A DNA stretch of 60,770 nucleotides from Pseudomonadota bacterium. Lineage in GTDB: Bacteria; Pseudomonadota; Alphaproteobacteria; Sphingomonadales; Sphingomonadaceae. The number at the start of each line of letters is the position of its first letter. Positions within the stretch are counted from its first letter, which is position 1. Below, piece after piece: positions 1-60,770 of this stretch. The stretch is taken from positions 1-60,770 of the forward strand of contig JAEZES010000151.1 in NCBI GenBank assembly GCA_023432995.1, in the 5' to 3' direction. The notes under the pieces are model-generated. The model ran no database searches, had not been told where the DNA came from, and worked only from the letters and a program-made list of their open reading frames with translations. Made by a program: the position numbers and the translations under genes.

Positions 1-40
1 CGCCGGGACCGCATGCCACCGGCGTAGCGCTTCGGGACGA

Positions 41-65
41 GATCCCGGCTTTCGCCGGGATGACG
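41..65 (-). repeat. CGTC-tagged REP-like palindrome; probable inverted partner copy truncated at the window start
   Basis: Minus strand reads CGTCATCCCGGCGAAAGCCGGGATC; hairpin ATCCCGGC-TTTC-GCCGGGAT at 42-61. Bases 1-10 (CGCCGGGACC) resemble the tail of an oppositely oriented copy. Lies just downstream of the gap stop. Confidence 0.7.
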
Positions 66-70
66 GATGG

Positions 71-1078
71 TCAGAGGAACTTCGCCATCACCCCGGCGGT
101 GTCGATCATCCGGTTGGAGAAGCCCCACTCGTTGTCGTACCATGAGACGACCCGCGCGAGCTTGCCCTCGAGGACCGCGGTCTCGAGGCTGTCGACGGTC
201 GAGCTGGCCGGCTGGTGATTGAAGTCCGAGCTGACCAGGGGCTGGTCGGTGTAGTCGAGCACCCCCTTCATCGCACCCTCGGCCGCGGCCTTGAGCGCGG
301 CGTTGAGCTCGTCCTTGCTGGTGTCGCGCGAGGGCGTGAACACGAGATCGACGAGGCTGACGTTCGGCGTCGGCACGCGCACCGAGGAGCCGTCGAGCTT
401 GCCCTTGAGCTCGGGCAGCACGAGACCGACCGCGCGGGCGGCGCGGGTCGTGGTCGGGATCATGTTGAGCGCACCGGCGCGCGCGCGGCGCAGGTCCGAG
501 TGGATCTGGTCGAGCATGCGCTGGTCGTTGGTGTAGCTGTGGATCGTGGTCATGAAGCCACGCTCGATGCCGACCGCGTCGTGCAGCACCTTGGCGACCG
601 GCGCGAGGCAGTTGGTGGTGCAACTCGCGTTCGAGACGATCAGGTCGTCGGCGGTCAGCGTGTCCTGGTTGACGCCGAACACGATCGTCTTCGACACGCC
701 GGTCGCCGGAGCGGAGATCAGCACCCGCTTGGCGCCCGCGGCGAGGTGCGGCCGGCTGGCCTCGTCCGACTGGAAGAACCCGGTGCACTCGAGCACCAAC
801 TCGACGCCGAGGTCCTTGTGCGGCAGCTTGCCGGGGTCGCGCTCCTTGGTCACCACGATGTCGCGGCCGTTGACCTGGATGCTGTCGCCGTCCGAGGTGA
901 CCGTGCCGGGGAAGCGGCCGTGGGTGCTGTCGTAGGCGAACAGCAGCGCGTTAGACTTCGGATCGGCCAGGTCGTTGATCGCGACCAGCTCGAAATCGTG
1001 GTCGGTGCGCTCGAGGAGTGCCCGTGCAACGAGCCGTCCGATACGCCCGAACCCGTTGATCGCAACCTTCACCGCCAT
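71..1078 (-). CDS. gap: Type I glyceraldehyde-3-phosphate dehydrogenase
   Basis: [15 protein letters not shown] start, catalytic [16 protein letters not shown]; start trimmed to the ATG at 1078. Confidence 0.98.
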
Positions 1079-1092
1079 GGGAAGAACTCCTG

Positions 1093-3075
1093 CTACTTGC
1101 CTAGTTTGTTGAGAATTTGCGGAACGATGGCCTCGGCCGAGAAGCCGAAGTGCTTGAACAGGACCTCGGCCGGCGCCGACGCGCCGAAGCGGTCGAGTCC
1201 GATCGTCAGGCCGTCGTTGCCGACGTAGCGCTCCCAGCCGAGCGTGACGCCGGCCTCGATCGAAACCTTGAGCACATCGGACGGAAGCAGCTCGGCGCGG
1301 AACCCGGCGTCCTGCTTGTCGAACAGTTCGACACAGGGCATCGAGACAATGTCGGCGCCGATCCCCCGCGCCTCCAATTCCTTGGCACAGTCGAGCGCGA
1401 CCGCAACCTCGGAGCCGGTCGCGACGAGCACCACCTGGCGCGACGCCTCGGCCGCCTTCAGGCGATAGGCGCCCTTCGCGCACCGGTTCTCGGCGCCGCC
1501 GTCGCTGCGCACCGGCGGCAGGTTCTGCCGCGACAGCGCGAGCACCGCGGGGGTGCTGGGGGTCGCCAGCGCAAGCGCCCAGCATTCGGCCGTCTCGATC
1601 GCGTCGGCCGGACGGAACACGTTGAGGTTGGGGATCAGGCGCAGGCTCATGACCTGCTCGACCGGCTGGTGCGTCGGCCCATCCTCGCCGAGGCCGATCG
1701 AATCGTGCGTCAGCACATAAACGACTTGCACCCGCTGCAGCGCCGACAGGCGGATCGCGTTGCGCGCGTAGTCGCTGAAGATCAGGAACGTGCCGCCGTA
1801 GGGCACCACGCCGCCGTGCAGCGCCATGCCGTTCATCGCCGCCGCCATCCCGAACTCGCGGATGCCGTAGTAGATGTAGCGGCCGGAGTAGTCGTTGCGC
1901 GTGAACGGCTGGGTAGCCGCGGTCTTGGTGTTGTTCGAGCCGGTCAGGTCGGCCGAGCCGCCGATCAGCTGCGGCAGGGCCTCGGTCAGCGGACCGAGCG
2001 CCATCTCCGAGGCCTTGCGCGAGGCGACCTTCGGCGGGTCCTGGGCCAGCGAGGCGACGTGCCGGGCCATGATCGGACCGGCGAGTTCGCCGACCGGCTT
2101 GAGCCGCGCCTCGAACGCTTCGCGCTGCGGCGACGCCGCGAGACGAGCCTGCCAGGCGCGGTTGGCGTCGGCGCCCTTCGCCCCGAGCGAGCGCCAGTCG
2201 GCGAGAATCTCCGCCGGAACGACGAACGGCTCGGCGGTCCAGCCGAGGTACTCGCGCGCCGCGGCCACTTCGTCGGCGCCGAGCGGATTGCCGTGCACGG
2301 CGCTCGTGCCCTGCTTGTTGGGGGCGCCCTTGCCGATCACCGTGCGGCAGGCGACCAGCGAGGGGCGCGGGTCGGCCGCGGCCTCGGCCAGAGCGCGGCG
2401 CACGTCGGCGACGTCATGGCCGTCGCACTCGGTCGTGTGCCACCCGGTCGCCCGGTAGCGCGCCGGAATGTCCTCGCTGGTCGAGAGGTCGGTGTGGCCG
2501 TCGATGGTGACCTTGTTGTCGTCCCACAGCACGATCAGGTTGCTGAGCCCAAGATGCCCGGCGAGGCCGATCGCCTCGTGGTTGATCCCTTCCATCAGGC
2601 AGCCGTCGCCAGCGATGACCCAGGTCTTGTGGTCGACCAGTTCGCTGCCGAACACGGCGTTGAGGTGCCGCTCGGCGATCGCCATGCCGACGCCCATCGC
2701 CAGCCCCTGCCCGAGCGGACCGGTGGTCGCCTCGACGCCGTCGATCAGGAAGTTCTCCGGGTGCCCTGCGCAGGGACTGCCGAGCTGACGGAAGTTGCGG
2801 ATGTCGTCCATCGTCGGCGAGGCGTAGCCGGTCAGGTGGAGCAGCGCGTAGATCAGCATCGAGCCGTGGCCGGCCGAGAGCACGAACCGGTCGCGGTCGG
2901 GCCAGTGCGGATCGGCCGGATCGAACTTGAGGAATTCGGAGAACAGCACGGTGGCGACATCGGCCATGCCCATCGGCATGCCCGGGTGGCCGATGTTCGC
3001 CTTCTGCACCGCGTCCATCGACAGGGCGCGAATGGCGTTCGCCATGGGCGCGAGACGGGCGGTATCGAGGCTCAT
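1093..3075 (-). CDS. tkt: Transketolase
   Basis: [29 protein letters not shown] ThDP motif, [11 protein letters not shown]. Confidence 0.98.
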
Positions 3076-3207
3076 GCAGCAAGGCTCCGGGCAACGTGGA
3101 AACGGGGCCGAGAGTCGCCCCCGAGTCGGATGGGCGCTCCTTGGGAAACGCCTGCCGCCGCGTCAAGCGGCGCTCGCCGGCCCCGGGGCCTTAAGCGGCC
3201 CCAAGGT

Positions 3208-3216
3208 TTATTCACA
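3208..3216 (+). promoter_or_regulatory. Candidate DnaA box
   Basis: TTATTCACA matches TTWTNCACA, in the divergent tkt/zapA intergenic region. Confidence 0.4.
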
Positions 3217-3234
3217 GCTTCGACAGCCAACGCT

Positions 3235-3263
3235 TTGCTGGCAAATGCTCTTTCGCCTAGACC
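3235..3263 (+). promoter_or_regulatory. Sigma70-type promoter, probably giving a leaderless zauP-zapA mRNA
   Basis: TTGCTG-N17-TAGACC, 7 nt before ATG 3271; no SD. Confidence 0.5.
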
Positions 3264-3270
3264 TGCAAGC

Positions 3271-3468
3271 ATGGCGGGGGATCGCATCGCGCAGGCGCTG
3301 GCCCGGATCGAGGCCGCGGCAAGCCGGATCGAGGCGGCGGCGGGGTCGCGCGCCCCCACCTCCGCTGGCGGCGACCCGGAGGTTTCTCGCAAGTATGAGA
3401 CCCTGCGCCGGGAGACGGCGGCCGCCCTGGCGGACCTCGACCGCCTGATCGGGTCGCTCGAGCCGTGA
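3271..3468 (+). CDS. Small coiled-coil protein upstream of zapA (ZauP/DUF4164-like)
   Basis: 65 aa, heptad-like IAQALARIEAAASRIE; GTGA overlap with zapA; position matches the alphaproteobacterial zauP-zapA pair. Confidence 0.75.
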   Translation: MAGDRIAQALARIEAAASRIEAAAGSRAPTSAGGDPEVSRKYETLRRETAAALADLDRLIGSLEP

Positions 3469-3773
3469 GCAACGTGACCGTCTCGATCGGCGGACGGCAC
3501 TACACCGTGGCCTGCGCCGCGGGTGAAGAGCAGCACATCGAGATGCTCGGCCGGGCGATCGACGGCAAGTTGCAGGGAATGGCCAACCTCGCCGGGCAGT
3601 CGGAGGCGCGCACGCTGCTGTTCGCGGCGTTGCTGTTGGCCGACGAACTGCATGAGGCCCGCTCTGGAGGGTCCGCGCCGGCCGCCGGGCCCTCGCCGGT
3701 GGTCGGCGACGCGCTCGAGGCGCTGGCGAGCCGGTTGGAGCGTGTCGCGGAACTACTCGAGGGGACCGGCTAG
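3465..3773 (+). CDS. zapA: Cell division protein ZapA
   Basis: VTVSIGGRHYTVAC..GEE and LLFAALLLADEL motifs; tkt/ssrS synteny. Confidence 0.93.
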   Translation: MSNVTVSIGGRHYTVACAAGEEQHIEMLGRAIDGKLQGMANLAGQSEARTLLFAALLLADELHEARSGGSAPAAGPSPVVGDALEALASRLERVAELLEGTG

Positions 3774-3833
3774 GCACGCCTTTCCGGGCGGCGCTCGGGC
3801 CTCTATGAGTCTGGCCAGAGGGGGAACCGGCCC

Positions 3834-4403
3834 ATGCTCGAAATTGTCATTGTCGCCGCCCTGGTAGTTGTCATCGCCGTCTGGGGCGTGTCGATTTACA
3901 ACCGCCTCGTCAGGCTCAGGGCTCTGGTCAACGAAGGCTTCAGCGGCATCACCGTGCAGCTCCGCCGCCGCGCCGACCTCATCCCGAACCTCGTCAGCAC
4001 CGTCGAAGGCTACGCCGCGCACGAACGCGGCACGCTCAATGAAGTGATTGCGCATCGCGGCGACGCGACGTCGGCAAGCGGTGTCGCTGCCACGGCCGCC
4101 GCCGACAATGCGTTCTCCGCGCTGCTCGGGCGGCTCATGGCCGTCGCCGAAGCCTACCCTGACCTCAAGGCCGACGCCAATTTCCGCCAGCTGCAAGAGG
4201 AGCTGAGCGAGATCGAGGACCACCTGCAGAGCGCGCGGCGCTACTACAATGCGACCGTGCGCGACCTCAACACGCGTATCCAGTCGTTTCCCGACCTCCT
4301 GTTCGCTCGGCCGCTCGGCTTTGCCGAGGCCGAGTTTTACCAGGACGGCGACGCGTCGATCCAGCAGGTCCCGAAGGTCGCGTTCGGCACGGCGAAGGCC
4401 TGA
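3834..4403 (+). CDS. lemA: LemA family protein
   Basis: N-terminal TM, YNRLV, RRADLIPNLV, AEAYPDLKA, ARRYYN. Confidence 0.95.
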   Translation: MLEIVIVAALVVVIAVWGVSIYNRLVRLRALVNEGFSGITVQLRRRADLIPNLVSTVEGYAAHERGTLNEVIAHRGDATSASGVAATAAADNAFSALLGRLMAVAEAYPDLKADANFRQLQEELSEIEDHLQSARRYYNATVRDLNTRIQSFPDLLFARPLGFAEAEFYQDGDASIQQVPKVAFGTAKA

Positions 4404-4407
4404 GCCG

Positions 4408-6378
4408 GTGATCCGCGGCGCAAGGTCGCTGCTCGCGCTGCTCGTGGCGGCGCTGGCGCTCGTGCTGCCTGCACCCGGCAGCGCTGCCCCGTTTCCGTCC
4501 GTCGTCAAGGTCCCGCTCGTGCCGCAGGGCGAGCGGATCGTGTCGTGGCGGAGCGACATCGAGGTGCTTGCCGACGGCACGCTGGACGTCACAGAGACGA
4601 TCCGCGTCAATGTCGAAGGCTACCAGATCAACCGGGGAATCTACCGCGACTTCCCGACCACCTACCAGCGCGACGGCCGCCGCGTTCGCGTCGGCTTCGA
4701 CGTCGAGAGCGTCGAGCGCAATGGCCAGAGCGAGCCCTATGCCCTCGAGAGCGCTGGCAACGGCGTGCGCGTGCGCATCGGCGACGCGGAAGTCTACCTT
4801 CCCCACGGCGAGCACACTTACGTCGTCCGCTACAGGACGACGCGCCAGCTCGGCTTCTTCGCAGGCTACGACGAACTCTACTGGAACGTGACCGGCAACG
4901 GCTGGGCCTTCCCGATCGACCGCGCCGAGGCGCGCATCCGCCTGCCCGAACCGGTGCCGTTCGGTCCGGAACGCGCGTTCTACACCGGCCCGCAGGGCGC
5001 TACCGGCGGCGACGCGGCGGTACTATCGGAGCATCCGGGCGAGATCGTCATCGGCACGACCGCGGCGCTCCAGCCGTACGAGGGCCTGACGGTCGCGGTG
5101 CGCTGGCCCAAAGGTGTTGTCGCCGAGCCGCCTCCGCCCACCGCGGCTCAACTGGCGATGCAGGAACGTGGGCCTGTCGCCGGCGTCGTCGCGGCGCTGG
5201 TCGCACTCTTCGGATACTATTTCATGGCCTGGAAAAGGGCCGGGCGCGGTCCACTTCCCGGCACCGTCGTGCCCCGGTTCGCTCCGCCCGAGGGCATGTC
5301 GGCCGCCGCCGTCCGCTACGTCAAGCGCATGGGCTTCGACGACCGCTGCTTCGCCGCGGCGATCGTCGAGAGCGGCGTGGGCGGCGAGCTCAAGCTGGTC
5401 GAGGGCGAGAAGCCCTTGTTCGGGCGCGCAAAGACGACTCTCGTGCACACGCCGGGTGAAAGCGATCTGCCGCGCGGGGAGCGGAACATGCTGGCGGCGC
5501 TGTTCACCGGCAGCAATTCGATCGAGATGGACGACGCCAACCATGCGCGCTTCGGCGCCGCGCGAAAGGCGCTGCAGGACGCCCTCGAGGACGCCTACAA
5601 GGGCCGCCTGTTCGCCCGCAACCTCGGCTGGGCGTGGGTCGGCATCCTGGTGCTGATCGCGGCGATGCTGTTCGTGGGCACGCTCGTCGCGTGGACCGAT
5701 CTCTACATGACCTCGTTCGAGCGCGCTGTTCCCACGGCGGGACTGGCCCTGGCTCTCTTCGCGCTGGCGCTTCGCTGGCGCCAGGCCAAGGGGTGGCCGC
5801 TGCTCGCACTCGGGGCGCTCGCTGTTCTTGGCAGCATTGTCTTGCTCGTCATGTCGATCGGACTCCTGTCGCAGGCCGTTCCCATCTCGAGCTGGGCGTG
5901 GATGTTCGCCCCGCTGGTCGCTTTACCCGTGGTCCTGTCGGCGTTCGCGTGGATGGCGGCCCCGACGACCGACGGCCGCGCGGTGATGGATCGCATCGAC
6001 GGCTTCGAGCAGTATCTCTCGATCACCGAGGAAGACCGGCTCGAAGCCCTCCATCCCCCCGCGAAGACCCCCGAGCTGTTCGAGCGCTTCCTGCCCTATG
6101 CGATCGCGCTCGGGGTCGAGAACCGCTGGGCCGACAAGTTCGCCGATGTGCTCGCGGCCGCCTCGGCCGATCCTGCGCGCCGGGATAGCGGCACGTTCGG
6201 CTGGTACTCGGGCTCGAGCAACGCCTGGTCGAACCCCTCGCGCTTCGCCGGTACCGTCGGTGCCTCGCTCGCCAGCAGCGTCGCTTCGGCGTCGACCGCC
6301 CCCGGCTCGAGCAGCGGCTCCGGCGGCGGCGGCTCGTCGGGCGGCGGAGGCGGCGGCGGTGGTGGCGGCGGCTGGTAG
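4408..6378 (+). CDS. DUF2207 family membrane protein
   Basis: Signal peptide, RGIYRDFP, YDELYWNVTG, FERFLPYAIALGV, Gly/Ser tail ending GGGGW; usual LemA partner. GTG start at 4408 inferred. Confidence 0.9.
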   Translation: MIRGARSLLALLVAALALVLPAPGSAAPFPSVVKVPLVPQGERIVSWRSDIEVLADGTLDVTETIRVNVEGYQINRGIYRDFPTTYQRDGRRVRVGFDVESVERNGQSEPYALESAGNGVRVRIGDAEVYLPHGEHTYVVRYRTTRQLGFFAGYDELYWNVTGNGWAFPIDRAEARIRLPEPVPFGPERAFYTGPQGATGGDAAVLSEHPGEIVIGTTAALQPYEGLTVAVRWPKGVVAEPPPPTAAQLAMQERGPVAGVVAALVALFGYYFMAWKRAGRGPLPGTVVPRFAPPEGMSAAAVRYVKRMGFDDRCFAAAIVESGVGGELKLVEGEKPLFGRAKTTLVHTPGESDLPRGERNMLAALFTGSNSIEMDDANHARFGAARKALQDALEDAYKGRLFARNLGWAWVGILVLIAAMLFVGTLVAWTDLYMTSFERAVPTAGLALALFALALRWRQAKGWPLLALGALAVLGSIVLLVMSIGLLSQAVPISSWAWMFAPLVALPVVLSAFAWMAAPTTDGRAVMDRIDGFEQYLSITEEDRLEALHPPAKTPELFERFLPYAIALGVENRWADKFADVLAAASADPARRDSGTFGWYSGSSNAWSNPSRFAGTVGASLASSVASASTAPGSSSGSGGGGSSGGGGGGGGGGGW

Positions 6379-6407
6379 TTGCCCTTCGGGCCCCGAGACC
6401 CTAGATA
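6379..6407 (+). promoter_or_regulatory. Sigma70-type promoter of 6S RNA
   Basis: TTGCCC-N17-TAGATA, 6 nt before the predicted RNA 5' end. Confidence 0.6.
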
Positions 6408-6413
6408 GGTGTC

Positions 6414-6583
6414 GGCGGGACTGCTCGGCACGAGCCGACAGAATATCCCTGAGGCTATAAGCAATCCATGGGAGCTGTCCCTGCCCGGTTCGCGGGTTCG
6501 TCCCGAGGGCCGGTGCATATGGCGCCCACCTGACGTTGAGGCGTCAGAGGATTTCCCGGCAACCGACCCATAGTGGTTCCGCC
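6414..6583 (+). ncRNA. ssrS: 6S RNA
   Basis: About 170 nt with complementary ends (GGCGGGACTGCT/AGTGGTTCCGCC), internal ATCCCTGAGGCT...GGGAGCTGTCC...GGCGCCCACCTG segments, immediately upstream of ygfA. Confidence 0.88.
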
Positions 6584-6621
6584 ACTTGCCCTTGCGCCCG
6601 AACCTGACCAAGAGGGCGCGC

Positions 6622-7206
6622 ATGTCCGATATCGCCGATCACAAGAAGCGCCTGCGCGGAGACTTGCGCCGCAAGCGTCTCGAGCACGCCGCCGCGTTGC
6701 CAGCCGAAGTCAGCGCATTGATCTTCAACCGCCCGCCGGGCGCCGTGCTCGATCTCGTGCCCGCCGGTGCGACGATCGGGCTCTACCGCTCCGACGAGGG
6801 CGAGGCGCCGTCGCGCGGCTACATCCGCTTCTTCTTCGAGCGCGGCCACCCGATCGCGCTTCCCCGGGTGACCACGCTCGACAAGCCGATGGAATTCCGC
6901 CGGCACACCGACCCCTACGAGGAAACCGACCTCGAGGCCGGGGTCTGGGGCCTTCGCCAGCCGCGGATGGACGCCCCGGTGGTGGTGCCCGAGGTGCTGT
7001 TCATGCCGCTGGTCGGTTTTACCGCCAAAGGCGACCGGCTCGGCCAGGGCGGCGGATACTACGATCGCTACCTGGCCGCGCACCCCCAGACGATCGCCGT
7101 CGGCATGGCGTGGGACGTGCAGGAGGTCGCCGAACTGCCGACCGAGCTGCACGACATGCGCCTGACCGCGATCGTCACCCCGACGCGAGTGCTCGGGCCT
7201 TTCTGA
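6622..7206 (+). CDS. ygfA: 5-formyltetrahydrofolate cyclo-ligase
   Basis: KKRLR N-terminus, PLVGF, RLGQGGGYYDRYL, HD motif; follows ssrS. Confidence 0.95.
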   Translation: MSDIADHKKRLRGDLRRKRLEHAAALPAEVSALIFNRPPGAVLDLVPAGATIGLYRSDEGEAPSRGYIRFFFERGHPIALPRVTTLDKPMEFRRHTDPYEETDLEAGVWGLRQPRMDAPVVVPEVLFMPLVGFTAKGDRLGQGGGYYDRYLAAHPQTIAVGMAWDVQEVAELPTELHDMRLTAIVTPTRVLGPF

Positions 7207-7418
7207 TGCGCGACAAGCCGACGCTGAGGATCCCGCTCGGTATCCTCGCGCTGCTGCTCGGGCTCGGCGTCTATGCCGCTTGCGTGGTGTGGGCTTCACA
7301 ATGGATCGAACGGCTGCCACCGCTGGGGCAGGCGTTCGTCTACCTCGTGCTCGGCGTGATCTGGCTCGCGCCGCTCAGGCGCTTCCTCATCTGGATGGAG
7401 ACCGGCCGCTGGGGCTGA
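7206..7418 (+). CDS. DUF2842-like small membrane protein
   Basis: 70 aa, two TM segments, ends WMETGRWG; TGATG coupling with ygfA. Confidence 0.8.
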   Translation: MRDKPTLRIPLGILALLLGLGVYAACVVWASQWIERLPPLGQAFVYLVLGVIWLAPLRRFLIWMETGRWG

Positions 7419-7425
7419 TAGGACC

Positions 7426-8670
7426 CTAACGGGTCAGGGTCCCCCGGATGAGGCGCCAGGCGCGTGCGCGGTAGATGCCCGGCAGGTCTCCGAACGTCAG
7501 GCCTGGCGGGTGCAACTCGCGCAAGGCCTGGGTCAGCTTGTGCAGCGGCGACAGCGACCACATGAAACGCTCCTCGAGCGAGCAGCGCAGCACGCGCTGG
7601 GCGGTGCCCGGCGTGAGCTCCGCGATGACCCGGCGAACGGGCTGCGGAACCTCTCTCTCGCAGGCGTCGAGCACCTCGCGCGGGACGGTGCCGGGAGCCA
7701 GGTGCTCGGCGAGGCGAAGCGCGGGATAAGTCATCGGCAACGCACGCGCCCGCTTGGCTAGCGCGATGTAATCGGCCCAATCGACGGGACGGGCGCGGAT
7801 CCCGAAGACCAGCTCGACCAGGCGCAGCAGCGACAAGCTCTGGAGCCCGCAGCTGGCATGACAGGCAAGATGGACGAGGCGTGCTTCGTCGGCGAGCGTG
7901 ACCGCTTTCGCCGACAGCCGCCAGGGTTCGAGCGTGGTGGCGGACCGGAGCCGATCCAGTTCGATCACCGGGGCGCCGTACGAGTAGCGGCGGTCGAGCG
8001 AGGTCTGCAGGTCGACCGACCAGGGGTCGTCCGCATGGACGAGGGCGAGAGTCCGCGGCTCGGACGGAGAGTTGGCCATCCGCCAGTTGCGGGCCGGCGG
8101 AAAGCGCCCGATACGGCCAGGCACGAACCCCATGCGGCTCAGCACGGCGCTCGCGGCCGGCTCTCGTGCCGGATCGACCAGCAGGTCGATGTCGGACAGC
8201 GGCCGGACGGCGGGCTCGGGGAAGATTGACCAGGCCGTGTCCATTCCCTTGAACACCATCGCGGCCACTCCCGCGTCGGCGAGCGCTTCGACGAGGGCCT
8301 GGGCGCGGCGGGCCATCGCCTCCATCCGGCGCGCGTTGTGCCGCAAATGGAGCTCGAGAATAGCCCCGATGTCCGCCGGCGCCTCGATCAGTCCCTGACG
8401 CAGCCAGGCCCCGAGCTGCGGTCCCATCCCGCTGGTGTATGCGGCAACACCCAGCGCCTCGGGCGGTCCCCGAAGCCGCTCTCCGGCGTTCTCTGCGGAC
8501 AGGACCTGCCGCGTGACTCTTTCGATTTGCCCGAGCGCCATCTGCCACGCCTCGACCGGCGTCTCGGGCCACAACCATCGTGGATGGCCTTGCCGGACGG
8601 CCCAGTCGAACCGGCGGCGCACCTCGTCGGGGCGCAGGTCGAAGGCATCGAACGGCAGAATCGTCGGCAC
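7426..8670 (-). CDS. Nucleotidyltransferase family protein (NTP_transf_5-like)
   Basis: MVFKG...RPLSDIDLLV pol-beta-type motif, VDLQ, HLACH. Confidence 0.8.
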   Translation of the reverse strand: MPTILPFDAFDLRPDEVRRRFDWAVRQGHPRWLWPETPVEAWQMALGQIERVTRQVLSAENAGERLRGPPEALGVAAYTSGMGPQLGAWLRQGLIEAPADIGAILELHLRHNARRMEAMARRAQALVEALADAGVAAMVFKGMDTAWSIFPEPAVRPLSDIDLLVDPAREPAASAVLSRMGFVPGRIGRFPPARNWRMANSPSEPRTLALVHADDPWSVDLQTSLDRRYSYGAPVIELDRLRSATTLEPWRLSAKAVTLADEARLVHLACHASCGLQSLSLLRLVELVFGIRARPVDWADYIALAKRARALPMTYPALRLAEHLAPGTVPREVLDACEREVPQPVRRVIAELTPGTAQRVLRCSLEERFMWSLSPLHKLTQALRELHPPGLTFGDLPGIYRARAWRLIRGTLTR

Positions 8671-8766
8671 CGGCCATGGTTGTCCGGACGAGGCCGGAAG
8701 TGGCCCGTCCCCACGCGTCAGTGGCAGCTGTCGCTGGAACCGTTCAACGAGGGGATGGAACCCAAG

Positions 8767-8843
<77 letters not shown>

Positions 8844-8887
8844 GGACCCAGACGTTTGGGCGGGCGTTGCACCGCTTGGGAGCCGCG

Positions 8888-8916
8888 CCCCTAGGGCAGC
8901 GTCTCGGGGCTGTCAA
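8888..8916 (-). promoter_or_regulatory. Sigma70-type promoter of tRNA-Asp
   Basis: TTGACA-N17-TAGGGG on the minus strand. Confidence 0.55.
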
Positions 8917-9046
8917 CCGCCCTTCCCTCGCCGTCTTTCGAGCGCCGGCGCGGACCCGGATCGCCGCTCGCGTTAACCATATTTTGTCGGCTTCGGACGC
9001 ATGGAAACGGCGCCGCGGCGTCAGGCCGCGCGATTGGGGGACTACC

Positions 9047-9439
9047 ATGCGTGGGACGATCGCTTGCGCGGCGCTGCTCGCTTCGAGCGCAGCTTCGGCA
9101 CAGCCCGTTGCCGTCGAGAGCGCGGTCTACGTCGAGACCGTCGACGGCGATGGCGCGCGCGTCATCGCGCCCGCTGAGCGCGTCGTGCGCGGAGATCGCG
9201 TCGTCACGATCTTGCGCTGGGAGGCGCGCGGCGACGGCAGGTTCACGGCGGTCAGCCGAATCCCGGCGAGTCTCGCGATCGAGAGCGCGAGCACTCGCAG
9301 GCTCGAAGTGTCGACCGATGGCGGGCGCAACTGGAGGCGCCTCGACGAGCCCGACCGGTTCCCCCCCGGCGCCACGCACCTGCGCTGGCGCATCGGCCGC
9401 GGCGAAGGGCGCCTGAGCTACCGCGCGGTGGTTCGCTAG
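9047..9439 (+). CDS. Secreted beta-rich hypothetical protein
   Basis: GGGGGA SD, signal peptide ending ASA-Q, VSTDGGRNW and THLRW segments. Confidence 0.75.
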   Translation: MRGTIACAALLASSAASAQPVAVESAVYVETVDGDGARVIAPAERVVRGDRVVTILRWEARGDGRFTAVSRIPASLAIESASTRRLEVSTDGGRNWRRLDEPDRFPPGATHLRWRIGRGEGRLSYRAVVR

Positions 9440-10038
9440 CGTTCGTACTTCCAGTTTCGGCGCTTGCCTTCGGCGAGCCACTCGAGCGCCTGCTCGATCC
9501 GCCGCCGGCGCGTCTCGTCGCGCTTCGCCTCGGTGATCCACTCGAGGTATTCATAGCGGTGGGAGGGCGCGAGGCCGTCGAAGACCTGCGCGGCGGCAGG
9601 ATTGGCCGCGAGCGCCACGGCGAAATCGTCGGGAACGTCGATCGTCCTCGCCGGACGGCGCTGCGCCGCGGGCTTGGGCTTTAGCGCCGTGCCGGCCGCG
9701 TCGATCCGGGCCTGCGCTGCACGCAGCTTGGCGATGAGGTCACCGTCCGGCGGAACGTCGGCCAACGAGCGGATCTTGCCGAACGAGCCCATCCCGGCAT
9801 CCTCACCCGCGTCGCCCTGCCGGCCTTCGCCGTGGATCATGAACGCGCAGTGCTCCTTGAACGCGGCCATGCCGGCGATGTTCTTCCCCTTGTAGGTGAA
9901 GTGCGGCATGCCCCACTTGATGGCCTCGCCGGCCTCCGGAACCGCCTGGTGGACCAGCGCCCGCAGATGGTCGAGGATCGGCCGCGCGAACGCGGCGGCC
10001 TTGGCGATCTTCTCGTCGATGCGCGGGTCGCGCGCCAT
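9436..10038 (-). CDS. YdeI/OmpD-associated family protein
   Basis: EAIKWGMPHF, AAFKEHC, YLEWITEAKRDETR. Confidence 0.9.
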   Translation of the reverse strand: MARDPRIDEKIAKAAAFARPILDHLRALVHQAVPEAGEAIKWGMPHFTYKGKNIAGMAAFKEHCAFMIHGEGRQGDAGEDAGMGSFGKIRSLADVPPDGDLIAKLRAAQARIDAAGTALKPKPAAQRRPARTIDVPDDFAVALAANPAAAQVFDGLAPSHRYEYLEWITEAKRDETRRRRIEQALEWLAEGKRRNWKYER

Positions 10039-10049
10039 CTCTCGCCCTC

Positions 10050-11372
10050 TCAGTCGGCCAGCAACAGCACCGGGGTCTCTATAAGCCGTTTGACTTCCTG
10101 CACGAAAGCCGCGGCGTCGTAGCCGTCGACCACCCGGTGGTCGCAACTGATCGACAGGTTCATCAGCTTGCGCTTCTCGATCCGTTCGCCGCCGAGCCCA
10201 TCGGGGACGAACATCGGCCGTTCGACTATGCGGTTCGGCGCGAGGATCGCCACTTCGGGCCGGTTGATCACCGGGGTCGAGGCGATCCCGCCGAGCGGGC
10301 CGAGCGAGGTCAGCGTGAAGGTCGAGCCCGAGAGCTCCTCCGACTTCGCCTTGCCCTCGCGCGCGGCTTCGGACAGGCGCAGGATCTCGGCGGCGAGCTG
10401 CCACAGGTTCTTGGTCTGCGCGTCGCGGATCACTGGCACCATCAGGCCCGCCTCGGTCATCGTCGCCATGCCCAGGTGCACCGCGCCGTGCCGGGTGACC
10501 ACGTTGGCCTCGTCGTCGTAACGGGCGTTGAGCATCGGGTACTTCGGCAAGGCGCGGCAGATCGCGGTGATCAGCAGCGGCAGCAAGGTGAGCTTGGGCT
10601 TGTCGCCGCGATGGACGTTCAAGTCGCTCCGCGCCTTCTCGAGCCCGGTGACGTCGCACTCCTCGACATAGGCGAAGTGCGGGATGTTGCGCTTCGAGGC
10701 GGCCATGTTCTCGGCGATGCGGCGCCTCAGGCCGACGACCTTGATCGTCTCGTCGCGGCCGGTGCGGCCGGCGGCCGCGTAGCCCCTGGTGCCGCCGTAG
10801 GACAGGAACGTGTCGAGGTCGGCGTGACGGATGCGGCCGCCCTCGGCCGGGTGCACGTCGGCAAGATCGATCCCCAGCTCCCGGGCCCGGGCACGCACCG
10901 CCGGACTGGCGAGAACCTTGGCATGGCTTCGCTCGGAGGCCTCCGCCCGAACCGGCTTCGGTTCCGGCGGCGGCGCAGGCGGCGGCGGGGGCGGCGGTGG
11001 AGCGGGCGGCGGCGGGGCCGCGGCAATCGCGTCCTCGACATCGCTGGCGTCGGGCGTCTCGACCTCGATCCGTTCCTCGACCGCAGGCGGCACCGGCGCC
11101 GGCGCGGCGACGCGCTCCTCGGCGACCTCGCCCTCCGTCTCGCGCACCACCAGCGGCGACCCGATCGCGATCACGTCGCCGACGTCGCCCGCGACTTCGA
11201 GCACCTTGCCGGCGACCGGGCTTTCCATCTCGACCGTGGCCTTGTCGGTCATCAGATCGGCCAGCCGGCCGTCCTCCTCGACCGTGTCGCCAGGCTTGAC
11301 GTGCCAGGCGACGATCTCGGCTTCGGCGATGCCCTCGCCGATATCGGGGAGCCGGAACACGAACCTGCCCAT
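10050..11372 (-). CDS. bkdB: Branched-chain 2-oxoacid dehydrogenase E2 (dihydrolipoamide acyltransferase)
   Basis: Lipoyl domain MTDKA, Pro-rich linker, ASPAVR binding domain, DHRVVDG. Confidence 0.93.
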   Translation of the reverse strand: MGRFVFRLPDIGEGIAEAEIVAWHVKPGDTVEEDGRLADLMTDKATVEMESPVAGKVLEVAGDVGDVIAIGSPLVVRETEGEVAEERVAAPAPVPPAVEERIEVETPDASDVEDAIAAAPPPPAPPPPPPPPAPPPEPKPVRAEASERSHAKVLASPAVRARARELGIDLADVHPAEGGRIRHADLDTFLSYGGTRGYAAAGRTGRDETIKVVGLRRRIAENMAASKRNIPHFAYVEECDVTGLEKARSDLNVHRGDKPKLTLLPLLITAICRALPKYPMLNARYDDEANVVTRHGAVHLGMATMTEAGLMVPVIRDAQTKNLWQLAAEILRLSEAAREGKAKSEELSGSTFTLTSLGPLGGIASTPVINRPEVAILAPNRIVERPMFVPDGLGGERIEKRKLMNLSISCDHRVVDGYDAAAFVQEVKRLIETPVLLLAD

Positions 11373-11375
11373 CCC

Positions 11376-12443
11376 TCAGGCCTCCAGCAGCCGGTCGATG
11401 CCCTCACCGACGCGGATCGGCCCCGGGAAATAGGCCCATTCGAGGCTGTGCGGATAGGGGGTGTCGAACCCGGTCACGCGCTCGACCGGCGCCTCCAGGT
11501 GGTAGAAGCAGCGCTCCTGCACCAGCGCGGCGAGTTCCGCGCCGAAGCCGGAGGTGCGTGTCGCCTCGTGGACGACCATGCATTTGCCGGTCTTTTCCAC
11601 AGAGGCTTCCACCGCTTCGATGTCGAGCGGCACCAGCGTCCTGAGGTCGATGATCTCCGCATCGACGCCCTTCTCGCGGCACACTGCTTCGGCCACGTGA
11701 ACCATGGTCCCGTAGGCGAGCACGGTCAGCGCACTGCCCTCGCGCACGATCCGCGCCTTGCCCAGCGGGATCGAATAGTAGCCCTCCGGCACCAGCGCGT
11801 CGGGATGCTCCTTCCACGGTCGCGTCGGGCGGTCGTAGTAGCCGTCGAACGGGCCGTTGTAGATCCGCTTCGGTTCGAAGAAGATCACCGGATCGTCGTC
11901 CTCGATCGCGGCGATCAGCAGCCCCTTGGCGTCGTGCGGCGTGCTCGGCACCACGGTCTTGAGGCCGGCGACGTGGGTGAACAGCGCCTCCGGGCTCTGG
12001 CTGTGGGTCTGCCCGCCGAAGATGCCGCCACCAAACGGGCTGCGCACGGTCATCGGCGCGATGAACTCGCCCGCCGAGCGGTAGCGCAGCCGCGCCGCCT
12101 CGCTGACCAGTTGGTCGAGCCCCGGATAGATGTAGTCGGCAAACTGGATCTCGGGCACCGGCCTGAGGCCATAGGCGCACATGCCGACCGCGGCGCCGAT
12201 GATGCCGCATTCGCTGATCGGGGTGTCGAACACGCGCGTCTTGCCGTGCTTCGCCTGCAGCCCCGCGGTGCAGCGGAACACCCCGCCGAAGTAGCCGATG
12301 TCCTCGCCCATCAGCACGACGTCGGGATCGCGCTCGAGCATCGTGTCGAGCGCGTCGTTGATCGCTTCGATCATCGTCATCGCCCGGGCGGGCGCGTCGG
12401 CCAGCGTGACCGGCTCGTCGTCGGTACTTACTCGCGCGGTCAT
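11376..12443 (-). CDS. bkdA2: 2-oxoisovalerate dehydrogenase E1 beta
   Basis: GEDIGYFGGVFR, DTPISE, EIQFADY, GGQTHSQSPE; ATGA overlap with the alpha gene. Confidence 0.95.
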   Translation of the reverse strand: MTARVSTDDEPVTLADAPARAMTMIEAINDALDTMLERDPDVVLMGEDIGYFGGVFRCTAGLQAKHGKTRVFDTPISECGIIGAAVGMCAYGLRPVPEIQFADYIYPGLDQLVSEAARLRYRSAGEFIAPMTVRSPFGGGIFGGQTHSQSPEALFTHVAGLKTVVPSTPHDAKGLLIAAIEDDDPVIFFEPKRIYNGPFDGYYDRPTRPWKEHPDALVPEGYYSIPLGKARIVREGSALTVLAYGTMVHVAEAVCREKGVDAEIIDLRTLVPLDIEAVEASVEKTGKCMVVHEATRTSGFGAELAALVQERCFYHLEAPVERVTGFDTPYPHSLEWAYFPGPIRVGEGIDRLLEA

Positions 12444-13720
12444 TCTGGCCACTTTATGTGCCTCTCGCGGATCGCCTGCTCGCTCTGCTCCTCGAGGTGC
12501 CAGGGGAGTTCCTCGAACACGTCCTCGAACATCGTGTGGAACGGATGGTGCAGCCCGTGGCCGAGGATGCCGTTCTTCTCGGCCTCCTTCTGCGCCTCGC
12601 GGATTTCCTCGTCGAGCTCGGCGTCCATCTTGTCGTGCCGCTCGTCGGACCATTCGCCGATGGCGATCAGGTGCGCCTTGAGCCGCGCGATCGGGTCGCC
12701 GAGCGGCCATTCCTTGCCTTCCTGCGCGCTGCGGTAGACGCTCGGGTCGTCCGAGGTCGAATGGCCCTCGGCGCGGTAGGTGAAGAACTCGATCAGCGTC
12801 GGCCCGGCGTTCGAGCGCGCGCGGTCCGCCGCCCAGCGCTCGGCCGCGTAGACGGCCAGTGCGTCGTTGCCATCGACCCGCAGCCCGGCGATGCCGTAGC
12901 CGATCGCCCGCGCCGCGAAGGTCTGCCGCTCGGCGCCGGCGATTCCCGAGAAGCTCGAGATCGCCCACTGGTTGTTGATCACGTTGAAGATCGTCGGCGC
13001 GTTGTAGACCGCGGCAAAGGTCAGCGCTGCGTGGAAGTCGCCCTCGGCTGTCGAGCCCTCGCCGACCCAAGCGGCGGCGATGCGGCTGTCGCCCTTGATC
13101 GCGCTCGCCATCGCGAACCCGGTCGCCTGCGGCATCTGTGTCGCGAGGTTGCCCGAGATGGTGAAGAAGTTGACCGACTTCGCCGAGTACAGGATCGGCA
13201 GCTGCCGCCCCTTCAGCTTGTCCGCGCGGTTCGAGTAGATCTGGTTGACCATCTCGAGGGTCGGGTAGCCGCGCGCGATCATGCAGCCCTGCTGGCGGTA
13301 CGAAGGGAAGATCATGTCCTCGAAGTCGAGCGCCAGCGTGGCCGCGACCGAGGTCGCCTCCTCGCCCGAGCACTTGAGGTAGAAGCTGGTCTTGCCCTGC
13401 CGCTGCGCGCGGTACATCCGGTTGTCGAACGCGCGCACCAGCGCCATCGTGCGCAGGATCTCGCGCAGGCGCTCGGGTGAAAGCCGCGGATTCCACGGCC
13501 CGTGCGCCTGGTTGCCTTCGCCGAGCACGCGCACGAGGTCGTTGCACAGCGGCCAGGTCTCCGACGCGGGGCAGGCCTCGTCGGGCCGCGGCTGTGCGCC
13601 CGGGGCGGGAATCTGGAGGTGCGAAAAGTCCGCCGCTTCGCCGGGGCGCGCCTGCGGCTCGGGGACGTGCAGCGTCAGGCGCGGACGATTGGTCGCGGCC
13701 TGCGGCACCTCCTTGGCCAT
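12440..13720 (-). CDS. bkdA1: 2-oxoisovalerate dehydrogenase E1 alpha
   Basis: LHVPEP N-domain, QRQGKTSFY, GEGSTAEGDFH, HSTSDDP. Confidence 0.95.
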   Translation of the reverse strand: MAKEVPQAATNRPRLTLHVPEPQARPGEAADFSHLQIPAPGAQPRPDEACPASETWPLCNDLVRVLGEGNQAHGPWNPRLSPERLREILRTMALVRAFDNRMYRAQRQGKTSFYLKCSGEEATSVAATLALDFEDMIFPSYRQQGCMIARGYPTLEMVNQIYSNRADKLKGRQLPILYSAKSVNFFTISGNLATQMPQATGFAMASAIKGDSRIAAAWVGEGSTAEGDFHAALTFAAVYNAPTIFNVINNQWAISSFSGIAGAERQTFAARAIGYGIAGLRVDGNDALAVYAAERWAADRARSNAGPTLIEFFTYRAEGHSTSDDPSVYRSAQEGKEWPLGDPIARLKAHLIAIGEWSDERHDKMDAELDEEIREAQKEAEKNGILGHGLHHPFHTMFEDVFEELPWHLEEQSEQAIRERHIKWPE

Positions 13721-13802
13721 CCTGAATGCTCCCGACGAATGTGAAACTTTGTTTTACGTATATGACATTTTATTAGGCATGGGCATAACGGTCAAGGGCC
13801 GC

Positions 13803-14759
13803 CTAGACGGCCACCGGCGCACTCAACCGCCCCTGCGGCGCGTAATCCGTCACCGCGAAATCCTCGAACCGGTAATCGAAGATCGAAGCCGGCCGGCGCA
13901 GGAACTCAAGCCGGGGATGGCCCGCCGGTTCCCGTGACAGCTGTTCTTCGACCAGCTCGGCGTGATTGAGGTAGAGATGCGTGTCGCCGCCGGTCCAGAT
14001 CAGCTCGCCCGGCTGGTACCCCGCCTGGTCGGCCACCATCCGCGTGAGCAACGCTGCGCCGAACAGATTGAACGGGAGGCCCAAAGCAACGTCGCAGCTG
14101 CGCTGGTAGAGCTGGCAGTTCAAACGATCGCCGGCGACGTGGAACTGGTAGGTCTTGTGGCATGGCGGCAGCGCCATGCGGTCGATCTCGGCCACGTTCC
14201 AGCCCTCGACGATATGCCTGCGCCCCCCGGGATTGGCCCGCAGGCCCTCGATCAGCCGCTGGACCTGGTTGATCCCGGGCCCGGCGCGGAACGTGCCCTC
14301 CCCGTCGGGCTCGTAGGTCGGCCAGTCGACCCATTGCTTGCCATAGCCCGGGCCAAGGTCGCCCCAGCGCAGGGCGAACGCCGCATCCTCGACGATGCGG
14401 GCCTCGAACGCCTCCTGCGAGATCGCCTCGCCGGTGGCCTCGCGGTACTTCGCCAGCGGCCAGTCGCTCCAGATCGTCACGCCCTGCTGGAGCAGCGGGC
14501 GGATGTTGGTCTCGCCGGTAAGGAACCATAACATCTCGCGCGCGGCGGCCTTCCAGTACACGCGCTTGGTCGTCAGCAGCGGCACGTATCCGCGGGAAAG
14601 GTCGAACCGCAGCTGCGGCCCGAACACCGACCGGGTGCCGACTCCGGTGCGGTCGATCCGCTCGTCACCGCGCTCCCAGATCTCGCGCATCAGGTCGAGG
14701 TACTGCCATTCCCAATGACGACGTTCGCGGAGCCCGCCGGACGGAAATTCGCTGTTCAT
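13803..14759 (-). CDS. thyA: Thymidylate synthase
   Basis: DRTGVGT, PLLTTK, MALPPCH, YQRSCD, HLYLNH; start trimmed so it does not overlap tRNA-Pro. Confidence 0.96.
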   Translation of the reverse strand: MNSEFPSGGLRERRHWEWQYLDLMREIWERGDERIDRTGVGTRSVFGPQLRFDLSRGYVPLLTTKRVYWKAAAREMLWFLTGETNIRPLLQQGVTIWSDWPLAKYREATGEAISQEAFEARIVEDAAFALRWGDLGPGYGKQWVDWPTYEPDGEGTFRAGPGINQVQRLIEGLRANPGGRRHIVEGWNVAEIDRMALPPCHKTYQFHVAGDRLNCQLYQRSCDVALGLPFNLFGAALLTRMVADQAGYQPGELIWTGGDTHLYLNHAELVEEQLSREPAGHPRLEFLRRPASIFDYRFEDFAVTDYAPQGRLSAPVAV

Positions 14760-14790
14760 GGCCTTCTTCGCTACCATCCCAAAAGCCGGC

Positions 14791-14819
14791 TTGCCAGCCT
14801 GCGGCCCCGCCCCTATAGG
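14791..14819 (+). promoter_or_regulatory. Sigma70-type promoter of tRNA-Pro
   Basis: TTGCCA-N17-TATAGG followed by a GC-rich discriminator. Confidence 0.6.
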
Positions 14820-14858
14820 GCCGCCTCTGCCTCGCCCCGGGTCCCCGGGAGCGCCGGT

Positions 14859-14935
14859 CGGGGAGTAGCTCAGCCTGGTAGAGCACTGTCTTCGGGAGGC
14901 AGGGGCCGGAGGTTCGAATCCTCTCTCCCCGACCA
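14859..14935 (+). tRNA. tRNA-Pro(CGG)
   Basis: CGGGGAGTAGCTCAGCCTGGTAGAGCACTGTCTT-CGG-GAGGCAGGGGCCGGAGGTTCGAATCCTCTCTCCCCGACCA; 77 nt. Confidence 0.98.
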
Positions 14936-14966
14936 TTTTTGGATCTCGTGCGAGTAGGGAGCCCTG

Positions 14967-15929
14967 ATGGCACAGCGAGCGTTCGGTCGGCGGCGGGTGC
15001 TGGTAACCGGCGGTGCGGGGTTCCTCGGTTCACACCTTATCGACCGGCTGCTCGACCGCGGCGACGAAGTGCTGTGCATCGACAACCTGTTCACCGGCGA
15101 CAAGCGCAACATCGACCACCTCGCCAACCATCCGAGGTTCGAATTCCTTCGCCACGACGTGTGCTTTCCGCTGTTCGTCGAGGTGGATGAGATCTTCAAT
15201 CTCGCCTGCCCCGCTTCGCCGGTGCACTACCAGCACGATCCGGTGCAGACGACCAAGACATCGGTCCACGGCGCGATCAACATGCTCGGCCTGGCCAAGC
15301 GGCTGAAGGCGCCGATCTTCCAGGCCTCGACCAGCGAGGTCTACGGCGATCCGTCGGTCCACCCCCAGAAGGAAACCTATTGGGGCAACGTCAACCCCAT
15401 CGGCATCCGCAGCTGCTACGACGAGGGCAAGCGCTGCGCGGAAACGCTGTTCTTCGACTACCATCGCCAGCACGGGCTCGACGTCAAGGTCGCGCGCATC
15501 TTCAACACCTACGGGCCGCGGATGCATGCCGGCGACGGGCGCGTGGTGTCCAACTTCATCGTCCAGGCGCTGCTCGGCGAAGACATCACCATCTACGGCG
15601 ACGGCCAGCAGACCCGCTCGTTCTGCTACGTCGACGACCTGATCCGCGGGTTCATCGCCTTCATGGAGGCGGGGCCCGACGTTCACGGGCCGATCAACAT
15701 CGGCAATCCCAACGAGTTCACCATTCTCGAACTGGCCGAGAAGGTCCTGGCCAAGATCGGGGGCAAGTCCAAGCTGGTGCGCAAGCCGCTGCCGCAGGAC
15801 GATCCGATGCAGCGCCAGCCCGACATCGGCCTCGCTCGCGAGCAGCTCGGCTGGCAGCCGGCGATCGAGCTCGATGAGGGGCTCGACCGCACGATCGCCT
15901 ACTTCCGGGCGGTCGTCGCCGGCGACTGA
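14967..15929 (+). CDS. uxs: UDP-glucuronic acid decarboxylase (UDP-xylose synthase) family
   Basis: [38 protein letters not shown]. Confidence 0.92.
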
Positions 15930-16015
15930 TCGGCGCACAACCATCTGTGCCGCCCTTGTAATCGGGCGGCAAGATCGCCATTGGGGGCCGCGGTTGCCAA
16001 CCCCATAACGGATCG

Positions 16016-17506
16016 ATGATTCTGACCCACCCCCTGCTCGACGTGGATGGGCTTGACGCGGACGGCGACAAGCTGCGCGAGGAATGCGGAATCTTCGGCA
16101 TCATCGGAGCGCCCGAGGCGGCCGCCGCGTGCGCACTCGGGCTTCATGCGCTGCAGCACCGCGGCCAGGAAGCGGTCGGCATCACCAGCTTCGACGGCAG
16201 CGAATTCTTCAGCCGCCGCGGGCTCGGCCACGTCGCCGAGAACTTCTCGACGGCAGAGTCGCTCGCCGAGCTGCGCGGAGCGATGGCGATCGGACACGTG
16301 CGCTATTCGACCACCGGCGGGGCCGGCCTGCGCAACGTCCAGCCGCTGTTCGCCGACCTCGCCAGCGGCGGCTTCGCGGTGGCGCACAACGGCAACATCT
16401 CGAACGCGCTCCATCTCAAGCGCGACCTCGTCGAGAAGGGGGCGATCTTTCAATCGACCTCCGACACCGAAGTCATCATTCACCTGGTGGCGACCAGCCG
16501 GTTCAAGTCGATGCTCGACAAGCTGGTCGACGCGCTGCGCCTGGTCGAAGGCGCCTACGCCCTGATCGTCACCACGCCTCGCGGGATGGCCGCCTGCCGC
16601 GACCCGCTCGGCATCCGTCCGCTGGTCATGGGCAAGCTCGGCGACGCGACCGTGTTCGCCAGCGAGACGGTGGCACTCGACGTGGTCGGGGCCGAATTCG
16701 TTCGCCAAGTCGAGCCCGGCGAGTTCGTCGAAGTGGATTTCGACGGCACGGTGCGCAGCCACCGCCCGTTCGGCGCGACCCAGCCGCGCCCGTGCATCTT
16801 CGAACACGTCTACTTCAGCCGCCCGGATTCGGTGCTCGACGACCGCTCGGTCTACGAATCGCGCAAGCAGATCGGCGTCGAGCTGGCGCGCGAGGCGCCC
16901 GTCGAGGCGGACCTCGTCGTGCCGGTGCCCGACAGCGGTGTCCCGGCGGCGATCGGCTACTCGCAGCAGTCGGGCATTCCGTTCGAGCTCGGCATCATCC
17001 GCTCGCACTACGTCGGCCGCACCTTCATCCAGCCCTCCGACGGCGCGCGCCACGCCGGCGTCAAGCGCAAGCACAACGCCAACCGCAAGCTCGTCGAAGG
17101 CAAGCGCATCGTGCTGATCGACGATTCGATCGTGCGCGGCACGACCTCGATGAAGATCGTGCAGATGATGCGCGACGCCGGCGCGCGCGAGGTCCATTTC
17201 CGCGTCGCCAGCCCGCCGACCGGTCACGGCTGCTATTACGGCGTCGACACGCCCGAGCGTTCGAAGCTGCTCGCAGGGCGGATGGACGTCGCGGCGATGT
17301 GCGAGTTCATCCAGGCCGACAGCCTCGCGTTCGTGTCGATCGACGGCCTCTACCGCGCGGTCGGGCTGACCGGCCGCGACAACGCCTGCCCGCAATACTG
17401 CGACGCGTGCTTCACCGGCGACTATCCGACCAGCCTGACCGATCTCGCCGAACGCCGCCAGGCCGACGCGCAGCTCACCCTCCCGGTCAACAACAAGGCC
17501 GCCTGA
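16016..17506 (+). CDS. purF: Amidophosphoribosyltransferase
   Basis: Propeptide then EECGIFG, LQHRGQE, GHVRYST, LIDDSIVRGTT, Fe-S cysteines. Confidence 0.98.
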   Translation: MILTHPLLDVDGLDADGDKLREECGIFGIIGAPEAAAACALGLHALQHRGQEAVGITSFDGSEFFSRRGLGHVAENFSTAESLAELRGAMAIGHVRYSTTGGAGLRNVQPLFADLASGGFAVAHNGNISNALHLKRDLVEKGAIFQSTSDTEVIIHLVATSRFKSMLDKLVDALRLVEGAYALIVTTPRGMAACRDPLGIRPLVMGKLGDATVFASETVALDVVGAEFVRQVEPGEFVEVDFDGTVRSHRPFGATQPRPCIFEHVYFSRPDSVLDDRSVYESRKQIGVELAREAPVEADLVVPVPDSGVPAAIGYSQQSGIPFELGIIRSHYVGRTFIQPSDGARHAGVKRKHNANRKLVEGKRIVLIDDSIVRGTTSMKIVQMMRDAGAREVHFRVASPPTGHGCYYGVDTPERSKLLAGRMDVAAMCEFIQADSLAFVSIDGLYRAVGLTGRDNACPQYCDACFTGDYPTSLTDLAERRQADAQLTLPVNNKAA

Positions 17507-18240
17507 TGGCCGGCGCCAGACCGCTGGAAGGGCGCATCGCGCTCGTCACCGGCGCGAGCCGCGGAATCGGCGCCGCAACCGCCGGGGCGCTCGCCGCGGC
17601 CGGCGCGCACGTCGTCATCACCGCGCGCAAGGCGCGCGACCTCGAAGCGGTCGAGGAAGAAATTCACGAGGCAGGCGGGTCGGCGACGATCGCGCCGATG
17701 GACCTGACCGATGGCGATTCGATCGGTCGGCTCGCCGCTGCCGTGGACGAGCGCTGGGACAAGCTCGACATCCTTGTGATCAATGCCGCGACGCTGCCTC
17801 CGCTGATGCCGGTGACGCAGATCGAGGCCAAGGGCTTCAACCAGGCGCTGACGCTCAACGTGCTGGCGACCCAGGCCCTGCTCGCTGCGTTCGATCCCCT
17901 GCTGAAGCGCAGCGAACGCGGGCGCGTGATCGGGATGACCAGCTCGGTGGGTGCGGAGCCGCGCGCGTACTGGGGCGCGTATGGCGCGACCAAGGCGGCG
18001 TTCGACGTGCTGCTCACGTCCTATGCGCGCGAGGTTGAGAACATCTCGGCGACGAGGGTGGCGATCCTCGACCCGGGCGCGACGCGGACCGAAATGCGGG
18101 CCCGGGCCTATCCGGGGGAGGATCCGGCGACGCTCAAGGAGCCTGCCACCGTGGGGGAGAAGGTGGTCGAGCTGCTGGCGGACGATTTCGCGACGGGCGC
18201 CCGCTACCGACTGGAGGGTGCCGAGCTCGCGCGCCGCTGA
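17506..18240 (+). CDS. SDR family oxidoreductase
   Basis: TGASRGIG, YGATK, DPGATRT; TGATG coupling with purF. Confidence 0.9.
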   Translation: MAGARPLEGRIALVTGASRGIGAATAGALAAAGAHVVITARKARDLEAVEEEIHEAGGSATIAPMDLTDGDSIGRLAAAVDERWDKLDILVINAATLPPLMPVTQIEAKGFNQALTLNVLATQALLAAFDPLLKRSERGRVIGMTSSVGAEPRAYWGAYGATKAAFDVLLTSYAREVENISATRVAILDPGATRTEMRARAYPGEDPATLKEPATVGEKVVELLADDFATGARYRLEGAELARR

Positions 18241-19239
18241 TTACTGCCGGTGGTACTGGCGATACCACTCGACGAAGCGCGGAACACCCACTTCGATCGG
18301 CGTCGTCGGCTGGTAGCCGACCGCCTGCTGAATCGCGTCGATGTCGGCAAAGGTCCGCTGCACGTCGCCGTCCTGCATCGGCAACAGCTCCTTCTCCGCC
18401 TTGCGGCCGCATTCCTGCTCAAGCAATTCGATCACCTTCATCAGGTGCTCCGAGCGGTGATTGCCGATGTTGTAGAGCGCGTGGGGCTTGGTGCTTCCCC
18501 CCGCCTTCTCGAGATTGTCGTCGGCCGGCGGGCTGTCGAGGCACGCCACAACGCCCGAGACGATGTCGTCGATATAGGTGAAGTCGCGCCACATCTCGCC
18601 GCGATTGAATACCGGGATCGGCTCGCCGGCGAGAATCTTCCGCGTGAAGATCCACATCATCATGTCGGGCCGCCCCCACGGTCCGTAGACCGTAAAGAAG
18701 CGCAGCCCGGTCAGCGGCAGGCGGTACAGATGGGCGTAAGTCTCGCTCATCAGCTCGTCGGCCTTCTTGGTCGCGGCATAGAGCGAGAGCGGGTGATCGA
18801 CGCGATCGTCCACCGAGAAGGGCAGCTTGGTGTTGCCGCCGTAGACGGAACTCGAGCTCGCATAGACCATGTGCCCCACGCCGCGGTGGCGGGCGATCTC
18901 GAGCATGTTGAGGTGGCCGACCAGATTGGCCTGGACGTAGGCGTGCGGGTTCTCGATCGAGTAGCGAACGCCCGCCTGCGCCCCGAGGTGGATGATGCCG
19001 TCGAACTCCATCCCGGCCAGGCCCGCGGTGAGCCCGCCCATGTCCGAGAAATCCTGGTGCAGGAAGGTGAATCGATCACCGCCGAATTCGATCAGGCGGT
19101 CGCGCCGGTTCTCTTTCAGCGCGACCGAATAGTAGTCGTTGAGGTTGTCGACTCCGATGACGCTGTCACCGCGCGCGAGCAGCCGGTGGGCGACGGTGGA
19201 GCCGATGAACCCGGCCGCTCCTGTGACGAGGACTCTCAT
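18241..19239 (-). CDS. UDP-glucuronate 4-epimerase family
   Basis: GAAGFIG, HLGAQAGVRYS, YAATKK, RFFTVYGPWGRPDM. Confidence 0.92.
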   Translation of the reverse strand: MRVLVTGAAGFIGSTVAHRLLARGDSVIGVDNLNDYYSVALKENRRDRLIEFGGDRFTFLHQDFSDMGGLTAGLAGMEFDGIIHLGAQAGVRYSIENPHAYVQANLVGHLNMLEIARHRGVGHMVYASSSSVYGGNTKLPFSVDDRVDHPLSLYAATKKADELMSETYAHLYRLPLTGLRFFTVYGPWGRPDMMMWIFTRKILAGEPIPVFNRGEMWRDFTYIDDIVSGVVACLDSPPADDNLEKAGGSTKPHALYNIGNHRSEHLMKVIELLEQECGRKAEKELLPMQDGDVQRTFADIDAIQQAVGYQPTTPIEVGVPRFVEWYRQYHRQ

Positions 19240-19248
19240 GCAGCCGCC

Positions 19249-20523
19249 CTATAGCGTCCAATCGGCTGCCCCGGCGAGGGCACCCTTGAGGTCGGCGAGC
19301 ATGCCCCCCTCGGCCAGCAGGTCGCGGAGGCGCTCGGCGCCCATCTCGAGATAGCTTGCGTGAGGAACGGCCAGCACGACGAGATCATAGCGGCCATCGA
19401 GGGCGTCCGCCGCCAGCGTGAGACCGTATTCGTGCTGGGCCTCGACCTCGTCGGCGATCGGATCATGGACGGTCACGCCGTGGCCCAGCGCCGCCAGGCC
19501 GGCGATGAGATCGGCCACCTTGCTGTTGCGCAAGTCGGGCACGTTCTCCTTGAACGTCAGTCCGAGCACCAGTGTCCGGCCCGACCGTCCCCGCGCGTGA
19601 TGCAGCCGCTCGGCGACCCAGCCCGCCATGCCGTCATTCACGCTGCGGCCGGCCAGGATCACCTTGGGGTCGTGCCCGAGCTGTTCGGCGCGATGCGACA
19701 AGTAGTACGGATCGACACCGATGCAGTGGCCGCCGACGAGTCCGGGGGTGAACTGCAGGAAGTTCCACTTGGTGTTCGCCGCCGCGAGAACATCCCAGAC
19801 GGAGATTCCGCAGCGGCTGAAGATCTGCGCGATCTCGTTCATGAAGGCAATGTTGATGTCGCGCTGGGCGTTCTCGATCACTTTTGCCGCTTCGGCCGCC
19901 CGTATCGAGGACGCGCGAAACACGCCTCCCGAGGTGATGCTCGAATAAAGGTCGGCGATCCTCTCGAGGCTCTGCGGAGTTTGCCCGGCGACGACCTTGG
20001 TGATCTTGTCAATCGTATGCTCGCGGTCGCCCGGATTGATCCGTTCGGGGCTGTAGCCGAGGAAGAAGTCCCGTCCGCACCTGAGGCCGGACGTCTGCTC
20101 CAGGATCGGACCGCAGATTTCCTCGGTCACGCCGGGGTAGACGGTGCTCTCGTACACCACGATCGGGCTCCGCCCGCCAGAAGCACTCGCCCCAAGCATT
20201 CCGCCGACGGTGCGCGAGGCGGCTTCGACGATCGACAGATCGGGCCGATTGTCGCTGTCGACTGGCGTCGGGACGGTCACGATGTAGACGTCTGCCGGGG
20301 GGCAATCGGCGGGATCGGTCGTCAGTCGCAACGGTGACGCGAGAAGGCGTTGGGCATCGATCTCGCCGGTCCGGTCCAGCCCCGCCTTGAGCTCGTCGAT
20401 GCGCCCCTGATTCACATCGAAGCCGGTCGCCGAATAGCGCTGCGACAGGGCTACGGCCAAAGGCAGGCCCACGTACCCGAGGCCGATCACCACGACCTCG
20501 GAAATTGGCGCATTGGCAGTCAG
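19249..20523 (-). CDS. UDP-HexNAc 6-dehydrogenase (WbpO/TviB-like)
   Basis: GLGYVGLP, ESTVYPG, SPERINPG, GLVGGHCI, TFKENVPDLRNS; start placed at a CTG 5 nt after AGGAGG. Confidence 0.9.
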   Translation of the reverse strand: MTANAPISEVVVIGLGYVGLPLAVALSQRYSATGFDVNQGRIDELKAGLDRTGEIDAQRLLASPLRLTTDPADCPPADVYIVTVPTPVDSDNRPDLSIVEAASRTVGGMLGASASGGRSPIVVYESTVYPGVTEEICGPILEQTSGLRCGRDFFLGYSPERINPGDREHTIDKITKVVAGQTPQSLERIADLYSSITSGGVFRASSIRAAEAAKVIENAQRDINIAFMNEIAQIFSRCGISVWDVLAAANTKWNFLQFTPGLVGGHCIGVDPYYLSHRAEQLGHDPKVILAGRSVNDGMAGWVAERLHHARGRSGRTLVLGLTFKENVPDLRNSKVADLIAGLAALGHGVTVHDPIADEVEAQHEYGLTLAADALDGRYDLVVLAVPHASYLEMGAERLRDLLAEGGMLADLKGALAGAADWTL

Positions 20524-20695
20524 ATAGGCCTCCTGGAATTGGTTCAGGGCACGAACCGCGGTGCCTCTAGAGGGTCGGCCAAGGCAAGGCAATGCATCAG
20601 CGCGGCGAACCCGTGCGCAGCGCCCGCAGCCCCCGGGAACGTGCGTTGCGGCGGGTTGGCCGCTGTGCCATACGCACGCCGATTTTCCGACCAGG

Positions 20696-22189
20696 ATGGC
20701 GTTGATCCCCTTGCCCAAAACACTTTCCGGCCGTGCGGCTCCGCGGTGGCTTTCTCCCTGGATCCTGTTGATGCTGCTTCTCGGCGCTGTCGCGCTGACA
20801 GGCGGTTCGGCGCGTGCAGATGTCTCATCGCTGATCGTGCTCAGGCCGCTGTCCGGCGTGATCCTCGCGCTGGCGCTCGCTTTTGCCTCGTTCGGCCACC
20901 TGCGTCCGTATCGCTCATTGTTACTGGTGCTGGTGGGCGCCGTTGGCCTGCTGCTGCTCCACCTGGTTCCGCTGCCGCCGGAGGTCTGGCGGGCTCTTCC
21001 GGGTCGCGGCTTGCTCTCAGAAATCGATTCGGCGGCCGGGCTCGGCGAAATCTGGCGTCCTCTCAGCGCCGATCCGCTGATGACCCGAAACGCGTTGTGG
21101 TCGATGTTCGTGCCCCTCGCCGCGCTGGTCCTGGCCGCGCAACTCGACGAGCGCGATTCCCACCGCACCTTGGTGATCGTGCTCGGACTCGGGGTGGTCA
21201 GCGGTGTGCTCGGGGTGATGCAGTTTGCAGGCGGCCCGTCGAGCTCGTTATACACCTACGATATCACCAACAATGGCTTCGCCGTTGGGCTCTTCGCCAA
21301 CCGCAACCACCAGGCGATCTTCCTCGCCACGCTGTTTCCGCTCATCGCCGCCTACTCGGCGAACGGCCGCCGGGACGGACGCGACCGCAATCAGCGGATC
21401 ATCGGAACCCTCGCCGTCGCGGCGATGTTCGTGCCGACGATACTGGCCACCGGGTCTCGCGCCGGCTTGCTCGGGGCAGCCCTGGGGATCGCCGGGGCCG
21501 CCATCCTGTTGGTCCCGGTGGTGCGCAAGGAGCCAACCGCTCGGCGGGGCAAGAAGTGGCCGCGTTGGTGGCTGCCGGCAGCCATCGGGGCGATCTTCAT
21601 TCTGCTCAGCATCATGTTCGTCGGCCTCTCGCAGGGCAACGCGTTCGACCGCCTGGTAGCCGGCGAAGAGGGTGCGACCGAACTGCGATGGTCGTTCTGG
21701 GAGGTTTCGCTCGATGCGGCCCGGGCGTTCTTTCCGATCGGTGCCGGAATAGGCTCTTTCGTCAGGGTGTTTCAGGCCTTCGAGCCCGACGAACTGCTTG
21801 CGCTGACCTACGTGAACCACGCCCACAATGACTATGTCGAGTTGCTGCTCGACGGCGGAATTCCGGCGGTGGCGTTGGCCGCCGCAGCCCTGCTGATAGT
21901 CGCGCGGGACTCCTGGCGCGTGTGGTTCGTGAAGTCTGAGAGTACGCGCGTCGTCCTCGGACGCGCCGCGTCGATCGGCCTGATCACGCTCGCCGCGGCC
22001 AGCGCGGTCGATTACCCGCTGCGCACGCCCCTCCTCGCGGCGATTGCCTGCCTCTATGCCGTGTGGCTACGCCGCGGTGCGCTCGCCGCGCGCGATCCCG
22101 CCGCCGTCAGGTCGCATCCAGGATCGGAAGGGCGAAGCCCTCGATCCGAACGTTCTCGAGGCCGACGACGCGCGCACGCCCACCGGTAA
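20696..22189 (+). CDS. O-antigen ligase (Wzy_C) family membrane protein
   Basis: Multi-TM, FANRNH, TGSRAG, GIGSF, NHAHNDY, DYPLRTP. Confidence 0.88.
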   Translation: MALIPLPKTLSGRAAPRWLSPWILLMLLLGAVALTGGSARADVSSLIVLRPLSGVILALALAFASFGHLRPYRSLLLVLVGAVGLLLLHLVPLPPEVWRALPGRGLLSEIDSAAGLGEIWRPLSADPLMTRNALWSMFVPLAALVLAAQLDERDSHRTLVIVLGLGVVSGVLGVMQFAGGPSSSLYTYDITNNGFAVGLFANRNHQAIFLATLFPLIAAYSANGRRDGRDRNQRIIGTLAVAAMFVPTILATGSRAGLLGAALGIAGAAILLVPVVRKEPTARRGKKWPRWWLPAAIGAIFILLSIMFVGLSQGNAFDRLVAGEEGATELRWSFWEVSLDAARAFFPIGAGIGSFVRVFQAFEPDELLALTYVNHAHNDYVELLLDGGIPAVALAAAALLIVARDSWRVWFVKSESTRVVLGRAASIGLITLAAASAVDYPLRTPLLAAIACLYAVWLRRGALAARDPAAVRSHPGSEGRSPRSERSRGRRRAHAHR

Positions 22190-23759
22190 TCCGCACTCCC
22201 GCAGGCCTCGCCCCTGACTCTGGCGCCCGCAGGGTCGTGCGGTTGAAGCGAACCTCCCCGTTCATCCCGCGTAGGCGCACGGCAGCCGCTTCGGCCCGGC
22301 TTGGCGAGTCACCCGCTACGCCTGCCTCGATCCGGACGTTGTCGAAGACGACGTCGGCCCCGGCCGTCAGGATGACGCCGTTGCGAACCATGCCGCCGAG
22401 GGCGAAACGGCCGCCGCGTACGGTGGCTCCGGCGGGAAGGTCGAGTTCGACCTCGCGCGGGCTGACGACCGCCGTGACGCGACCGACATAGACCGTGCCC
22501 TGCGGATTGCCGCCCGCGATCCCGATCCAGGTGCCGACGTCGGCGGTGCGAAACACGTTGGTCGATGTTCGCAATCGGGTCGAGCCGCGCTCGAGCGAAG
22601 CGCCCGTTCCGCTCACCATCCGCTCGCGACGGTCCCGGATGGTCACGTTGCTCAGCGTCACGTCGCTGAATCCCGACGACAGGACGATGCCGTAAAGGTC
22701 GGGTTTCTCGGGGATGAGCAGGGCTGTCGGAGCGTTGCTCGGGTCTTCTATGACAACGTCGCTGATCGAGGCCCTGCGCGCGCTGACGAGGCCGATGCTT
22801 CCCTGTCGTGGCTCGCGCGAGGTCACTCGGGCAATATCGACCTGCTCCATCCACGAACCGTCGAGGAATTCGAAGTGGATGTCCCGGTTGCAACGGGTGA
22901 AGGTGCAGTCGCTGATGCGGACGTCGCGGACCGTGCGCAGCCTGCCGACGCCGCCTCCACCGACGGCGACTCCGTTGCCGGAACCGAGCCCGTAGTCGTC
23001 GATGTCTTCGAAGCGGCAGTCCGCCACCTCGCAATCGGTAAACGGCGGCATGGCACCGGATCCGCCATCGTTCTCGGGCACCACATACGAAAACTCGACC
23101 CCGTAATTGGCCAGGTTCGAGAACCGGCATCCCCGCACGGAAATCGCGCCGCTGTTGCGAAACAGCAGGCCGCTCTCGCCGCTGTTCAGGATGGCGCAGT
23201 CGCGAATTGCGATGCCGGAGGAGCGGAGGGCGAAGACCGCTGCGTTCGCGGGCCCGGCGATGCACGTGATGGAGGATATCATCTGCGACGCGTAGAGATT
23301 GCGCAGCAGGCCGGGCCGTCCGATCTTCATCGGACCTTCGCCACGCAAGTCGATCGTGCCGCCGCGCAGCTCGAAGCCGGCGTCACTCAGCCCCGACAGG
23401 ACAAAGATGCCCCGTGAAGTCGGGCCCGCCGGCGGTATTTTCTGCAACGTGGCGTCGGGCGCCAGCAGGACGCGGATGTTGCGGTGGCGGATGGCGACGC
23501 TGTTGAGCCGATAGGTTCCGGCCGGGACGTGCAGCGTGCCGCCGCCGGCGAGTTGGTCGCAAGCCTGCTGGAAGGCCGAAGTGTCGTCCCCCGTGCCGTC
23601 ACCGCGCGCGCCGAACTCGGCCACCGAAGCCTCTGCGGCAAGGGCGCGACCACCGCTGCACGAGGCTCCGAGCGAGATCACTCCGGCCAGCCCGGCGCGC
23701 AGCACTCCGCGTCGGCCGAGCTTGCCGCGAAAAGGCGAATTTGTGCTAGATGAACCCAT
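22107..23759 (-). CDS. Tat-exported right-handed beta-helix (pectate lyase 3-like) protein
   Basis: GRRGVL twin-arginine signal, FGARGDGTGDDTSAFQ...LHVPAGTY cap, repeated I.I.DC.F coils. Confidence 0.8.
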   Translation of the reverse strand: MGSSSTNSPFRGKLGRRGVLRAGLAGVISLGASCSGGRALAAEASVAEFGARGDGTGDDTSAFQQACDQLAGGGTLHVPAGTYRLNSVAIRHRNIRVLLAPDATLQKIPPAGPTSRGIFVLSGLSDAGFELRGGTIDLRGEGPMKIGRPGLLRNLYASQMISSITCIAGPANAAVFALRSSGIAIRDCAILNSGESGLLFRNSGAISVRGCRFSNLANYGVEFSYVVPENDGGSGAMPPFTDCEVADCRFEDIDDYGLGSGNGVAVGGGGVGRLRTVRDVRISDCTFTRCNRDIHFEFLDGSWMEQVDIARVTSREPRQGSIGLVSARRASISDVVIEDPSNAPTALLIPEKPDLYGIVLSSGFSDVTLSNVTIRDRRERMVSGTGASLERGSTRLRTSTNVFRTADVGTWIGIAGGNPQGTVYVGRVTAVVSPREVELDLPAGATVRGGRFALGGMVRNGVILTAGADVVFDNVRIEAGVAGDSPSRAEAAAVRLRGMNGEVRFNRTTLRAPESGARPAGVRITGGRARVVGLENVRIEGFALPILDAT

Positions 23760-23826
23760 GGCTTGCCGTTAGCAGGTAACTGGATTTGCCCCGCAACGCC
23801 ATGTTGTCGCAGGATTTCAATTCAAC

Positions 23827-24741
23827 ATGCTCAATCGCCTGACGCGACGCGCCGCCGACATCTACTATGCGCTCACCGACGAGCGGCACAGGGCGTTCAA
23901 CGCCCAGCGTAAGATCACCGACATCAATCGGCGAACCCACGCCGCACGGATGCAAGCGGCCAGGCTACCACGGTCAACCGTGGGCTCGGCCGACGTCGAC
24001 GGCGCGGCTGTGGCAACGCTCAATTCGGCCGGATGGCTGGCCCTGCCCGACCTGATCCGACCGCAATGGATCGACGACATCCGGACCTATTTCGCGACGC
24101 AGACCGCACGCGACCCGCACCGCCCCGAGCTGGGCCGGTTTTTCGCGCCCGACGGCGTGCCCCCTGAAACGCACGTCAGCCACTACGATAACGAACAGAT
24201 CGTTCGGGCGCCGCATCTGCTCGCCATCGCCAACGATCCACGTGTCCTGGGCATCGTCGAGGCGTGGATGGGCGGGAAGCCGACCCTGGCAGCGATGCGC
24301 GTATGGTGGTCGACCCCGAGCGCGAGCGGGGAGCCCGAACACGCCGAGCTGTTCCATCGCGATGTCGACGACCTGCAGTTCATCAAGCTGTTCGTCTTCC
24401 TGACGGACGTGACCGAGGACACCGGGCCGCACATTTTCGTGGAAGGTTCTCCACAGATCAACAAGCTGACCGAGATCCGCCGGTACAGCGACGAGGAGGT
24501 CGAGCAAACGTTCGGAACCTCGGCGGTCAGGACCTTCACCGGACCGGCGGGCACGGCCTTCCTGGAGAACACCTACGGGATGCACCGCGGCCTGCCGCCG
24601 CGGACCGGGCCCCGGCTCATTTTCCAGCCGCTTTATGCCCAGCGTCCGCTGATCTTCGGCCCCGCGAAGCCGGTCATAAGCGCCTCAGAACTCTCGATTA
24701 AGGTTGATCCCTACGTCAACCGCGTGTTCGTGCAATCCTAG
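23827..24741 (+). CDS. PhyH-like Fe(II)/2-oxoglutarate dioxygenase
   Basis: FHRD (HxD), KLFVFLTDV, GPH, distal HRG and R. Confidence 0.82.
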   Translation: MLNRLTRRAADIYYALTDERHRAFNAQRKITDINRRTHAARMQAARLPRSTVGSADVDGAAVATLNSAGWLALPDLIRPQWIDDIRTYFATQTARDPHRPELGRFFAPDGVPPETHVSHYDNEQIVRAPHLLAIANDPRVLGIVEAWMGGKPTLAAMRVWWSTPSASGEPEHAELFHRDVDDLQFIKLFVFLTDVTEDTGPHIFVEGSPQINKLTEIRRYSDEEVEQTFGTSAVRTFTGPAGTAFLENTYGMHRGLPPRTGPRLIFQPLYAQRPLIFGPAKPVISASELSIKVDPYVNRVFVQS

Positions 24742-24901
24742 GCATGTGGCTTGCAGACGGTCCCGGCCTTCGTTACCGGCCGTGCGCATCGCCGGTCCGT
24801 GGTACGACCACCGCGTCGACCTGCGCACTTCGGGTGTGACGAGCAGTCAGGGTACCGTCCCGCTGCTTGCCGCGTCCGCGAGGGATAGCTTGGAGTCTTG
24901 A

Positions 24902-27106
24902 ATGAACATGGCGACTGAAGCCTTCGAGCGGCTACCTCCGGGTTTGCCCGCTGGTCGGGAGAGCGGACAGCGAGAGTTCGTCCCCCCGATCCTGAAGCAG
25001 TATTGGGATGCGGTACAGCGTCGCAAGACCACGATCCTGATCATCGTCGCCGCCACGCTGATCGCCGGCGTGATCATGACGTTGATGATGCCGCAGAAAT
25101 ATACTGCCACCTCGCAACTCGAAATCAGCCGCGAACAGAAGCAAGTCACCAATGTCGAGGGCCTCGAGGCGCAGTCCGCCGGGCAAGACATGGAGTTCTA
25201 TTCTACCCAGTACGCCTTGCTGCGTACGCGACCGGTCGTTGAACGCGTCGTGCGCGACCTGCAACTGGCCCGCAACGACGAATTCTTCGCGGCTCATGGC
25301 GTCGATATCGACGCCCTCGAAGAGCTGGCTGCCACCGGGGGCCGCAACGCGCGCGAGGACGCTGCGGTGCGCCTGCTGCTCGACAGCGCGTCGATCGAAC
25401 CGATCCGCACTTCGAGCCTCGTGAACATCAACTACACCAGCCGCTCACCCGACCTGTCTGCCAGGATCGCCAACGGCTGGGCTTCGGCCTTCATCGCGGT
25501 CAGCATGGATCGCCAGTTCGCGTCGACCGCCGATGCCCGCGAGTTCCTCGAGAACCGCCTCGCCACCCTGCGGGAGCGGCTAGAGGACTCGGAGCGCGAG
25601 GCCGTAAACTACGCGGCCGACCAGGGCATCGTCGCGATCGATCAGATCCGCGACAACGAGGGCCGCACACTCGGCAACCGGACGCTGACTGGTGCCAATC
25701 TCGACGCGCTCAATGAAGCGCTCAACAAGGCGATCGCCGACCGCGTCCAGGCGCAGGCCGGACTGTCTGCCACCGGCGCGGTGTCGCCGGAGGCGCTCAG
25801 CAGCCCCGTTCTCGCCTCCCTGCGGGATCAGCGCGAGACGGCCGCCGCGCGAGCGGCCCAGCTGTCCGTGCAGTTCGAAGAGAGCTACCCGGGGCTTCGC
25901 GCGGTGCGCGAACAGATTGAGTCGCTCGACAGCGCCATCCGCCAGGAAACCGCGCGCATCGCGCAGTCGCGCCGGGAAATCTACCAGCAGGCGGTACAAC
26001 GGGAAAACGCCCTTCGCCGACAGGTCGAGTTGCTGCGCAACGAACTCACCTCGCAGAACCGGGCCAGCATTCAGTACAACATCTACCAGCGCGATGCGGA
26101 CACCAACCGCCAGCTCTATGATGCTCTGCTCCAGCGCTACAAGGAAATCGGGGTCGCCGGTACGGTGGGCATCAGCAACATTGCTATCGTCGAATCGGCA
26201 GAAGTGCCCGATTCGCCATCGTCGCCGAACCTGCTGTTCAACCTGCTGCTCGCGGGCGTCACCGGGCTGCTGATCGCAGGGGCCGTGACGATCGCCCTCG
26301 AGCAGATCGACGAAGGCATCCGAACCCCGGCACAAGTCCAGGGTAGGCTCGGCTTGCCGCTGCTCGGCACCGCTCCCGACGTCGAGGACGAAGTGCGCGA
26401 GCAACTGCTCGACAGCAAATCGCTGCTCTACGAGGCCTACTTCAGTATCCGCTCGAACCTGGCCTTCACGACCAGCCACGGATTCCCTCGCGCGCTGGCC
26501 GTCACCAGTACGCGTCCGGCGGAAGGCAAGAGTTCGACCTCCTTCGCGCTCGCCACGATCCTGGCCCGCCTCGGCAAGCGCGTGCTGTTGCTCGACGGCG
26601 ACATGCGCTCACCGACGGTCCACGAGCTCGTGGACATCGCCAACGAGGCCGGGCTGAGCAATTATCTGGCGGGCGACGACAACTGCGAGGCGCTTGTCCG
26701 GGAAACCGCCCATCAGAACCTCTATGCCATGACGGCGGGGCCGGTCCCGCCCAGCGCGGCCGAGCTGCTGAGCGGCGAGCGGCTCAGCCGACTTCTGCAC
26801 ATCCTGCTGGAATCGTTCGATCATGTCGTGGTCGATGCCCCGCCCGTCCTCGGGCTCACGGACGCCCCGATCATCAGCCGGACCGTCGAAGGCTGCGTTC
26901 TCGTGGTCGAAGCGAACGGCGTGGCGGTGCGGGCGATCCGCAATTCGGTCGAGCGGCTCGAGATGGTCGGGGGCCACATCTTCGGCGTGGTCCTCACCAA
27001 GGTCCGCCAGCAGGCCGACGGGTACGGCTACGGATACGGCTACGGGTACGGCCTCGAGTACGGCAAGTCGGGTCGCGATAAGAGCGAAGAAGCGCTGGAG
27101 GCTTAG
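24902..27106 (+). CDS. wzc: Polysaccharide co-polymerase / BY-kinase
   Basis: Two TMs around a coiled coil, Walker A (AEGKS), DGDMR, VVVDAPP, C-terminal GYGYGYGYGY cluster. Confidence 0.95.
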   Translation: MNMATEAFERLPPGLPAGRESGQREFVPPILKQYWDAVQRRKTTILIIVAATLIAGVIMTLMMPQKYTATSQLEISREQKQVTNVEGLEAQSAGQDMEFYSTQYALLRTRPVVERVVRDLQLARNDEFFAAHGVDIDALEELAATGGRNAREDAAVRLLLDSASIEPIRTSSLVNINYTSRSPDLSARIANGWASAFIAVSMDRQFASTADAREFLENRLATLRERLEDSEREAVNYAADQGIVAIDQIRDNEGRTLGNRTLTGANLDALNEALNKAIADRVQAQAGLSATGAVSPEALSSPVLASLRDQRETAAARAAQLSVQFEESYPGLRAVREQIESLDSAIRQETARIAQSRREIYQQAVQRENALRRQVELLRNELTSQNRASIQYNIYQRDADTNRQLYDALLQRYKEIGVAGTVGISNIAIVESAEVPDSPSSPNLLFNLLLAGVTGLLIAGAVTIALEQIDEGIRTPAQVQGRLGLPLLGTAPDVEDEVREQLLDSKSLLYEAYFSIRSNLAFTTSHGFPRALAVTSTRPAEGKSSTSFALATILARLGKRVLLLDGDMRSPTVHELVDIANEAGLSNYLAGDDNCEALVRETAHQNLYAMTAGPVPPSAAELLSGERLSRLLHILLESFDHVVVDAPPVLGLTDAPIISRTVEGCVLVVEANGVAVRAIRNSVERLEMVGGHIFGVVLTKVRQQADGYGYGYGYGYGLEYGKSGRDKSEEALEA

Positions 27107-27108
27107 GC

Positions 27109-28296
27109 TTGCTCGCCGTCTTCGCCCGTTCGACCTGGCATCGCTGGATTCTGGGCGGACTCGCGCTCTTGTGCACCGGTTTCGCGGCGCGTGACGCGCT
27201 GACTGCGGTCTTCAGCCGCTCGAATCCCGCGCTCGTCCTTTCGATCGATCCGGCCGACCCTCGCGCCATGCCTCTGATGATGGAAACGCTTGCCCTGGGC
27301 AACGGGGAGCCGCCCGCCCGCGCAACCGAGCGTCTTCGCCGCGGCCTCGCGACCATGCCGTTGTCGTCTCGCGCCCTCCGGCTTCTCGGCGAGACCCCGG
27401 AATTCCAGCGCCCGCCCGAGCGCGGAGCACGGTTGCTCGCGCTCGCCGGAAACGTCTCGCGGCGCGACAAGCTGACGCAGGTTCGCCTGGCCGAAGCGGC
27501 GCTCATTCGCGCCGACGCCAAGGGCACCATGCAGCACATCAATGCCGCGCTCAGCACCAGCCGGAGTGCGCACGAGCTGTTGTTTCCCCTTCTTACGCAG
27601 GCGCTTCGCGACCGCGAGTTCCGGCCCACGGTCGCGCAATATGTCGACCATATCTGGGGAGACGAATTTCTCTACTTCGCGGCTCAGAACGGCGATTCCG
27701 CGAATGTGCTCGACCTGGCGCTGCGCAACCCTGCGGTTCAGCGCGAGGACCGCTTCGCTGCCTTCAGGGGCGAACTCATCGGCCATCTGGTCGCGGACGG
27801 GCGGACCCCCCTGGCGGTTTCCTACGCCCGCCGGGTCATGGGCAGCGATGCGCCGGTCACGGTCGATCCGAGATTCAGCGCGGCGACGACCGATCCCAGG
27901 CTCGCCCCGCTGAGCTGGCGCCTGACGAACAACGGCGGCCTGTTTGGCGACGCCACGGCGAGCGGCGCCCATCTGTCGGCCGATCCGGGCGCGCGCGGCA
28001 CGGCCCTCGAGCGCGTCATGGCCCTGGCACCCGGTCGCTGGAGCCTCGCGTCCACCGTCGAGCAGGTCGCTGCGTCGCGAGGCTTCCGGGCGGAGTGGCA
28101 TGCCAACTGCGTTGTCGGCAGATCGTCTCGTTCGCTCGCGATCGGGCCTGCCAGCCCGCGCGCCGCACGGTTGACCTTCACCGTTCCCGAAAGCTGCGAG
28201 GCGGTGCGCCTGTCGGTAATGCTCTACAATCCTGACGATCAGAACGCGGGCGAGCTACGGATCACCGGCCTCGCCCTCACCCATTCGGGGGACTGA
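27109..28296 (+). CDS. Hypothetical periplasmic protein (helical N-part, beta C-part) following wzc
   Basis: N-terminal TM, SRRD motif, PLSW; directly after wzc; start uncertain. Confidence 0.65.
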   Translation: MLAVFARSTWHRWILGGLALLCTGFAARDALTAVFSRSNPALVLSIDPADPRAMPLMMETLALGNGEPPARATERLRRGLATMPLSSRALRLLGETPEFQRPPERGARLLALAGNVSRRDKLTQVRLAEAALIRADAKGTMQHINAALSTSRSAHELLFPLLTQALRDREFRPTVAQYVDHIWGDEFLYFAAQNGDSANVLDLALRNPAVQREDRFAAFRGELIGHLVADGRTPLAVSYARRVMGSDAPVTVDPRFSAATTDPRLAPLSWRLTNNGGLFGDATASGAHLSADPGARGTALERVMALAPGRWSLASTVEQVAASRGFRAEWHANCVVGRSSRSLAIGPASPRAARLTFTVPESCEAVRLSVMLYNPDDQNAGELRITGLALTHSGD

Positions 28297-28300
28297 CGCA

Positions 28301-29338
28301 GTGGAGATCGCAGGTCGACCGATCGGTCCAGAACATCCGCCGTTCGTGATCGCCGAGGTCGCGCAGACCCATGAGGGCAGCCTGGGCAACGCCTTTGCGT
28401 TTGCCGAAGTGGCGCGGGACTGCGGGGCACACGCGATCAAGTTCCAGACGCATATCGCCGATCAGGAAAGCACGCCCGCCGAGCCCTGGCGCATTCCTTT
28501 CAGTCGCCAAGACGCGAGCCGTTACGACTACTGGCGGCGCATGGAGTTCACCTTCGAGCAGTGGGCGGAACTCAAGGCGCACTGCGATGCGCTCGGCATC
28601 ATCTTTCTCAGCTCGCCATTTTCGATCCGCGCCTGCGAGTGGCTCGAGCGTCTCGACATGCCCGCATGGAAGGTGGCCTCGGGCGAAATCCGTAACGGGC
28701 AGTTGCTCGACTTCATGCGTCGCACGGCGAAGCCGATACTGCTGTCCACAGGGCTGGCGGACCCCGACGAGGCCATCGCCATCGCCCGCGGGCTGGCCGA
28801 CCAGAACCACGACGTCGCCCTATTCCACTGCACCACGCAGTATCCGACCCCTCCGGAGCAGGTCGGCTTGAATGTCCTCGAGGACTATCTCGACCGCCTT
28901 GCCGATATCCCGGTGGGACTGTCCGACCATTCGGGTAGGCCGGTGGCCGGCACGCTTGCCGCCTATCTCGGCGCTTCGCTGCTCGAGGTGCATCTGACAT
29001 TCAATTCCAAGGCTTTCGGTCCCGACGTCAGTTCGTCGCTGACTCCCGATGGTCTCCGCCAGCTCGTGGAAAACAGCCACGCCGCCTGGCAGATGCGTCG
29101 AAACCCCGTCGACAAGGCGGAGCAACTGGCGGGACTCGCCAAGATCCGCACGACTTTCGGACGCAGCCTGTTCACTCGGGAGGCGCTCCCGGCCGGTACC
29201 ACGCTTTCGGAGGATAACCTGGCCTACAAGAAGCCCGCCGGCGGCCTGGCCTATGAAGACCGCCATCTCCTGCTTGGCCGCAAGTTGCGGCGGGCCCTCG
29301 AGAGCGACCACATGCTGAGTGTCGACGATGTCATCTAG
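28301..29338 (+). CDS. neuB: N-acetylneuraminate (nonulosonate) synthase with C-terminal SAF domain
   Basis: IAEVAQTH, IKFQTH, KVASGE, HCTTQYP, GLSDHSG, EVH. Confidence 0.93.
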   Translation: MEIAGRPIGPEHPPFVIAEVAQTHEGSLGNAFAFAEVARDCGAHAIKFQTHIADQESTPAEPWRIPFSRQDASRYDYWRRMEFTFEQWAELKAHCDALGIIFLSSPFSIRACEWLERLDMPAWKVASGEIRNGQLLDFMRRTAKPILLSTGLADPDEAIAIARGLADQNHDVALFHCTTQYPTPPEQVGLNVLEDYLDRLADIPVGLSDHSGRPVAGTLAAYLGASLLEVHLTFNSKAFGPDVSSSLTPDGLRQLVENSHAAWQMRRNPVDKAEQLAGLAKIRTTFGRSLFTREALPAGTTLSEDNLAYKKPAGGLAYEDRHLLLGRKLRRALESDHMLSVDDVI

Positions 29339-30488
29339 GAAAGTCCTCGTCGCGATCACCGCTCGGCCGAGCTATTCGCGAATCCGCTCGGCGCTCAAGC
29401 ACCTGGCGGAAAACTCATCGGTCGAACTCAAGTTGCTCTGCTCGGGCTCGGCCCTGCTGGACCGCTATGGCCGGGTGGTCGACTTCATCCGCAGCGACGG
29501 GTTCGACGTGGTCGACGAGATCTACACCTTCATCGAAGGCGACGACCTCATCAACATGGCGCTGACGGCTTCCAACACGATCGCCCATACGGCCGCCGTC
29601 CTGCGGCGCGAGAAACCCGACCTGGTCGTGACCGTGGCCGATCGCTACGAGACCATCGGAACCGCCATCGCGGCGTCCTACATGAACATTCCCCTGGTCC
29701 ATGTGCAGGGCGGAGAGCTCACGGGGAACATCGACGAGAAGGTGCGCCATGCGATCACCAAGCTCGCCGACCTGCACCTGCCCTCTACCCAAGGTGCAGC
29801 ACGCCGGCTCGAACGCATGGGCGAACACCCGAACTCCATTCACGTGACGGGTTGTCCGTCGATCGACATTGCGCGGGAAGCACTCGACATTCCGTTGAGC
29901 ACTGTGGTGCAGGAAATCGGCCGGGTGGCCGCCGGCGACGATTTCGAGCTCAACGGCGACTACGTGGTCGTCCTGCTGCACCCCGAAACCGACGCGCACG
30001 AGCGCAGCTTCGAGCAGATGTCGATGCTGCTCGACGTGGTAGCACAGCTGCACGTTCCGACCGTGCTGTTCTGGCCGAACGTCGACGCCGGGTCCGACGG
30101 CACGTCCAAGGCCGTCCGCGTGTTTCGCGAAAGCGGGCGCGACGACCATTTCACGTTCGTGAAGAACCTCGAGGGTCACTTGTTCCTCGCGCTGCTGCGC
30201 GATGCCCGCTGCCTGATCGGTAATTCGAGCGTCGGAATCCGCGAGTGCTCGTTCCTCGGCACGCCGGTGATCAACGTCGGCGACCGCCAGGAGGGGCGCG
30301 AGCGCGCCGGCAATGTCCTCGACGTCGCCTGGGACCGGACCAGCCTCGAGGAGGCGGTGCACAGCCAGATGACGCACGGCAAATACCCGTCGAGCACGCT
30401 CTACGGCGATGGTCACGCCGGACCGATCATCGCACACACCATAGCCACCGCCGAGCCGTCGTTCGCCAAGCGTTTTCACGATGGGTGA
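29328..30488 (+). CDS. neuC: Hydrolysing UDP-GlcNAc 2-epimerase
   Basis: ARPSY, DRYE, HVQGGE, DEKVRHAITKL, GNSS, GDRQEGRE. Confidence 0.93.
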   Translation: MSSRKVLVAITARPSYSRIRSALKHLAENSSVELKLLCSGSALLDRYGRVVDFIRSDGFDVVDEIYTFIEGDDLINMALTASNTIAHTAAVLRREKPDLVVTVADRYETIGTAIAASYMNIPLVHVQGGELTGNIDEKVRHAITKLADLHLPSTQGAARRLERMGEHPNSIHVTGCPSIDIAREALDIPLSTVVQEIGRVAAGDDFELNGDYVVVLLHPETDAHERSFEQMSMLLDVVAQLHVPTVLFWPNVDAGSDGTSKAVRVFRESGRDDHFTFVKNLEGHLFLALLRDARCLIGNSSVGIRECSFLGTPVINVGDRQEGRERAGNVLDVAWDRTSLEEAVHSQMTHGKYPSSTLYGDGHAGPIIAHTIATAEPSFAKRFHDG

Positions 30489-31155
30489 GCGGATTGCCAT
30501 CATTCCGGCACGCGGCGGATCGAAGGGAGTGCCGGGCAAGAACAAGCGGATTGTCCACGGTAGGCCGCTGATTGACTACACGTTCGACGCAGCCAAGGGC
30601 GCCCGATTGCTCGACCGGGTCATCCTGTCGACCGACGACGAGGACATTGCGGCGCTCGGCGCCGCAGCCGGCGTCGAGGTCGTCCGCCGGCCCGCGGCCA
30701 TCGCCGCCGACGACAGCCCGGTCATCGACGCCGTCCGCCATGCGCTCGAGCAGATCGGCGCGGTGGAGCCGCGCGCTCTGGTGCTGCTGCAGCCAACCTC
30801 TCCGCTGCGCACGGCCGGGGACATCGATGCGGCGCTCGAACTGTTCGACCGGACCGGGACGCCGGTCTGCAGCGTCTGTCGCGTCGACGATGCCCACCCG
30901 GCGCGGATGTACCGGCTAGAAGGGGAGATCTTGCGGCCGCTGATGCCCGAGCTGGCCTCCGCGCGGCGTCAGGACCTGCCGCCCCTGTTTCACCGCAACG
31001 GGGCGCTTTACGTGGTGGGCCCTACGCAAATCGCGGCGGGCGAGATCATCTGCGATCCGATGGTCGCATACGAGATGGCTGCCTGGCAGTCGGTCAACAT
31101 CGACAGTGAGTTCGACCTGCTGATCCTGGAGGCGACGCTCGCCAACGGGGACTGA
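30481..31155 (+). CDS. neuA: CMP-nonulosonate synthetase
   Basis: IPARGGSKGVPGKN, STDD, LQPTSPLR, RRQDLP, NGALY. Confidence 0.93.
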   Translation: MGERIAIIPARGGSKGVPGKNKRIVHGRPLIDYTFDAAKGARLLDRVILSTDDEDIAALGAAAGVEVVRRPAAIAADDSPVIDAVRHALEQIGAVEPRALVLLQPTSPLRTAGDIDAALELFDRTGTPVCSVCRVDDAHPARMYRLEGEILRPLMPELASARRQDLPPLFHRNGALYVVGPTQIAAGEIICDPMVAYEMAAWQSVNIDSEFDLLILEATLANGD

Positions 31156-31264
31156 AAGCGCTCTCAGCCAGCGAGATTCGCGCCCCCGAAGGGGCCGAAG
31201 ATGCCGCTGGACAATCCTCTAAAGCTCTGTTGTTAGCCCGATCGGGCTGGAAAGTGGGAATGCC

Positions 31265-32380
31265 ATGACCGAGAAGGTACTGATTACCGGAGGGGCCGGC
31301 TTCATCGGCCGCGCCGTCGTCCGCGAGCTCCTGAAGCGTGGCCACGAGGTGCGGGTTCTCGACAGCCTGATCGAGCAGGTCCATGGGCAGTGCGAGCGGC
31401 CCGCGGAGCTCCCGGACGCTGCCGAGCTGATCAAGGCCGACGTGCGGGATGGCGACGCCGTGCTGCGCGCCCTCGACAGTGTGGACAGCGTCATTCACCT
31501 CGCTGCCGAAGTCGGCGTGGGCCAGTCGATGTACGCCGTCGAACGGTACACCTCGGTCAACGACGTGGGCACCGCGGTGCTCTTCGAAAAGCTCATCGAA
31601 AGGCCGGTGCGACGGGTCGTGACGGCCTCGTCGATGAGCATTTACGGCGAGGGGCTCTATGTCGACAGCGATGGCGCCCTGATCGAAAATGCCCGGCGGC
31701 TGCCGCGCTCCAGCGACGACCAGGGCTGGGATCCGGTCGATGTCCAAGGGCGGCCGCTGAAGCCCATTGCGACGCCGGAATGGAAGCACCCCGATCTCGC
31801 CTCGATCTACGCGCTCAACAAGTATGTGCAGGAGCGAACGACCCACATCATGGCGCCGGCCTATGGCATGGAAGGGGTCTGCCTCAGGTTGTTCAATGTC
31901 TACGGTCCGAGTCAGGCGCTTTCAAACCCGTACACTGGCGTGCTCGCCATCTTTGCGTCTCGGCTGCTCAACGGCCAGAGCCCGATGATTTTCGAGGACG
32001 GCGAGCAGCGCCGCGACTTCGTGCATGTGACCGATGTCGCGCGAGCCTTTGCCGAAGCGCTCGAGCTGCCGCAGGCCGCAGGTGAAACTTTCAACGTCGG
32101 TTCGGGCCGCGACCGCTCGGTGACCGAAGTTGCGCAGGAACTGGCCCGCGCGATGGGGAAGAACGACCTCGAGCCCGAAATCGTCGGCAAGGGTCGCATC
32201 GGCGACATCCGGCACTGCTTCTGCGACGGCTCCAAGACGGCCGAGACGCTGGGCTTCCGCGCCGTCAAGGATTTCCAGGAAGGCCTCGCCGAGCTGGCCG
32301 AGTGGGTCGCCAGGCAAACCGCCGACGACCGGGTAAATCAGGCCCGTGCCGAATTGGAAGCGCGCGGCCTGGTAGCCTGA
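31265..32380 (+). CDS. NAD-dependent epimerase/dehydratase
   Basis: GGAGFIG, ASSMSIYGEG, YALNK, SNPYTGV. Confidence 0.88.
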   Translation: MTEKVLITGGAGFIGRAVVRELLKRGHEVRVLDSLIEQVHGQCERPAELPDAAELIKADVRDGDAVLRALDSVDSVIHLAAEVGVGQSMYAVERYTSVNDVGTAVLFEKLIERPVRRVVTASSMSIYGEGLYVDSDGALIENARRLPRSSDDQGWDPVDVQGRPLKPIATPEWKHPDLASIYALNKYVQERTTHIMAPAYGMEGVCLRLFNVYGPSQALSNPYTGVLAIFASRLLNGQSPMIFEDGEQRRDFVHVTDVARAFAEALELPQAAGETFNVGSGRDRSVTEVAQELARAMGKNDLEPEIVGKGRIGDIRHCFCDGSKTAETLGFRAVKDFQEGLAELAEWVARQTADDRVNQARAELEARGLVA

Positions 32381-33150
32381 TGACCATGCCCGCGGCCGAG
32401 CCTTGGAACTACTTCGACGCCGACCCGGCCTACGCCGACGTGCTCGCCGACCGGCTTTACCAGGGCATCGAGATGGATTCGGCCCGGGCGATCGGTCACG
32501 CGCTGCGAGAGACGGTCAACGGTGACATCGCCGTGCTCGATTTCGGCAGCGGGCCCGGCCACTACGCGCCGGTGCTGTTCCGCCTCTACGACCGCGGCAG
32601 GATGACCTATCGCGGCATCGACATCATCTGCGAGAGCGTCGACGCGGGTAACCGCTTCTTCGCCGACAACCCCGACGTGTCGTTCGAACTGGGATCGGTG
32701 CTCGAGCCGGCCAGCGCCTACCGCGGCGAGACCTGCATCATCTCGGCCAACACGCTCCCGCACGTCCCGCAGATCGCGCCCTTGCTCACGTTCATGCGCG
32801 ACACGCCCGGGATCACCGCGTTCGTCTTCCGGATGCTCATCGGCAGGGAGTGCGTCGAAATCCGCAAGCACCTTCGAGAAGACGATTTCGAGGGGATGTT
32901 CGAGCAGGGCTACCAACTGAACAACATCTACAGCCCCACGTATCTCGAGCACCTGCTCGGGCCGGAATGGTCGATCGAGATCCGCGAAGATTCCACCGAT
33001 CTCGCGCGGCTCGAGGAGCACTCGATCCCCGCACAGAAGACCGACCCTTTCTATGGCAACCGGGTGTCGCGACGCGTTGGCGACATGACGTTCAAGGGCG
33101 ACATCTACATGCCATGGAAGATCGTCACCGGAACCCGAGCCGCCCGATGA
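32380..33150 (+). CDS. Class I SAM-dependent methyltransferase
   Basis: VLDFGSGPG motif I, GID motif II; TGATG coupling. Confidence 0.8.
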   Translation: MTMPAAEPWNYFDADPAYADVLADRLYQGIEMDSARAIGHALRETVNGDIAVLDFGSGPGHYAPVLFRLYDRGRMTYRGIDIICESVDAGNRFFADNPDVSFELGSVLEPASAYRGETCIISANTLPHVPQIAPLLTFMRDTPGITAFVFRMLIGRECVEIRKHLREDDFEGMFEQGYQLNNIYSPTYLEHLLGPEWSIEIREDSTDLARLEEHSIPAQKTDPFYGNRVSRRVGDMTFKGDIYMPWKIVTGTRAAR

Positions 33151-33241
33151 CCGTCACGGGAGGCGGTGCCGAGCACGTCGGTCCGGCTGCAAGTGCGGCG
33201 CGCGGACCGCGGGCGGCCCACCGCCCCTCCCCGGACCGACT

Positions 33242-34168
33242 GTGATTATCCAGCTGCTCGAGCCCGAGGGCTTCCCGCCTCCGGCATTGGAGAGGCTGGC
33301 CTCGATCGGGCACGTGGTCATCGGGACGCAGACCGACACCAGCCGCGTCAACGCAGTGTTCGTCCGGCTCGCGTCCCGCCTCGATGCGGCGTTTCACGCG
33401 CGTTACCCCGAGCTGCAATGGATCGTCTCACCGACGACCGGGCTCAACCACATCGATGTCGGGTATTTCGAAGCTGCAGGCGTACGAATCCTTTCCCTGC
33501 GGGGGCGCACCGAATTTCTCGACCGGATCCGTGCGACGACTGAGCATACCGTGGCCCTGACGCTCGCGTTGTTGCGAAACCTGCCTGCTGCAGCGAAGGC
33601 CGTCCTGGATGGAAAGTGGGACCGATATCCGCACAAGGGTCGCGAGCTGTGCGGCAAGACCGTGCTGATCTATGGCTATGGCCGCATCGGCCGCCAGATT
33701 GCACCGATCTATCAGGCCTTCGGTTGCCGCGTCCTGGCCCACGATATCGTGCCCGATCGCGTGCCCGCCGACCTGCGCTGCGACCTGGGGGTGGCGCTGC
33801 CCGAAGTCGACATCTGCTCGATCCACCTGCCGCTCACGAGCGAGACGGAAGGCCTGATCGGCGAAGCCGTCCTCGGCCGACTTCCCGCTCAAGCAGTCGT
33901 GGTCAACACCTCGCGCGGCGAGATCATCGACCAGAACTACCTGCTCGAGGCGCTCGAGGCCGGCCGGCTCGCTGGCGCGGCGCTCGACGTTCTGGTCGAC
34001 GAGCCCGACCCGTTGACGCCGACGTTGAGAGCTCGACTGGCAGCGCTCGGCGATCGAATTCTGGTGACACCTCACATCGCGGGGTTCACCCACGAATCCC
34101 TCGCCACCGTCGAGACCTACATCGCCGACGTCTTCATCGACGCTTTGCATGCGCCAGAAACTGCATAA
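33242..34168 (+). CDS. D-isomer-specific 2-hydroxyacid dehydrogenase
   Basis: GYGRIG, HLPLT, NTSRGE, AALDV, TPHIAG. Confidence 0.9.
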   Translation: MIIQLLEPEGFPPPALERLASIGHVVIGTQTDTSRVNAVFVRLASRLDAAFHARYPELQWIVSPTTGLNHIDVGYFEAAGVRILSLRGRTEFLDRIRATTEHTVALTLALLRNLPAAAKAVLDGKWDRYPHKGRELCGKTVLIYGYGRIGRQIAPIYQAFGCRVLAHDIVPDRVPADLRCDLGVALPEVDICSIHLPLTSETEGLIGEAVLGRLPAQAVVVNTSRGEIIDQNYLLEALEAGRLAGAALDVLVDEPDPLTPTLRARLAALGDRILVTPHIAGFTHESLATVETYIADVFIDALHAPETA

Positions 34169-35399
34169 ACACCTCAGCGGCCGCGGCGAGTCGCTGCTTG
34201 CGATCGCCAGTTTCGGCATGTCGAGCGTCTATTGGCTCGGGCTCGCGTTCGTCATGAGTGCGGACAGCTACGGCCGCATGATGACTCTGCAGGCGGCGGT
34301 GATGCTGGTGACCACGCTCGTCACCCTCCGCACCCACGATCTGGTCTTCAACCTCATCGCGCAGAATGGCGCCCGCATCGGCTCCGCCTCGGCCGTGGCG
34401 TTCAGGTGGGAGGTCGGTTCGGTCTTGTCGGCCACCCTGCTTTGCGCGGCGGGCACGCTGGTGCTCGACTTGCCTCGCGTGGACTGGGCCTTTCGTGCAC
34501 AGGTCATCGCCTTTGCCGCGATGTCGAGCATCGGCGTCAATCACGGTTCGTCGATCGCCAAGCTCCGTTATCACAGCCGCCACGACATCATCAGCGTGGT
34601 CGAGGCGATCACCAGCGTAGCCTGGGCCGCCGCCTGCGTCTCGATGCTGTTCGTGCCGGGGCGGCCGCCCATGACGATGCTGGCGATCGGCGCGCTACCG
34701 CCCATGATCCGGGCCTTGGCGCTCACTGCCGTCGCGCGGACCGGCGTGGGCCTGCCACAGGCAGTCGCCGGCGACCAAGTGCGGAAGGCTGGCGAGTGGC
34801 GCCAGATTGCACGCTTCCTCGCGGGTGCGCAGTTGATCAATTTCCTCAAGAATGGAGCCGTCTCGATCGAGACGATGATTCTCGCCGCGTTTGCCTCGCC
34901 CGCGACAGTCGCGATCTACCGCATCGCGCGGGCCATGCAGGGCGCATCGAACGCGGCGATGAACGTGTCGTATCAGCGCGCCTATCCCCGGATCGCGCGG
35001 GCGGCGGATGCGGCAGGAAGGCGCGCCGAGATGAGCGCGCTCCGGCGAAGCTCCGCTCGCATTTGCCTGCTTTTTTACCCTCTTTCCGCCCTCGTCGCCC
35101 TCGGCTATGCGCTCCTCAAGCCGGACGTCGACGTGATCGAGATCGAAGTCATCACGGCGGCCACGTTCATCGCGATGTTGGCGACGGGCTATCAGCAGGC
35201 GGCCTTTGCTGCCTTGTCGATCGCAGGAGACAATCGTTCGGCGGGCCTCGCCTATGGAATTTCGACCGGTTTTCTCTTGCTCGCCTCGACGCTGCTGTTC
35301 CTCTGGCCAAGCGTCGAGATTTTCCTGATGGGAATTATCGGTGCTGCCTTCGTTCGCCTATGGATCATGGACATGCGCAGCCAGAAACTCGTTCGATAG
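34149..35399 (+). CDS. wzx: Putative oligosaccharide flippase
   Basis: About 12 hydrophobic segments, YG near the N-terminus, VAIYRIA; locus context. Confidence 0.65.
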   Translation: MRQKLHKHLSGRGESLLAIASFGMSSVYWLGLAFVMSADSYGRMMTLQAAVMLVTTLVTLRTHDLVFNLIAQNGARIGSASAVAFRWEVGSVLSATLLCAAGTLVLDLPRVDWAFRAQVIAFAAMSSIGVNHGSSIAKLRYHSRHDIISVVEAITSVAWAAACVSMLFVPGRPPMTMLAIGALPPMIRALALTAVARTGVGLPQAVAGDQVRKAGEWRQIARFLAGAQLINFLKNGAVSIETMILAAFASPATVAIYRIARAMQGASNAAMNVSYQRAYPRIARAADAAGRRAEMSALRRSSARICLLFYPLSALVALGYALLKPDVDVIEIEVITAATFIAMLATGYQQAAFAALSIAGDNRSAGLAYGISTGFLLLASTLLFLWPSVEIFLMGIIGAAFVRLWIMDMRSQKLVR

Positions 35400-35440
35400 C
35401 AGGAACATGGGTCCCCTCCCCACGGAAGGTCGCAGGAATC

Positions 35441-36274
35441 ATGGAAGATACTCTCTCTCGAGCCCCGTCTCGAAACTCGCCACCGATCGAGCATTGGCCG
35501 CTTTCGGAATATACCTCGCAGCGCCAGATCGAGGGTTGGTCGGTCGACGAGGACAACGCCGAGCTGAACGCGCTGAGCGATGAGGAAAAACTCAAGTTCC
35601 TCAAGTACAAGCACGAGCATCTTGGTCGCGATTGGACGGACTTCTATTTCCGCAAGCTCGGTGTGCCCGTGCGCGGCAGAATTCTCGAGCAGGGGGCGGG
35701 AATCTTCTGGCTGTCATCCTATCTGGCTTCGATCGACGAGGTCGAGGAGATCGTCGGCGTCGAGCTGAGCGAAAGCCGCATCCGCGCGTTTCGCGACTTG
35801 TCGCTCTCGCTGTTCGAGGGGGCGGACGCCAGCAAGATTCGATACGTGGTGGGAGATATGCATCGGCTCGACGTGCCGGATGGCACTTTCGACCTGATCG
35901 TCTGCGACGCCGTGCTGCACCATGCAGACAACCTCGTCGCGGTCTTGCGCGAATCCTGGCGCGCGCTGAAGCCGGGCGGATGGTTCGTCGCGCTGCGCGA
36001 GCCGATCATCTCGCCCCTGCGGACGAAGGATCCGGTGTTCCACAGCCGGTATCCGGAAGAAGGAACCGCGATGTACTACTACCGCGAGGGCTGGAAGAGC
36101 GCGTTCCTCAATGCGTGGTACGTCAATTTCCGGACCACGCCCTTTGTCGAATACGGATTTGTCCGGGGCCGGAAGATGCCCTGGCTGGTCCGGCGCCTGC
36201 TCCGGGCCGTGGATATCCGGCGGCACTTGCGATACTATCCCAAGCTCTGCCTGGCCGGTCAGAAGCCGCTCTAG
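35441..36274 (+). CDS. Class I SAM-dependent methyltransferase
   Basis: ILEQGAG, GDMH, FDLIVCDAVLHH, LKPGG; AGGA SD before ATG 35441. Confidence 0.88.
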   Translation: MEDTLSRAPSRNSPPIEHWPLSEYTSQRQIEGWSVDEDNAELNALSDEEKLKFLKYKHEHLGRDWTDFYFRKLGVPVRGRILEQGAGIFWLSSYLASIDEVEEIVGVELSESRIRAFRDLSLSLFEGADASKIRYVVGDMHRLDVPDGTFDLIVCDAVLHHADNLVAVLRESWRALKPGGWFVALREPIISPLRTKDPVFHSRYPEEGTAMYYYREGWKSAFLNAWYVNFRTTPFVEYGFVRGRKMPWLVRRLLRAVDIRRHLRYYPKLCLAGQKPL

Positions 36275-36320
36275 GCGCGCTGGTCCGCCTCCCGAAAACG
36301 CTGTTTCTTGAGTCTAAGCC

Positions 36321-37685
36321 ATGCGCTTGATCGCGGTCCTTTTGCCCTACGCGGTCTCGATACGCGACTTCGTCCATACCGGCACGCTGAGCGGCCTGCT
36401 CAGCATTCCTGACGTCACGATCGACATCTACACGCAGAACGGGGACTTGCCGGAGCTCGACGCGATCCGCTCCGCTCGCGTGCGCGTGAAGGAAATCGCG
36501 CCGCACACGAGCGGCCGGATCGAAGCCGTCCTCAAGAAGCTGTACCTCTACCTGTTCCACGACGTGTTCGTGCACGTGCAACATGGGGTCGAGGCGGTCC
36601 CGGGCCGCCGGCTGCCGGTCCAGCTCCTCGTGCTGGCAAGGAAGCTAGCGGGCACCCGGCGGGCGTTGCGCTTCTACGCCTGGCTGCTGATGCGGGTATC
36701 GGCGAGAGCGCGGACCAACCAGATCGACGGAACGCCCGATCTCGTGATTTCGACCCGGTCGCTGATCAACTCGCTGGATTACGGGATTGTCCTCGAGGCG
36801 AGCAAGCGGGGGCTGCGACAGCTGACCGCCGCCGCCAGCTGGGACAATTTCACCACCAAGGGCTTCTTCCCCTTCCCGGTCGCCAAGACGATCGTGTGGA
36901 ATCGCAAGATGGCCGAAGAGCTCGAGGAACTGTTCGAGGTCGAGCCGGACAAGATCGTCATCGCCGGCTATCCGCGCGTGCGGCTGCTGCGCAACACCGG
37001 CACCTTCGGCGACGCCGAGACCTACCTCCGCTCGCTGGGACTGGACCGCTACCGGCGCTTCATCCTGCACACCGTTTCCTATTCCGAGCTGACGCGGAAC
37101 GCTCCCGGCGAAACGCCTGTCGAATACGTGATGGCGCGCGAGGTCGCGACCGCACTCGTCGAACGCCTGCCGGCCGATACCTGCATCCTGGTCCGGCTTC
37201 ATCCATTCAGCGACACACGCGACGAAGCGGCGTTTGACGGGGTGGACCGGCTGCACGTGTTCGTGCCCGGGCGCCAGGACCGCTACGTCGAGCGGGTCAT
37301 GAGCGAGGCCGACGAGGTCCATCTCGCCTGCCAGCTGACATACAGCGAGTGCGTCGTCTCGATGGCTTCGACCATCACCATCGACGCTCTGTCGATCGGG
37401 CAGCCGATCATCAACGTCGCGTTCGAACCGTCCGGTGCGCCCCCGTCGAGCAAGGCGCTACGCCGGTTCTACGAATACAATCACCTGCGCGATCTGCTCG
37501 CGGCCGTGACGCCCCCCATGGCCACCGACATCGATCAGGTCATCGCGTTCGTCGAACGGTGCATGGCAGGAAACAAGGAGCTCGGTGCCAACATGGAAGC
37601 GTTCGAACGGCTGTACGTGCCCGATGACTCGGACGACTACCCGAGCGTGGTCAAGGCGACCGTGGAGGAACTGTTGGCGAGTTGA
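36321..37685 (+). CDS. GT-B-fold protein (CDP-glycerol glycerophosphotransferase-like); candidate nonulosonate transferase
   Basis: SWDN, VWN, GYPR, RLHP, STITIDA motifs; between the neu genes and wzy. Confidence 0.6.
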   Translation: MRLIAVLLPYAVSIRDFVHTGTLSGLLSIPDVTIDIYTQNGDLPELDAIRSARVRVKEIAPHTSGRIEAVLKKLYLYLFHDVFVHVQHGVEAVPGRRLPVQLLVLARKLAGTRRALRFYAWLLMRVSARARTNQIDGTPDLVISTRSLINSLDYGIVLEASKRGLRQLTAAASWDNFTTKGFFPFPVAKTIVWNRKMAEELEELFEVEPDKIVIAGYPRVRLLRNTGTFGDAETYLRSLGLDRYRRFILHTVSYSELTRNAPGETPVEYVMAREVATALVERLPADTCILVRLHPFSDTRDEAAFDGVDRLHVFVPGRQDRYVERVMSEADEVHLACQLTYSECVVSMASTITIDALSIGQPIINVAFEPSGAPPSSKALRRFYEYNHLRDLLAAVTPPMATDIDQVIAFVERCMAGNKELGANMEAFERLYVPDDSDDYPSVVKATVEELLAS

Positions 37686-37796
37686 GCGGGCGACGGGCCG
37701 GTCCGGATCGATTGCCGGGCCGGGCCGCGCATCGCCGTAATGGCCTCGGCACTTCACAACAGGTATCGGCGCGAGACAGGAGCCCGCGGAGAAAGA

Positions 37797-38855
37797 ATGA
37801 AGATATTTGCATTTGCGATCGGGGCGAGTGACCGCGCCAGCTCTCGTTGGCGCGTCTGGGATCATGTCGAGTGGCTCTCGGCCCAGGGCCACGAAGTCCG
37901 CGTCGACAGCCTGGCGGCGCCCGGCGTGAAGAGTGCGGACCGGGCGTTCCTCAAGCGGTTCCTTCTTCGCTATCCCCGGTGGCTGCGCGACTTCCTGTGG
38001 AGCGATGCTGTCCTCATTCAGGAAGCGATCGAGCTGTGGCCCGCTGCTCTGTTCAAGAACCTCGGCAAGCGGCGCCAACTGGTGTTCGACTTCTCCGATC
38101 CCATCGACCGCGGCGGCACCGGTCTCAAGCGCGCCTTGCGCCAGTGGATGTTCAATCTGTTCGTCCGCCGTGCCGACGCCGTCGTGGTCGAGAACGAAGC
38201 CTATATCGACCTGTTGACCGCGCATCGCGACAAGTGTTCCCACTTCTACGGCCCCGTCGATGCCCGGTCGTTCCGAGAAATCGGCAATCGCATTCGGCGG
38301 GAGGGGACAAAGAACCGGCCTTTGCGAATTGGGTGGACGGGAAGCCATGGCACGATCGGCTTCATCGCCCCATTGTTTCCCCTGATCGACGAGCTGGCTC
38401 GCGAACAGCCGATCGAAGTAGTCCTCGTGGGCATCAAGTCGCTCGACCATACGTTCGAGTTTGCCTCGCTGACTTTGGTGCCGTTCGATCATACCGCCGA
38501 CCTGCGCACCGTCCCGAGCTTCGATCTCGGACTCTTCCGGCTGGAGGACGACGAGGACGCGCTTTGGCGCGGAGCCGGCAAGCTGTTCATCTACATGGCG
38601 GCCGGCGTGCCGTTCATCGCCACCGACCGCGGCATCGCCAGCGGCCTGATGCGGCGGGCGAAGGTGGGTTTCCCCGTCGCCCGCGAAGCCGACTGGCCGG
38701 AAGTGCTGCGCCAAGCGGTGAATGACGTAGAGGCCCGGCGAGAAATGATCGACCGTTCGCTCGATTTCGCGCAAGACAACATTTCGTATGATTTGTACCG
38801 CTTGGCGTTGCTTGGCCACCTCACGGCCGGGTCTAGCCCGGGAGCAGACCGGTGA
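37797..38855 (+). CDS. Glycosyltransferase, GT4-like
   Basis: ASSRWR, IGWTGS, KLFIYMAAGVP. Confidence 0.85.
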   Translation: MKIFAFAIGASDRASSRWRVWDHVEWLSAQGHEVRVDSLAAPGVKSADRAFLKRFLLRYPRWLRDFLWSDAVLIQEAIELWPAALFKNLGKRRQLVFDFSDPIDRGGTGLKRALRQWMFNLFVRRADAVVVENEAYIDLLTAHRDKCSHFYGPVDARSFREIGNRIRREGTKNRPLRIGWTGSHGTIGFIAPLFPLIDELAREQPIEVVLVGIKSLDHTFEFASLTLVPFDHTADLRTVPSFDLGLFRLEDDEDALWRGAGKLFIYMAAGVPFIATDRGIASGLMRRAKVGFPVAREADWPEVLRQAVNDVEARREMIDRSLDFAQDNISYDLYRLALLGHLTAGSSPGADR

Positions 38856-40135
38856 TCGGAACTTTGCTGACTCTCGCCGTATGCGCGATCACATGGACGC
38901 TCGCGCGGGTGTGGTGGCGCCATTTCCTTAATCCGGTCAGTTTCAGTGTCCTCGCGTGGGCGCCGGCGCTGGTTCTGCTGAACTGGCCGCCGTACTTCAT
39001 CTATCCCTACTATTGGCACCTCAATCGGCCGATCGGGATTCTGCTTTACACCGCCCTGGCGCTTGCCTGCATCTCGTTCTGGCTCGGATGCGCCACAGCC
39101 AAGGCGATGTCGAAGCCCGGATCTTTCGACATCGTTCCATCGCGCTTGGTGTTCGAGGTCAAGGAAGGCCCGGCGATCGTTCTCTTCGTCATCGGGTTCC
39201 TTGTTTTCGTATACTCCTACGTCAACTCCGGACTGATGGACATGGCGAACCTCGACGTGCGGGAGATCGCCGAGAGCCAGCGCAACCTCTACATCGGCAG
39301 GCTGACCTTCCTGACCTTCTTCATGGACATCGTCGCCATCGCGTTCCTCGCGCAGTTCGTCTGGACCAGGAAGGTGATCTATCTCGCACCCCTGCTCATC
39401 GCGCTCGCTTGCGAGGCGGCGACGCTGCAGAAGAGCCTGCTGATGCTAGTGGTATCGGCGGCGATCTTCGTCTTCGCCATCAATCCCTCCGCCAGCTACC
39501 AGCTGTTCTGGAAGACCCCAATGCGACGGTTGTTGTTCGGCGCGCTGATCCTCGGACTGGTCGTCGGCCTGATCTCGATGAACGCCGCGCGCAAGCACCT
39601 CGAGACGCGCTATACGGCGACCTCGTTCCCGCTTCACGAGGAACTCTACATCTACACCGGCTCGTCGGCGATCGTGAATCTGTCCAACACGATCGAGGGT
39701 TACCTGTCGCAACCGCCGCCGGCGATGGGGGTTTATCTGGCCAAGCCGGTGCTTTGGTACGTGATAGATCGGAGCTACTACGACGAAGCTGCACAAGAAT
39801 TCGGTGGAATCAACACCGGAACCTACCTGCTCGAAGCGTGGGCGGACTTTCGCTGGTTCGGCTTCTTCATCTGGCCCTTTCTTACCGGTGTCGCAGTCAT
39901 GCTGTTCTTGCGGCTCGGCCTGAGCGGTACCCTGACCGGCCTGCTGTTCGGCGCTGTGGCTGTGCGCGCGGTCATCTTCTCGCCCAGCACCGAGGTGATT
40001 TTCGAGCCGGCGACGTGGATTATTCTCGCGCAGGCGCTGTTCGCCGATTTCCTGATCCGAAAGCGACCCTCAGCCGGTTACACCCCGCGTCGCTACCCTC
40101 CGCCCCCGGGAAGGGTCGTGGCCCCGCGCGGCTAG
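38852..40135 (+). CDS. wzy: Putative repeat-unit polymerase
   Basis: About 11 TMs, periplasmic loop ending NTGTYL..WADF; between GT genes. Confidence 0.7.
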   Translation: MIGTLLTLAVCAITWTLARVWWRHFLNPVSFSVLAWAPALVLLNWPPYFIYPYYWHLNRPIGILLYTALALACISFWLGCATAKAMSKPGSFDIVPSRLVFEVKEGPAIVLFVIGFLVFVYSYVNSGLMDMANLDVREIAESQRNLYIGRLTFLTFFMDIVAIAFLAQFVWTRKVIYLAPLLIALACEAATLQKSLLMLVVSAAIFVFAINPSASYQLFWKTPMRRLLFGALILGLVVGLISMNAARKHLETRYTATSFPLHEELYIYTGSSAIVNLSNTIEGYLSQPPPAMGVYLAKPVLWYVIDRSYYDEAAQEFGGINTGTYLLEAWADFRWFGFFIWPFLTGVAVMLFLRLGLSGTLTGLLFGAVAVRAVIFSPSTEVIFEPATWIILAQALFADFLIRKRPSAGYTPRRYPPPPGRVVAPRG

Positions 40136-40177
40136 GCCGCTGGAGCGCTACCCCCAGGCTATCGTTTCGAGCGTCTC

Positions 40178-41320
40178 GTGATTATCGGCATCGACCTGCA
40201 CAATATCCGCGACGGCGGAGGCATAAATTACATCCGCAACCTGCTCGAAGCGAGCGATTCTGCGCTCGACGGGTTCAGCGAGATCCACTTGTTCGGCTCC
40301 GCAACCGTCCTCGCCAACTTTCCCGAGAAGCCGTGGATCCATGCGCACGCGAGGCGCGAGCTCGAGAGGGGTTTGCTCCATCGCTTGCGCTTCGTGGCGT
40401 GGCGCCTGCCCCGGCTCTTGCGCGAGCACGGCTGCGATGTCCTCTACAGCCCGGGCGGAATGGCGTTCGGCAACTTTCGGCCATACGTCACGATCAGTCG
40501 CAACGTCCTGCCCTTCCAGCCCGAGCTGTGGGCTGTCTATCCCCGCTTCAGCAAGGCGCGGCTGAGACTCCAGCTGCTGCGGCGGATCAACACCTGGACG
40601 TTTATCCGCGCCGATTGGATGATCTTCCTGTCGGAGACTGCCAAGCGCGTCATCAGCGCCAGCCTGTCGCGCTCGCTTGAGCGTGTCAGCGTCATTCCGC
40701 ACGGCGTGAACCACGACCGCTTCAAGCCCGTGAAACGGACGCCGGACGCGCCCAGATCCGATCGGCCCATCAGGATCGTCTACCCGAGCCGCCTCGAGCC
40801 GTACAAGCATCAGGTCGAAGTAGTTGCCGCGATGGCGGCCCTCCTGCCCGAATTTTCCCGGCTCGAGCTGCATCTCTGCGGTCCGGCAAGCACGCCCTAT
40901 CGTACGCGGGTCGAGGCCGCGATGGACCGGGTCGATCCGGCCCGCCAGCATATCCGCTACCTCGGCGAGGTGCCGAACGCCGAGCTGCCGGCACTCTATG
41001 CGGAGAGTCACCTCCTGGTATTCGCGTCGTCCTGCGAAAACCTGCCGAACATCATGATCGAGGCGATGGCCTGCGGTATCCCGATGTGCAGCTCGAGCAG
41101 CTCGCCGATGCCCGAGATTGGCAAGGACGCGTGTCTCTACTTCGATCCCACCGATCCCGCCGCGATCGCGGCGAGCATCCGCGAGGCGCTGGCAGACTAT
41201 CCCACTGCCCTGAGCCGTGCAGAGCGAGCCGTCGAATACGCCCAAGCCTACTCATGGGAGCGCACCGCGAGGCAGACCTTCGCGGTCATCACCGAGGCCG
41301 CCAGTCCGGCCAGCCGGTGA
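40178..41320 (+). CDS. Glycosyltransferase family 4
   Basis: GGGINY, IPHGV, YKHQ, ENLPNIMIEAMACG, YSWE. Confidence 0.9.
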   Translation: MIIGIDLHNIRDGGGINYIRNLLEASDSALDGFSEIHLFGSATVLANFPEKPWIHAHARRELERGLLHRLRFVAWRLPRLLREHGCDVLYSPGGMAFGNFRPYVTISRNVLPFQPELWAVYPRFSKARLRLQLLRRINTWTFIRADWMIFLSETAKRVISASLSRSLERVSVIPHGVNHDRFKPVKRTPDAPRSDRPIRIVYPSRLEPYKHQVEVVAAMAALLPEFSRLELHLCGPASTPYRTRVEAAMDRVDPARQHIRYLGEVPNAELPALYAESHLLVFASSCENLPNIMIEAMACGIPMCSSSSSPMPEIGKDACLYFDPTDPAAIAASIREALADYPTALSRAERAVEYAQAYSWERTARQTFAVITEAASPASR

Positions 41321-41370
41321 GGTCTTGCCCGCTTGGCCAGGGAGCGCAAGCGGGAGCACCCGCCGCCTGA

Positions 41371-42306
41371 TCAGCGGGCGACGTTCTCGAGAAACCAGCG
41401 GTACGTGTCGGCTATCCCGGCACGCAAGCTGATCTGCGGCGACCAGCCAAGACCACGCAGCCTGTCGGCTGCCATCAACTTCCGCGGAGTGCCGTCGGGC
41501 TTGCTCTCGTCGCGGTGGATCGTACCGGTGAAGCCGATCACGTCGCAGACGATCTCGGCCAGTTCGAGGATTGGCAGGTCCTCGCCGGACCCGACATTTA
41601 CGTGGCCCGCGTCCGAGTAGTGCTGCATCAGGAAGACGCACGCGTCCGCGCAATCGTCGGCATGCAGGAACTCGCGGCGCGGCGAGCCCGACCCCCAGAT
41701 GGTAACGCTGTCGGCGCCAGCGAGTTTCGCTTCGTGTGCCTTGCGGATGAGAGCCGGAAGCACGTGGCTCGACTGCAGATCGAAGTTGTCTCCCGGCCCA
41801 TAGAGGTTCGTGGGCATCGCGGAGATGAAATCGGCTCCATGCTGCTGCCGGTAGGCCTCGCAGAGCTTGATGCCGGCGATCTTGGCCACCGCATACCATT
41901 GATTGGTTGGCTCCAGCGGCCCGGTCAGCAGCGCCTCTTCGCGGATCGGCTGTTCGGCGAACTTCGGATAGATGCAGCTCGAGCCGAGGAACAGGAGCTT
42001 TCCGACGCCTGAGCGGTAGGCGGCCTCGATCAGGTTGGCCTCGATCATCAGGTTTTCATAGATGAAGTCGGCGGGATAGGTAGCATTGGCCAGGATGCCA
42101 CCGACCTTGGCCGCGGCGAGGAAGATCGCATCGGGGCGGTTCGCGTCGACCCACGCGCGCACAGCGGCCTGGTCGCGCAGGTCGACTTCGCTGCGCGTCG
42201 CCGTGACGATTGTGCACCCTTCCCGCTGCAGTCGCCGCACGATGGCGCTGCCCACCAGCCCGCGATGGCCGGCGACGAAGACACGCTTGTCCTGCAGATC
42301 GAACAT
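41371..42306 (-). CDS. fcl: GDP-L-fucose synthase
   Basis: [46 protein letters not shown]. Confidence 0.95.
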
Positions 42307-42312
42307 GGCGGT

Positions 42313-43290
42313 CTATAGTAACTCGTTGGTGTCGTCGGGACGCGGATGCTCGACATACCACTGCGCCGTCCGTCGCACCCCTTCAGCCAGGCTGACCTGG
42401 GGTTCGTAGCCGAGGCGGCGCATCTTGCCGATGTCCGGACAACGGCGCGGCGTCCCGCCTTCCGCAAGCGGGCCGGCCACGAACTTGACGTCCTCGCTCA
42501 TGGTCGTCGCGATCAGGGCGGCGAGATCGCTGATCGCCGTCTCCTCCTGCGTTCCAATGTGGTAGACATTCATCGTCTCGCCCTTGTCCCACATCAGCAG
42601 GATGCCGGCCACCACGTCATCCACGTGACAGAATGCCCGGGTCTCGCTGCCGTCGCCCTGGAGCCGGACTTCGCCCGTTCCCGACGACGCGGCATGCTGA
42701 ACCTTCGCGATCAACTGAGGGATGACGTGCTTCCAGCCCATGTCCGAACCGTAGACGTTGTGCGGCCGGAAGACCTGCACCTTGGCCAGCTTGTCACGGC
42801 AGTAGTTGAACGCGATCAGTTCGGAGATCAGCTTGGATCCGCCATACGAGAAGCGCGGATTGAGCGAATCGGGAATGACCATCTCGATCTCTTCAGGCGT
42901 CGGGACGATGCGGGGCGTCTGGTAGACCTCGGCCGAGGAGGCCACGACGAGGTCTGGAACGCCGATTTCGACGCACGCTTCACACACGGCCAGTGCGCCG
43001 CGAACCCCGACGTCGAGCACCAGTTCGGGCCGCTTGTAGAAGTTTTCGGTGCCATTCACCGCGGCCAGGTGGAACATCGCGTCGACCCCTTTGAGGGCGC
43101 CGACGAGCCCGTCGCGATCGCGCACGTCGAGCTCGACCAGTTCGAAGTCGCCATCCAGGCCGTCCAGGCGCGACGCACGACCTCGAAGGAAATTGTCGAT
43201 CGCGAGAACGCGGTGCCCGCGGGCCAGCAGTTCACGCGTCAGGTATGCGCCAATGAATCCTCCGGCACCGGTAACCGCAACAGTTGCCAT
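42313..43290 (-). CDS. NAD-dependent epimerase/dehydratase
   Basis: GAGGFIG, ASSAEVY, YGGSK, RPHNVYG; coupled to the upstream dehydrogenase. Confidence 0.88.
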   Translation of the reverse strand: MATVAVTGAGGFIGAYLTRELLARGHRVLAIDNFLRGRASRLDGLDGDFELVELDVRDRDGLVGALKGVDAMFHLAAVNGTENFYKRPELVLDVGVRGALAVCEACVEIGVPDLVVASSAEVYQTPRIVPTPEEIEMVIPDSLNPRFSYGGSKLISELIAFNYCRDKLAKVQVFRPHNVYGSDMGWKHVIPQLIAKVQHAASSGTGEVRLQGDGSETRAFCHVDDVVAGILLMWDKGETMNVYHIGTQEETAISDLAALIATTMSEDVKFVAGPLAEGGTPRRCPDIGKMRRLGYEPQVSLAEGVRRTAQWYVEHPRPDDTNELL

Positions 43291-44630
43291 CAGAATTTTC
43301 CTACGAGATTGCCGACCGTGAAATAGTGTCCGTCTAGATCCTCGGGCGGCAGCTCGCCGAGATTGTTCCAGTAATCGTAGATGAAGCCGTGCGGGTTCAG
43401 GCACTTCCGCACTCGCTCGAAGTCGATCAACCCGAAAAACGGATGGTTGTTGGTGATGATCGCGACGTCCGCGCCCTCGCAGGCTTTGTAGAAATCCTCG
43501 CAAACTCGCAAGTTGTGCGGGAGCGCCTCGAGCTGTTCGCGGCTGGTTACCTTGTCGAACGCACGCAGTTCGGAAAAGACTCCGGTTCGCTCCAGTTCCT
43601 CGATGACCCGCAAGGCCATCGATCCTCGCAGGTCATCGGTCTCGGGCTGGCCCTTGAAGGCCAGGCCGGCGACCGCCGCCGTGTAGGGACCGTCCTTGCG
43701 CTCCTTCAGCTTTCCGCAGATCGCCGCGATTGTTTCCGCTGGCTGTCGCTCATTCACCTTGCGCGACGCAGCGGTGATCTCGAGTTCCACGCCCCGGGGT
43801 GCCACCGAGGCGATCAGGATGTGCGGGTCCTTCGCCAGGCACGGGCCGCCAACCAGCCCCGGCAGCGCCACGTTGGTCCGCGCGTATCCGAGCTTGCCGT
43901 AGCGAATGACGTCCTGGCCATTGATTCCCATCGCGTCACACGCCCGGGCGACTTCATTGGCGAAGGCGAAGCGGACGTCGCGCGATGTGTTGTCCACCAG
44001 CTTTATCATCTCCGCCGTCTCGGGATCCGCGACCCGGACGGTGGTGTTGGTCAGCCGGCTGAAGAGCGCGGCCGAGCGGTCCGCCGCGATAGCCGACAGT
44101 CCGCCGATGATCTGCGGAAGCGTCGCCAGCTCCCTTAGTGCATCCCCTTCGAGGGTCCGCTCGGGGCACATCGCGAGATGATAGCTCTTGCCGCTTCGAT
44201 CGAGCACCGGCTTGACGATGTCGCGTGTCGTGCCGATCCGCACGGTCGAGCGCAGGATCACCGTGGCATCGTCCTCGAAATGCTCGGCCACCTGGCGGCT
44301 GGCTTCTTCGATCATGTCGAGACGAGGTTCGAACGTTCCGGGACGCAGCGGCGTCCCGACAGTGATGATGTAATAATCCGCTCGGGGAACGTTTTCGGTG
44401 GTTTCGCTGGCGACCAGCAGCCTGGATTTGACCACCTGGGCAAGGGCCGCCTCGAGTCCGACCTCGGAGAAATGCGGAATGCCTCGATTGGTCATCTCGA
44501 CGATCTCGGGACGCCGTTCCACTCCGAAAACCCTGATACCGCGGCGGGCCAGCGCGACGCCGAGCGTAAGCCCCACATAGCCTAGGCCGATTACTGCAAC
44601 CGTGGTCAACTCGTCGGACTTCACGCGCAT
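43290..44630 (-). CDS. Nucleotide-sugar 6-dehydrogenase (WecC-like)
   Basis: GLGYVG, RSTV, CPER, GLVGGPCL, AFKG..TDDLR; start ATG 44630 or GTG 44624. Confidence 0.88.
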   Translation of the reverse strand: MRVKSDELTTVAVIGLGYVGLTLGVALARRGIRVFGVERRPEIVEMTNRGIPHFSEVGLEAALAQVVKSRLLVASETTENVPRADYYIITVGTPLRPGTFEPRLDMIEEASRQVAEHFEDDATVILRSTVRIGTTRDIVKPVLDRSGKSYHLAMCPERTLEGDALRELATLPQIIGGLSAIAADRSAALFSRLTNTTVRVADPETAEMIKLVDNTSRDVRFAFANEVARACDAMGINGQDVIRYGKLGYARTNVALPGLVGGPCLAKDPHILIASVAPRGVELEITAASRKVNERQPAETIAAICGKLKERKDGPYTAAVAGLAFKGQPETDDLRGSMALRVIEELERTGVFSELRAFDKVTSREQLEALPHNLRVCEDFYKACEGADVAIITNNHPFFGLIDFERVRKCLNPHGFIYDYWNNLGELPPEDLDGHYFTVGNLVGKF

Positions 44631-44818
44631 TCCCCTGGACTGCCATTGAACGGCGCCTCGCCTTTGGGCTTGCTGGACTGCACGAATTGCGTCGGTGCAG
44701 TCTGCGTCCCGCCGGCGAGCCTGCCGCCAATCGCTCATGTAGATTGCAGACCGTCAGGCCTGCCGCACGTGCGTCTAGGCAATGGGCCTGACGCCCGCAA
44801 GTCCGTCACAATCCTTCC

Positions 44819-46057
44819 CTAGAGCTCCTGCGGCTGGCCCAGAAGTTGCCGATATTGCTGAAGGATATGCGGCAGCGCGTAACGCTGCTCGACGCCGCGC
44901 CGCCCGGCTGCCCCGCGCGCGGCGAGGTTCGCCCGCCCTTCGACCGAGGCGAGCGAACGGATCAGCGCTGCGAGCCCTTCCGGCGTGCGGTCGTGAAGGA
45001 CCCAGCCTGCGCCGAGGTCCGCCACCGTCCGTGCGAGTTCCGAGCGTTCGTCGGCCGCAGCGATGATCGGAACCCCGGCGGCCATCACGTTGTACATCCG
45101 GCTCGGCACCGAAATTCCGTACATCCCGTCGATAAACGAGATGATCGTCACATTGCTCGCGGCGAGCATTTGCGCGAGCTTCTCGCGCGGCTGGCGCGGC
45201 AGGAAACGGACGTTGCCGTCCGCGTCGGCCAGCAATCCCGCCTTGCCGCCATATCCGACGAACAGGAACACGATGTCGTCGCGATCCCGCAACAGCCGGG
45301 CAGTGTCGAGGACCAGTTCGACATCGTGTGTCCTCCCGATATTGCCGGAGAATTGCACGACGAATTTTTCGGCCAGGCCGTGTTCTTGCCGAAAGGCGTT
45401 GTCGGCGAAGGCTATCGGCCGAATCTCGTCCACGTCTCCCCAATTTGGGATCAGGTGGATACGGCGGTGGGCGTCGTCGATCTTGGCTCGAACGACTTCG
45501 GCCATATCGCGACCCAGCACCACGACATCGCCGAACAGGCGGAAAGACCATCGGAAGAAGCGGGCGAGGATGCGATACGACAGTCTTGTCGGTCGCAGCA
45601 TGCCGGTTGCCCCCAGCACTTCCGGGTACAGATCGTGCACCAGCAGGGTCGCCGGGCACCCGCGCCACCTGGCAACAAGGCCGATCATCGCCGGCACGAT
45701 CGGCGGGTTGGTTACAACCAGGACCCGATCTCCGCGCCGGAAGTTCACCAGCGCGTGGACGAACATCGCGGTCGTCACCGTGATCGCGTTCAGCGCTCGG
45801 CCTGCCAGGCGGTCCTTGTCGAAGTGCGTGCCGCTCATCCGGCGAATGTGCGCGCCGTTGCGGGTCTCTCGCGCGGGTGCCTTGATGCCTCGCTCGGAAT
45901 AGGTGGGTTGCCCGCAAATCACCTGGACGTCGAAGTCAGCGGCGAGGCCTTCGGCGATTCGCGTCAGGAAATAACCAGTCGAGGTCTGCTCGGGATAGTA
46001 GAGCTCCGAGATAGCCCAAAGCCTGCATCGCGCTTCGCCCACGTCATGCCCTATCAA
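44819..46057 (-). CDS. Glycosyltransferase family 4 (WbuB/WcaI-like)
   Basis: SELYYPE, TNPP, HDLYPE, IPNW, SGNIG, SVPSRMY. Confidence 0.88.
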   Translation of the reverse strand: MIGHDVGEARCRLWAISELYYPEQTSTGYFLTRIAEGLAADFDVQVICGQPTYSERGIKAPARETRNGAHIRRMSGTHFDKDRLAGRALNAITVTTAMFVHALVNFRRGDRVLVVTNPPIVPAMIGLVARWRGCPATLLVHDLYPEVLGATGMLRPTRLSYRILARFFRWSFRLFGDVVVLGRDMAEVVRAKIDDAHRRIHLIPNWGDVDEIRPIAFADNAFRQEHGLAEKFVVQFSGNIGRTHDVELVLDTARLLRDRDDIVFLFVGYGGKAGLLADADGNVRFLPRQPREKLAQMLAASNVTIISFIDGMYGISVPSRMYNVMAAGVPIIAAADERSELARTVADLGAGWVLHDRTPEGLAALIRSLASVEGRANLAARGAAGRRGVEQRYALPHILQQYRQLLGQPQEL

Positions 46058-46413
46058 GTTGCCTCGCCGACCGTCGTGGCCGAGATCGATCCGCGAGAAG
46101 CCTGGCTACGCTGCAGTTCGATCGCGAGCGCCTCGCCGGTTGCATCGTCTCGGTAGCTTCCCCTTCCAAAGACGCGGCGCGCCATACTCAGCCTAGAAAG
46201 ACGGCGCAATGGCAGGAGTCCGGTTCGCTCGCGCCGATGCTTCCCGTTGTGAAAGCTCGCAAACCTGCTCTATGGCGCTCGCGCGACGACTCACACGCAG
46301 GGACATGGTTGGGTACGCGCTGACGATCCTCGGCAAGCGCGAGGAGCGCCGCTGCGACCGCGCGGTCCTGTCGGTCGTTGCGAACGAGGCGGCGGGACTC
46401 AAGGCAAGCAGAC

Positions 46414-47298
46414 ATGGCGACGATCGGCACGAAGAAGACACTTGGCTGGTACCTGTCGCAGCAGGCCAAGGCCTGGATCGGTTTCCATGCCGAGTTGGCG
46501 AGCGGCGTGCTGTACCGGATCATGATTCGCCTGAACGGACGTTCGTTCTGCCGTTTGTACAACCTCAAAGCCTGGCTCTCGGGCGCCGACGTGCGCGCCC
46601 AATTCGACGCGGGCTCGGGCCGCAGCTTTGTCCGCTCGCCAGCCTATCGAGTGGAAACGTATCCCCAGCGGCGCGCGACGATCTATTCGAAGGGTGTCGA
46701 GGCGCGGGCGAAGAAGCTGGGCGCGGACTACCTGCTGCCGCTCGTGCACTTTGCCGACGGCGACGTGGTCATCGATTGCGGCGCCAACGTCGGCGACCTC
46801 AAGCTCTATTTCCGCGATCTTGGCGTCGCTGTCGAATATGTCGGGATCGAGCCCGGCCCGGGCGAATTCGCGGTCCTGCAGCGCAACGTTCAGCCCTCGA
46901 AGGTGCACAACGTCGGTCTTTGGAACGAAGACGGCGAGCTCACCTTCTACGTTTCGTCCGGCGGGGCCGATTCCTCGCTGATCGAGCCGCCCGCCTATGA
47001 CAGCGTCACGCGGGTCCCGACGCGGCGCCTCGACACCCTGGTCGATTATCCCCGGATCAAGCTGCTGAAGATCGAGGCGGAAGGGGCCGAACCGGAAGCG
47101 CTGGAGGGTGCAACGGGCCTGCTCGATCGGATCGAATACATCACGGCCGACGTCGGCGGTGAACGCGGCATCGAGCAGGAAAGCACGCTCGCCCCGGTGA
47201 CGAATTTCCTGCTCGGCAGGGGTTTCGAATTCGTCGCGCTCAACCCGGCGCGGCTCTCCGCGCTTTACCGGAACACCCGGTTCGCGAACGACCGCTGA
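46414..47298 (+). CDS. FkbM family methyltransferase
   Basis: VIDCGANVG, IEP, TRRLD, LLKIEAEGAE. Confidence 0.88.
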   Translation: MATIGTKKTLGWYLSQQAKAWIGFHAELASGVLYRIMIRLNGRSFCRLYNLKAWLSGADVRAQFDAGSGRSFVRSPAYRVETYPQRRATIYSKGVEARAKKLGADYLLPLVHFADGDVVIDCGANVGDLKLYFRDLGVAVEYVGIEPGPGEFAVLQRNVQPSKVHNVGLWNEDGELTFYVSSGGADSSLIEPPAYDSVTRVPTRRLDTLVDYPRIKLLKIEAEGAEPEALEGATGLLDRIEYITADVGGERGIEQESTLAPVTNFLLGRGFEFVALNPARLSALYRNTRFANDR

Positions 47299-47313
47299 GG
47301 TTCGGGGTAAGCG

Positions 47314-48195
47314 CTAGGCCGCAGCGAATGCGCGAACGAGCACCTGCCGCAGCGTTTCGCCCACGCGTAGCCCGGCGGCGTAGTTCGCTTCGGGCGTGAG
47401 CTGCATCGGCTCGAACAGGCTTCGCCCCAGTTCCGGTGCCGCGCGAGCGAGTAGCGCCTGCGCCATCCGGGGTACGGGCACGCCGCGAAGCGTGCGCCCG
47501 GCAGCACGGGCCGCCTCGATCATCAGGGCATAGGTAAACGGCTCCGGATCGGCCGCATTGACCGGCGCCGCTACCGGTTGACTAACCAGGCAGGCAACCA
47601 CGTCGGCCAGTCCGGCATAGGTCAGCATGGAACGCGGCGCGGGGCGCTTCGTCAGCGGCACGAGACCGGTCAGCTTCGCGAGCGAGACGAGCCGCGCCAG
47701 CTTGTCCGTTCCGTCTCCGACGAGGATCGGCGTGCGCAATACGCTCACCGCGAGGTCGGACGGGGCCATCGCCGCCAGCGCGCGTTCGGCATGAAGCTTG
47801 GACAGACCATAAGCGCTGATCGGATTGAGCAGCGTGTCCGCTCGCACTTCGCTTGCCGGACCGTACACGGAAAAACTCGAGATCTGGATGAAGTGGCTCG
47901 CGCCCTCCGAGCGGCCCGCTTCGGCCCAGCGAAGCGGCACCTCTCCATTGACCCGTTCGAGGTGCTCGGGGGTGCCGTGGGCGACGCCGACACAGTTGAC
48001 GATTGTGGCACCCGACAGTGGCAATCCGGGTGGAACTTCGCGGTAGTCCTCCACCTGAACCTGACCCGGCTCGCGAACCGTACGGACCACCGGCACCACC
48101 TGATGGCCGGCCAGCGCTCGCGCAATCCAGCGGCCGGCGCGGCTGCTGCCTCCGACGAGGATGACGGTCTTTCGCGCGCCGCTTGGCAATGGCAT
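47314..48195 (-). CDS. NAD-dependent 4-reductase/epimerase (WbpV/WbpK/WreQ-like)
   Basis: NCVGVAH, QISSFSVYG, YGLSK, RSM; divergent from the PGT-dehydratase pair. Confidence 0.72.
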   Translation of the reverse strand: MPLPSGARKTVILVGGSSRAGRWIARALAGHQVVPVVRTVREPGQVQVEDYREVPPGLPLSGATIVNCVGVAHGTPEHLERVNGEVPLRWAEAGRSEGASHFIQISSFSVYGPASEVRADTLLNPISAYGLSKLHAERALAAMAPSDLAVSVLRTPILVGDGTDKLARLVSLAKLTGLVPLTKRPAPRSMLTYAGLADVVACLVSQPVAAPVNAADPEPFTYALMIEAARAAGRTLRGVPVPRMAQALLARAAPELGRSLFEPMQLTPEANYAAGLRVGETLRQVLVRAFAAA

Positions 48196-48305
48196 TTCCT
48201 CCCTTCGCGAAGCACCTTAGTGAAATCAAGTATATGCCCGCCCTGCGCTTGCATCGCCGGTCCCGCACGGCTAGTCGGGACGCCGTTGCCCGCTACTTGG
48301 CTGAC

Positions 48306-48890
48306 ATGATTGCCCCCTCACCTTTGAAACGTGTCATGGACCTGGCTTTCGCTGTCCCGCTAGCAATCGTCGCGCTGCCGATTTGCCTGGCCCTGATGGT
48401 GCTTATACGGCTTGAATCGCCCGGTGCGCCGCTGTTTGTCCAGGAACGCGTTGGGCGCGGCAAGAAGCCCTTCAAGATTTACAAGCTGCGGACCATGGTC
48501 GAAGGAACTCCGGACATCGCTTCGCACCACGCGAACTCGGTCAGCATCACGCTGCTGGGCCGAGCCCTCCGGCGCCTGAAGCTCGACGAGTTGCCGCAAC
48601 TGCTCAACGTCATCGCCGGGTCGATGAGCCTGATCGGTCCGCGTCCGTGCCTCTATAGCCAGACCGAGCTCATAGCCGAGCGCGACAAGCGCAATCTCTA
48701 CGCGTTGCGACCGGGCGTGACCGGGCCCGGTCAGCTGCGGGGCATCGACATGTCGACGCCAGCCCTGCTCGCCGAAATCGAAGCGCAGTATTTCGCCAGT
48801 CACAGCGTTGTTCGCGACCTGGACTTGCTTTTCCGGACCGTGTTGGGAGGCGGAACGGGTGACGCGGTCAAGGTTGACGGCCGCGCCTGA
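48306..48890 (+). CDS. Small monotopic sugar phosphotransferase (Bac_transf; PglC/WreU-like)
   Basis: KRVMD, QERVG, KLRTM, KLDELPQL, MSLIGPRP, RPGVTG. Confidence 0.92.
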   Translation: MIAPSPLKRVMDLAFAVPLAIVALPICLALMVLIRLESPGAPLFVQERVGRGKKPFKIYKLRTMVEGTPDIASHHANSVSITLLGRALRRLKLDELPQLLNVIAGSMSLIGPRPCLYSQTELIAERDKRNLYALRPGVTGPGQLRGIDMSTPALLAEIEAQYFASHSVVRDLDLLFRTVLGGGTGDAVKVDGRA

Positions 48891-48935
48891 GCGCCCGGCA
48901 GCACGAGCCCGATCGGAGTTGGCGGCAGTGAGAGA

Positions 48936-50894
48936 ATGACCTTCAATTCGATTACCGAAGGCGCCCTGCGGCTGCCGCGGTCTGCCAAGCGGCTGATCGC
49001 CCTGTCGCTGGATGCTGCGATCTGCGTCTTTTCCGTCTGGTTCGCGTTCTACCTTCGCCTCGGATACTGGCCGCATGCCCGTGATGTCGCGCATCCGGTC
49101 TTTGCCTCGATCGCCATCGCCCTGCCGATCTTCGTCAGTTTCGGCCTGTACCGGGCGATCTTCCGTTACGCCGGGTGGGAAGCCCTGGTGACGATCGCGC
49201 GCGCCGTCGCGCTGTACTCGCTGCCATTTGCCGGCATCTACACCCTGATCGGCATCAGCGGCGTTCCGCGCACCGTCGGACTGATCCAGCCGATCCTGCT
49301 GCTCCTCCTGATCGGCTCGTCGCGCACGTTCGCCCGGGTTGTCTTCGAAGAGAGCTACACCGCGCTGTGGCGGACGCAGGAAAAGCCGCGCGTGCTGATC
49401 TACGGCGCCGGCACTGCCGGCCGAGCGCTGGCCGGAGCGATCGCCGCTTCGCGGGACATGCAACTGGTCGGCTTCATCGACGACGATCCGGCCCTGTGGA
49501 ACTCGATCATGCGGGGCGTCCCGGTCATTTCGCCGGCCGACATCGAGCAGCAGGTCGCCCGGCGCGAGATTTCCGACATCCTGCTTGCGATGCCTTCGGC
49601 GTCCCGTACGAGGCGAACCGAGATCGTCCATCAGCTCAAGGATTTAAACCTGCATGTTCGGACACTTCCGAACGTACTGGAGATCGCCAGCGGCAAGGTC
49701 TCGGTGAGCGATCTGAAGGATCTCGAGATCGAGGATCTGCTCGGCCGCGAACCCGTGCCGCCGCGCCTGGACCTGCTGCGCAAGAATATCGAAGGCAAGG
49801 TGGTGATGGTGACCGGCGCCGGCGGATCGATCGGCAGCGAGCTGTGCCGCCAGATCGTCACCGCCAACGCCGTCGCGCTGCTGCTCGTCGAGCAGAGCGA
49901 ATTCAACCTCTACACGATCCACCAAGAGCTTTCGCGAATTGCCGCCGCGCAGCTGACCAGCCCCGTGCTGATTCCGCTGCTGGCTTCGGTCGCCGACGAG
50001 CGGCGCATGCGCGAGATCCTGTCCACCTGGACTCCGCGGACGGTGCTGCACGCCGCCGCTTACAAGCATGTTCCGCTCGTCGAGCACAACGCGCTCGAAG
50101 GCATTCGCAACAACGTGTTCGGCACCTACACGACGGCGAAGCTCGCCCAGGCGTACGGGGTCGAGAACTTCGTGCTGATCAGCACCGACAAGGCGGTCCG
50201 GCCGACCAACATCATGGGCACGACCAAGCGCCTGGCGGAAATGGTCCTACAGGCGCTTCAGGCACAGGGCAGCACGACCTGCTATTCGATGGTCCGGTTC
50301 GGCAACGTGCTCGGCTCGAGCGGCTCGGTCGTTCCACTGTTCCGAGCCCAGATCGCCGCGGGCGGACCGGTCACGCTCACGCATACCGACATCACGCGCT
50401 ACTTCATGACCATTCCCGAAGCCGCGGAGCTGGTGCTGCAAGCCGGTGCCATGGCCGTCGGCGGCGACGTGTTCGTGCTCGACATGGGCGAGCCGGTGCG
50501 CATCCTCGACCTCGCGCGCAATATGATCGAGCTGTCCGGACAAAGCGTCCGCGACGACGCCAATCCCGACGGCGATATCGAGATCCGCATTACCGGCCTG
50601 CGTCCCGGTGAAAAGCTGCACGAAGAACTCCTGATCGGCGAAAATCCGTCCCCGTCCGGGCATCCCCGGGTCAAGCGCGCTCAAGAGCACTTCCTCCCCT
50701 GGAGCCGGCTGGAACCGCTGCTCGAGACGCTGTCCGAGGCAGTCGAGAACGGCGATGCCGCCACCGCGCGCGAAATCCTTCGCGAGATCGTTCCCGAGTT
50801 CAAGCCGGTGTCGGGCGTGGTAGACTTCGTGCACCAGCGCCGCCAAAACGGCACTGTCGAGGCCCCGTCCCTGCACTCCGCGCAAACGGAATAG
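48936..50894 (+). CDS. Membrane-anchored UDP-GlcNAc 4,6-dehydratase (CapD/WbpM/PglF family)
   Basis: Four TMs, GAGGSIGSE, HAAAYKHVP, STDKAV, RFGNVLGS, GLRPGEKL. Confidence 0.95.
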   Translation: MTFNSITEGALRLPRSAKRLIALSLDAAICVFSVWFAFYLRLGYWPHARDVAHPVFASIAIALPIFVSFGLYRAIFRYAGWEALVTIARAVALYSLPFAGIYTLIGISGVPRTVGLIQPILLLLLIGSSRTFARVVFEESYTALWRTQEKPRVLIYGAGTAGRALAGAIAASRDMQLVGFIDDDPALWNSIMRGVPVISPADIEQQVARREISDILLAMPSASRTRRTEIVHQLKDLNLHVRTLPNVLEIASGKVSVSDLKDLEIEDLLGREPVPPRLDLLRKNIEGKVVMVTGAGGSIGSELCRQIVTANAVALLLVEQSEFNLYTIHQELSRIAAAQLTSPVLIPLLASVADERRMREILSTWTPRTVLHAAAYKHVPLVEHNALEGIRNNVFGTYTTAKLAQAYGVENFVLISTDKAVRPTNIMGTTKRLAEMVLQALQAQGSTTCYSMVRFGNVLGSSGSVVPLFRAQIAAGGPVTLTHTDITRYFMTIPEAAELVLQAGAMAVGGDVFVLDMGEPVRILDLARNMIELSGQSVRDDANPDGDIEIRITGLRPGEKLHEELLIGENPSPSGHPRVKRAQEHFLPWSRLEPLLETLSEAVENGDAATAREILREIVPEFKPVSGVVDFVHQRRQNGTVEAPSLHSAQTE

Positions 50895-50901
50895 GGCCAG
50901 T

Positions 50902-51438
50902 CTAGCCTGGCGGCTGCAGGCAGCTGATCGCCTTCTGCCCGGCCGAGCCCGGTGTCTGCAGCAGTTCGGATGTAAGCTGTTCGATCTGCCTCGCGGGATC
51001 GGTGGTGCCGTCGCCGTTGAGCGCCAGGCGCCGGAACTCGGATTCCGCTTCGCCGATGGCCTGCGAGACCTCGCGGTCGACGCCTCCGCCGCGAACCGAG
51101 ATCAGCTGACCGACCACCCGCAGCGCGGCAGCGCACTCGATCGCGCGATCGGGCGAAGTCTCGCTCGACACGGATACCGTCGAGGCCCCGATCACCGTAC
51201 GCGGAGCAGGGTTGCGCGCCTGTGCAATCACCGCGTCGGTGCTTTCGTCGCCCCGCGCGCGCTGCAGGTCCTCGAACGAGGTGGTATCGGGCGAGCATCC
51301 CGACGCAGCGAGCACGAGGAGCGAGCCGAGGGCGGGAAAGCGGGCGGGTCTCGGCAAGGGAAAGCCCCAGGGCCGACTCAAGACCATCTTCATCATGCGA
51401 CGTCCCTTGCCCAATTCCGTCCGCTTGTCATGGGCCAA
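50902..51438 (-). CDS. Hypothetical protein, possible lipoprotein
   Basis: Hydrophobic stretch ending LAASGC, two further Cys; start uncertain. Confidence 0.5.
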   Translation of the reverse strand: MAHDKRTELGKGRRMMKMVLSRPWGFPLPRPARFPALGSLLVLAASGCSPDTTSFEDLQRARGDESTDAVIAQARNPAPRTVIGASTVSVSSETSPDRAIECAAALRVVGQLISVRGGGVDREVSQAIGEAESEFRRLALNGDGTTDPARQIEQLTSELLQTPGSAGQKAISCLQPPG

Positions 51439-51579
51439 CTCGTGACCCGCCGGAAAACCTTCGCCCCGGAGTCAATCCGGTCAGCGATTTTAACCATGGC
51501 GGAATACCGATCGTTAAGCGTTCTCACTCATCCTCGGCCAAGCATGGACCCCCTGGCCACGCGAAAAGGAAGTTAGTCG

Positions 51580-51927
51580 ATGAGCCTGCAGCACACGCTA
51601 GGCCGCTATCACATTGCAGCGCAGGAAGATCGTTCGGCGCCGCGCACCAAGCTCGCCATTCCCGCGCAGTTGCGGGCCTCGGGCGCACGCGCGTTCCAGA
51701 CCGTCGTCAACGATCTCTCGTTGTCCGGGTTCTCGGCCACGGCGATCACCCGGATGCATCCCGGCGCCGTCTGCTGGCTGACGCTCCCCGGGCTGGAATC
51801 GCTCCAGGCTGAAGTCGTCTGGTGGGAAAACAACATGTGCGGCTGTGCCTTCAACAGCCTGCTCAGCCCGATCGTGCACGACAACATCCTCGCACGGTAC
51901 CGCGGCGACCAGTCGTACGGCGGCTGA
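51580..51927 (+). CDS. Stand-alone PilZ domain protein
   Basis: RSAPR (RxxxR) and DLSLSG (DxSxxG) motifs, AEVVW, GCAF. Confidence 0.9.
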   Translation: MSLQHTLGRYHIAAQEDRSAPRTKLAIPAQLRASGARAFQTVVNDLSLSGFSATAITRMHPGAVCWLTLPGLESLQAEVVWWENNMCGCAFNSLLSPIVHDNILARYRGDQSYGG

Positions 51928-52107
51928 GCCTTTCCATAGCGCACCCTGAGAATCGGCGGCCGGCCCGATCCATGTCGGGCCGCCCGCCGCGTGCAGCGCG
52001 CGGCCGGCTCGGGCGGCAGGAAAGAGATTGACCCTACTGGAAAACCTTTTCATCAGGCGCGCGACGTGCCGGGCATGCGCGCGGCAGAAGAGAGGTTTCG
52101 GCGACAG

Positions 52108-52842
52108 ATGAGAGTGGGTTTAGGCGTTTCGGTGGCGATGGCCGCGATGGCACTCGCGAGCTGCACCTACGGTCCCAGCGGAGGCCGCGTCGGCGAGACC
52201 GGCCAGGTTCGTGTTGTGGAAAGTTCCGTGCTGCCCGCGCCGATGGCCGACGACACCCTTTCGGCCACGCGGTCCTATCTCATCGGGCCCCTCGACGTGC
52301 TCATTGTCGACGTCTTCGGCATCGAAGAGATGACCGATCGCGAAATCGCCGTCGACAGGTCCGGGAGGATCTCGATCCCGCTGGCCGGCTCGATCATGGC
52401 CGCCGGAAACTCTCCGGAACAGCTCGCCGCCGCGATCACCGACCGGCTGCGGGCGAACTACATGCGCGATCCGCAAGTCTCGGTGAACGTAAAGGAAGCC
52501 GTCAGCCAGTTCGTGACCGTGGACGGGCAGGTCACCCAGCCCGGAAACTATCCAATCCTCGGAGACATGACGCTGACGCGGGCCGTGGCAAGCGCGCGCG
52601 GACTGGGCGAGTTCGCGCAACAGGACGACGTCGTCATTCTGCGCACGGTCGGCGGTCAGCGCTACGCCGGAGTCTACAACATCGCGGCCATTCGGCGCGG
52701 GAACTACCCGGACCCCCAAGTCTACGCCAATGACGTGGTCGTCGTCGGCGACAGCGCGACCTTGCGACGGCTGAAGGACTTCCTGACCATCCTGCCGGCA
52801 GTCACCTCGCCGCTGATCTACATCCTCGACGGCAACAACTGA
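52108..52842 (+). CDS. wza: Polysaccharide export lipoprotein
   Basis: Lipobox LASC, YLIGPLD, VDRSGRISIPLAG, V.V.GQV..PG.Y SLBB domain. Confidence 0.92.
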   Translation: MRVGLGVSVAMAAMALASCTYGPSGGRVGETGQVRVVESSVLPAPMADDTLSATRSYLIGPLDVLIVDVFGIEEMTDREIAVDRSGRISIPLAGSIMAAGNSPEQLAAAITDRLRANYMRDPQVSVNVKEAVSQFVTVDGQVTQPGNYPILGDMTLTRAVASARGLGEFAQQDDVVILRTVGGQRYAGVYNIAAIRRGNYPDPQVYANDVVVVGDSATLRRLKDFLTILPAVTSPLIYILDGNN

Positions 52843-52860
52843 CGCGCCGGCGCCGGACCG

Positions 52861-54132
52861 CTACCCCTTGACCAGCGTAACCTGGCTCACGGTAATCCCA
52901 CCGCCGCGGAAGCCGCCCTCGCAGTACATCAGGTAGAACCGCCAGAGGTCGCAGAACCGCCGGTCGAACCCGGCGGGTAGCCGGCCGTGCGCTTCGGCCG
53001 CCTCGAACCGCGCGCGCCAGGCCTTGAGCGTTGCGGCATAGTCGAGCCCGAAATCCTCCTGGTCGCGCCATGCCAGCCCGCGCGCCTCGGCGAGGCGGCG
53101 GAACTCGCCGGACTTGATCAGCAGGCCGCCGGGGAAGACGTAAGCCTGAATGAAGTCGGCGTTGCTGGCATAGCCTTCGAACAGGTCGTCGCGCATGGCG
53201 ATGAACTGGATCGCCGCGCGGCCGCCCGGCCTCAGGTTGCGGGCGATGCAGTCCATGAACGCCGGCCAGTATTCGCGGCCAAGCGCCTCGACCATCTCGA
53301 CGCTGACGATGGCGTCGAACTGGCCGCTGGTATCGCGGTAATCCTGCTTGCGGAACTCGACTGCCGGGTGGTGGGCGCGGGCCCAGGCGAGCTGCTCGTC
53401 GGACAGGCTGATCGCCGTGACGCGGCTCCCGCGGGCAGCGAAGTGGCTCGCCAGCGCGCCCCAGCCGCAGCCGATCTCGAGCAGCGTGGCGGGCGGCCCG
53501 CTGCCGTGCTCGAGCCGCTCCGCGAGCCGCTCCCACTTGCGCCGCTGGGCCGCCTCGAGGGCCTCTCCCGAGCTCGTCGAGGGGCCGTCGGCGTCGAGGC
53601 GGTACCCGCTCGAATAGCTCATCGTCGGATCGAGCCAGGCACCGTAGAAGTCGTTGCCGAGGTCGTAGTGCGCGTGGATGTTGCGCTCGGCCTGGATGCG
53701 GGTGTTGCGGTTGAGCCAGTGCAGCGCACGGCTGGCGTAGCGCCAGGGTCCCTTGGCGCGGCCGGTTTCGCCGAGCGGCGCGGCGTTGGCTGCGAACACC
53801 GCGAACAGCGAGACCGGATCGGGGCTCGCCCACTCGCCCGCTTCCCAAGCCTGGTACCAGCCGACCGAACCGGCGGTCGCCAGCCGCACCAGCGCTCGCC
53901 AGTCGCGGATGTGGACTTCAGCCTCGAAGCCGGGCCGGCGGCCGCCGAGCCGGCGCACCGTGCCGTCGGGCAGATGGCCGAGAATCGCCCCCGCCTCGAG
54001 CCCGCGGTCGATGCGGTCGAGCAGCTTGCGGAAGCCCGGCGCGAGCAGCCGTGCGAGCACGCCCGGCGCAAAGCCGAAGCGCTGGCCGGCCTCGAGCAGC
54101 GTGCTGCCCCGCGGTGCGCTCTCCCCCTTCAT
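52861..54132 (-). CDS. cfa: Cyclopropane-fatty-acyl-phospholipid synthase family methyltransferase
   Basis: HYDLGNDFY, MSYSS, LEIGCGWG, QDYRD, YVFPGG, YCEGGF. Confidence 0.92.
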   Translation of the reverse strand: MKGESAPRGSTLLEAGQRFGFAPGVLARLLAPGFRKLLDRIDRGLEAGAILGHLPDGTVRRLGGRRPGFEAEVHIRDWRALVRLATAGSVGWYQAWEAGEWASPDPVSLFAVFAANAAPLGETGRAKGPWRYASRALHWLNRNTRIQAERNIHAHYDLGNDFYGAWLDPTMSYSSGYRLDADGPSTSSGEALEAAQRRKWERLAERLEHGSGPPATLLEIGCGWGALASHFAARGSRVTAISLSDEQLAWARAHHPAVEFRKQDYRDTSGQFDAIVSVEMVEALGREYWPAFMDCIARNLRPGGRAAIQFIAMRDDLFEGYASNADFIQAYVFPGGLLIKSGEFRRLAEARGLAWRDQEDFGLDYAATLKAWRARFEAAEAHGRLPAGFDRRFCDLWRFYLMYCEGGFRGGGITVSQVTLVKG

Positions 54133-54138
54133 GCCTGC

Positions 54139-54167
54139 ACTATGACTCCCGGGGGCACGGGCGACAA
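54139..54167 (-). promoter_or_regulatory. Sigma70-type promoter, probably giving a leaderless cfa mRNA
   Basis: TTGTCG-N17-CATAGT, 6 nt before ATG 54132. Confidence 0.5.
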
Positions 54168-54179
54168 GACTTGCCGGCG

Positions 54180-55082
54180 TCAGGACGCCCGGCAGGTGCC
54201 GGCGGGCAAGGTCACCGCGAAGCGCCCGCTGCGCGAGGCGAACCGCGCGTCGCCGAGCACCCATTGGCCGCCTTGCCGCCGCTCGATGTAGGGCGCGCGC
54301 GCCCAGACGAGAAAGGCGTCGACGTCGCGATCGGCCCGTCGCGCAGCGGCGAGGTCGCACCGATCGAGCCGCAGCTCGCCGACCGAGCGTCCGCCCACTT
54401 GCCACAGGCCGTCGCCGTCGCCCGTGATCATCTCGCGGCGCCAGAAGACCAGCGGCACCTCGTTGGCGATCGCGATCCGCGAGTAAGGTGCATTCAGCCG
54501 GGCGCGCTCCTCGGCCTGCCAGGTGATCGCGGCGTTGAGGCCGACGTAGGCCAGCGCGAGGGCCAGGGCGACGCGGGCTACCTGCCGGCCCTCGCCGCCC
54601 CTCCGATCGCGCCGCAGCGACATCCACGTAGCAAAGCCCAGCCCGAGCCACAGCCACAGGTCGATGATGAACAGCACGTCGCCATAGAACCAGCGCTGGC
54701 TGAACGGCGACAGCAGGCGGATGCCGTAGCTGTTGAGCCAGTCGAGCGCGGGGTGCGTCAGGCAGGCGATAAGCGCGAGCGCGTAGAGCCAGCCGAACCG
54801 GACGGGCACCCGGCCCTCCGGCCGCCTGCCCGCCCGGCCCTGCCATCGGTCGAGCGCCCACAGGACCGCGGCCAGGGCCAGCGGCAGCAGCACCCAGGCG
54901 ATCGGCCCGTGGGTGAGACCGCGGCGCAGGGCGAGGCCCTGCGTTCCCATCAGCATGCACACGCCGTCGACGTCGGGCAGGTTGGCGCCGACGATCAGCG
55001 CCGGCATCGCCAGCCCCGTGCGCAGCTTGAGCCCCGCCTGCCCAATCAGCGCGCCGACGAGGCTATGGGTGAGGTTGTCCAT
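54180..55082 (-). CDS. Membrane-bound metal-dependent hydrolase (YdjM-like)
   Basis: MDNLTHS, NLPDVD, RRGLTH, HPALDWLNSYG. Confidence 0.9.
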   Translation of the reverse strand: MDNLTHSLVGALIGQAGLKLRTGLAMPALIVGANLPDVDGVCMLMGTQGLALRRGLTHGPIAWVLLPLALAAVLWALDRWQGRAGRRPEGRVPVRFGWLYALALIACLTHPALDWLNSYGIRLLSPFSQRWFYGDVLFIIDLWLWLGLGFATWMSLRRDRRGGEGRQVARVALALALAYVGLNAAITWQAEERARLNAPYSRIAIANEVPLVFWRREMITGDGDGLWQVGGRSVGELRLDRCDLAAARRADRDVDAFLVWARAPYIERRQGGQWVLGDARFASRSGRFAVTLPAGTCRAS

Positions 55083-55090
55083 GCTTCCGA

Positions 55091-55115
55091 TTTCTCACGC
55101 CAAGACGCCAAGAGG
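55091..55115 (+). repeat. Left inverted repeat flanking the GxxExxY gene
   Basis: TTTCTC-ACGCCAAG-ACGCCAAG-AGG (two 8-nt units). Confidence 0.85.
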
Positions 55116-55121
55116 TTGCGC

Positions 55122-55517
55122 CTAACGCGGCGAGTCCTCGAAATTGTTAGCCACCCGCCGCAGACCGTCCTTGAAGGTCGCCATCCCGAAGTTCATCAAT
55201 AGCCCGAGCGGCAGGCCCATCAATCGCAAATAGGTCAGCACCTGCTTGCCATGAACCGGCGCGTTGCGCTCGACCGACTTGAGTTCGATCAGAAGACGGT
55301 TCTCGACAACGAGATCCGCCTTGAACGCATTCTCGATGACGACGCCCTTGTAGACGATGGGAACAGAGACCTGCCTGCGCACGGCGAGACCCCGGTGCGA
55401 CAACTCGATGGCCAGCAAGGTCTCATAAACGGACTCGAGAAGTCCGGGACCGACGTCCCTGTGTAGGTGGAAGCCACAATCGATCGCTCTGCGCGCGAGG
55501 CGATCCAGTTCTTCCAC
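55122..55517 (-). CDS. GxxExxY protein (PD-(D/E)XK nuclease superfamily)
   Basis: GLLESVY, ADLVV, IELK, QVLTY, GLLMNFG; 131 aa. Confidence 0.93.
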   Translation of the reverse strand: MEELDRLARRAIDCGFHLHRDVGPGLLESVYETLLAIELSHRGLAVRRQVSVPIVYKGVVIENAFKADLVVENRLLIELKSVERNAPVHGKQVLTYLRLMGLPLGLLMNFGMATFKDGLRRVANNFEDSPR

Positions 55518-55523
55518 GCGGGA

Positions 55524-55556
55524 CCTCTTAGCGTCTTCGCGTCTTGGCGTGCGAAA
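55524..55556 (-). repeat. Right inverted repeat flanking the GxxExxY gene; contains its SD
   Basis: Minus strand TTTCGC-ACGCCAAG-ACGCGAAG-ACGCTAAG-AGG (three 8-nt units); AAGAGG lies 6 nt before GTG 55517. Confidence 0.85.
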
Positions 55557-55559
55557 GAC

Positions 55560-56594
55560 TCAAACCGGATCGGATGCAGTTCCCGAGACGGTCCAGGTCT
55601 GGCCCTTGGCCAGCAGCTTGGCGAGGCTCGCGTCGCGGCCTTCGCTGGCCCTGGCGTTCTGCTCGATCACCGCGCTCTCGAAGGTCGGGCGCGGGTCGTC
55701 GTAGAGCACGCCGAGCGCCATCGGGAACGGGCCGAACGGCAGCTCGACCAGCATGTGCGCGATCGCGCGGTTCCTGACGTTGTGCACGATCACCCCGGCC
55801 GCCTGCCAGTCGCCGTCGACCACGTCGACCACCTGCAGCGACAGCGTCTCGAGGTCGAGCGTGATCCCCTTGGTTCCGCCGGCGAACAGCATCGGCTCGC
55901 CGTCGACCAGCCACAGCTGGCGGTCCTCGGCGCCCTTCGGCTGGGCGAAGTCGTTGAACACGTCCTTGTTGTAGACGACGCAGTTCTGGAAGATCTCGAC
56001 GAACGCCGCGCCCTGGTGGCGGTGCGCCGCCATCAGCACGTCGGGCAGGTTCTTCGACACGTCGAAGCCCCTGGCCACGAACCGCGCGCCCGAGCCGAGC
56101 GCGAAGGCGCACGGGCTGGCCGGCCGGTCGACCGAGCCCTGCGGGGTCGAGGGGGTGGTCGTGCCGAGGCGGCTGGTCGGCGAGTACTGGCCCTTGGTGA
56201 GGCCGTAGATCTCGTTGTTGAACAGCATGATCTGCACGTTCACGTTGCGCCGCAGGACATGCATCAGGTGGTTGCCGCCGATCGACAACCCGTCGCCGTC
56301 GCCGGTCACCAGCCACACGTCGAGCTCGGGGTTGGCCAGCTTGATCCCGGTGGCGAAGGCCGGCGCGCGGCCGTGGATCGTGTGGAAGCCGTAGCTCTCG
56401 ATGTAGTACGGGAAGCGGCTCGAGCAGCCGATGCCGCTGACGAACACGGTCCGCGCCGGATCGGCGCCGAGCTGCGGCAGCGTGCGCTGCACGGCCTTGA
56501 GGATCGCATAGTCGCCGCAGCCCGGGCACCAGCGGACCTCCTGGTCGGACTCCCAGTCCTTGAGCGTGGTTTCGATGGGGGTCATGTCGTTCAT
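55560..56594 (-). CDS. korB: 2-oxoacid:ferredoxin oxidoreductase beta subunit
   Basis: WCPGCGD, SGIGCSSR, HGRA, GDGDGLSIGGNH, YGLTKGQ. Confidence 0.95.
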   Translation of the reverse strand: MNDMTPIETTLKDWESDQEVRWCPGCGDYAILKAVQRTLPQLGADPARTVFVSGIGCSSRFPYYIESYGFHTIHGRAPAFATGIKLANPELDVWLVTGDGDGLSIGGNHLMHVLRRNVNVQIMLFNNEIYGLTKGQYSPTSRLGTTTPSTPQGSVDRPASPCAFALGSGARFVARGFDVSKNLPDVLMAAHRHQGAAFVEIFQNCVVYNKDVFNDFAQPKGAEDRQLWLVDGEPMLFAGGTKGITLDLETLSLQVVDVVDGDWQAAGVIVHNVRNRAIAHMLVELPFGPFPMALGVLYDDPRPTFESAVIEQNARASEGRDASLAKLLAKGQTWTVSGTASDPV

Positions 56595-57031
56595 GGCGTC
56601 ACCTTAGGCCGGACGGGCAGCGCGAAACCGATGCCCAACGCAAAGCCACCGAGGTAGGTCATCAGAGCGCGCGGCACTTCACCGCTCAATGGATGCCAAG
56701 CGATAATGCTGCTCCACGCATCGTAGGAAGCCTGCGGGATGAGCTGTCCTGCGAGAAGCAGCGCGACACCGCCGCCAAGAACCAGAAGCTTGGTAACTAG
56801 CAGCAGCCGCTGCTTTTCATCAGGCGTGATGTCCGCCGGTTCATAGGAAGCAGGCCCGACCTTCCGCTTCGCAATCTCCCCGGAAATCACGCCGAACGAA
56901 AGTCCCAGCAGTCCGGCAAGAAAGACCTGGGTCGGGAAGAAAAGATGGGCGACCGCCGCGCCCGCAATTCCCAAGAGCCAGGGAAGCGGAGTGTTGATTG
57001 GTCCCGACACATTGAGATTACGTCTGCTCAC
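56591..57031 (-). CDS. Hypothetical four-TM membrane protein between korA and korB
   Basis: 146 aa, four hydrophobic segments, 4-nt overlaps with both neighbours. Confidence 0.7.
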   Translation of the reverse strand: MSRRNLNVSGPINTPLPWLLGIAGAAVAHLFFPTQVFLAGLLGLSFGVISGEIAKRKVGPASYEPADITPDEKQRLLLVTKLLVLGGGVALLLAGQLIPQASYDAWSSIIAWHPLSGEVPRALMTYLGGFALGIGFALPVRPKVTP

Positions 57032-59010
57032 GTCTTCGCCCCACTCTGCGGCGAATGTGCGCGGTGCAGCGAGCCGTCGTCATGGCCCGATTGCGGCTCG
57101 GGCAACTGGCCGGCGTCGGCCGGGACTTCGCCGCCCTCGTTGTCCGGAATGCCGTCGAAGTACTTCGCGATCGCCGCTTCCATTTCGGCGATGCTGAACG
57201 GCTGGCCGCTGGTCTTGGTCAGGCTGTCGGCGTCGACGAGGAGCTGGTCGCGCAGCACGGTCTTGAACTGGCCGGTGTTCATCTCCGGCACCAGCACTTT
57301 GTCGAAGCCCTTGAGCAGCGCGCCGAGGTTCTTCGGCAGCGGCCAGACGTGGCGGACGTGGACGTGGCTGACCGACAGGCCCTTCGCGCGCGCCCTGCGC
57401 ACGGCCTGGTGGATCGGGCCGAAAGTGCTGCCCCAGCCGACCACCACGAGGCGGCCGCCGGCCTCGCCCAGGCACACCTCCTGGTCGGGCACGGCGATGC
57501 GGTCGATCTTGGCCTTGCGCGCGTCGGTCATCGCTTGGTGGTTGGCCGGCGAGTAGTCGATGTTGCCGGTGTCCTGGTGCTTCTCGATGCCGCCGATGCG
57601 GTGCATCAGGCCCGGGGTGCCCGGCTTGATCCACGGGCGCGCGCCCTTTTCGTCGCGCTTGTACGGGAGCAGCGTGTCGCCGGCGTTCTTCTCCTCGAGG
57701 AAGCTGACCGGGAATGGCGCGTAGCTGGCCGGGTCGGGCACCTTCCACGGCTCGGCGGCGTTGGCGATGTAGCCGTCGGTCAGCAGCATGACCGGAGTCA
57801 TGTATTGGACCGCGATGCGGCACGCCTCGATCGCCACCTCGAACGCGTCGGCCGGCGAGCGCGCGGCGATCACCGGCACCGGCGCGTCGCCGTTGCGGCC
57901 GTAGACCGCCTGGTAGAGGTCGCTCTGCTCGGTCTTGGTCGGCAGGCCGGTCGAAGGCCCGCCGCGCTGCGAGTTGACGATCACCAGCGGCAGCTCGGTC
58001 ATGATCGCCAGGCCCATCGCTTCGCCCTTGAGCGCGATGCCCGGGCCCGACGACGAGGTCACGCCGAGCTGGCCGGCGTAGGAGGCGCCGATCGCGGCGC
58101 AGATCGCGGCGATCTCGTCCTCGGCCTGGAAGGTGGTGACGCCGAACTCCTTGAGCCGCGCGAGGTGGTGCAGGATCGCCGAGGCCGGGGTGATAGGATA
58201 GCCGCCGAAGAACATCGGCAGGCCCGCGAGCTGCGCGCCCGCGACGAGGCCTAGGCTGACGCTCTCGGCGCCGGTGATCGTGCGGTAGAGGCCCGGCTCG
58301 GTCTGAACCGGCGCGAGGTGGAACTGGCGCAGCGGCCCGGCCAGCTCGGCGGTCTCGCCGTAGGCGTGGCCGGCGTTGAGCGCGGCGACGTTGGCGGCGG
58401 CGATCTCAGGCTTCTTGGCGAACTTGGCGTTGAGCCAGTCGATCAGCGGCTGCCGGTCGCGGTCGAACATCCACAGCGCGAGGCCGAGGGTCCACATGTT
58501 CTTCGAGCGCAGCGCGTCCTTGTTGCCGAGCCCGAACGGCTTGACCGCCTCGATCGTCAGCGCCGAGATGTCGAACGCGAGCACGTCCCACCTCGCCAGG
58601 CTGCCGTCCTCGAGCGGGTTGCTGTCGTACTTGGCCTTCTCGAGGTTGCGCTTGGTGAACTCCCCGGTGTCGGCGATGATCAGCCCGCCCGGCTTGAGCG
58701 CGGCGAGGTTCACCTTGAGCGCGGCCGGGTTCATCGCCACCAGCACGTCGGGCGCGTCGCCGGCGGTGTCGATCTCGGTCGAGCCGAAGTTGATCTGGAA
58801 CGCCGAGACGCCGAACAGCGTGCCTTGCGGCGCGCGGATCTCGGCCGGGAAATCGGGGAAGGTGGCGAGGTCGTTGCCGGCGAGCGCGGTGGACAGCGTG
58901 AACTGCCCTCCGGTCAGCTGCATGCCATCGCCGCTGTCGCCCGCGAAGCGGACCACGACCGCTTCGGGAGCCTGTGCCTGGGCCGGTCGCTCGGCCGCCA
59001 GAGTTGCCAT
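57028..59010 (-). CDS. korA: 2-oxoacid:acceptor oxidoreductase alpha subunit
   Basis: AGDSGDG, AEIRAP, YPITP, QAEDEIAA, QRGGPSTG, EMNTGQ. Confidence 0.95.
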   Translation of the reverse strand: MATLAAERPAQAQAPEAVVVRFAGDSGDGMQLTGGQFTLSTALAGNDLATFPDFPAEIRAPQGTLFGVSAFQINFGSTEIDTAGDAPDVLVAMNPAALKVNLAALKPGGLIIADTGEFTKRNLEKAKYDSNPLEDGSLARWDVLAFDISALTIEAVKPFGLGNKDALRSKNMWTLGLALWMFDRDRQPLIDWLNAKFAKKPEIAAANVAALNAGHAYGETAELAGPLRQFHLAPVQTEPGLYRTITGAESVSLGLVAGAQLAGLPMFFGGYPITPASAILHHLARLKEFGVTTFQAEDEIAAICAAIGASYAGQLGVTSSSGPGIALKGEAMGLAIMTELPLVIVNSQRGGPSTGLPTKTEQSDLYQAVYGRNGDAPVPVIAARSPADAFEVAIEACRIAVQYMTPVMLLTDGYIANAAEPWKVPDPASYAPFPVSFLEEKNAGDTLLPYKRDEKGARPWIKPGTPGLMHRIGGIEKHQDTGNIDYSPANHQAMTDARKAKIDRIAVPDQEVCLGEAGGRLVVVGWGSTFGPIHQAVRRARAKGLSVSHVHVRHVWPLPKNLGALLKGFDKVLVPEMNTGQFKTVLRDQLLVDADSLTKTSGQPFSIAEMEAAIAKYFDGIPDNEGGEVPADAGQLPEPQSGHDDGSLHRAHSPQSGAKT

Positions 59011-59161
59011 CGCTTGATCCTGCTGGCGCGCGCGGCGCCCGTCTTATGCCTTATGGGCCCGCGACGTAGGATTCCTCGTCTGTATCGGCAATTAAGTTTT
59101 TCTGTCGCGCAGGCAATGGTCGCGGTGGAAATACCCCCGGCGGTTGCCTATCGGGCGTGGA

Positions 59162-59662
59162 ATGAGCGCCAGGGAACCCTCCGAATACCGGCCGTGCGTC
59201 GGCGTCATGCTGGTCAACGCCGAGGGCAAGGCGTTCGTCGGCAAGCGCATCGACAACCGCGAGGGCGACTGGTGGCAGATGCCGCAGGGCGGGGTCGACG
59301 ACGGCGAGGACCTCGACAAGGCGATGCTGCGCGAGCTCGAGGAGGAGATCGGCGCGCGCCCGGACCATGTCGAAATCGTCGCCCGGCTGCCCGAAGAGCT
59401 GTACTACGACCTGCCGCCCGAGCTGCAGGGCAAGCTGTGGAGCGGCCGGTTCAGGGGCCAGCGGCAGACCTGGTATCTCGCGCGGTTCACCGGGGGGGAC
59501 GGCGACATCGACATCGCCGCCGACGACCATCCCGAGTTCTGCGAGTGGAAGTGGGTCGATCCCGAGCTGCTGCCCGAGCTGATCGTGCCGTTCAAGCGCG
59601 AGGTCTATGCGGCGATCGTGGCGGGTTTTCGGGGTAAGGTGTCCGCATCCAACTCCGACTGA
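59162..59662 (+). CDS. rppH: RNA 5'-pyrophosphohydrolase
   Basis: YRPCVG, WQMPQGG, Nudix RELEEEIG, GQRQ, VPFKR. Confidence 0.95.
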   Translation: MSAREPSEYRPCVGVMLVNAEGKAFVGKRIDNREGDWWQMPQGGVDDGEDLDKAMLRELEEEIGARPDHVEIVARLPEELYYDLPPELQGKLWSGRFRGQRQTWYLARFTGGDGDIDIAADDHPEFCEWKWVDPELLPELIVPFKREVYAAIVAGFRGKVSASNSD

Positions 59663-59669
59663 AGGCAAG

Positions 59670-59836
59670 GCAGCCCTCATCCAAGCTCCGCTAACCGCCT
59701 TCGGCGGTAAGCTGCGCTATCCTTCTCCCACCAGTGGGAGAAGGATAGCGCCGCGCCAGTCCTTCTCCCGTTGACGGGAGAAGGATAGCGAAGGTTAGGT
59801 CCGTCAGGACCTTACCGGAGCTTGAATGAGGGCTGC
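59670..59836. repeat. Composite dyad-symmetric palindromic element (RIME/REPIN/MITE-like) between convergent genes
   Basis: 21-nt outer arms with one mismatch, two CCTTCTCCC/GGGAGAAGG hairpins and two small hairpins. Confidence 0.85.
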
Positions 59837-59839
59837 TCC

Positions 59840-60343
59840 CTAGTTCTGCGTCACCACCGTCGACGGCGAGACCGCCTCGGCGGTCAGCACGGCGGCGTTG
59901 GGGCCGCGCTCGAGCGCGGCGGCGAGCTGGCGGGTCTCGGCGCAGCTGTCGCCGCACAGCGATTCGAGCTGGGCGAGGTTGCGCCGGGCCTTGTCGACCG
60001 CGCCCTTCTCGAGCAGCGCCTCGCCCTCGCCCGAGATCGCGGCGAAGTTGTTCGGATCGCGCTCGAGCGCCTCGCGGTAGTAGTGGATCGCCTTGCCCTG
60101 CAGGCCCTGCGCGCGCGCGGCCTCGGCGAGGTCGAGATAGACCGCGGTGTGCGCCGGATCGACCGCCAGAGCCGCTTCGAAACTGTCGATCGCCGCCTGC
60201 ACCTGCCCCGCGGCAAGCTCGCTGCGGCCCTCGGCGACGAGCGCCGCGGCGCGCGGATCAGGCTGGCGCGCGGCTCCGTAACCGACGCTCGACGTCACCG
60301 CGACAAGCAGGGACAAAGCGGCGGCAGCGGGGGTGTAACGCAT
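59840..60343 (-). CDS. Secreted TPR protein
   Basis: Signal peptide, AIDSFEAALAVDP and AIHYYREALERDP TPR repeats. Confidence 0.85.
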   Translation of the reverse strand: MRYTPAAAALSLLVAVTSSVGYGAARQPDPRAAALVAEGRSELAAGQVQAAIDSFEAALAVDPAHTAVYLDLAEAARAQGLQGKAIHYYREALERDPNNFAAISGEGEALLEKGAVDKARRNLAQLESLCGDSCAETRQLAAALERGPNAAVLTAEAVSPSTVVTQN

Positions 60344-60405
60344 CAAAAGCTCCTTGAGACCAGTCCCGTCCGGATGGCGTCGTTCAGCCATGAATGCGGA
60401 AGCTA

Positions 60406-60770
60406 TCATGCCTTTTCTAGACGTGCGATGAAAAATCCGTCCGTTCCGTCATGGAACGGTTCGAGCCGCCAACCCTGACCGCGCGGGCGGCCGAGCGGCA
60501 GCGCCGGCGGCTCGGCGCGCCAGCCCGGATGCGCTTCGAGGAAGCTGTCGACCTGCCGAGCGCCCTCCTCGTCGAGCAACGAACAGGTGACGTAGACCAG
60601 CCGCCCTCCCGGGCGGACCAGCGGCGCGGCGACGCCCAGCAGGTGCCGCTGCAGCGCCACCAGGCGCCCCAGTTCGGCTTCGTCGAGCCGCCAGCGCGCC
60701 TCGGGATTGCGCCGCCAGGTGCCGGTGCCCGAGCACGGCGCATCGACCATCACGGCGTCGGCCCGGCCGT
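60406..60770 (-). CDS. RsmB/NOP family RNA m5C methyltransferase (3' part; start lies beyond the window)
   Basis: VDAPCSGTG, LVYVTCS, TDGFF. Confidence 0.92.
   Translation of the reverse strand, partial: GRADAVMVDAPCSGTGTWRRNPEARWRLDEAELGRLVALQRHLLGVAAPLVRPGGRLVYVTCSLLDEEGARQVDSFLEAHPGWRAEPPALPLGRPRGQGWRLEPFHDGTDGFFIARLEKA

Follow-up and report, generated by a model that had tools for sequence, protein, structure and literature searches.

A GxxExxY nuclease gene situated between korB and a YdjM-family gene is part of a 466-bp unit that occupies the whole gap between these two genes and ends on both sides in inverted arrays of a tandem octamer. The recurrence of the same gene together with its arms across many bacterial phyla suggests that such units form a family of insertable gene cassettes that has so far gone undescribed, a member of which typically comprises a GxxExxY gene of ~125-135 aa between inverted arrays in which an 8-nt unit is repeated in tandem 2-6 times.

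In the window, i.e. the whole 60.8-kb stretch of DNA that was analysed, the GxxExxY (PF13366) PD-(D/E)XK nuclease gene spans 55122..55517 on the minus strand and encodes a protein of 131 aa from a GTG start. The genes on either side are co-oriented with it: upstream lies korB, coding for the beta subunit of a 2-oxoacid:ferredoxin oxidoreductase (55560..56594, minus; family matches to TPP_enzyme_C and, with 251 bits, to the PorB_KorB subfamily), and downstream the gene for a YdjM-family membrane hydrolase (54180..55082, minus). The 5'-side arm (55524..55556) reads TTTCGC + ACGCCAAG + ACGCGAAG + ACGCTAAG + AGG on the minus strand, with its outer end 3 nt from the korB stop, and the 3'-side arm (55091..55115) reads TTTCTC + 2x ACGCCAAG + AGG on the plus strand and is placed 8 nt from the ydjM ATG. 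Spacers of 6 nt separate the 5'-side arm from the GTG (55518..55523, minus) and the stop codon from the 3'-side arm (55116..55121, minus), and a Shine-Dalgarno-like AAGAGG forms the inner end of the 5'-side arm (55524..55529, minus), 6 nt before the GTG. The arms are built of tandem ACGCNAAG, with three units in the 5' arm and two in the 3' arm, and match as an inverted repeat over 23 nt at 91% (55091-55113 with 55534-55556), or over 25 nt at 84% if the 8-nt register is shifted. Thus, the gene, arms, spacers, Shine-Dalgarno sequence and gap-filling arrangement described in the initial annotation were all found in place; its statement that the gap leaves no room for a promoter or terminator likewise agrees with the absence of any promoter-like or terminator-like consensus between korB and ydjM on the minus strand. 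The GA dinucleotide that it had placed outside both ends of the cassette is also present, but no consistent direct repeat was found outside the ends of 36 related cassettes, so that this agreement is probably a matter of chance (1 in 16), and no target duplication was seen. Searches of the window with the 19-mer ACGCCAAGACGCCAAGAGG, allowing up to 3 mismatches, recovered three matches, all within the arms, against an expectation of 0.00 from 100 shuffles, and the lone 8-mer is not enriched across the window (13 matches, five of them inside the arms, vs 9.3 expected).

Searches of Pfam and NCBIfam with the 131-aa protein recovered solely PF13366 PDDEXK_3 (E 2.4e-37, 128.3 bits with a cut-off of 22, model positions 3-117 of 117) and TIGR04256 GxxExxY (E 5.8e-38, 129.8 bits with a cut-off of 35, model positions 2-115 of 116). 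Five residues, E28, D68, E78, K80 and Q92, show no variation across 86 relatives, and going by the pattern of the superfamily D68, E78 and K80 (with E28 and Q92) presumably form the PD-(D/E)XK motif. The AF2 model (pLDDT 94.3) displays the secondary-structure order H-H-E-E-E-H-E, and its top fold matches in the PDB, which are weak, are to the archaeal Holliday-junction resolvase Hjc and to Cas4 (E 5e-3 to 9e-3, TM 0.44-0.50). By the arrangement of its residues and its modelled fold the protein is a member of the PD-(D/E)XK superfamily, and the invariant residues, the model and the weak Hjc and Cas4 matches make it look like an active enzyme. The best 150 representatives include proteins of 263-295 aa in which two domains are fused in tandem, and a prediction of the two-copy complex gave no answer (score 0.00, mark 0.42). 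The GxxExxY/PF13366 family comprises 18,455 clusters at 50% identity (E<=1e-3), and the table of a review that includes it enters 'Unknown' for the function and records multiple transfers (PMC3424549). In the main texts of the literature searched, mentions of 'GxxExxY' carry nothing on function or repeats, six arm 15-mers were not found, TIGR04256 did not occur in the matching papers listed, and no description of the cassette family was recovered from the literature searched, supplements aside. Sequence searches of the PDB gave no relative (only a chance match to eL14, E 0.37), the ESM Atlas no usable match, and PHROGs and tblastn against 50,697 phage records no match, and PADLOC returned one weak match over 51 residues to RTasPDDEXK, a DRT-associated accessory protein of the PD-(D/E)XK type (E 2.5e-4). 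Rfam searches recovered nothing meaningful at E<=10 for 54900-55750 or at E<=1 for nine cassette loci (54.8 kb); a separate palindrome in the window, at 59670-59836, matched only sub-threshold miRNA models in the same database.

Comparison with homologous loci showed that the arms travel with the gene. By a strict test, arms in the '> gene <' arrangement are present in 36/80 loci and in 0/15,800 random placements, which bears out the earlier supposition that homologues are flanked by octamer arms. At least one array lies within about 110 nt of the gene in 67 of the 80 loci vs 358/15,800 random placements, 13/80 have no array under the strict pattern, and the complementarity of the flanks exceeds the 95th percentile of mismatched-pair controls in 31/79. 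The loci span at least 10 phyla, their sources being Alphaproteobacteria, Verrucomicrobiota, Planctomycetota, Cyanobacteriota, Acidobacteriota, Chloroflexota, Bacteroidota, Thermodesulfobacteriota, Myxococcota and others. Across these the consensus unit is N-C-R-C-N-R-A-G with an outer end YTCAC (YTC-AC / GT-GAR), and C2, C4, A7, G8 and the YTCAC end have stayed the same across phyla between proteins of 45-50% identity. As had been anticipated, the variants of the unit go with the branches of the protein tree: unit type requires 26 changes on this tree vs 36.4 when shuffled (0/300 shuffles being as low) and unit position 6 requires 6 vs 15.0, and clades of a single unit type cover several phyla. 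On these sequence comparisons, the gene and its arms have been inherited, and horizontally transferred, together.

The two arms of a cassette also remain matched to each other. Among 10 orthologous fabD-fabG cassettes 88.6% of the cells pair, as against 30-58% when the arms are slid, both sides have changed in 7/28 pairs, and the covariation score was reached by 0/500 shuffles; similarly, at unit position N1 the mirrored register gives an identity of 0.75, as against 0.43 in a shifted one and 0.45 between loci. These alignments demonstrate compensatory changes by which the arms have been kept complementary. In the predicted RNA fold (z = -3.4) the arms pair around the ORF with one unit bulged and the Shine-Dalgarno sequence within the stem, in line with the proposal in the initial annotation that they could loop out the gene. 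Pairing at the mRNA level in particular gains no specific support from the arm mismatches, because these show no sense-strand G-U bias (39 are sense-compatible G-U, 54 antisense-compatible and 154 transversions). The start codon is 0-9 nt from the arm in 21/36 canonical loci, and in 14/36 the ORF enters or crosses the 3' arm, so that translating ribosomes would oppose the stem. Where the cassette lies between fabD and fabG, its ORF comes to an end 3-20 nt short of the fabG ATG, on top of the fabG Shine-Dalgarno sequence, which suggests that the two might be translationally coupled.

Examination of 41 loci revealed a wide variety of neighbors, namely korB/YdjM, fabD/fabG, gyrB-like/topo IV A, ABC ATPase/FtsX and TrpRS, and further MetH, GcpE, RecR, RhuM/HsdR and phage terminase. 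In 16/26 co-oriented cases the upstream stop is at most 60 nt from the cassette start, and in 12 the arm starts 3-16 nt past this stop; these gene neighborhoods establish that the cassettes, as delimited by their arms, lie in a large number of unrelated gaps between genes, most often a few nucleotides past the stop of a co-oriented gene. By a hand count the upstream neighbor is on the same strand in 26 cases and on the opposite strand in 7, and the downstream neighbor in 21 and 11, respectively. Such figures were judged close to those of adjacent bacterial genes generally, and co-orientation was accordingly set aside as evidence. The korB-cassette-ydjM arrangement is common to three genera, including Sphingopyxis and Parasphingorhabdus, and the fabD-fabG cassette to 10 loci from several Sphingomonadales families, so that movement is rare at best. 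The copy in the window is, by this distribution, an ancient one that has become fixed in the korAB-ydjM operon, and it looks vertically inherited, contrary to the mobility that had been supposed for this locus. At fabD-fabG, by contrast, an empty site of the kind sought was found: Sphingomonas paeninsulae has a clean fabD-32 nt-fabG junction without a cassette, at a position filled in at least 11 relatives (the 10 Sphingomonadales loci and S. parapaucimobilis), although this single site, being in a different species, cannot separate loss from never having been inserted.

Copies of the arms also occur apart from the gene. The gene-less inverted pairs that the initial annotation had proposed were found in 16/81 loci, where 22 such pairs lie beside the GxxExxY genes, and in five loci the gene itself lies between two gene-less hairpins. 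Its expectation of arm copies elsewhere in the genome fared differently by scope: the window contains no second copy, but dispersed copies are present in Sphingomonas and Sphingopyxis replicons, including a plasmid of S. hankookensis and pMC4 of Sphingopyxis indica, both of which carry gene-less hairpins. In S. parapaucimobilis a 37-nt query (E<=1) against about 3.9 Mb of records located 12 arm places, two of which belong to the cassette, and nested gene-less elements lie directly past the hisF stop in the his operon and past an aminopeptidase gene; a 50-kb sample from this species held one element, and 487 kb of distal flanks held nine arrays of at least 3 units. A 380-nt probe taken from the his-operon element was rejected as a measure of copy number, and the 220 places that it matched are inflated, because its inner loop (query 133-248) is a separate abundant repeat. 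Decayed GxxExxY remnants were detected in the loops of just 2/22 gene-less pairs, and the notion that these loops are in general gene remnants was therefore rejected. Two GxxExxY genes contain internal stops.

We tentatively favor, at somewhat less than an even chance, the reading that the korB-ydjM unit is the resident copy of an undescribed and rarely mobile nuclease cassette, whose arms are at once its ends and its cis-sites and are foldable in the transcript. The arms would be the termini of the element and the cis-sites for its own nuclease, probably in dimeric form, and a rare relocation might proceed by a nuclease-dependent cut where the arms are paired or form hairpins, with subsequent repair by the host and without target duplication; long persistence between moves could be due to the cassette being harmless. 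To our knowledge PD-(D/E)XK nucleases cut but have no joining activity, and integration would hence need host functions. Mobilization by its own nuclease, and with it the 'autonomous' status that the unit had been accorded, is an inference. Within the operon the cassette would be transcribed via read-through, with the purine-rich 5' arm giving the Shine-Dalgarno sequence, and the arms might zip into a 23-30-bp stem with the ORF looped out, by which synthesis of the nuclease would be held down. Such a stem would bring the upstream stop codon beside the downstream start, and would likely serve as a substrate of RNase III, like the intervening sequences (IVS) of 23S rRNA. A broader version of the same idea, to which we give clearly less credence, would recognize a new class of mobile elements with a minimal PD-(D/E)XK nuclease, octamer hairpin or cruciform ends, insertion past stops within operons without duplication, and gene-less, non-autonomous progeny; the ORF-bearing rRNA IVS would then be one branch of a wider and ancient way of life, that of stem-bounded cassettes resident in host transcripts.

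The resemblance to these IVS is seen in Coxiella burnetii, whose 23S IVS is described in the source consulted as 428 nt long with a 28-bp terminal stem, an S23p ORF, an AG-rich Shine-Dalgarno sequence, tandem heptamers that vary in number between two and three, and excision by RNase III, and for which a mobile origin is cited as one hypothesis (PMC4990558). As far as this account extends, the cassette is similar in size (466 bp), in having an ORF of ~120-130 aa in the loop, in its terminal inverted repeats (23-25-nt arms predicted to pair around the ORF, as against the ~28-bp stem), in the AG-rich Shine-Dalgarno sequence in its 5' part, in a varying number of short tandem repeats ahead of the start codon (2-6 octamers over the family in place of 2-3 heptamers), and in lying, long vertically inherited, inside a host transcript. 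It differs in that this transcript is an mRNA operon (korB, ydjM) rather than an rRNA, in that its ORF codes for a PD-(D/E)XK nuclease whereas that of the IVS codes for the four-helix-bundle S23p, and in that its arms are composed throughout of a conserved octamer. None of 81 loci contained any of four conserved rRNA motifs.

Alternatively, the arms might be purely an RNA-level device, acting as cis-regulatory or insulating sequences for a nuclease gene useful to the host that spreads by ordinary transfer and recombination, an explanation we regard as unlikely. In the similarly unlikely mechanism that goes with it, the stem would hide the Shine-Dalgarno sequence, couple translation to the upstream gene or make an RNase III site, the operon would stay non-polar and the nuclease would never touch the arms. 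The position of the arm next to the start codon and its supply of the Shine-Dalgarno sequence, the lack of space for a promoter, the compensatory changes in vertically inherited loci, the predicted stem enclosing the ORF, the coupling suggested by the end of the fabD-fabG cassette ORF over the fabG Shine-Dalgarno sequence, and the precedent of an IVS stem processed by RNase III are all consistent with such a device. However, mere pairing would allow the arms to drift, yet C2, C4, A7, G8 and YTCAC are kept across phyla; moreover, the hairpin always has the same polarity, the sense-strand G-U bias is absent, gene-less hairpins with the same arms persist, even between divergent genes, where there is nothing to regulate, and ordinary recombination leaves unexplained how the arms and gene land jointly at many unrelated sites. 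Rather than the cassette, the gene-less octamer hairpins might be the actual replicators, with a single-copy, vertically inherited GxxExxY 'master' nuclease dispersing or maintaining them, in a partnership of the REPIN-RAYT type. This proposal, which we hold to be quite improbable, accords with the vertical stability of the cassette at korB-ydjM and fabD-fabG, the dispersed gene-less hairpins beside a single detected cassette in S. parapaucimobilis (2/12 arm places), the nesting of gene-less elements in each other and the five genes flanked by gene-less hairpins. REPIN-RAYT systems are themselves described as mostly vertically inherited, and, in the descriptions available, also have a small nuclease gene between its own inverted repeats, gene-less hairpin doublets elsewhere in the genome, long vertical persistence and a repeat that co-varies with the protein lineage. 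Their repeat populations run to tens to hundreds per genome, whereas the copies of the octamer arms seen in the stretches covered are few (none elsewhere in the window, one in a 50-kb sample, nine distal arrays in 487 kb). Further, the arms are tandem octamers as opposed to a single REP palindrome, the enzyme is a PD-(D/E)XK protein and not an IS200/IS605-like HUH (Y1) enzyme, and the gene and arms are horizontally scattered over phyla, unlike RAYTs.

The remaining explanations are weaker than either of these. That the unit is a self-targeting or addiction module, in which the repeat RNA or duplex is a substrate or inhibitor of the nuclease and thereby stabilizes the cassette, appears very improbable: the tandem repeats immediately 5' of the nuclease gene, the strictly conserved catalytic residues and the long life of the cassette inside essential operons would fit, but 8-nt units are very short for a structured RNA inhibitor, the sole match in defense and toxin libraries is the weak one to the DRT accessory, and pseudogenized copies are without obvious consequence. 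The likelihood of a chance resemblance, or of a terminator or REP of the usual sort that has nothing to do with the gene, is negligible, and this reading, to which the unenriched lone 8-mer might have lent itself, is refuted by the 19-mer statistics and by the recurrence of the arms at homologues in many phyla as against random placements; the arms are not followed by a T-run, nor was any terminator-like site called.

Set beside other systems, the rarely mobile cassette shares inverted ends with terminal-inverted-repeat transposons and MITEs, but not their flanking target duplication (36 cassettes). The ends of Drosophila FB, Ac/Ds and En/Spm elements are assembled from numerous short units, tandem or subterminal, that keep a fixed polarity and serve as multiple binding sites for the protein of the element, and the cassette termini too are built of short units in fixed polarity; those elements, however, are eukaryotic, use DDE or other transposases and generate target duplications, in contrast to a minimal nuclease and no duplication here. 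Homing endonuclease genes, including that of the PD-(D/E)XK enzyme I-Ssp6803I, need only cut, the copying being left to host repair. They are similarly small nuclease genes between conserved genes with presence and absence at one site (for the cassette, fabD-fabG), but have no known conserved terminal arms and have one specific target, whereas dozens of unrelated sites have similar cassette arms. Finally, the 5'-3' pairing of hok mRNA and the fold-back of IS10 read-through transcripts mask the ribosome-binding site of a gene that could do harm. This is reminiscent of the long-range pairing that would hide the ribosome-binding site of the cassette in transcripts reading in from outside, although in neither precedent does the pairing involve repeated units or a symmetric bracketing of the gene at the DNA level.

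The conserved cis-element linked to the GxxExxY gene offers the first testable handle on this family, since a defined 8-nt repeat, as duplex or hairpin, is a likely substrate of the protein. The presence of cassettes within essential operons (fatty-acid synthesis, histidine, topoisomerase, 2-oxoacid oxidoreductase), which they do not break, makes them a natural model for non-polar insertion. If the mobility is real, a further nuclease class would join the few enzymes that move bacterial DNA, and rRNA intervening sequences, REPINs and operon-embedded cassettes would be linked. For annotation, the arms and gene-less hairpins become recognizable as features instead of noise.

Among plasmid records, the korB-ydjM query matched none from Sphingomonadales, and a tblastn search for insertion polymorphism matched seven records. 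In distant homologues, namely those from Fusobacteria and Prevotella and the second copy in locus L037, the flanking repeats are direct, not inverted.

The 131-aa GxxExxY ORF (55122..55517, minus strand, GTG start) encodes a full-length GxxExxY protein, matching TIGR04256 with 129.8 bits (cut-off 35) and PF13366 (PDDEXK_3) with E 2.4e-37. Its 5' arm, TTTCGC-ACGCCAAG-ACGCGAAG-ACGCTAAG-AGG (55524-55556, read on the minus strand), lies 6 nt before the gene start, and its 3' arm, TTTCTC-ACGCCAAG-ACGCCAAG-AGG (55091-55115, read on the plus strand), 6 nt past the stop; reading of the region sequence confirmed gene and arms as described in the initial annotation, which had proposed a minimal mobile element with this gene between inverted repeats built of 8-mers. 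A repeat search paired the arms over 23 nt at 91% complementarity or, with the register shifted by one unit, over 25 nt at 84%. Allowing as many as 3 mismatches, a 19-nt pattern drawn from the arms matched the window three times, always in the arms (expected 0.00), a single 8-mer was not enriched across the window (13 versus 9.3 expected), and no further array of this kind was found elsewhere in the 60.8 kb. The end of korB is 3 nt from the 5' arm and the YdjM-family gene starts 8 nt from the 3' arm, with no promoter-like or terminator-like consensus found between the two genes. In the predicted RNA fold of the cassette (-215.8 kcal/mol, z -3.4) the arms pair with one unit bulged, and the SD lies within the stem.

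Across 86 sequences E28 (the E of GxxExxY), D68, E78, K80 and Q92 of the protein are invariant. No solved relative was found by sequence search; the AF2 model is confident (pLDDT 94.3, pTM 0.88), and the closest solved folds, the archaeal Holliday-junction resolvase Hjc and Cas4 SSO0001, are weak matches (E 5e-3 to 9e-3, TM 0.44-0.50). The family is very large (18,455 clusters at E<=1e-3; 5,903 when E<=1e-10 is required), and the best 150 cluster representatives include several proteins of 263-295 aa with two matched stretches, i.e. tandem fusions. These natural fusions of two GxxExxY domains (P0121-P0124, P0128, P0129 and others), judged from sequence, may mark a dimer and fit a dimeric working unit.

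An alignment of 30 close relatives, used to scan species-representative genomes, recovered, among 594 confirmed stretches, at least 80 loci with homologues of 45-66% identity from many phyla. When the 100 nt upstream of the gene were aligned to the reverse complement of the 100 nt downstream (79 loci; L038, whose flank was short, and L031, which lacked a start, were excluded), complementarity exceeded the 95th percentile of mismatched-locus pairs in 31 loci and the 99th in 20, against a control inflated by the resemblance of arms between loci. A strict pattern of at least two tandem units N-C-R-C-N-R-N-G, neighbouring units being identical in at least 6 of 8 positions, yielded 186 arrays among 81 loci, with CGCAAAG (144), CGCGGAG (60), CGCCAAG (58), CGCGAAG (55) and CGCAGAG (37) as the commonest unit cores. 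By this pattern 36 of 80 loci carry the gene between a purine-rich array on its upstream side and the complementary array on its downstream side, 31 others show one array or more no farther than ~110 nt away, and 13 have no strict-pattern array near the gene. When gene-sized intervals were placed at random, 600 nt or more away from the gene, bracketing occurred in 0 of 15,800, and an array of any sort lay close to 358. The outer end of the arms is a conserved YTC-AC. A Bacteroides homologue has a like arm design with a period of 9 nt, and in more distant homologues (Fusobacteria, Prevotella and a second copy in locus L037) the flanking repeats are direct rather than inverted. Thus, the gene and its octamer arms form a conserved package whose arms are kept complementary, and the inverted arms noted initially are shared by homologues.

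The complementarity is also apparent at the level of single positions. In ten aligned cassettes lying between fabD and fabG a 28-pair stem is 88.6% paired, versus 30-58% with the partner slid by 1-3 columns; both sides have changed in 7 pairs (17 cells), and the covariation score was reached by none of 500 shuffles. In the 36 canonical loci the two arms agree at the variable unit position 1 in 75% of 93 unit pairs in mirrored register, compared with 43% once the register is shifted and 45% for different loci, whereas positions 3 and 6 are uniform inside a locus in any register (94-99%) and agree between loci in 78% and 51%. There are therefore two signals, namely one unit variant per locus and a unit-by-unit match of the arms.

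In a maximum-likelihood tree built quickly from 86 proteins (LG+G4, SH-aLRT support only) phyla are thoroughly mixed, with an archaeal sequence adjoining an Anaerolineales one and Chthoniobacter adjoining Flavobacteriaceae. The unit variant tracks this tree, as had been proposed: the dominant unit type requires 26 changes versus 36.4 with shuffled labels (0 of 300 shuffles as low), and unit position 6 requires 6 versus 15.0. A CGCGGAG clade spans Chloroflexota, Verrucomicrobiota and Sphingomonadales, and CACCAAG is common to one verrucomicrobial and one bacteroidotal locus. This clustering in sequence data shows that arms and gene are inherited together; they need not have co-evolved. Pfam annotation of 140 neighbouring ORFs of loci L001-L042 (leaving out the other 129) showed unrelated housekeeping genes at the flanks, including the pairs korB/YdjM, fabD/fabG, gyrB-like/topoisomerase IV A and ABC ATPase/FtsX, as well as TrpRS, MetH, GcpE, RecR, RhuM/HsdR and phage terminase. 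The upstream stop lies at most 60 nt from the cassette start in 16 of 26 co-oriented, Pfam-supported cases, and in 12 the arm begins 3-16 nt past it; the lack of room for a promoter, initially remarked for the window copy, is therefore general to the cassettes. The package has thus been co-transferred and inserted at many sites right behind stop codons.

Several individual sites are worth recording. In a Cephaloticoccus MAG (L012, 1857-2294) the cassette lies in another essential operon, between gyrB/parE-like and topoisomerase IV/gyrase A-like genes, with its ORF abutting the downstream start. In an alphaproteobacterial MAG (L003, 1457-3703) a GxxExxY gene flanked by two gene-less hairpins directly follows a phage-type large terminase gene, the flank of which is a typical site of free-standing homing endonucleases. 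On a plasmid of Fusobacteria bacterium ZRK30 (L083, 2492-3825) a distant GxxExxY gene, flanked by 27-nt direct repeats with an SD after each, has a YdjM-family gene (E 1.7e-23) directly 3' of it, an adjacency thus seen in two far-apart lineages, the other being the window.

Comparison of flanks by tblastx grouped the window with Sphingopyxis sp. HIX and a Parasphingorhabdus MAG, in all three of which korB lies upstream of the cassette and the YdjM gene that follows begins MDNLTH or LDNLTH; Sphingomonas canadensis shares korB and has a photolyase downstream instead. The fabD-fabG cassettes comprise 10 other loci and an annotated S. parapaucimobilis record, in Sphingomonas, Allosphingosinicella, Sphingorhabdus and Novosphingobium. 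Each group falls on one side of a tree branch (supports 93 and 90), with one differently located sequence nested in each (L002 and L033). In both groups the two arms change unit together among orthologues: CGCCAAG in the window, CGCAAAG in Sphingopyxis, CACGAAG in Parasphingorhabdus and CACAAAG/CACGAAG in S. canadensis at korB, and CGCGAAG, CGCGGAG or CGCAGAG at fabD-fabG. By these sequence comparisons the window copy and the second Sphingomonadales locus are old. In fabD-fabG cassettes L046, L048, L052, L034, L050, L055, L060, L041, L019 and L081 the ORF continues across the 3' arm, which lengthens the protein by a Ser/Arg/Pro-rich tail of ~10-15 aa, and its stop lies 3-20 nt ahead of the fabG ATG, over the fabG GGAG, an arrangement suggestive of translational coupling to the essential fabG.

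Gene-less inverted pairs, predicted initially, number 22 in 16 of 81 loci (loops of 13-205 nt), two of them containing GxxExxY remnants, and two GxxExxY genes have internal stops. Two gene-less hairpins enclose the gene in five loci, and in L003 and L006 these are direct copies of each other. The expectation of other arm copies held for Sphingomonas and Sphingopyxis but not within the window: a 37-nt S. parapaucimobilis arm query matched 17 places in 8 plasmid-collection records, all from these genera, 12 of them in S. parapaucimobilis records (evidently chromosome pieces), where only 2 are cassette arms. The dispersed examples examined were all gene-less: an element directly after the hisF stop and before hisE in S. 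parapaucimobilis (L086, 1496-1875), with CGCGAAG-type arms enclosing CGCGGAG-type arms, a triple-nested one that follows an aminopeptidase gene, a hairpin separating divergent genes on a plasmid of S. hankookensis, and one between ileS and ribF on Sphingopyxis indica pMC4. An empty site, likewise anticipated, was seen at fabD-fabG, not at the window locus: in Sphingomonas paeninsulae a 32-nt spacer separates fabD from fabG and bears no arm traces save a TGAAC resembling the cassette right end, and more distant alphaproteobacteria similarly have no insert. The target duplication also sought was not visible at the ends of 36 cassettes. Hence, gene-less and decayed derivatives accompany the package, with at least one presence/absence difference.

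The loop of the hisF-hisE element (query positions 133-248) is a separate palindromic repeat, accounting for many of 220 places in Sphingomonas and Sphingobium records, and so another abundant repeat family. At the S. paeninsulae site (L085, 1262-1999) fabG is absent from the listed CDS, in tables that omit pseudogenes, and its frame from the conserved ATGTTCGAC start seems interrupted, the longest ORF beginning at 1337; this could be a frameshift or sequencing error. In a Bryobacterales MAG (L054, 4370-5730) ~4 tandem 234-nt units, each a 5'-type octamer arm plus the last ~45 codons of the gene, lie 3' of an intact cassette gene, with a further fragment at 5572-5706; recombination between arms or an assembly artefact could have produced them.

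We infer a selfish cassette that seldom moves, with the arms as its ends and as the cis-sites recognised by its nuclease. In the resident cassette read-through transcription, the SD carried on an arm and the stem between the two arms would both make the insertion tolerable and restrain the nuclease. Alternatively, the arms might act in RNA only; arm mismatches have no G-U bias on the sense strand (39 sense-compatible, 54 antisense-compatible, 154 transversions), and pairing specifically in mRNA is therefore not demonstrated. The hairpins might also be the replicators in a REPIN-RAYT-like partnership; with one element in a 50-kb S. parapaucimobilis sample and 9 arrays of at least 3 units in 487 kb of distal flanks, copy number looks low. 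A further alternative is an addiction-type module. The resident state proposed for a selfish cassette would follow the pattern of RNase III-processed, ORF-bearing 23S rRNA intervening sequences; the Coxiella example resembles the cassette in its terminal stem (28 bp), its AG-rich SD and its tandem heptamers of variable number (PMC4990558). The literature searched yielded no description of octamer arms or of GxxExxY family function, and Rfam has no model for arms or cassettes. The cassette would thus be close to known kinds, small nucleases with their own inverted repeats or, in its proposed resident state, stem-bounded cassettes inside host transcripts; there is a real chance that it represents a new class of mobile element.

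Two other features of the window were noted. A 146-aa ORF (56591-57031, minus strand) between korA (57028-59010) and korB overlaps each by 4 nt, has hydrophobic stretches and no Pfam match, and appears to be a further small gene lodged inside the korA-korB operon. At 59670-59836, 3' of a Nudix-like gene, lies a 167-nt nested palindrome with no Rfam match above threshold, which could be a further repeat element or else a bidirectional terminator; its outer arms match over 25 nt at 92%, and its two inner hairpins have the motif TCCTTCTCCC...GGGAGAAGGA in common.
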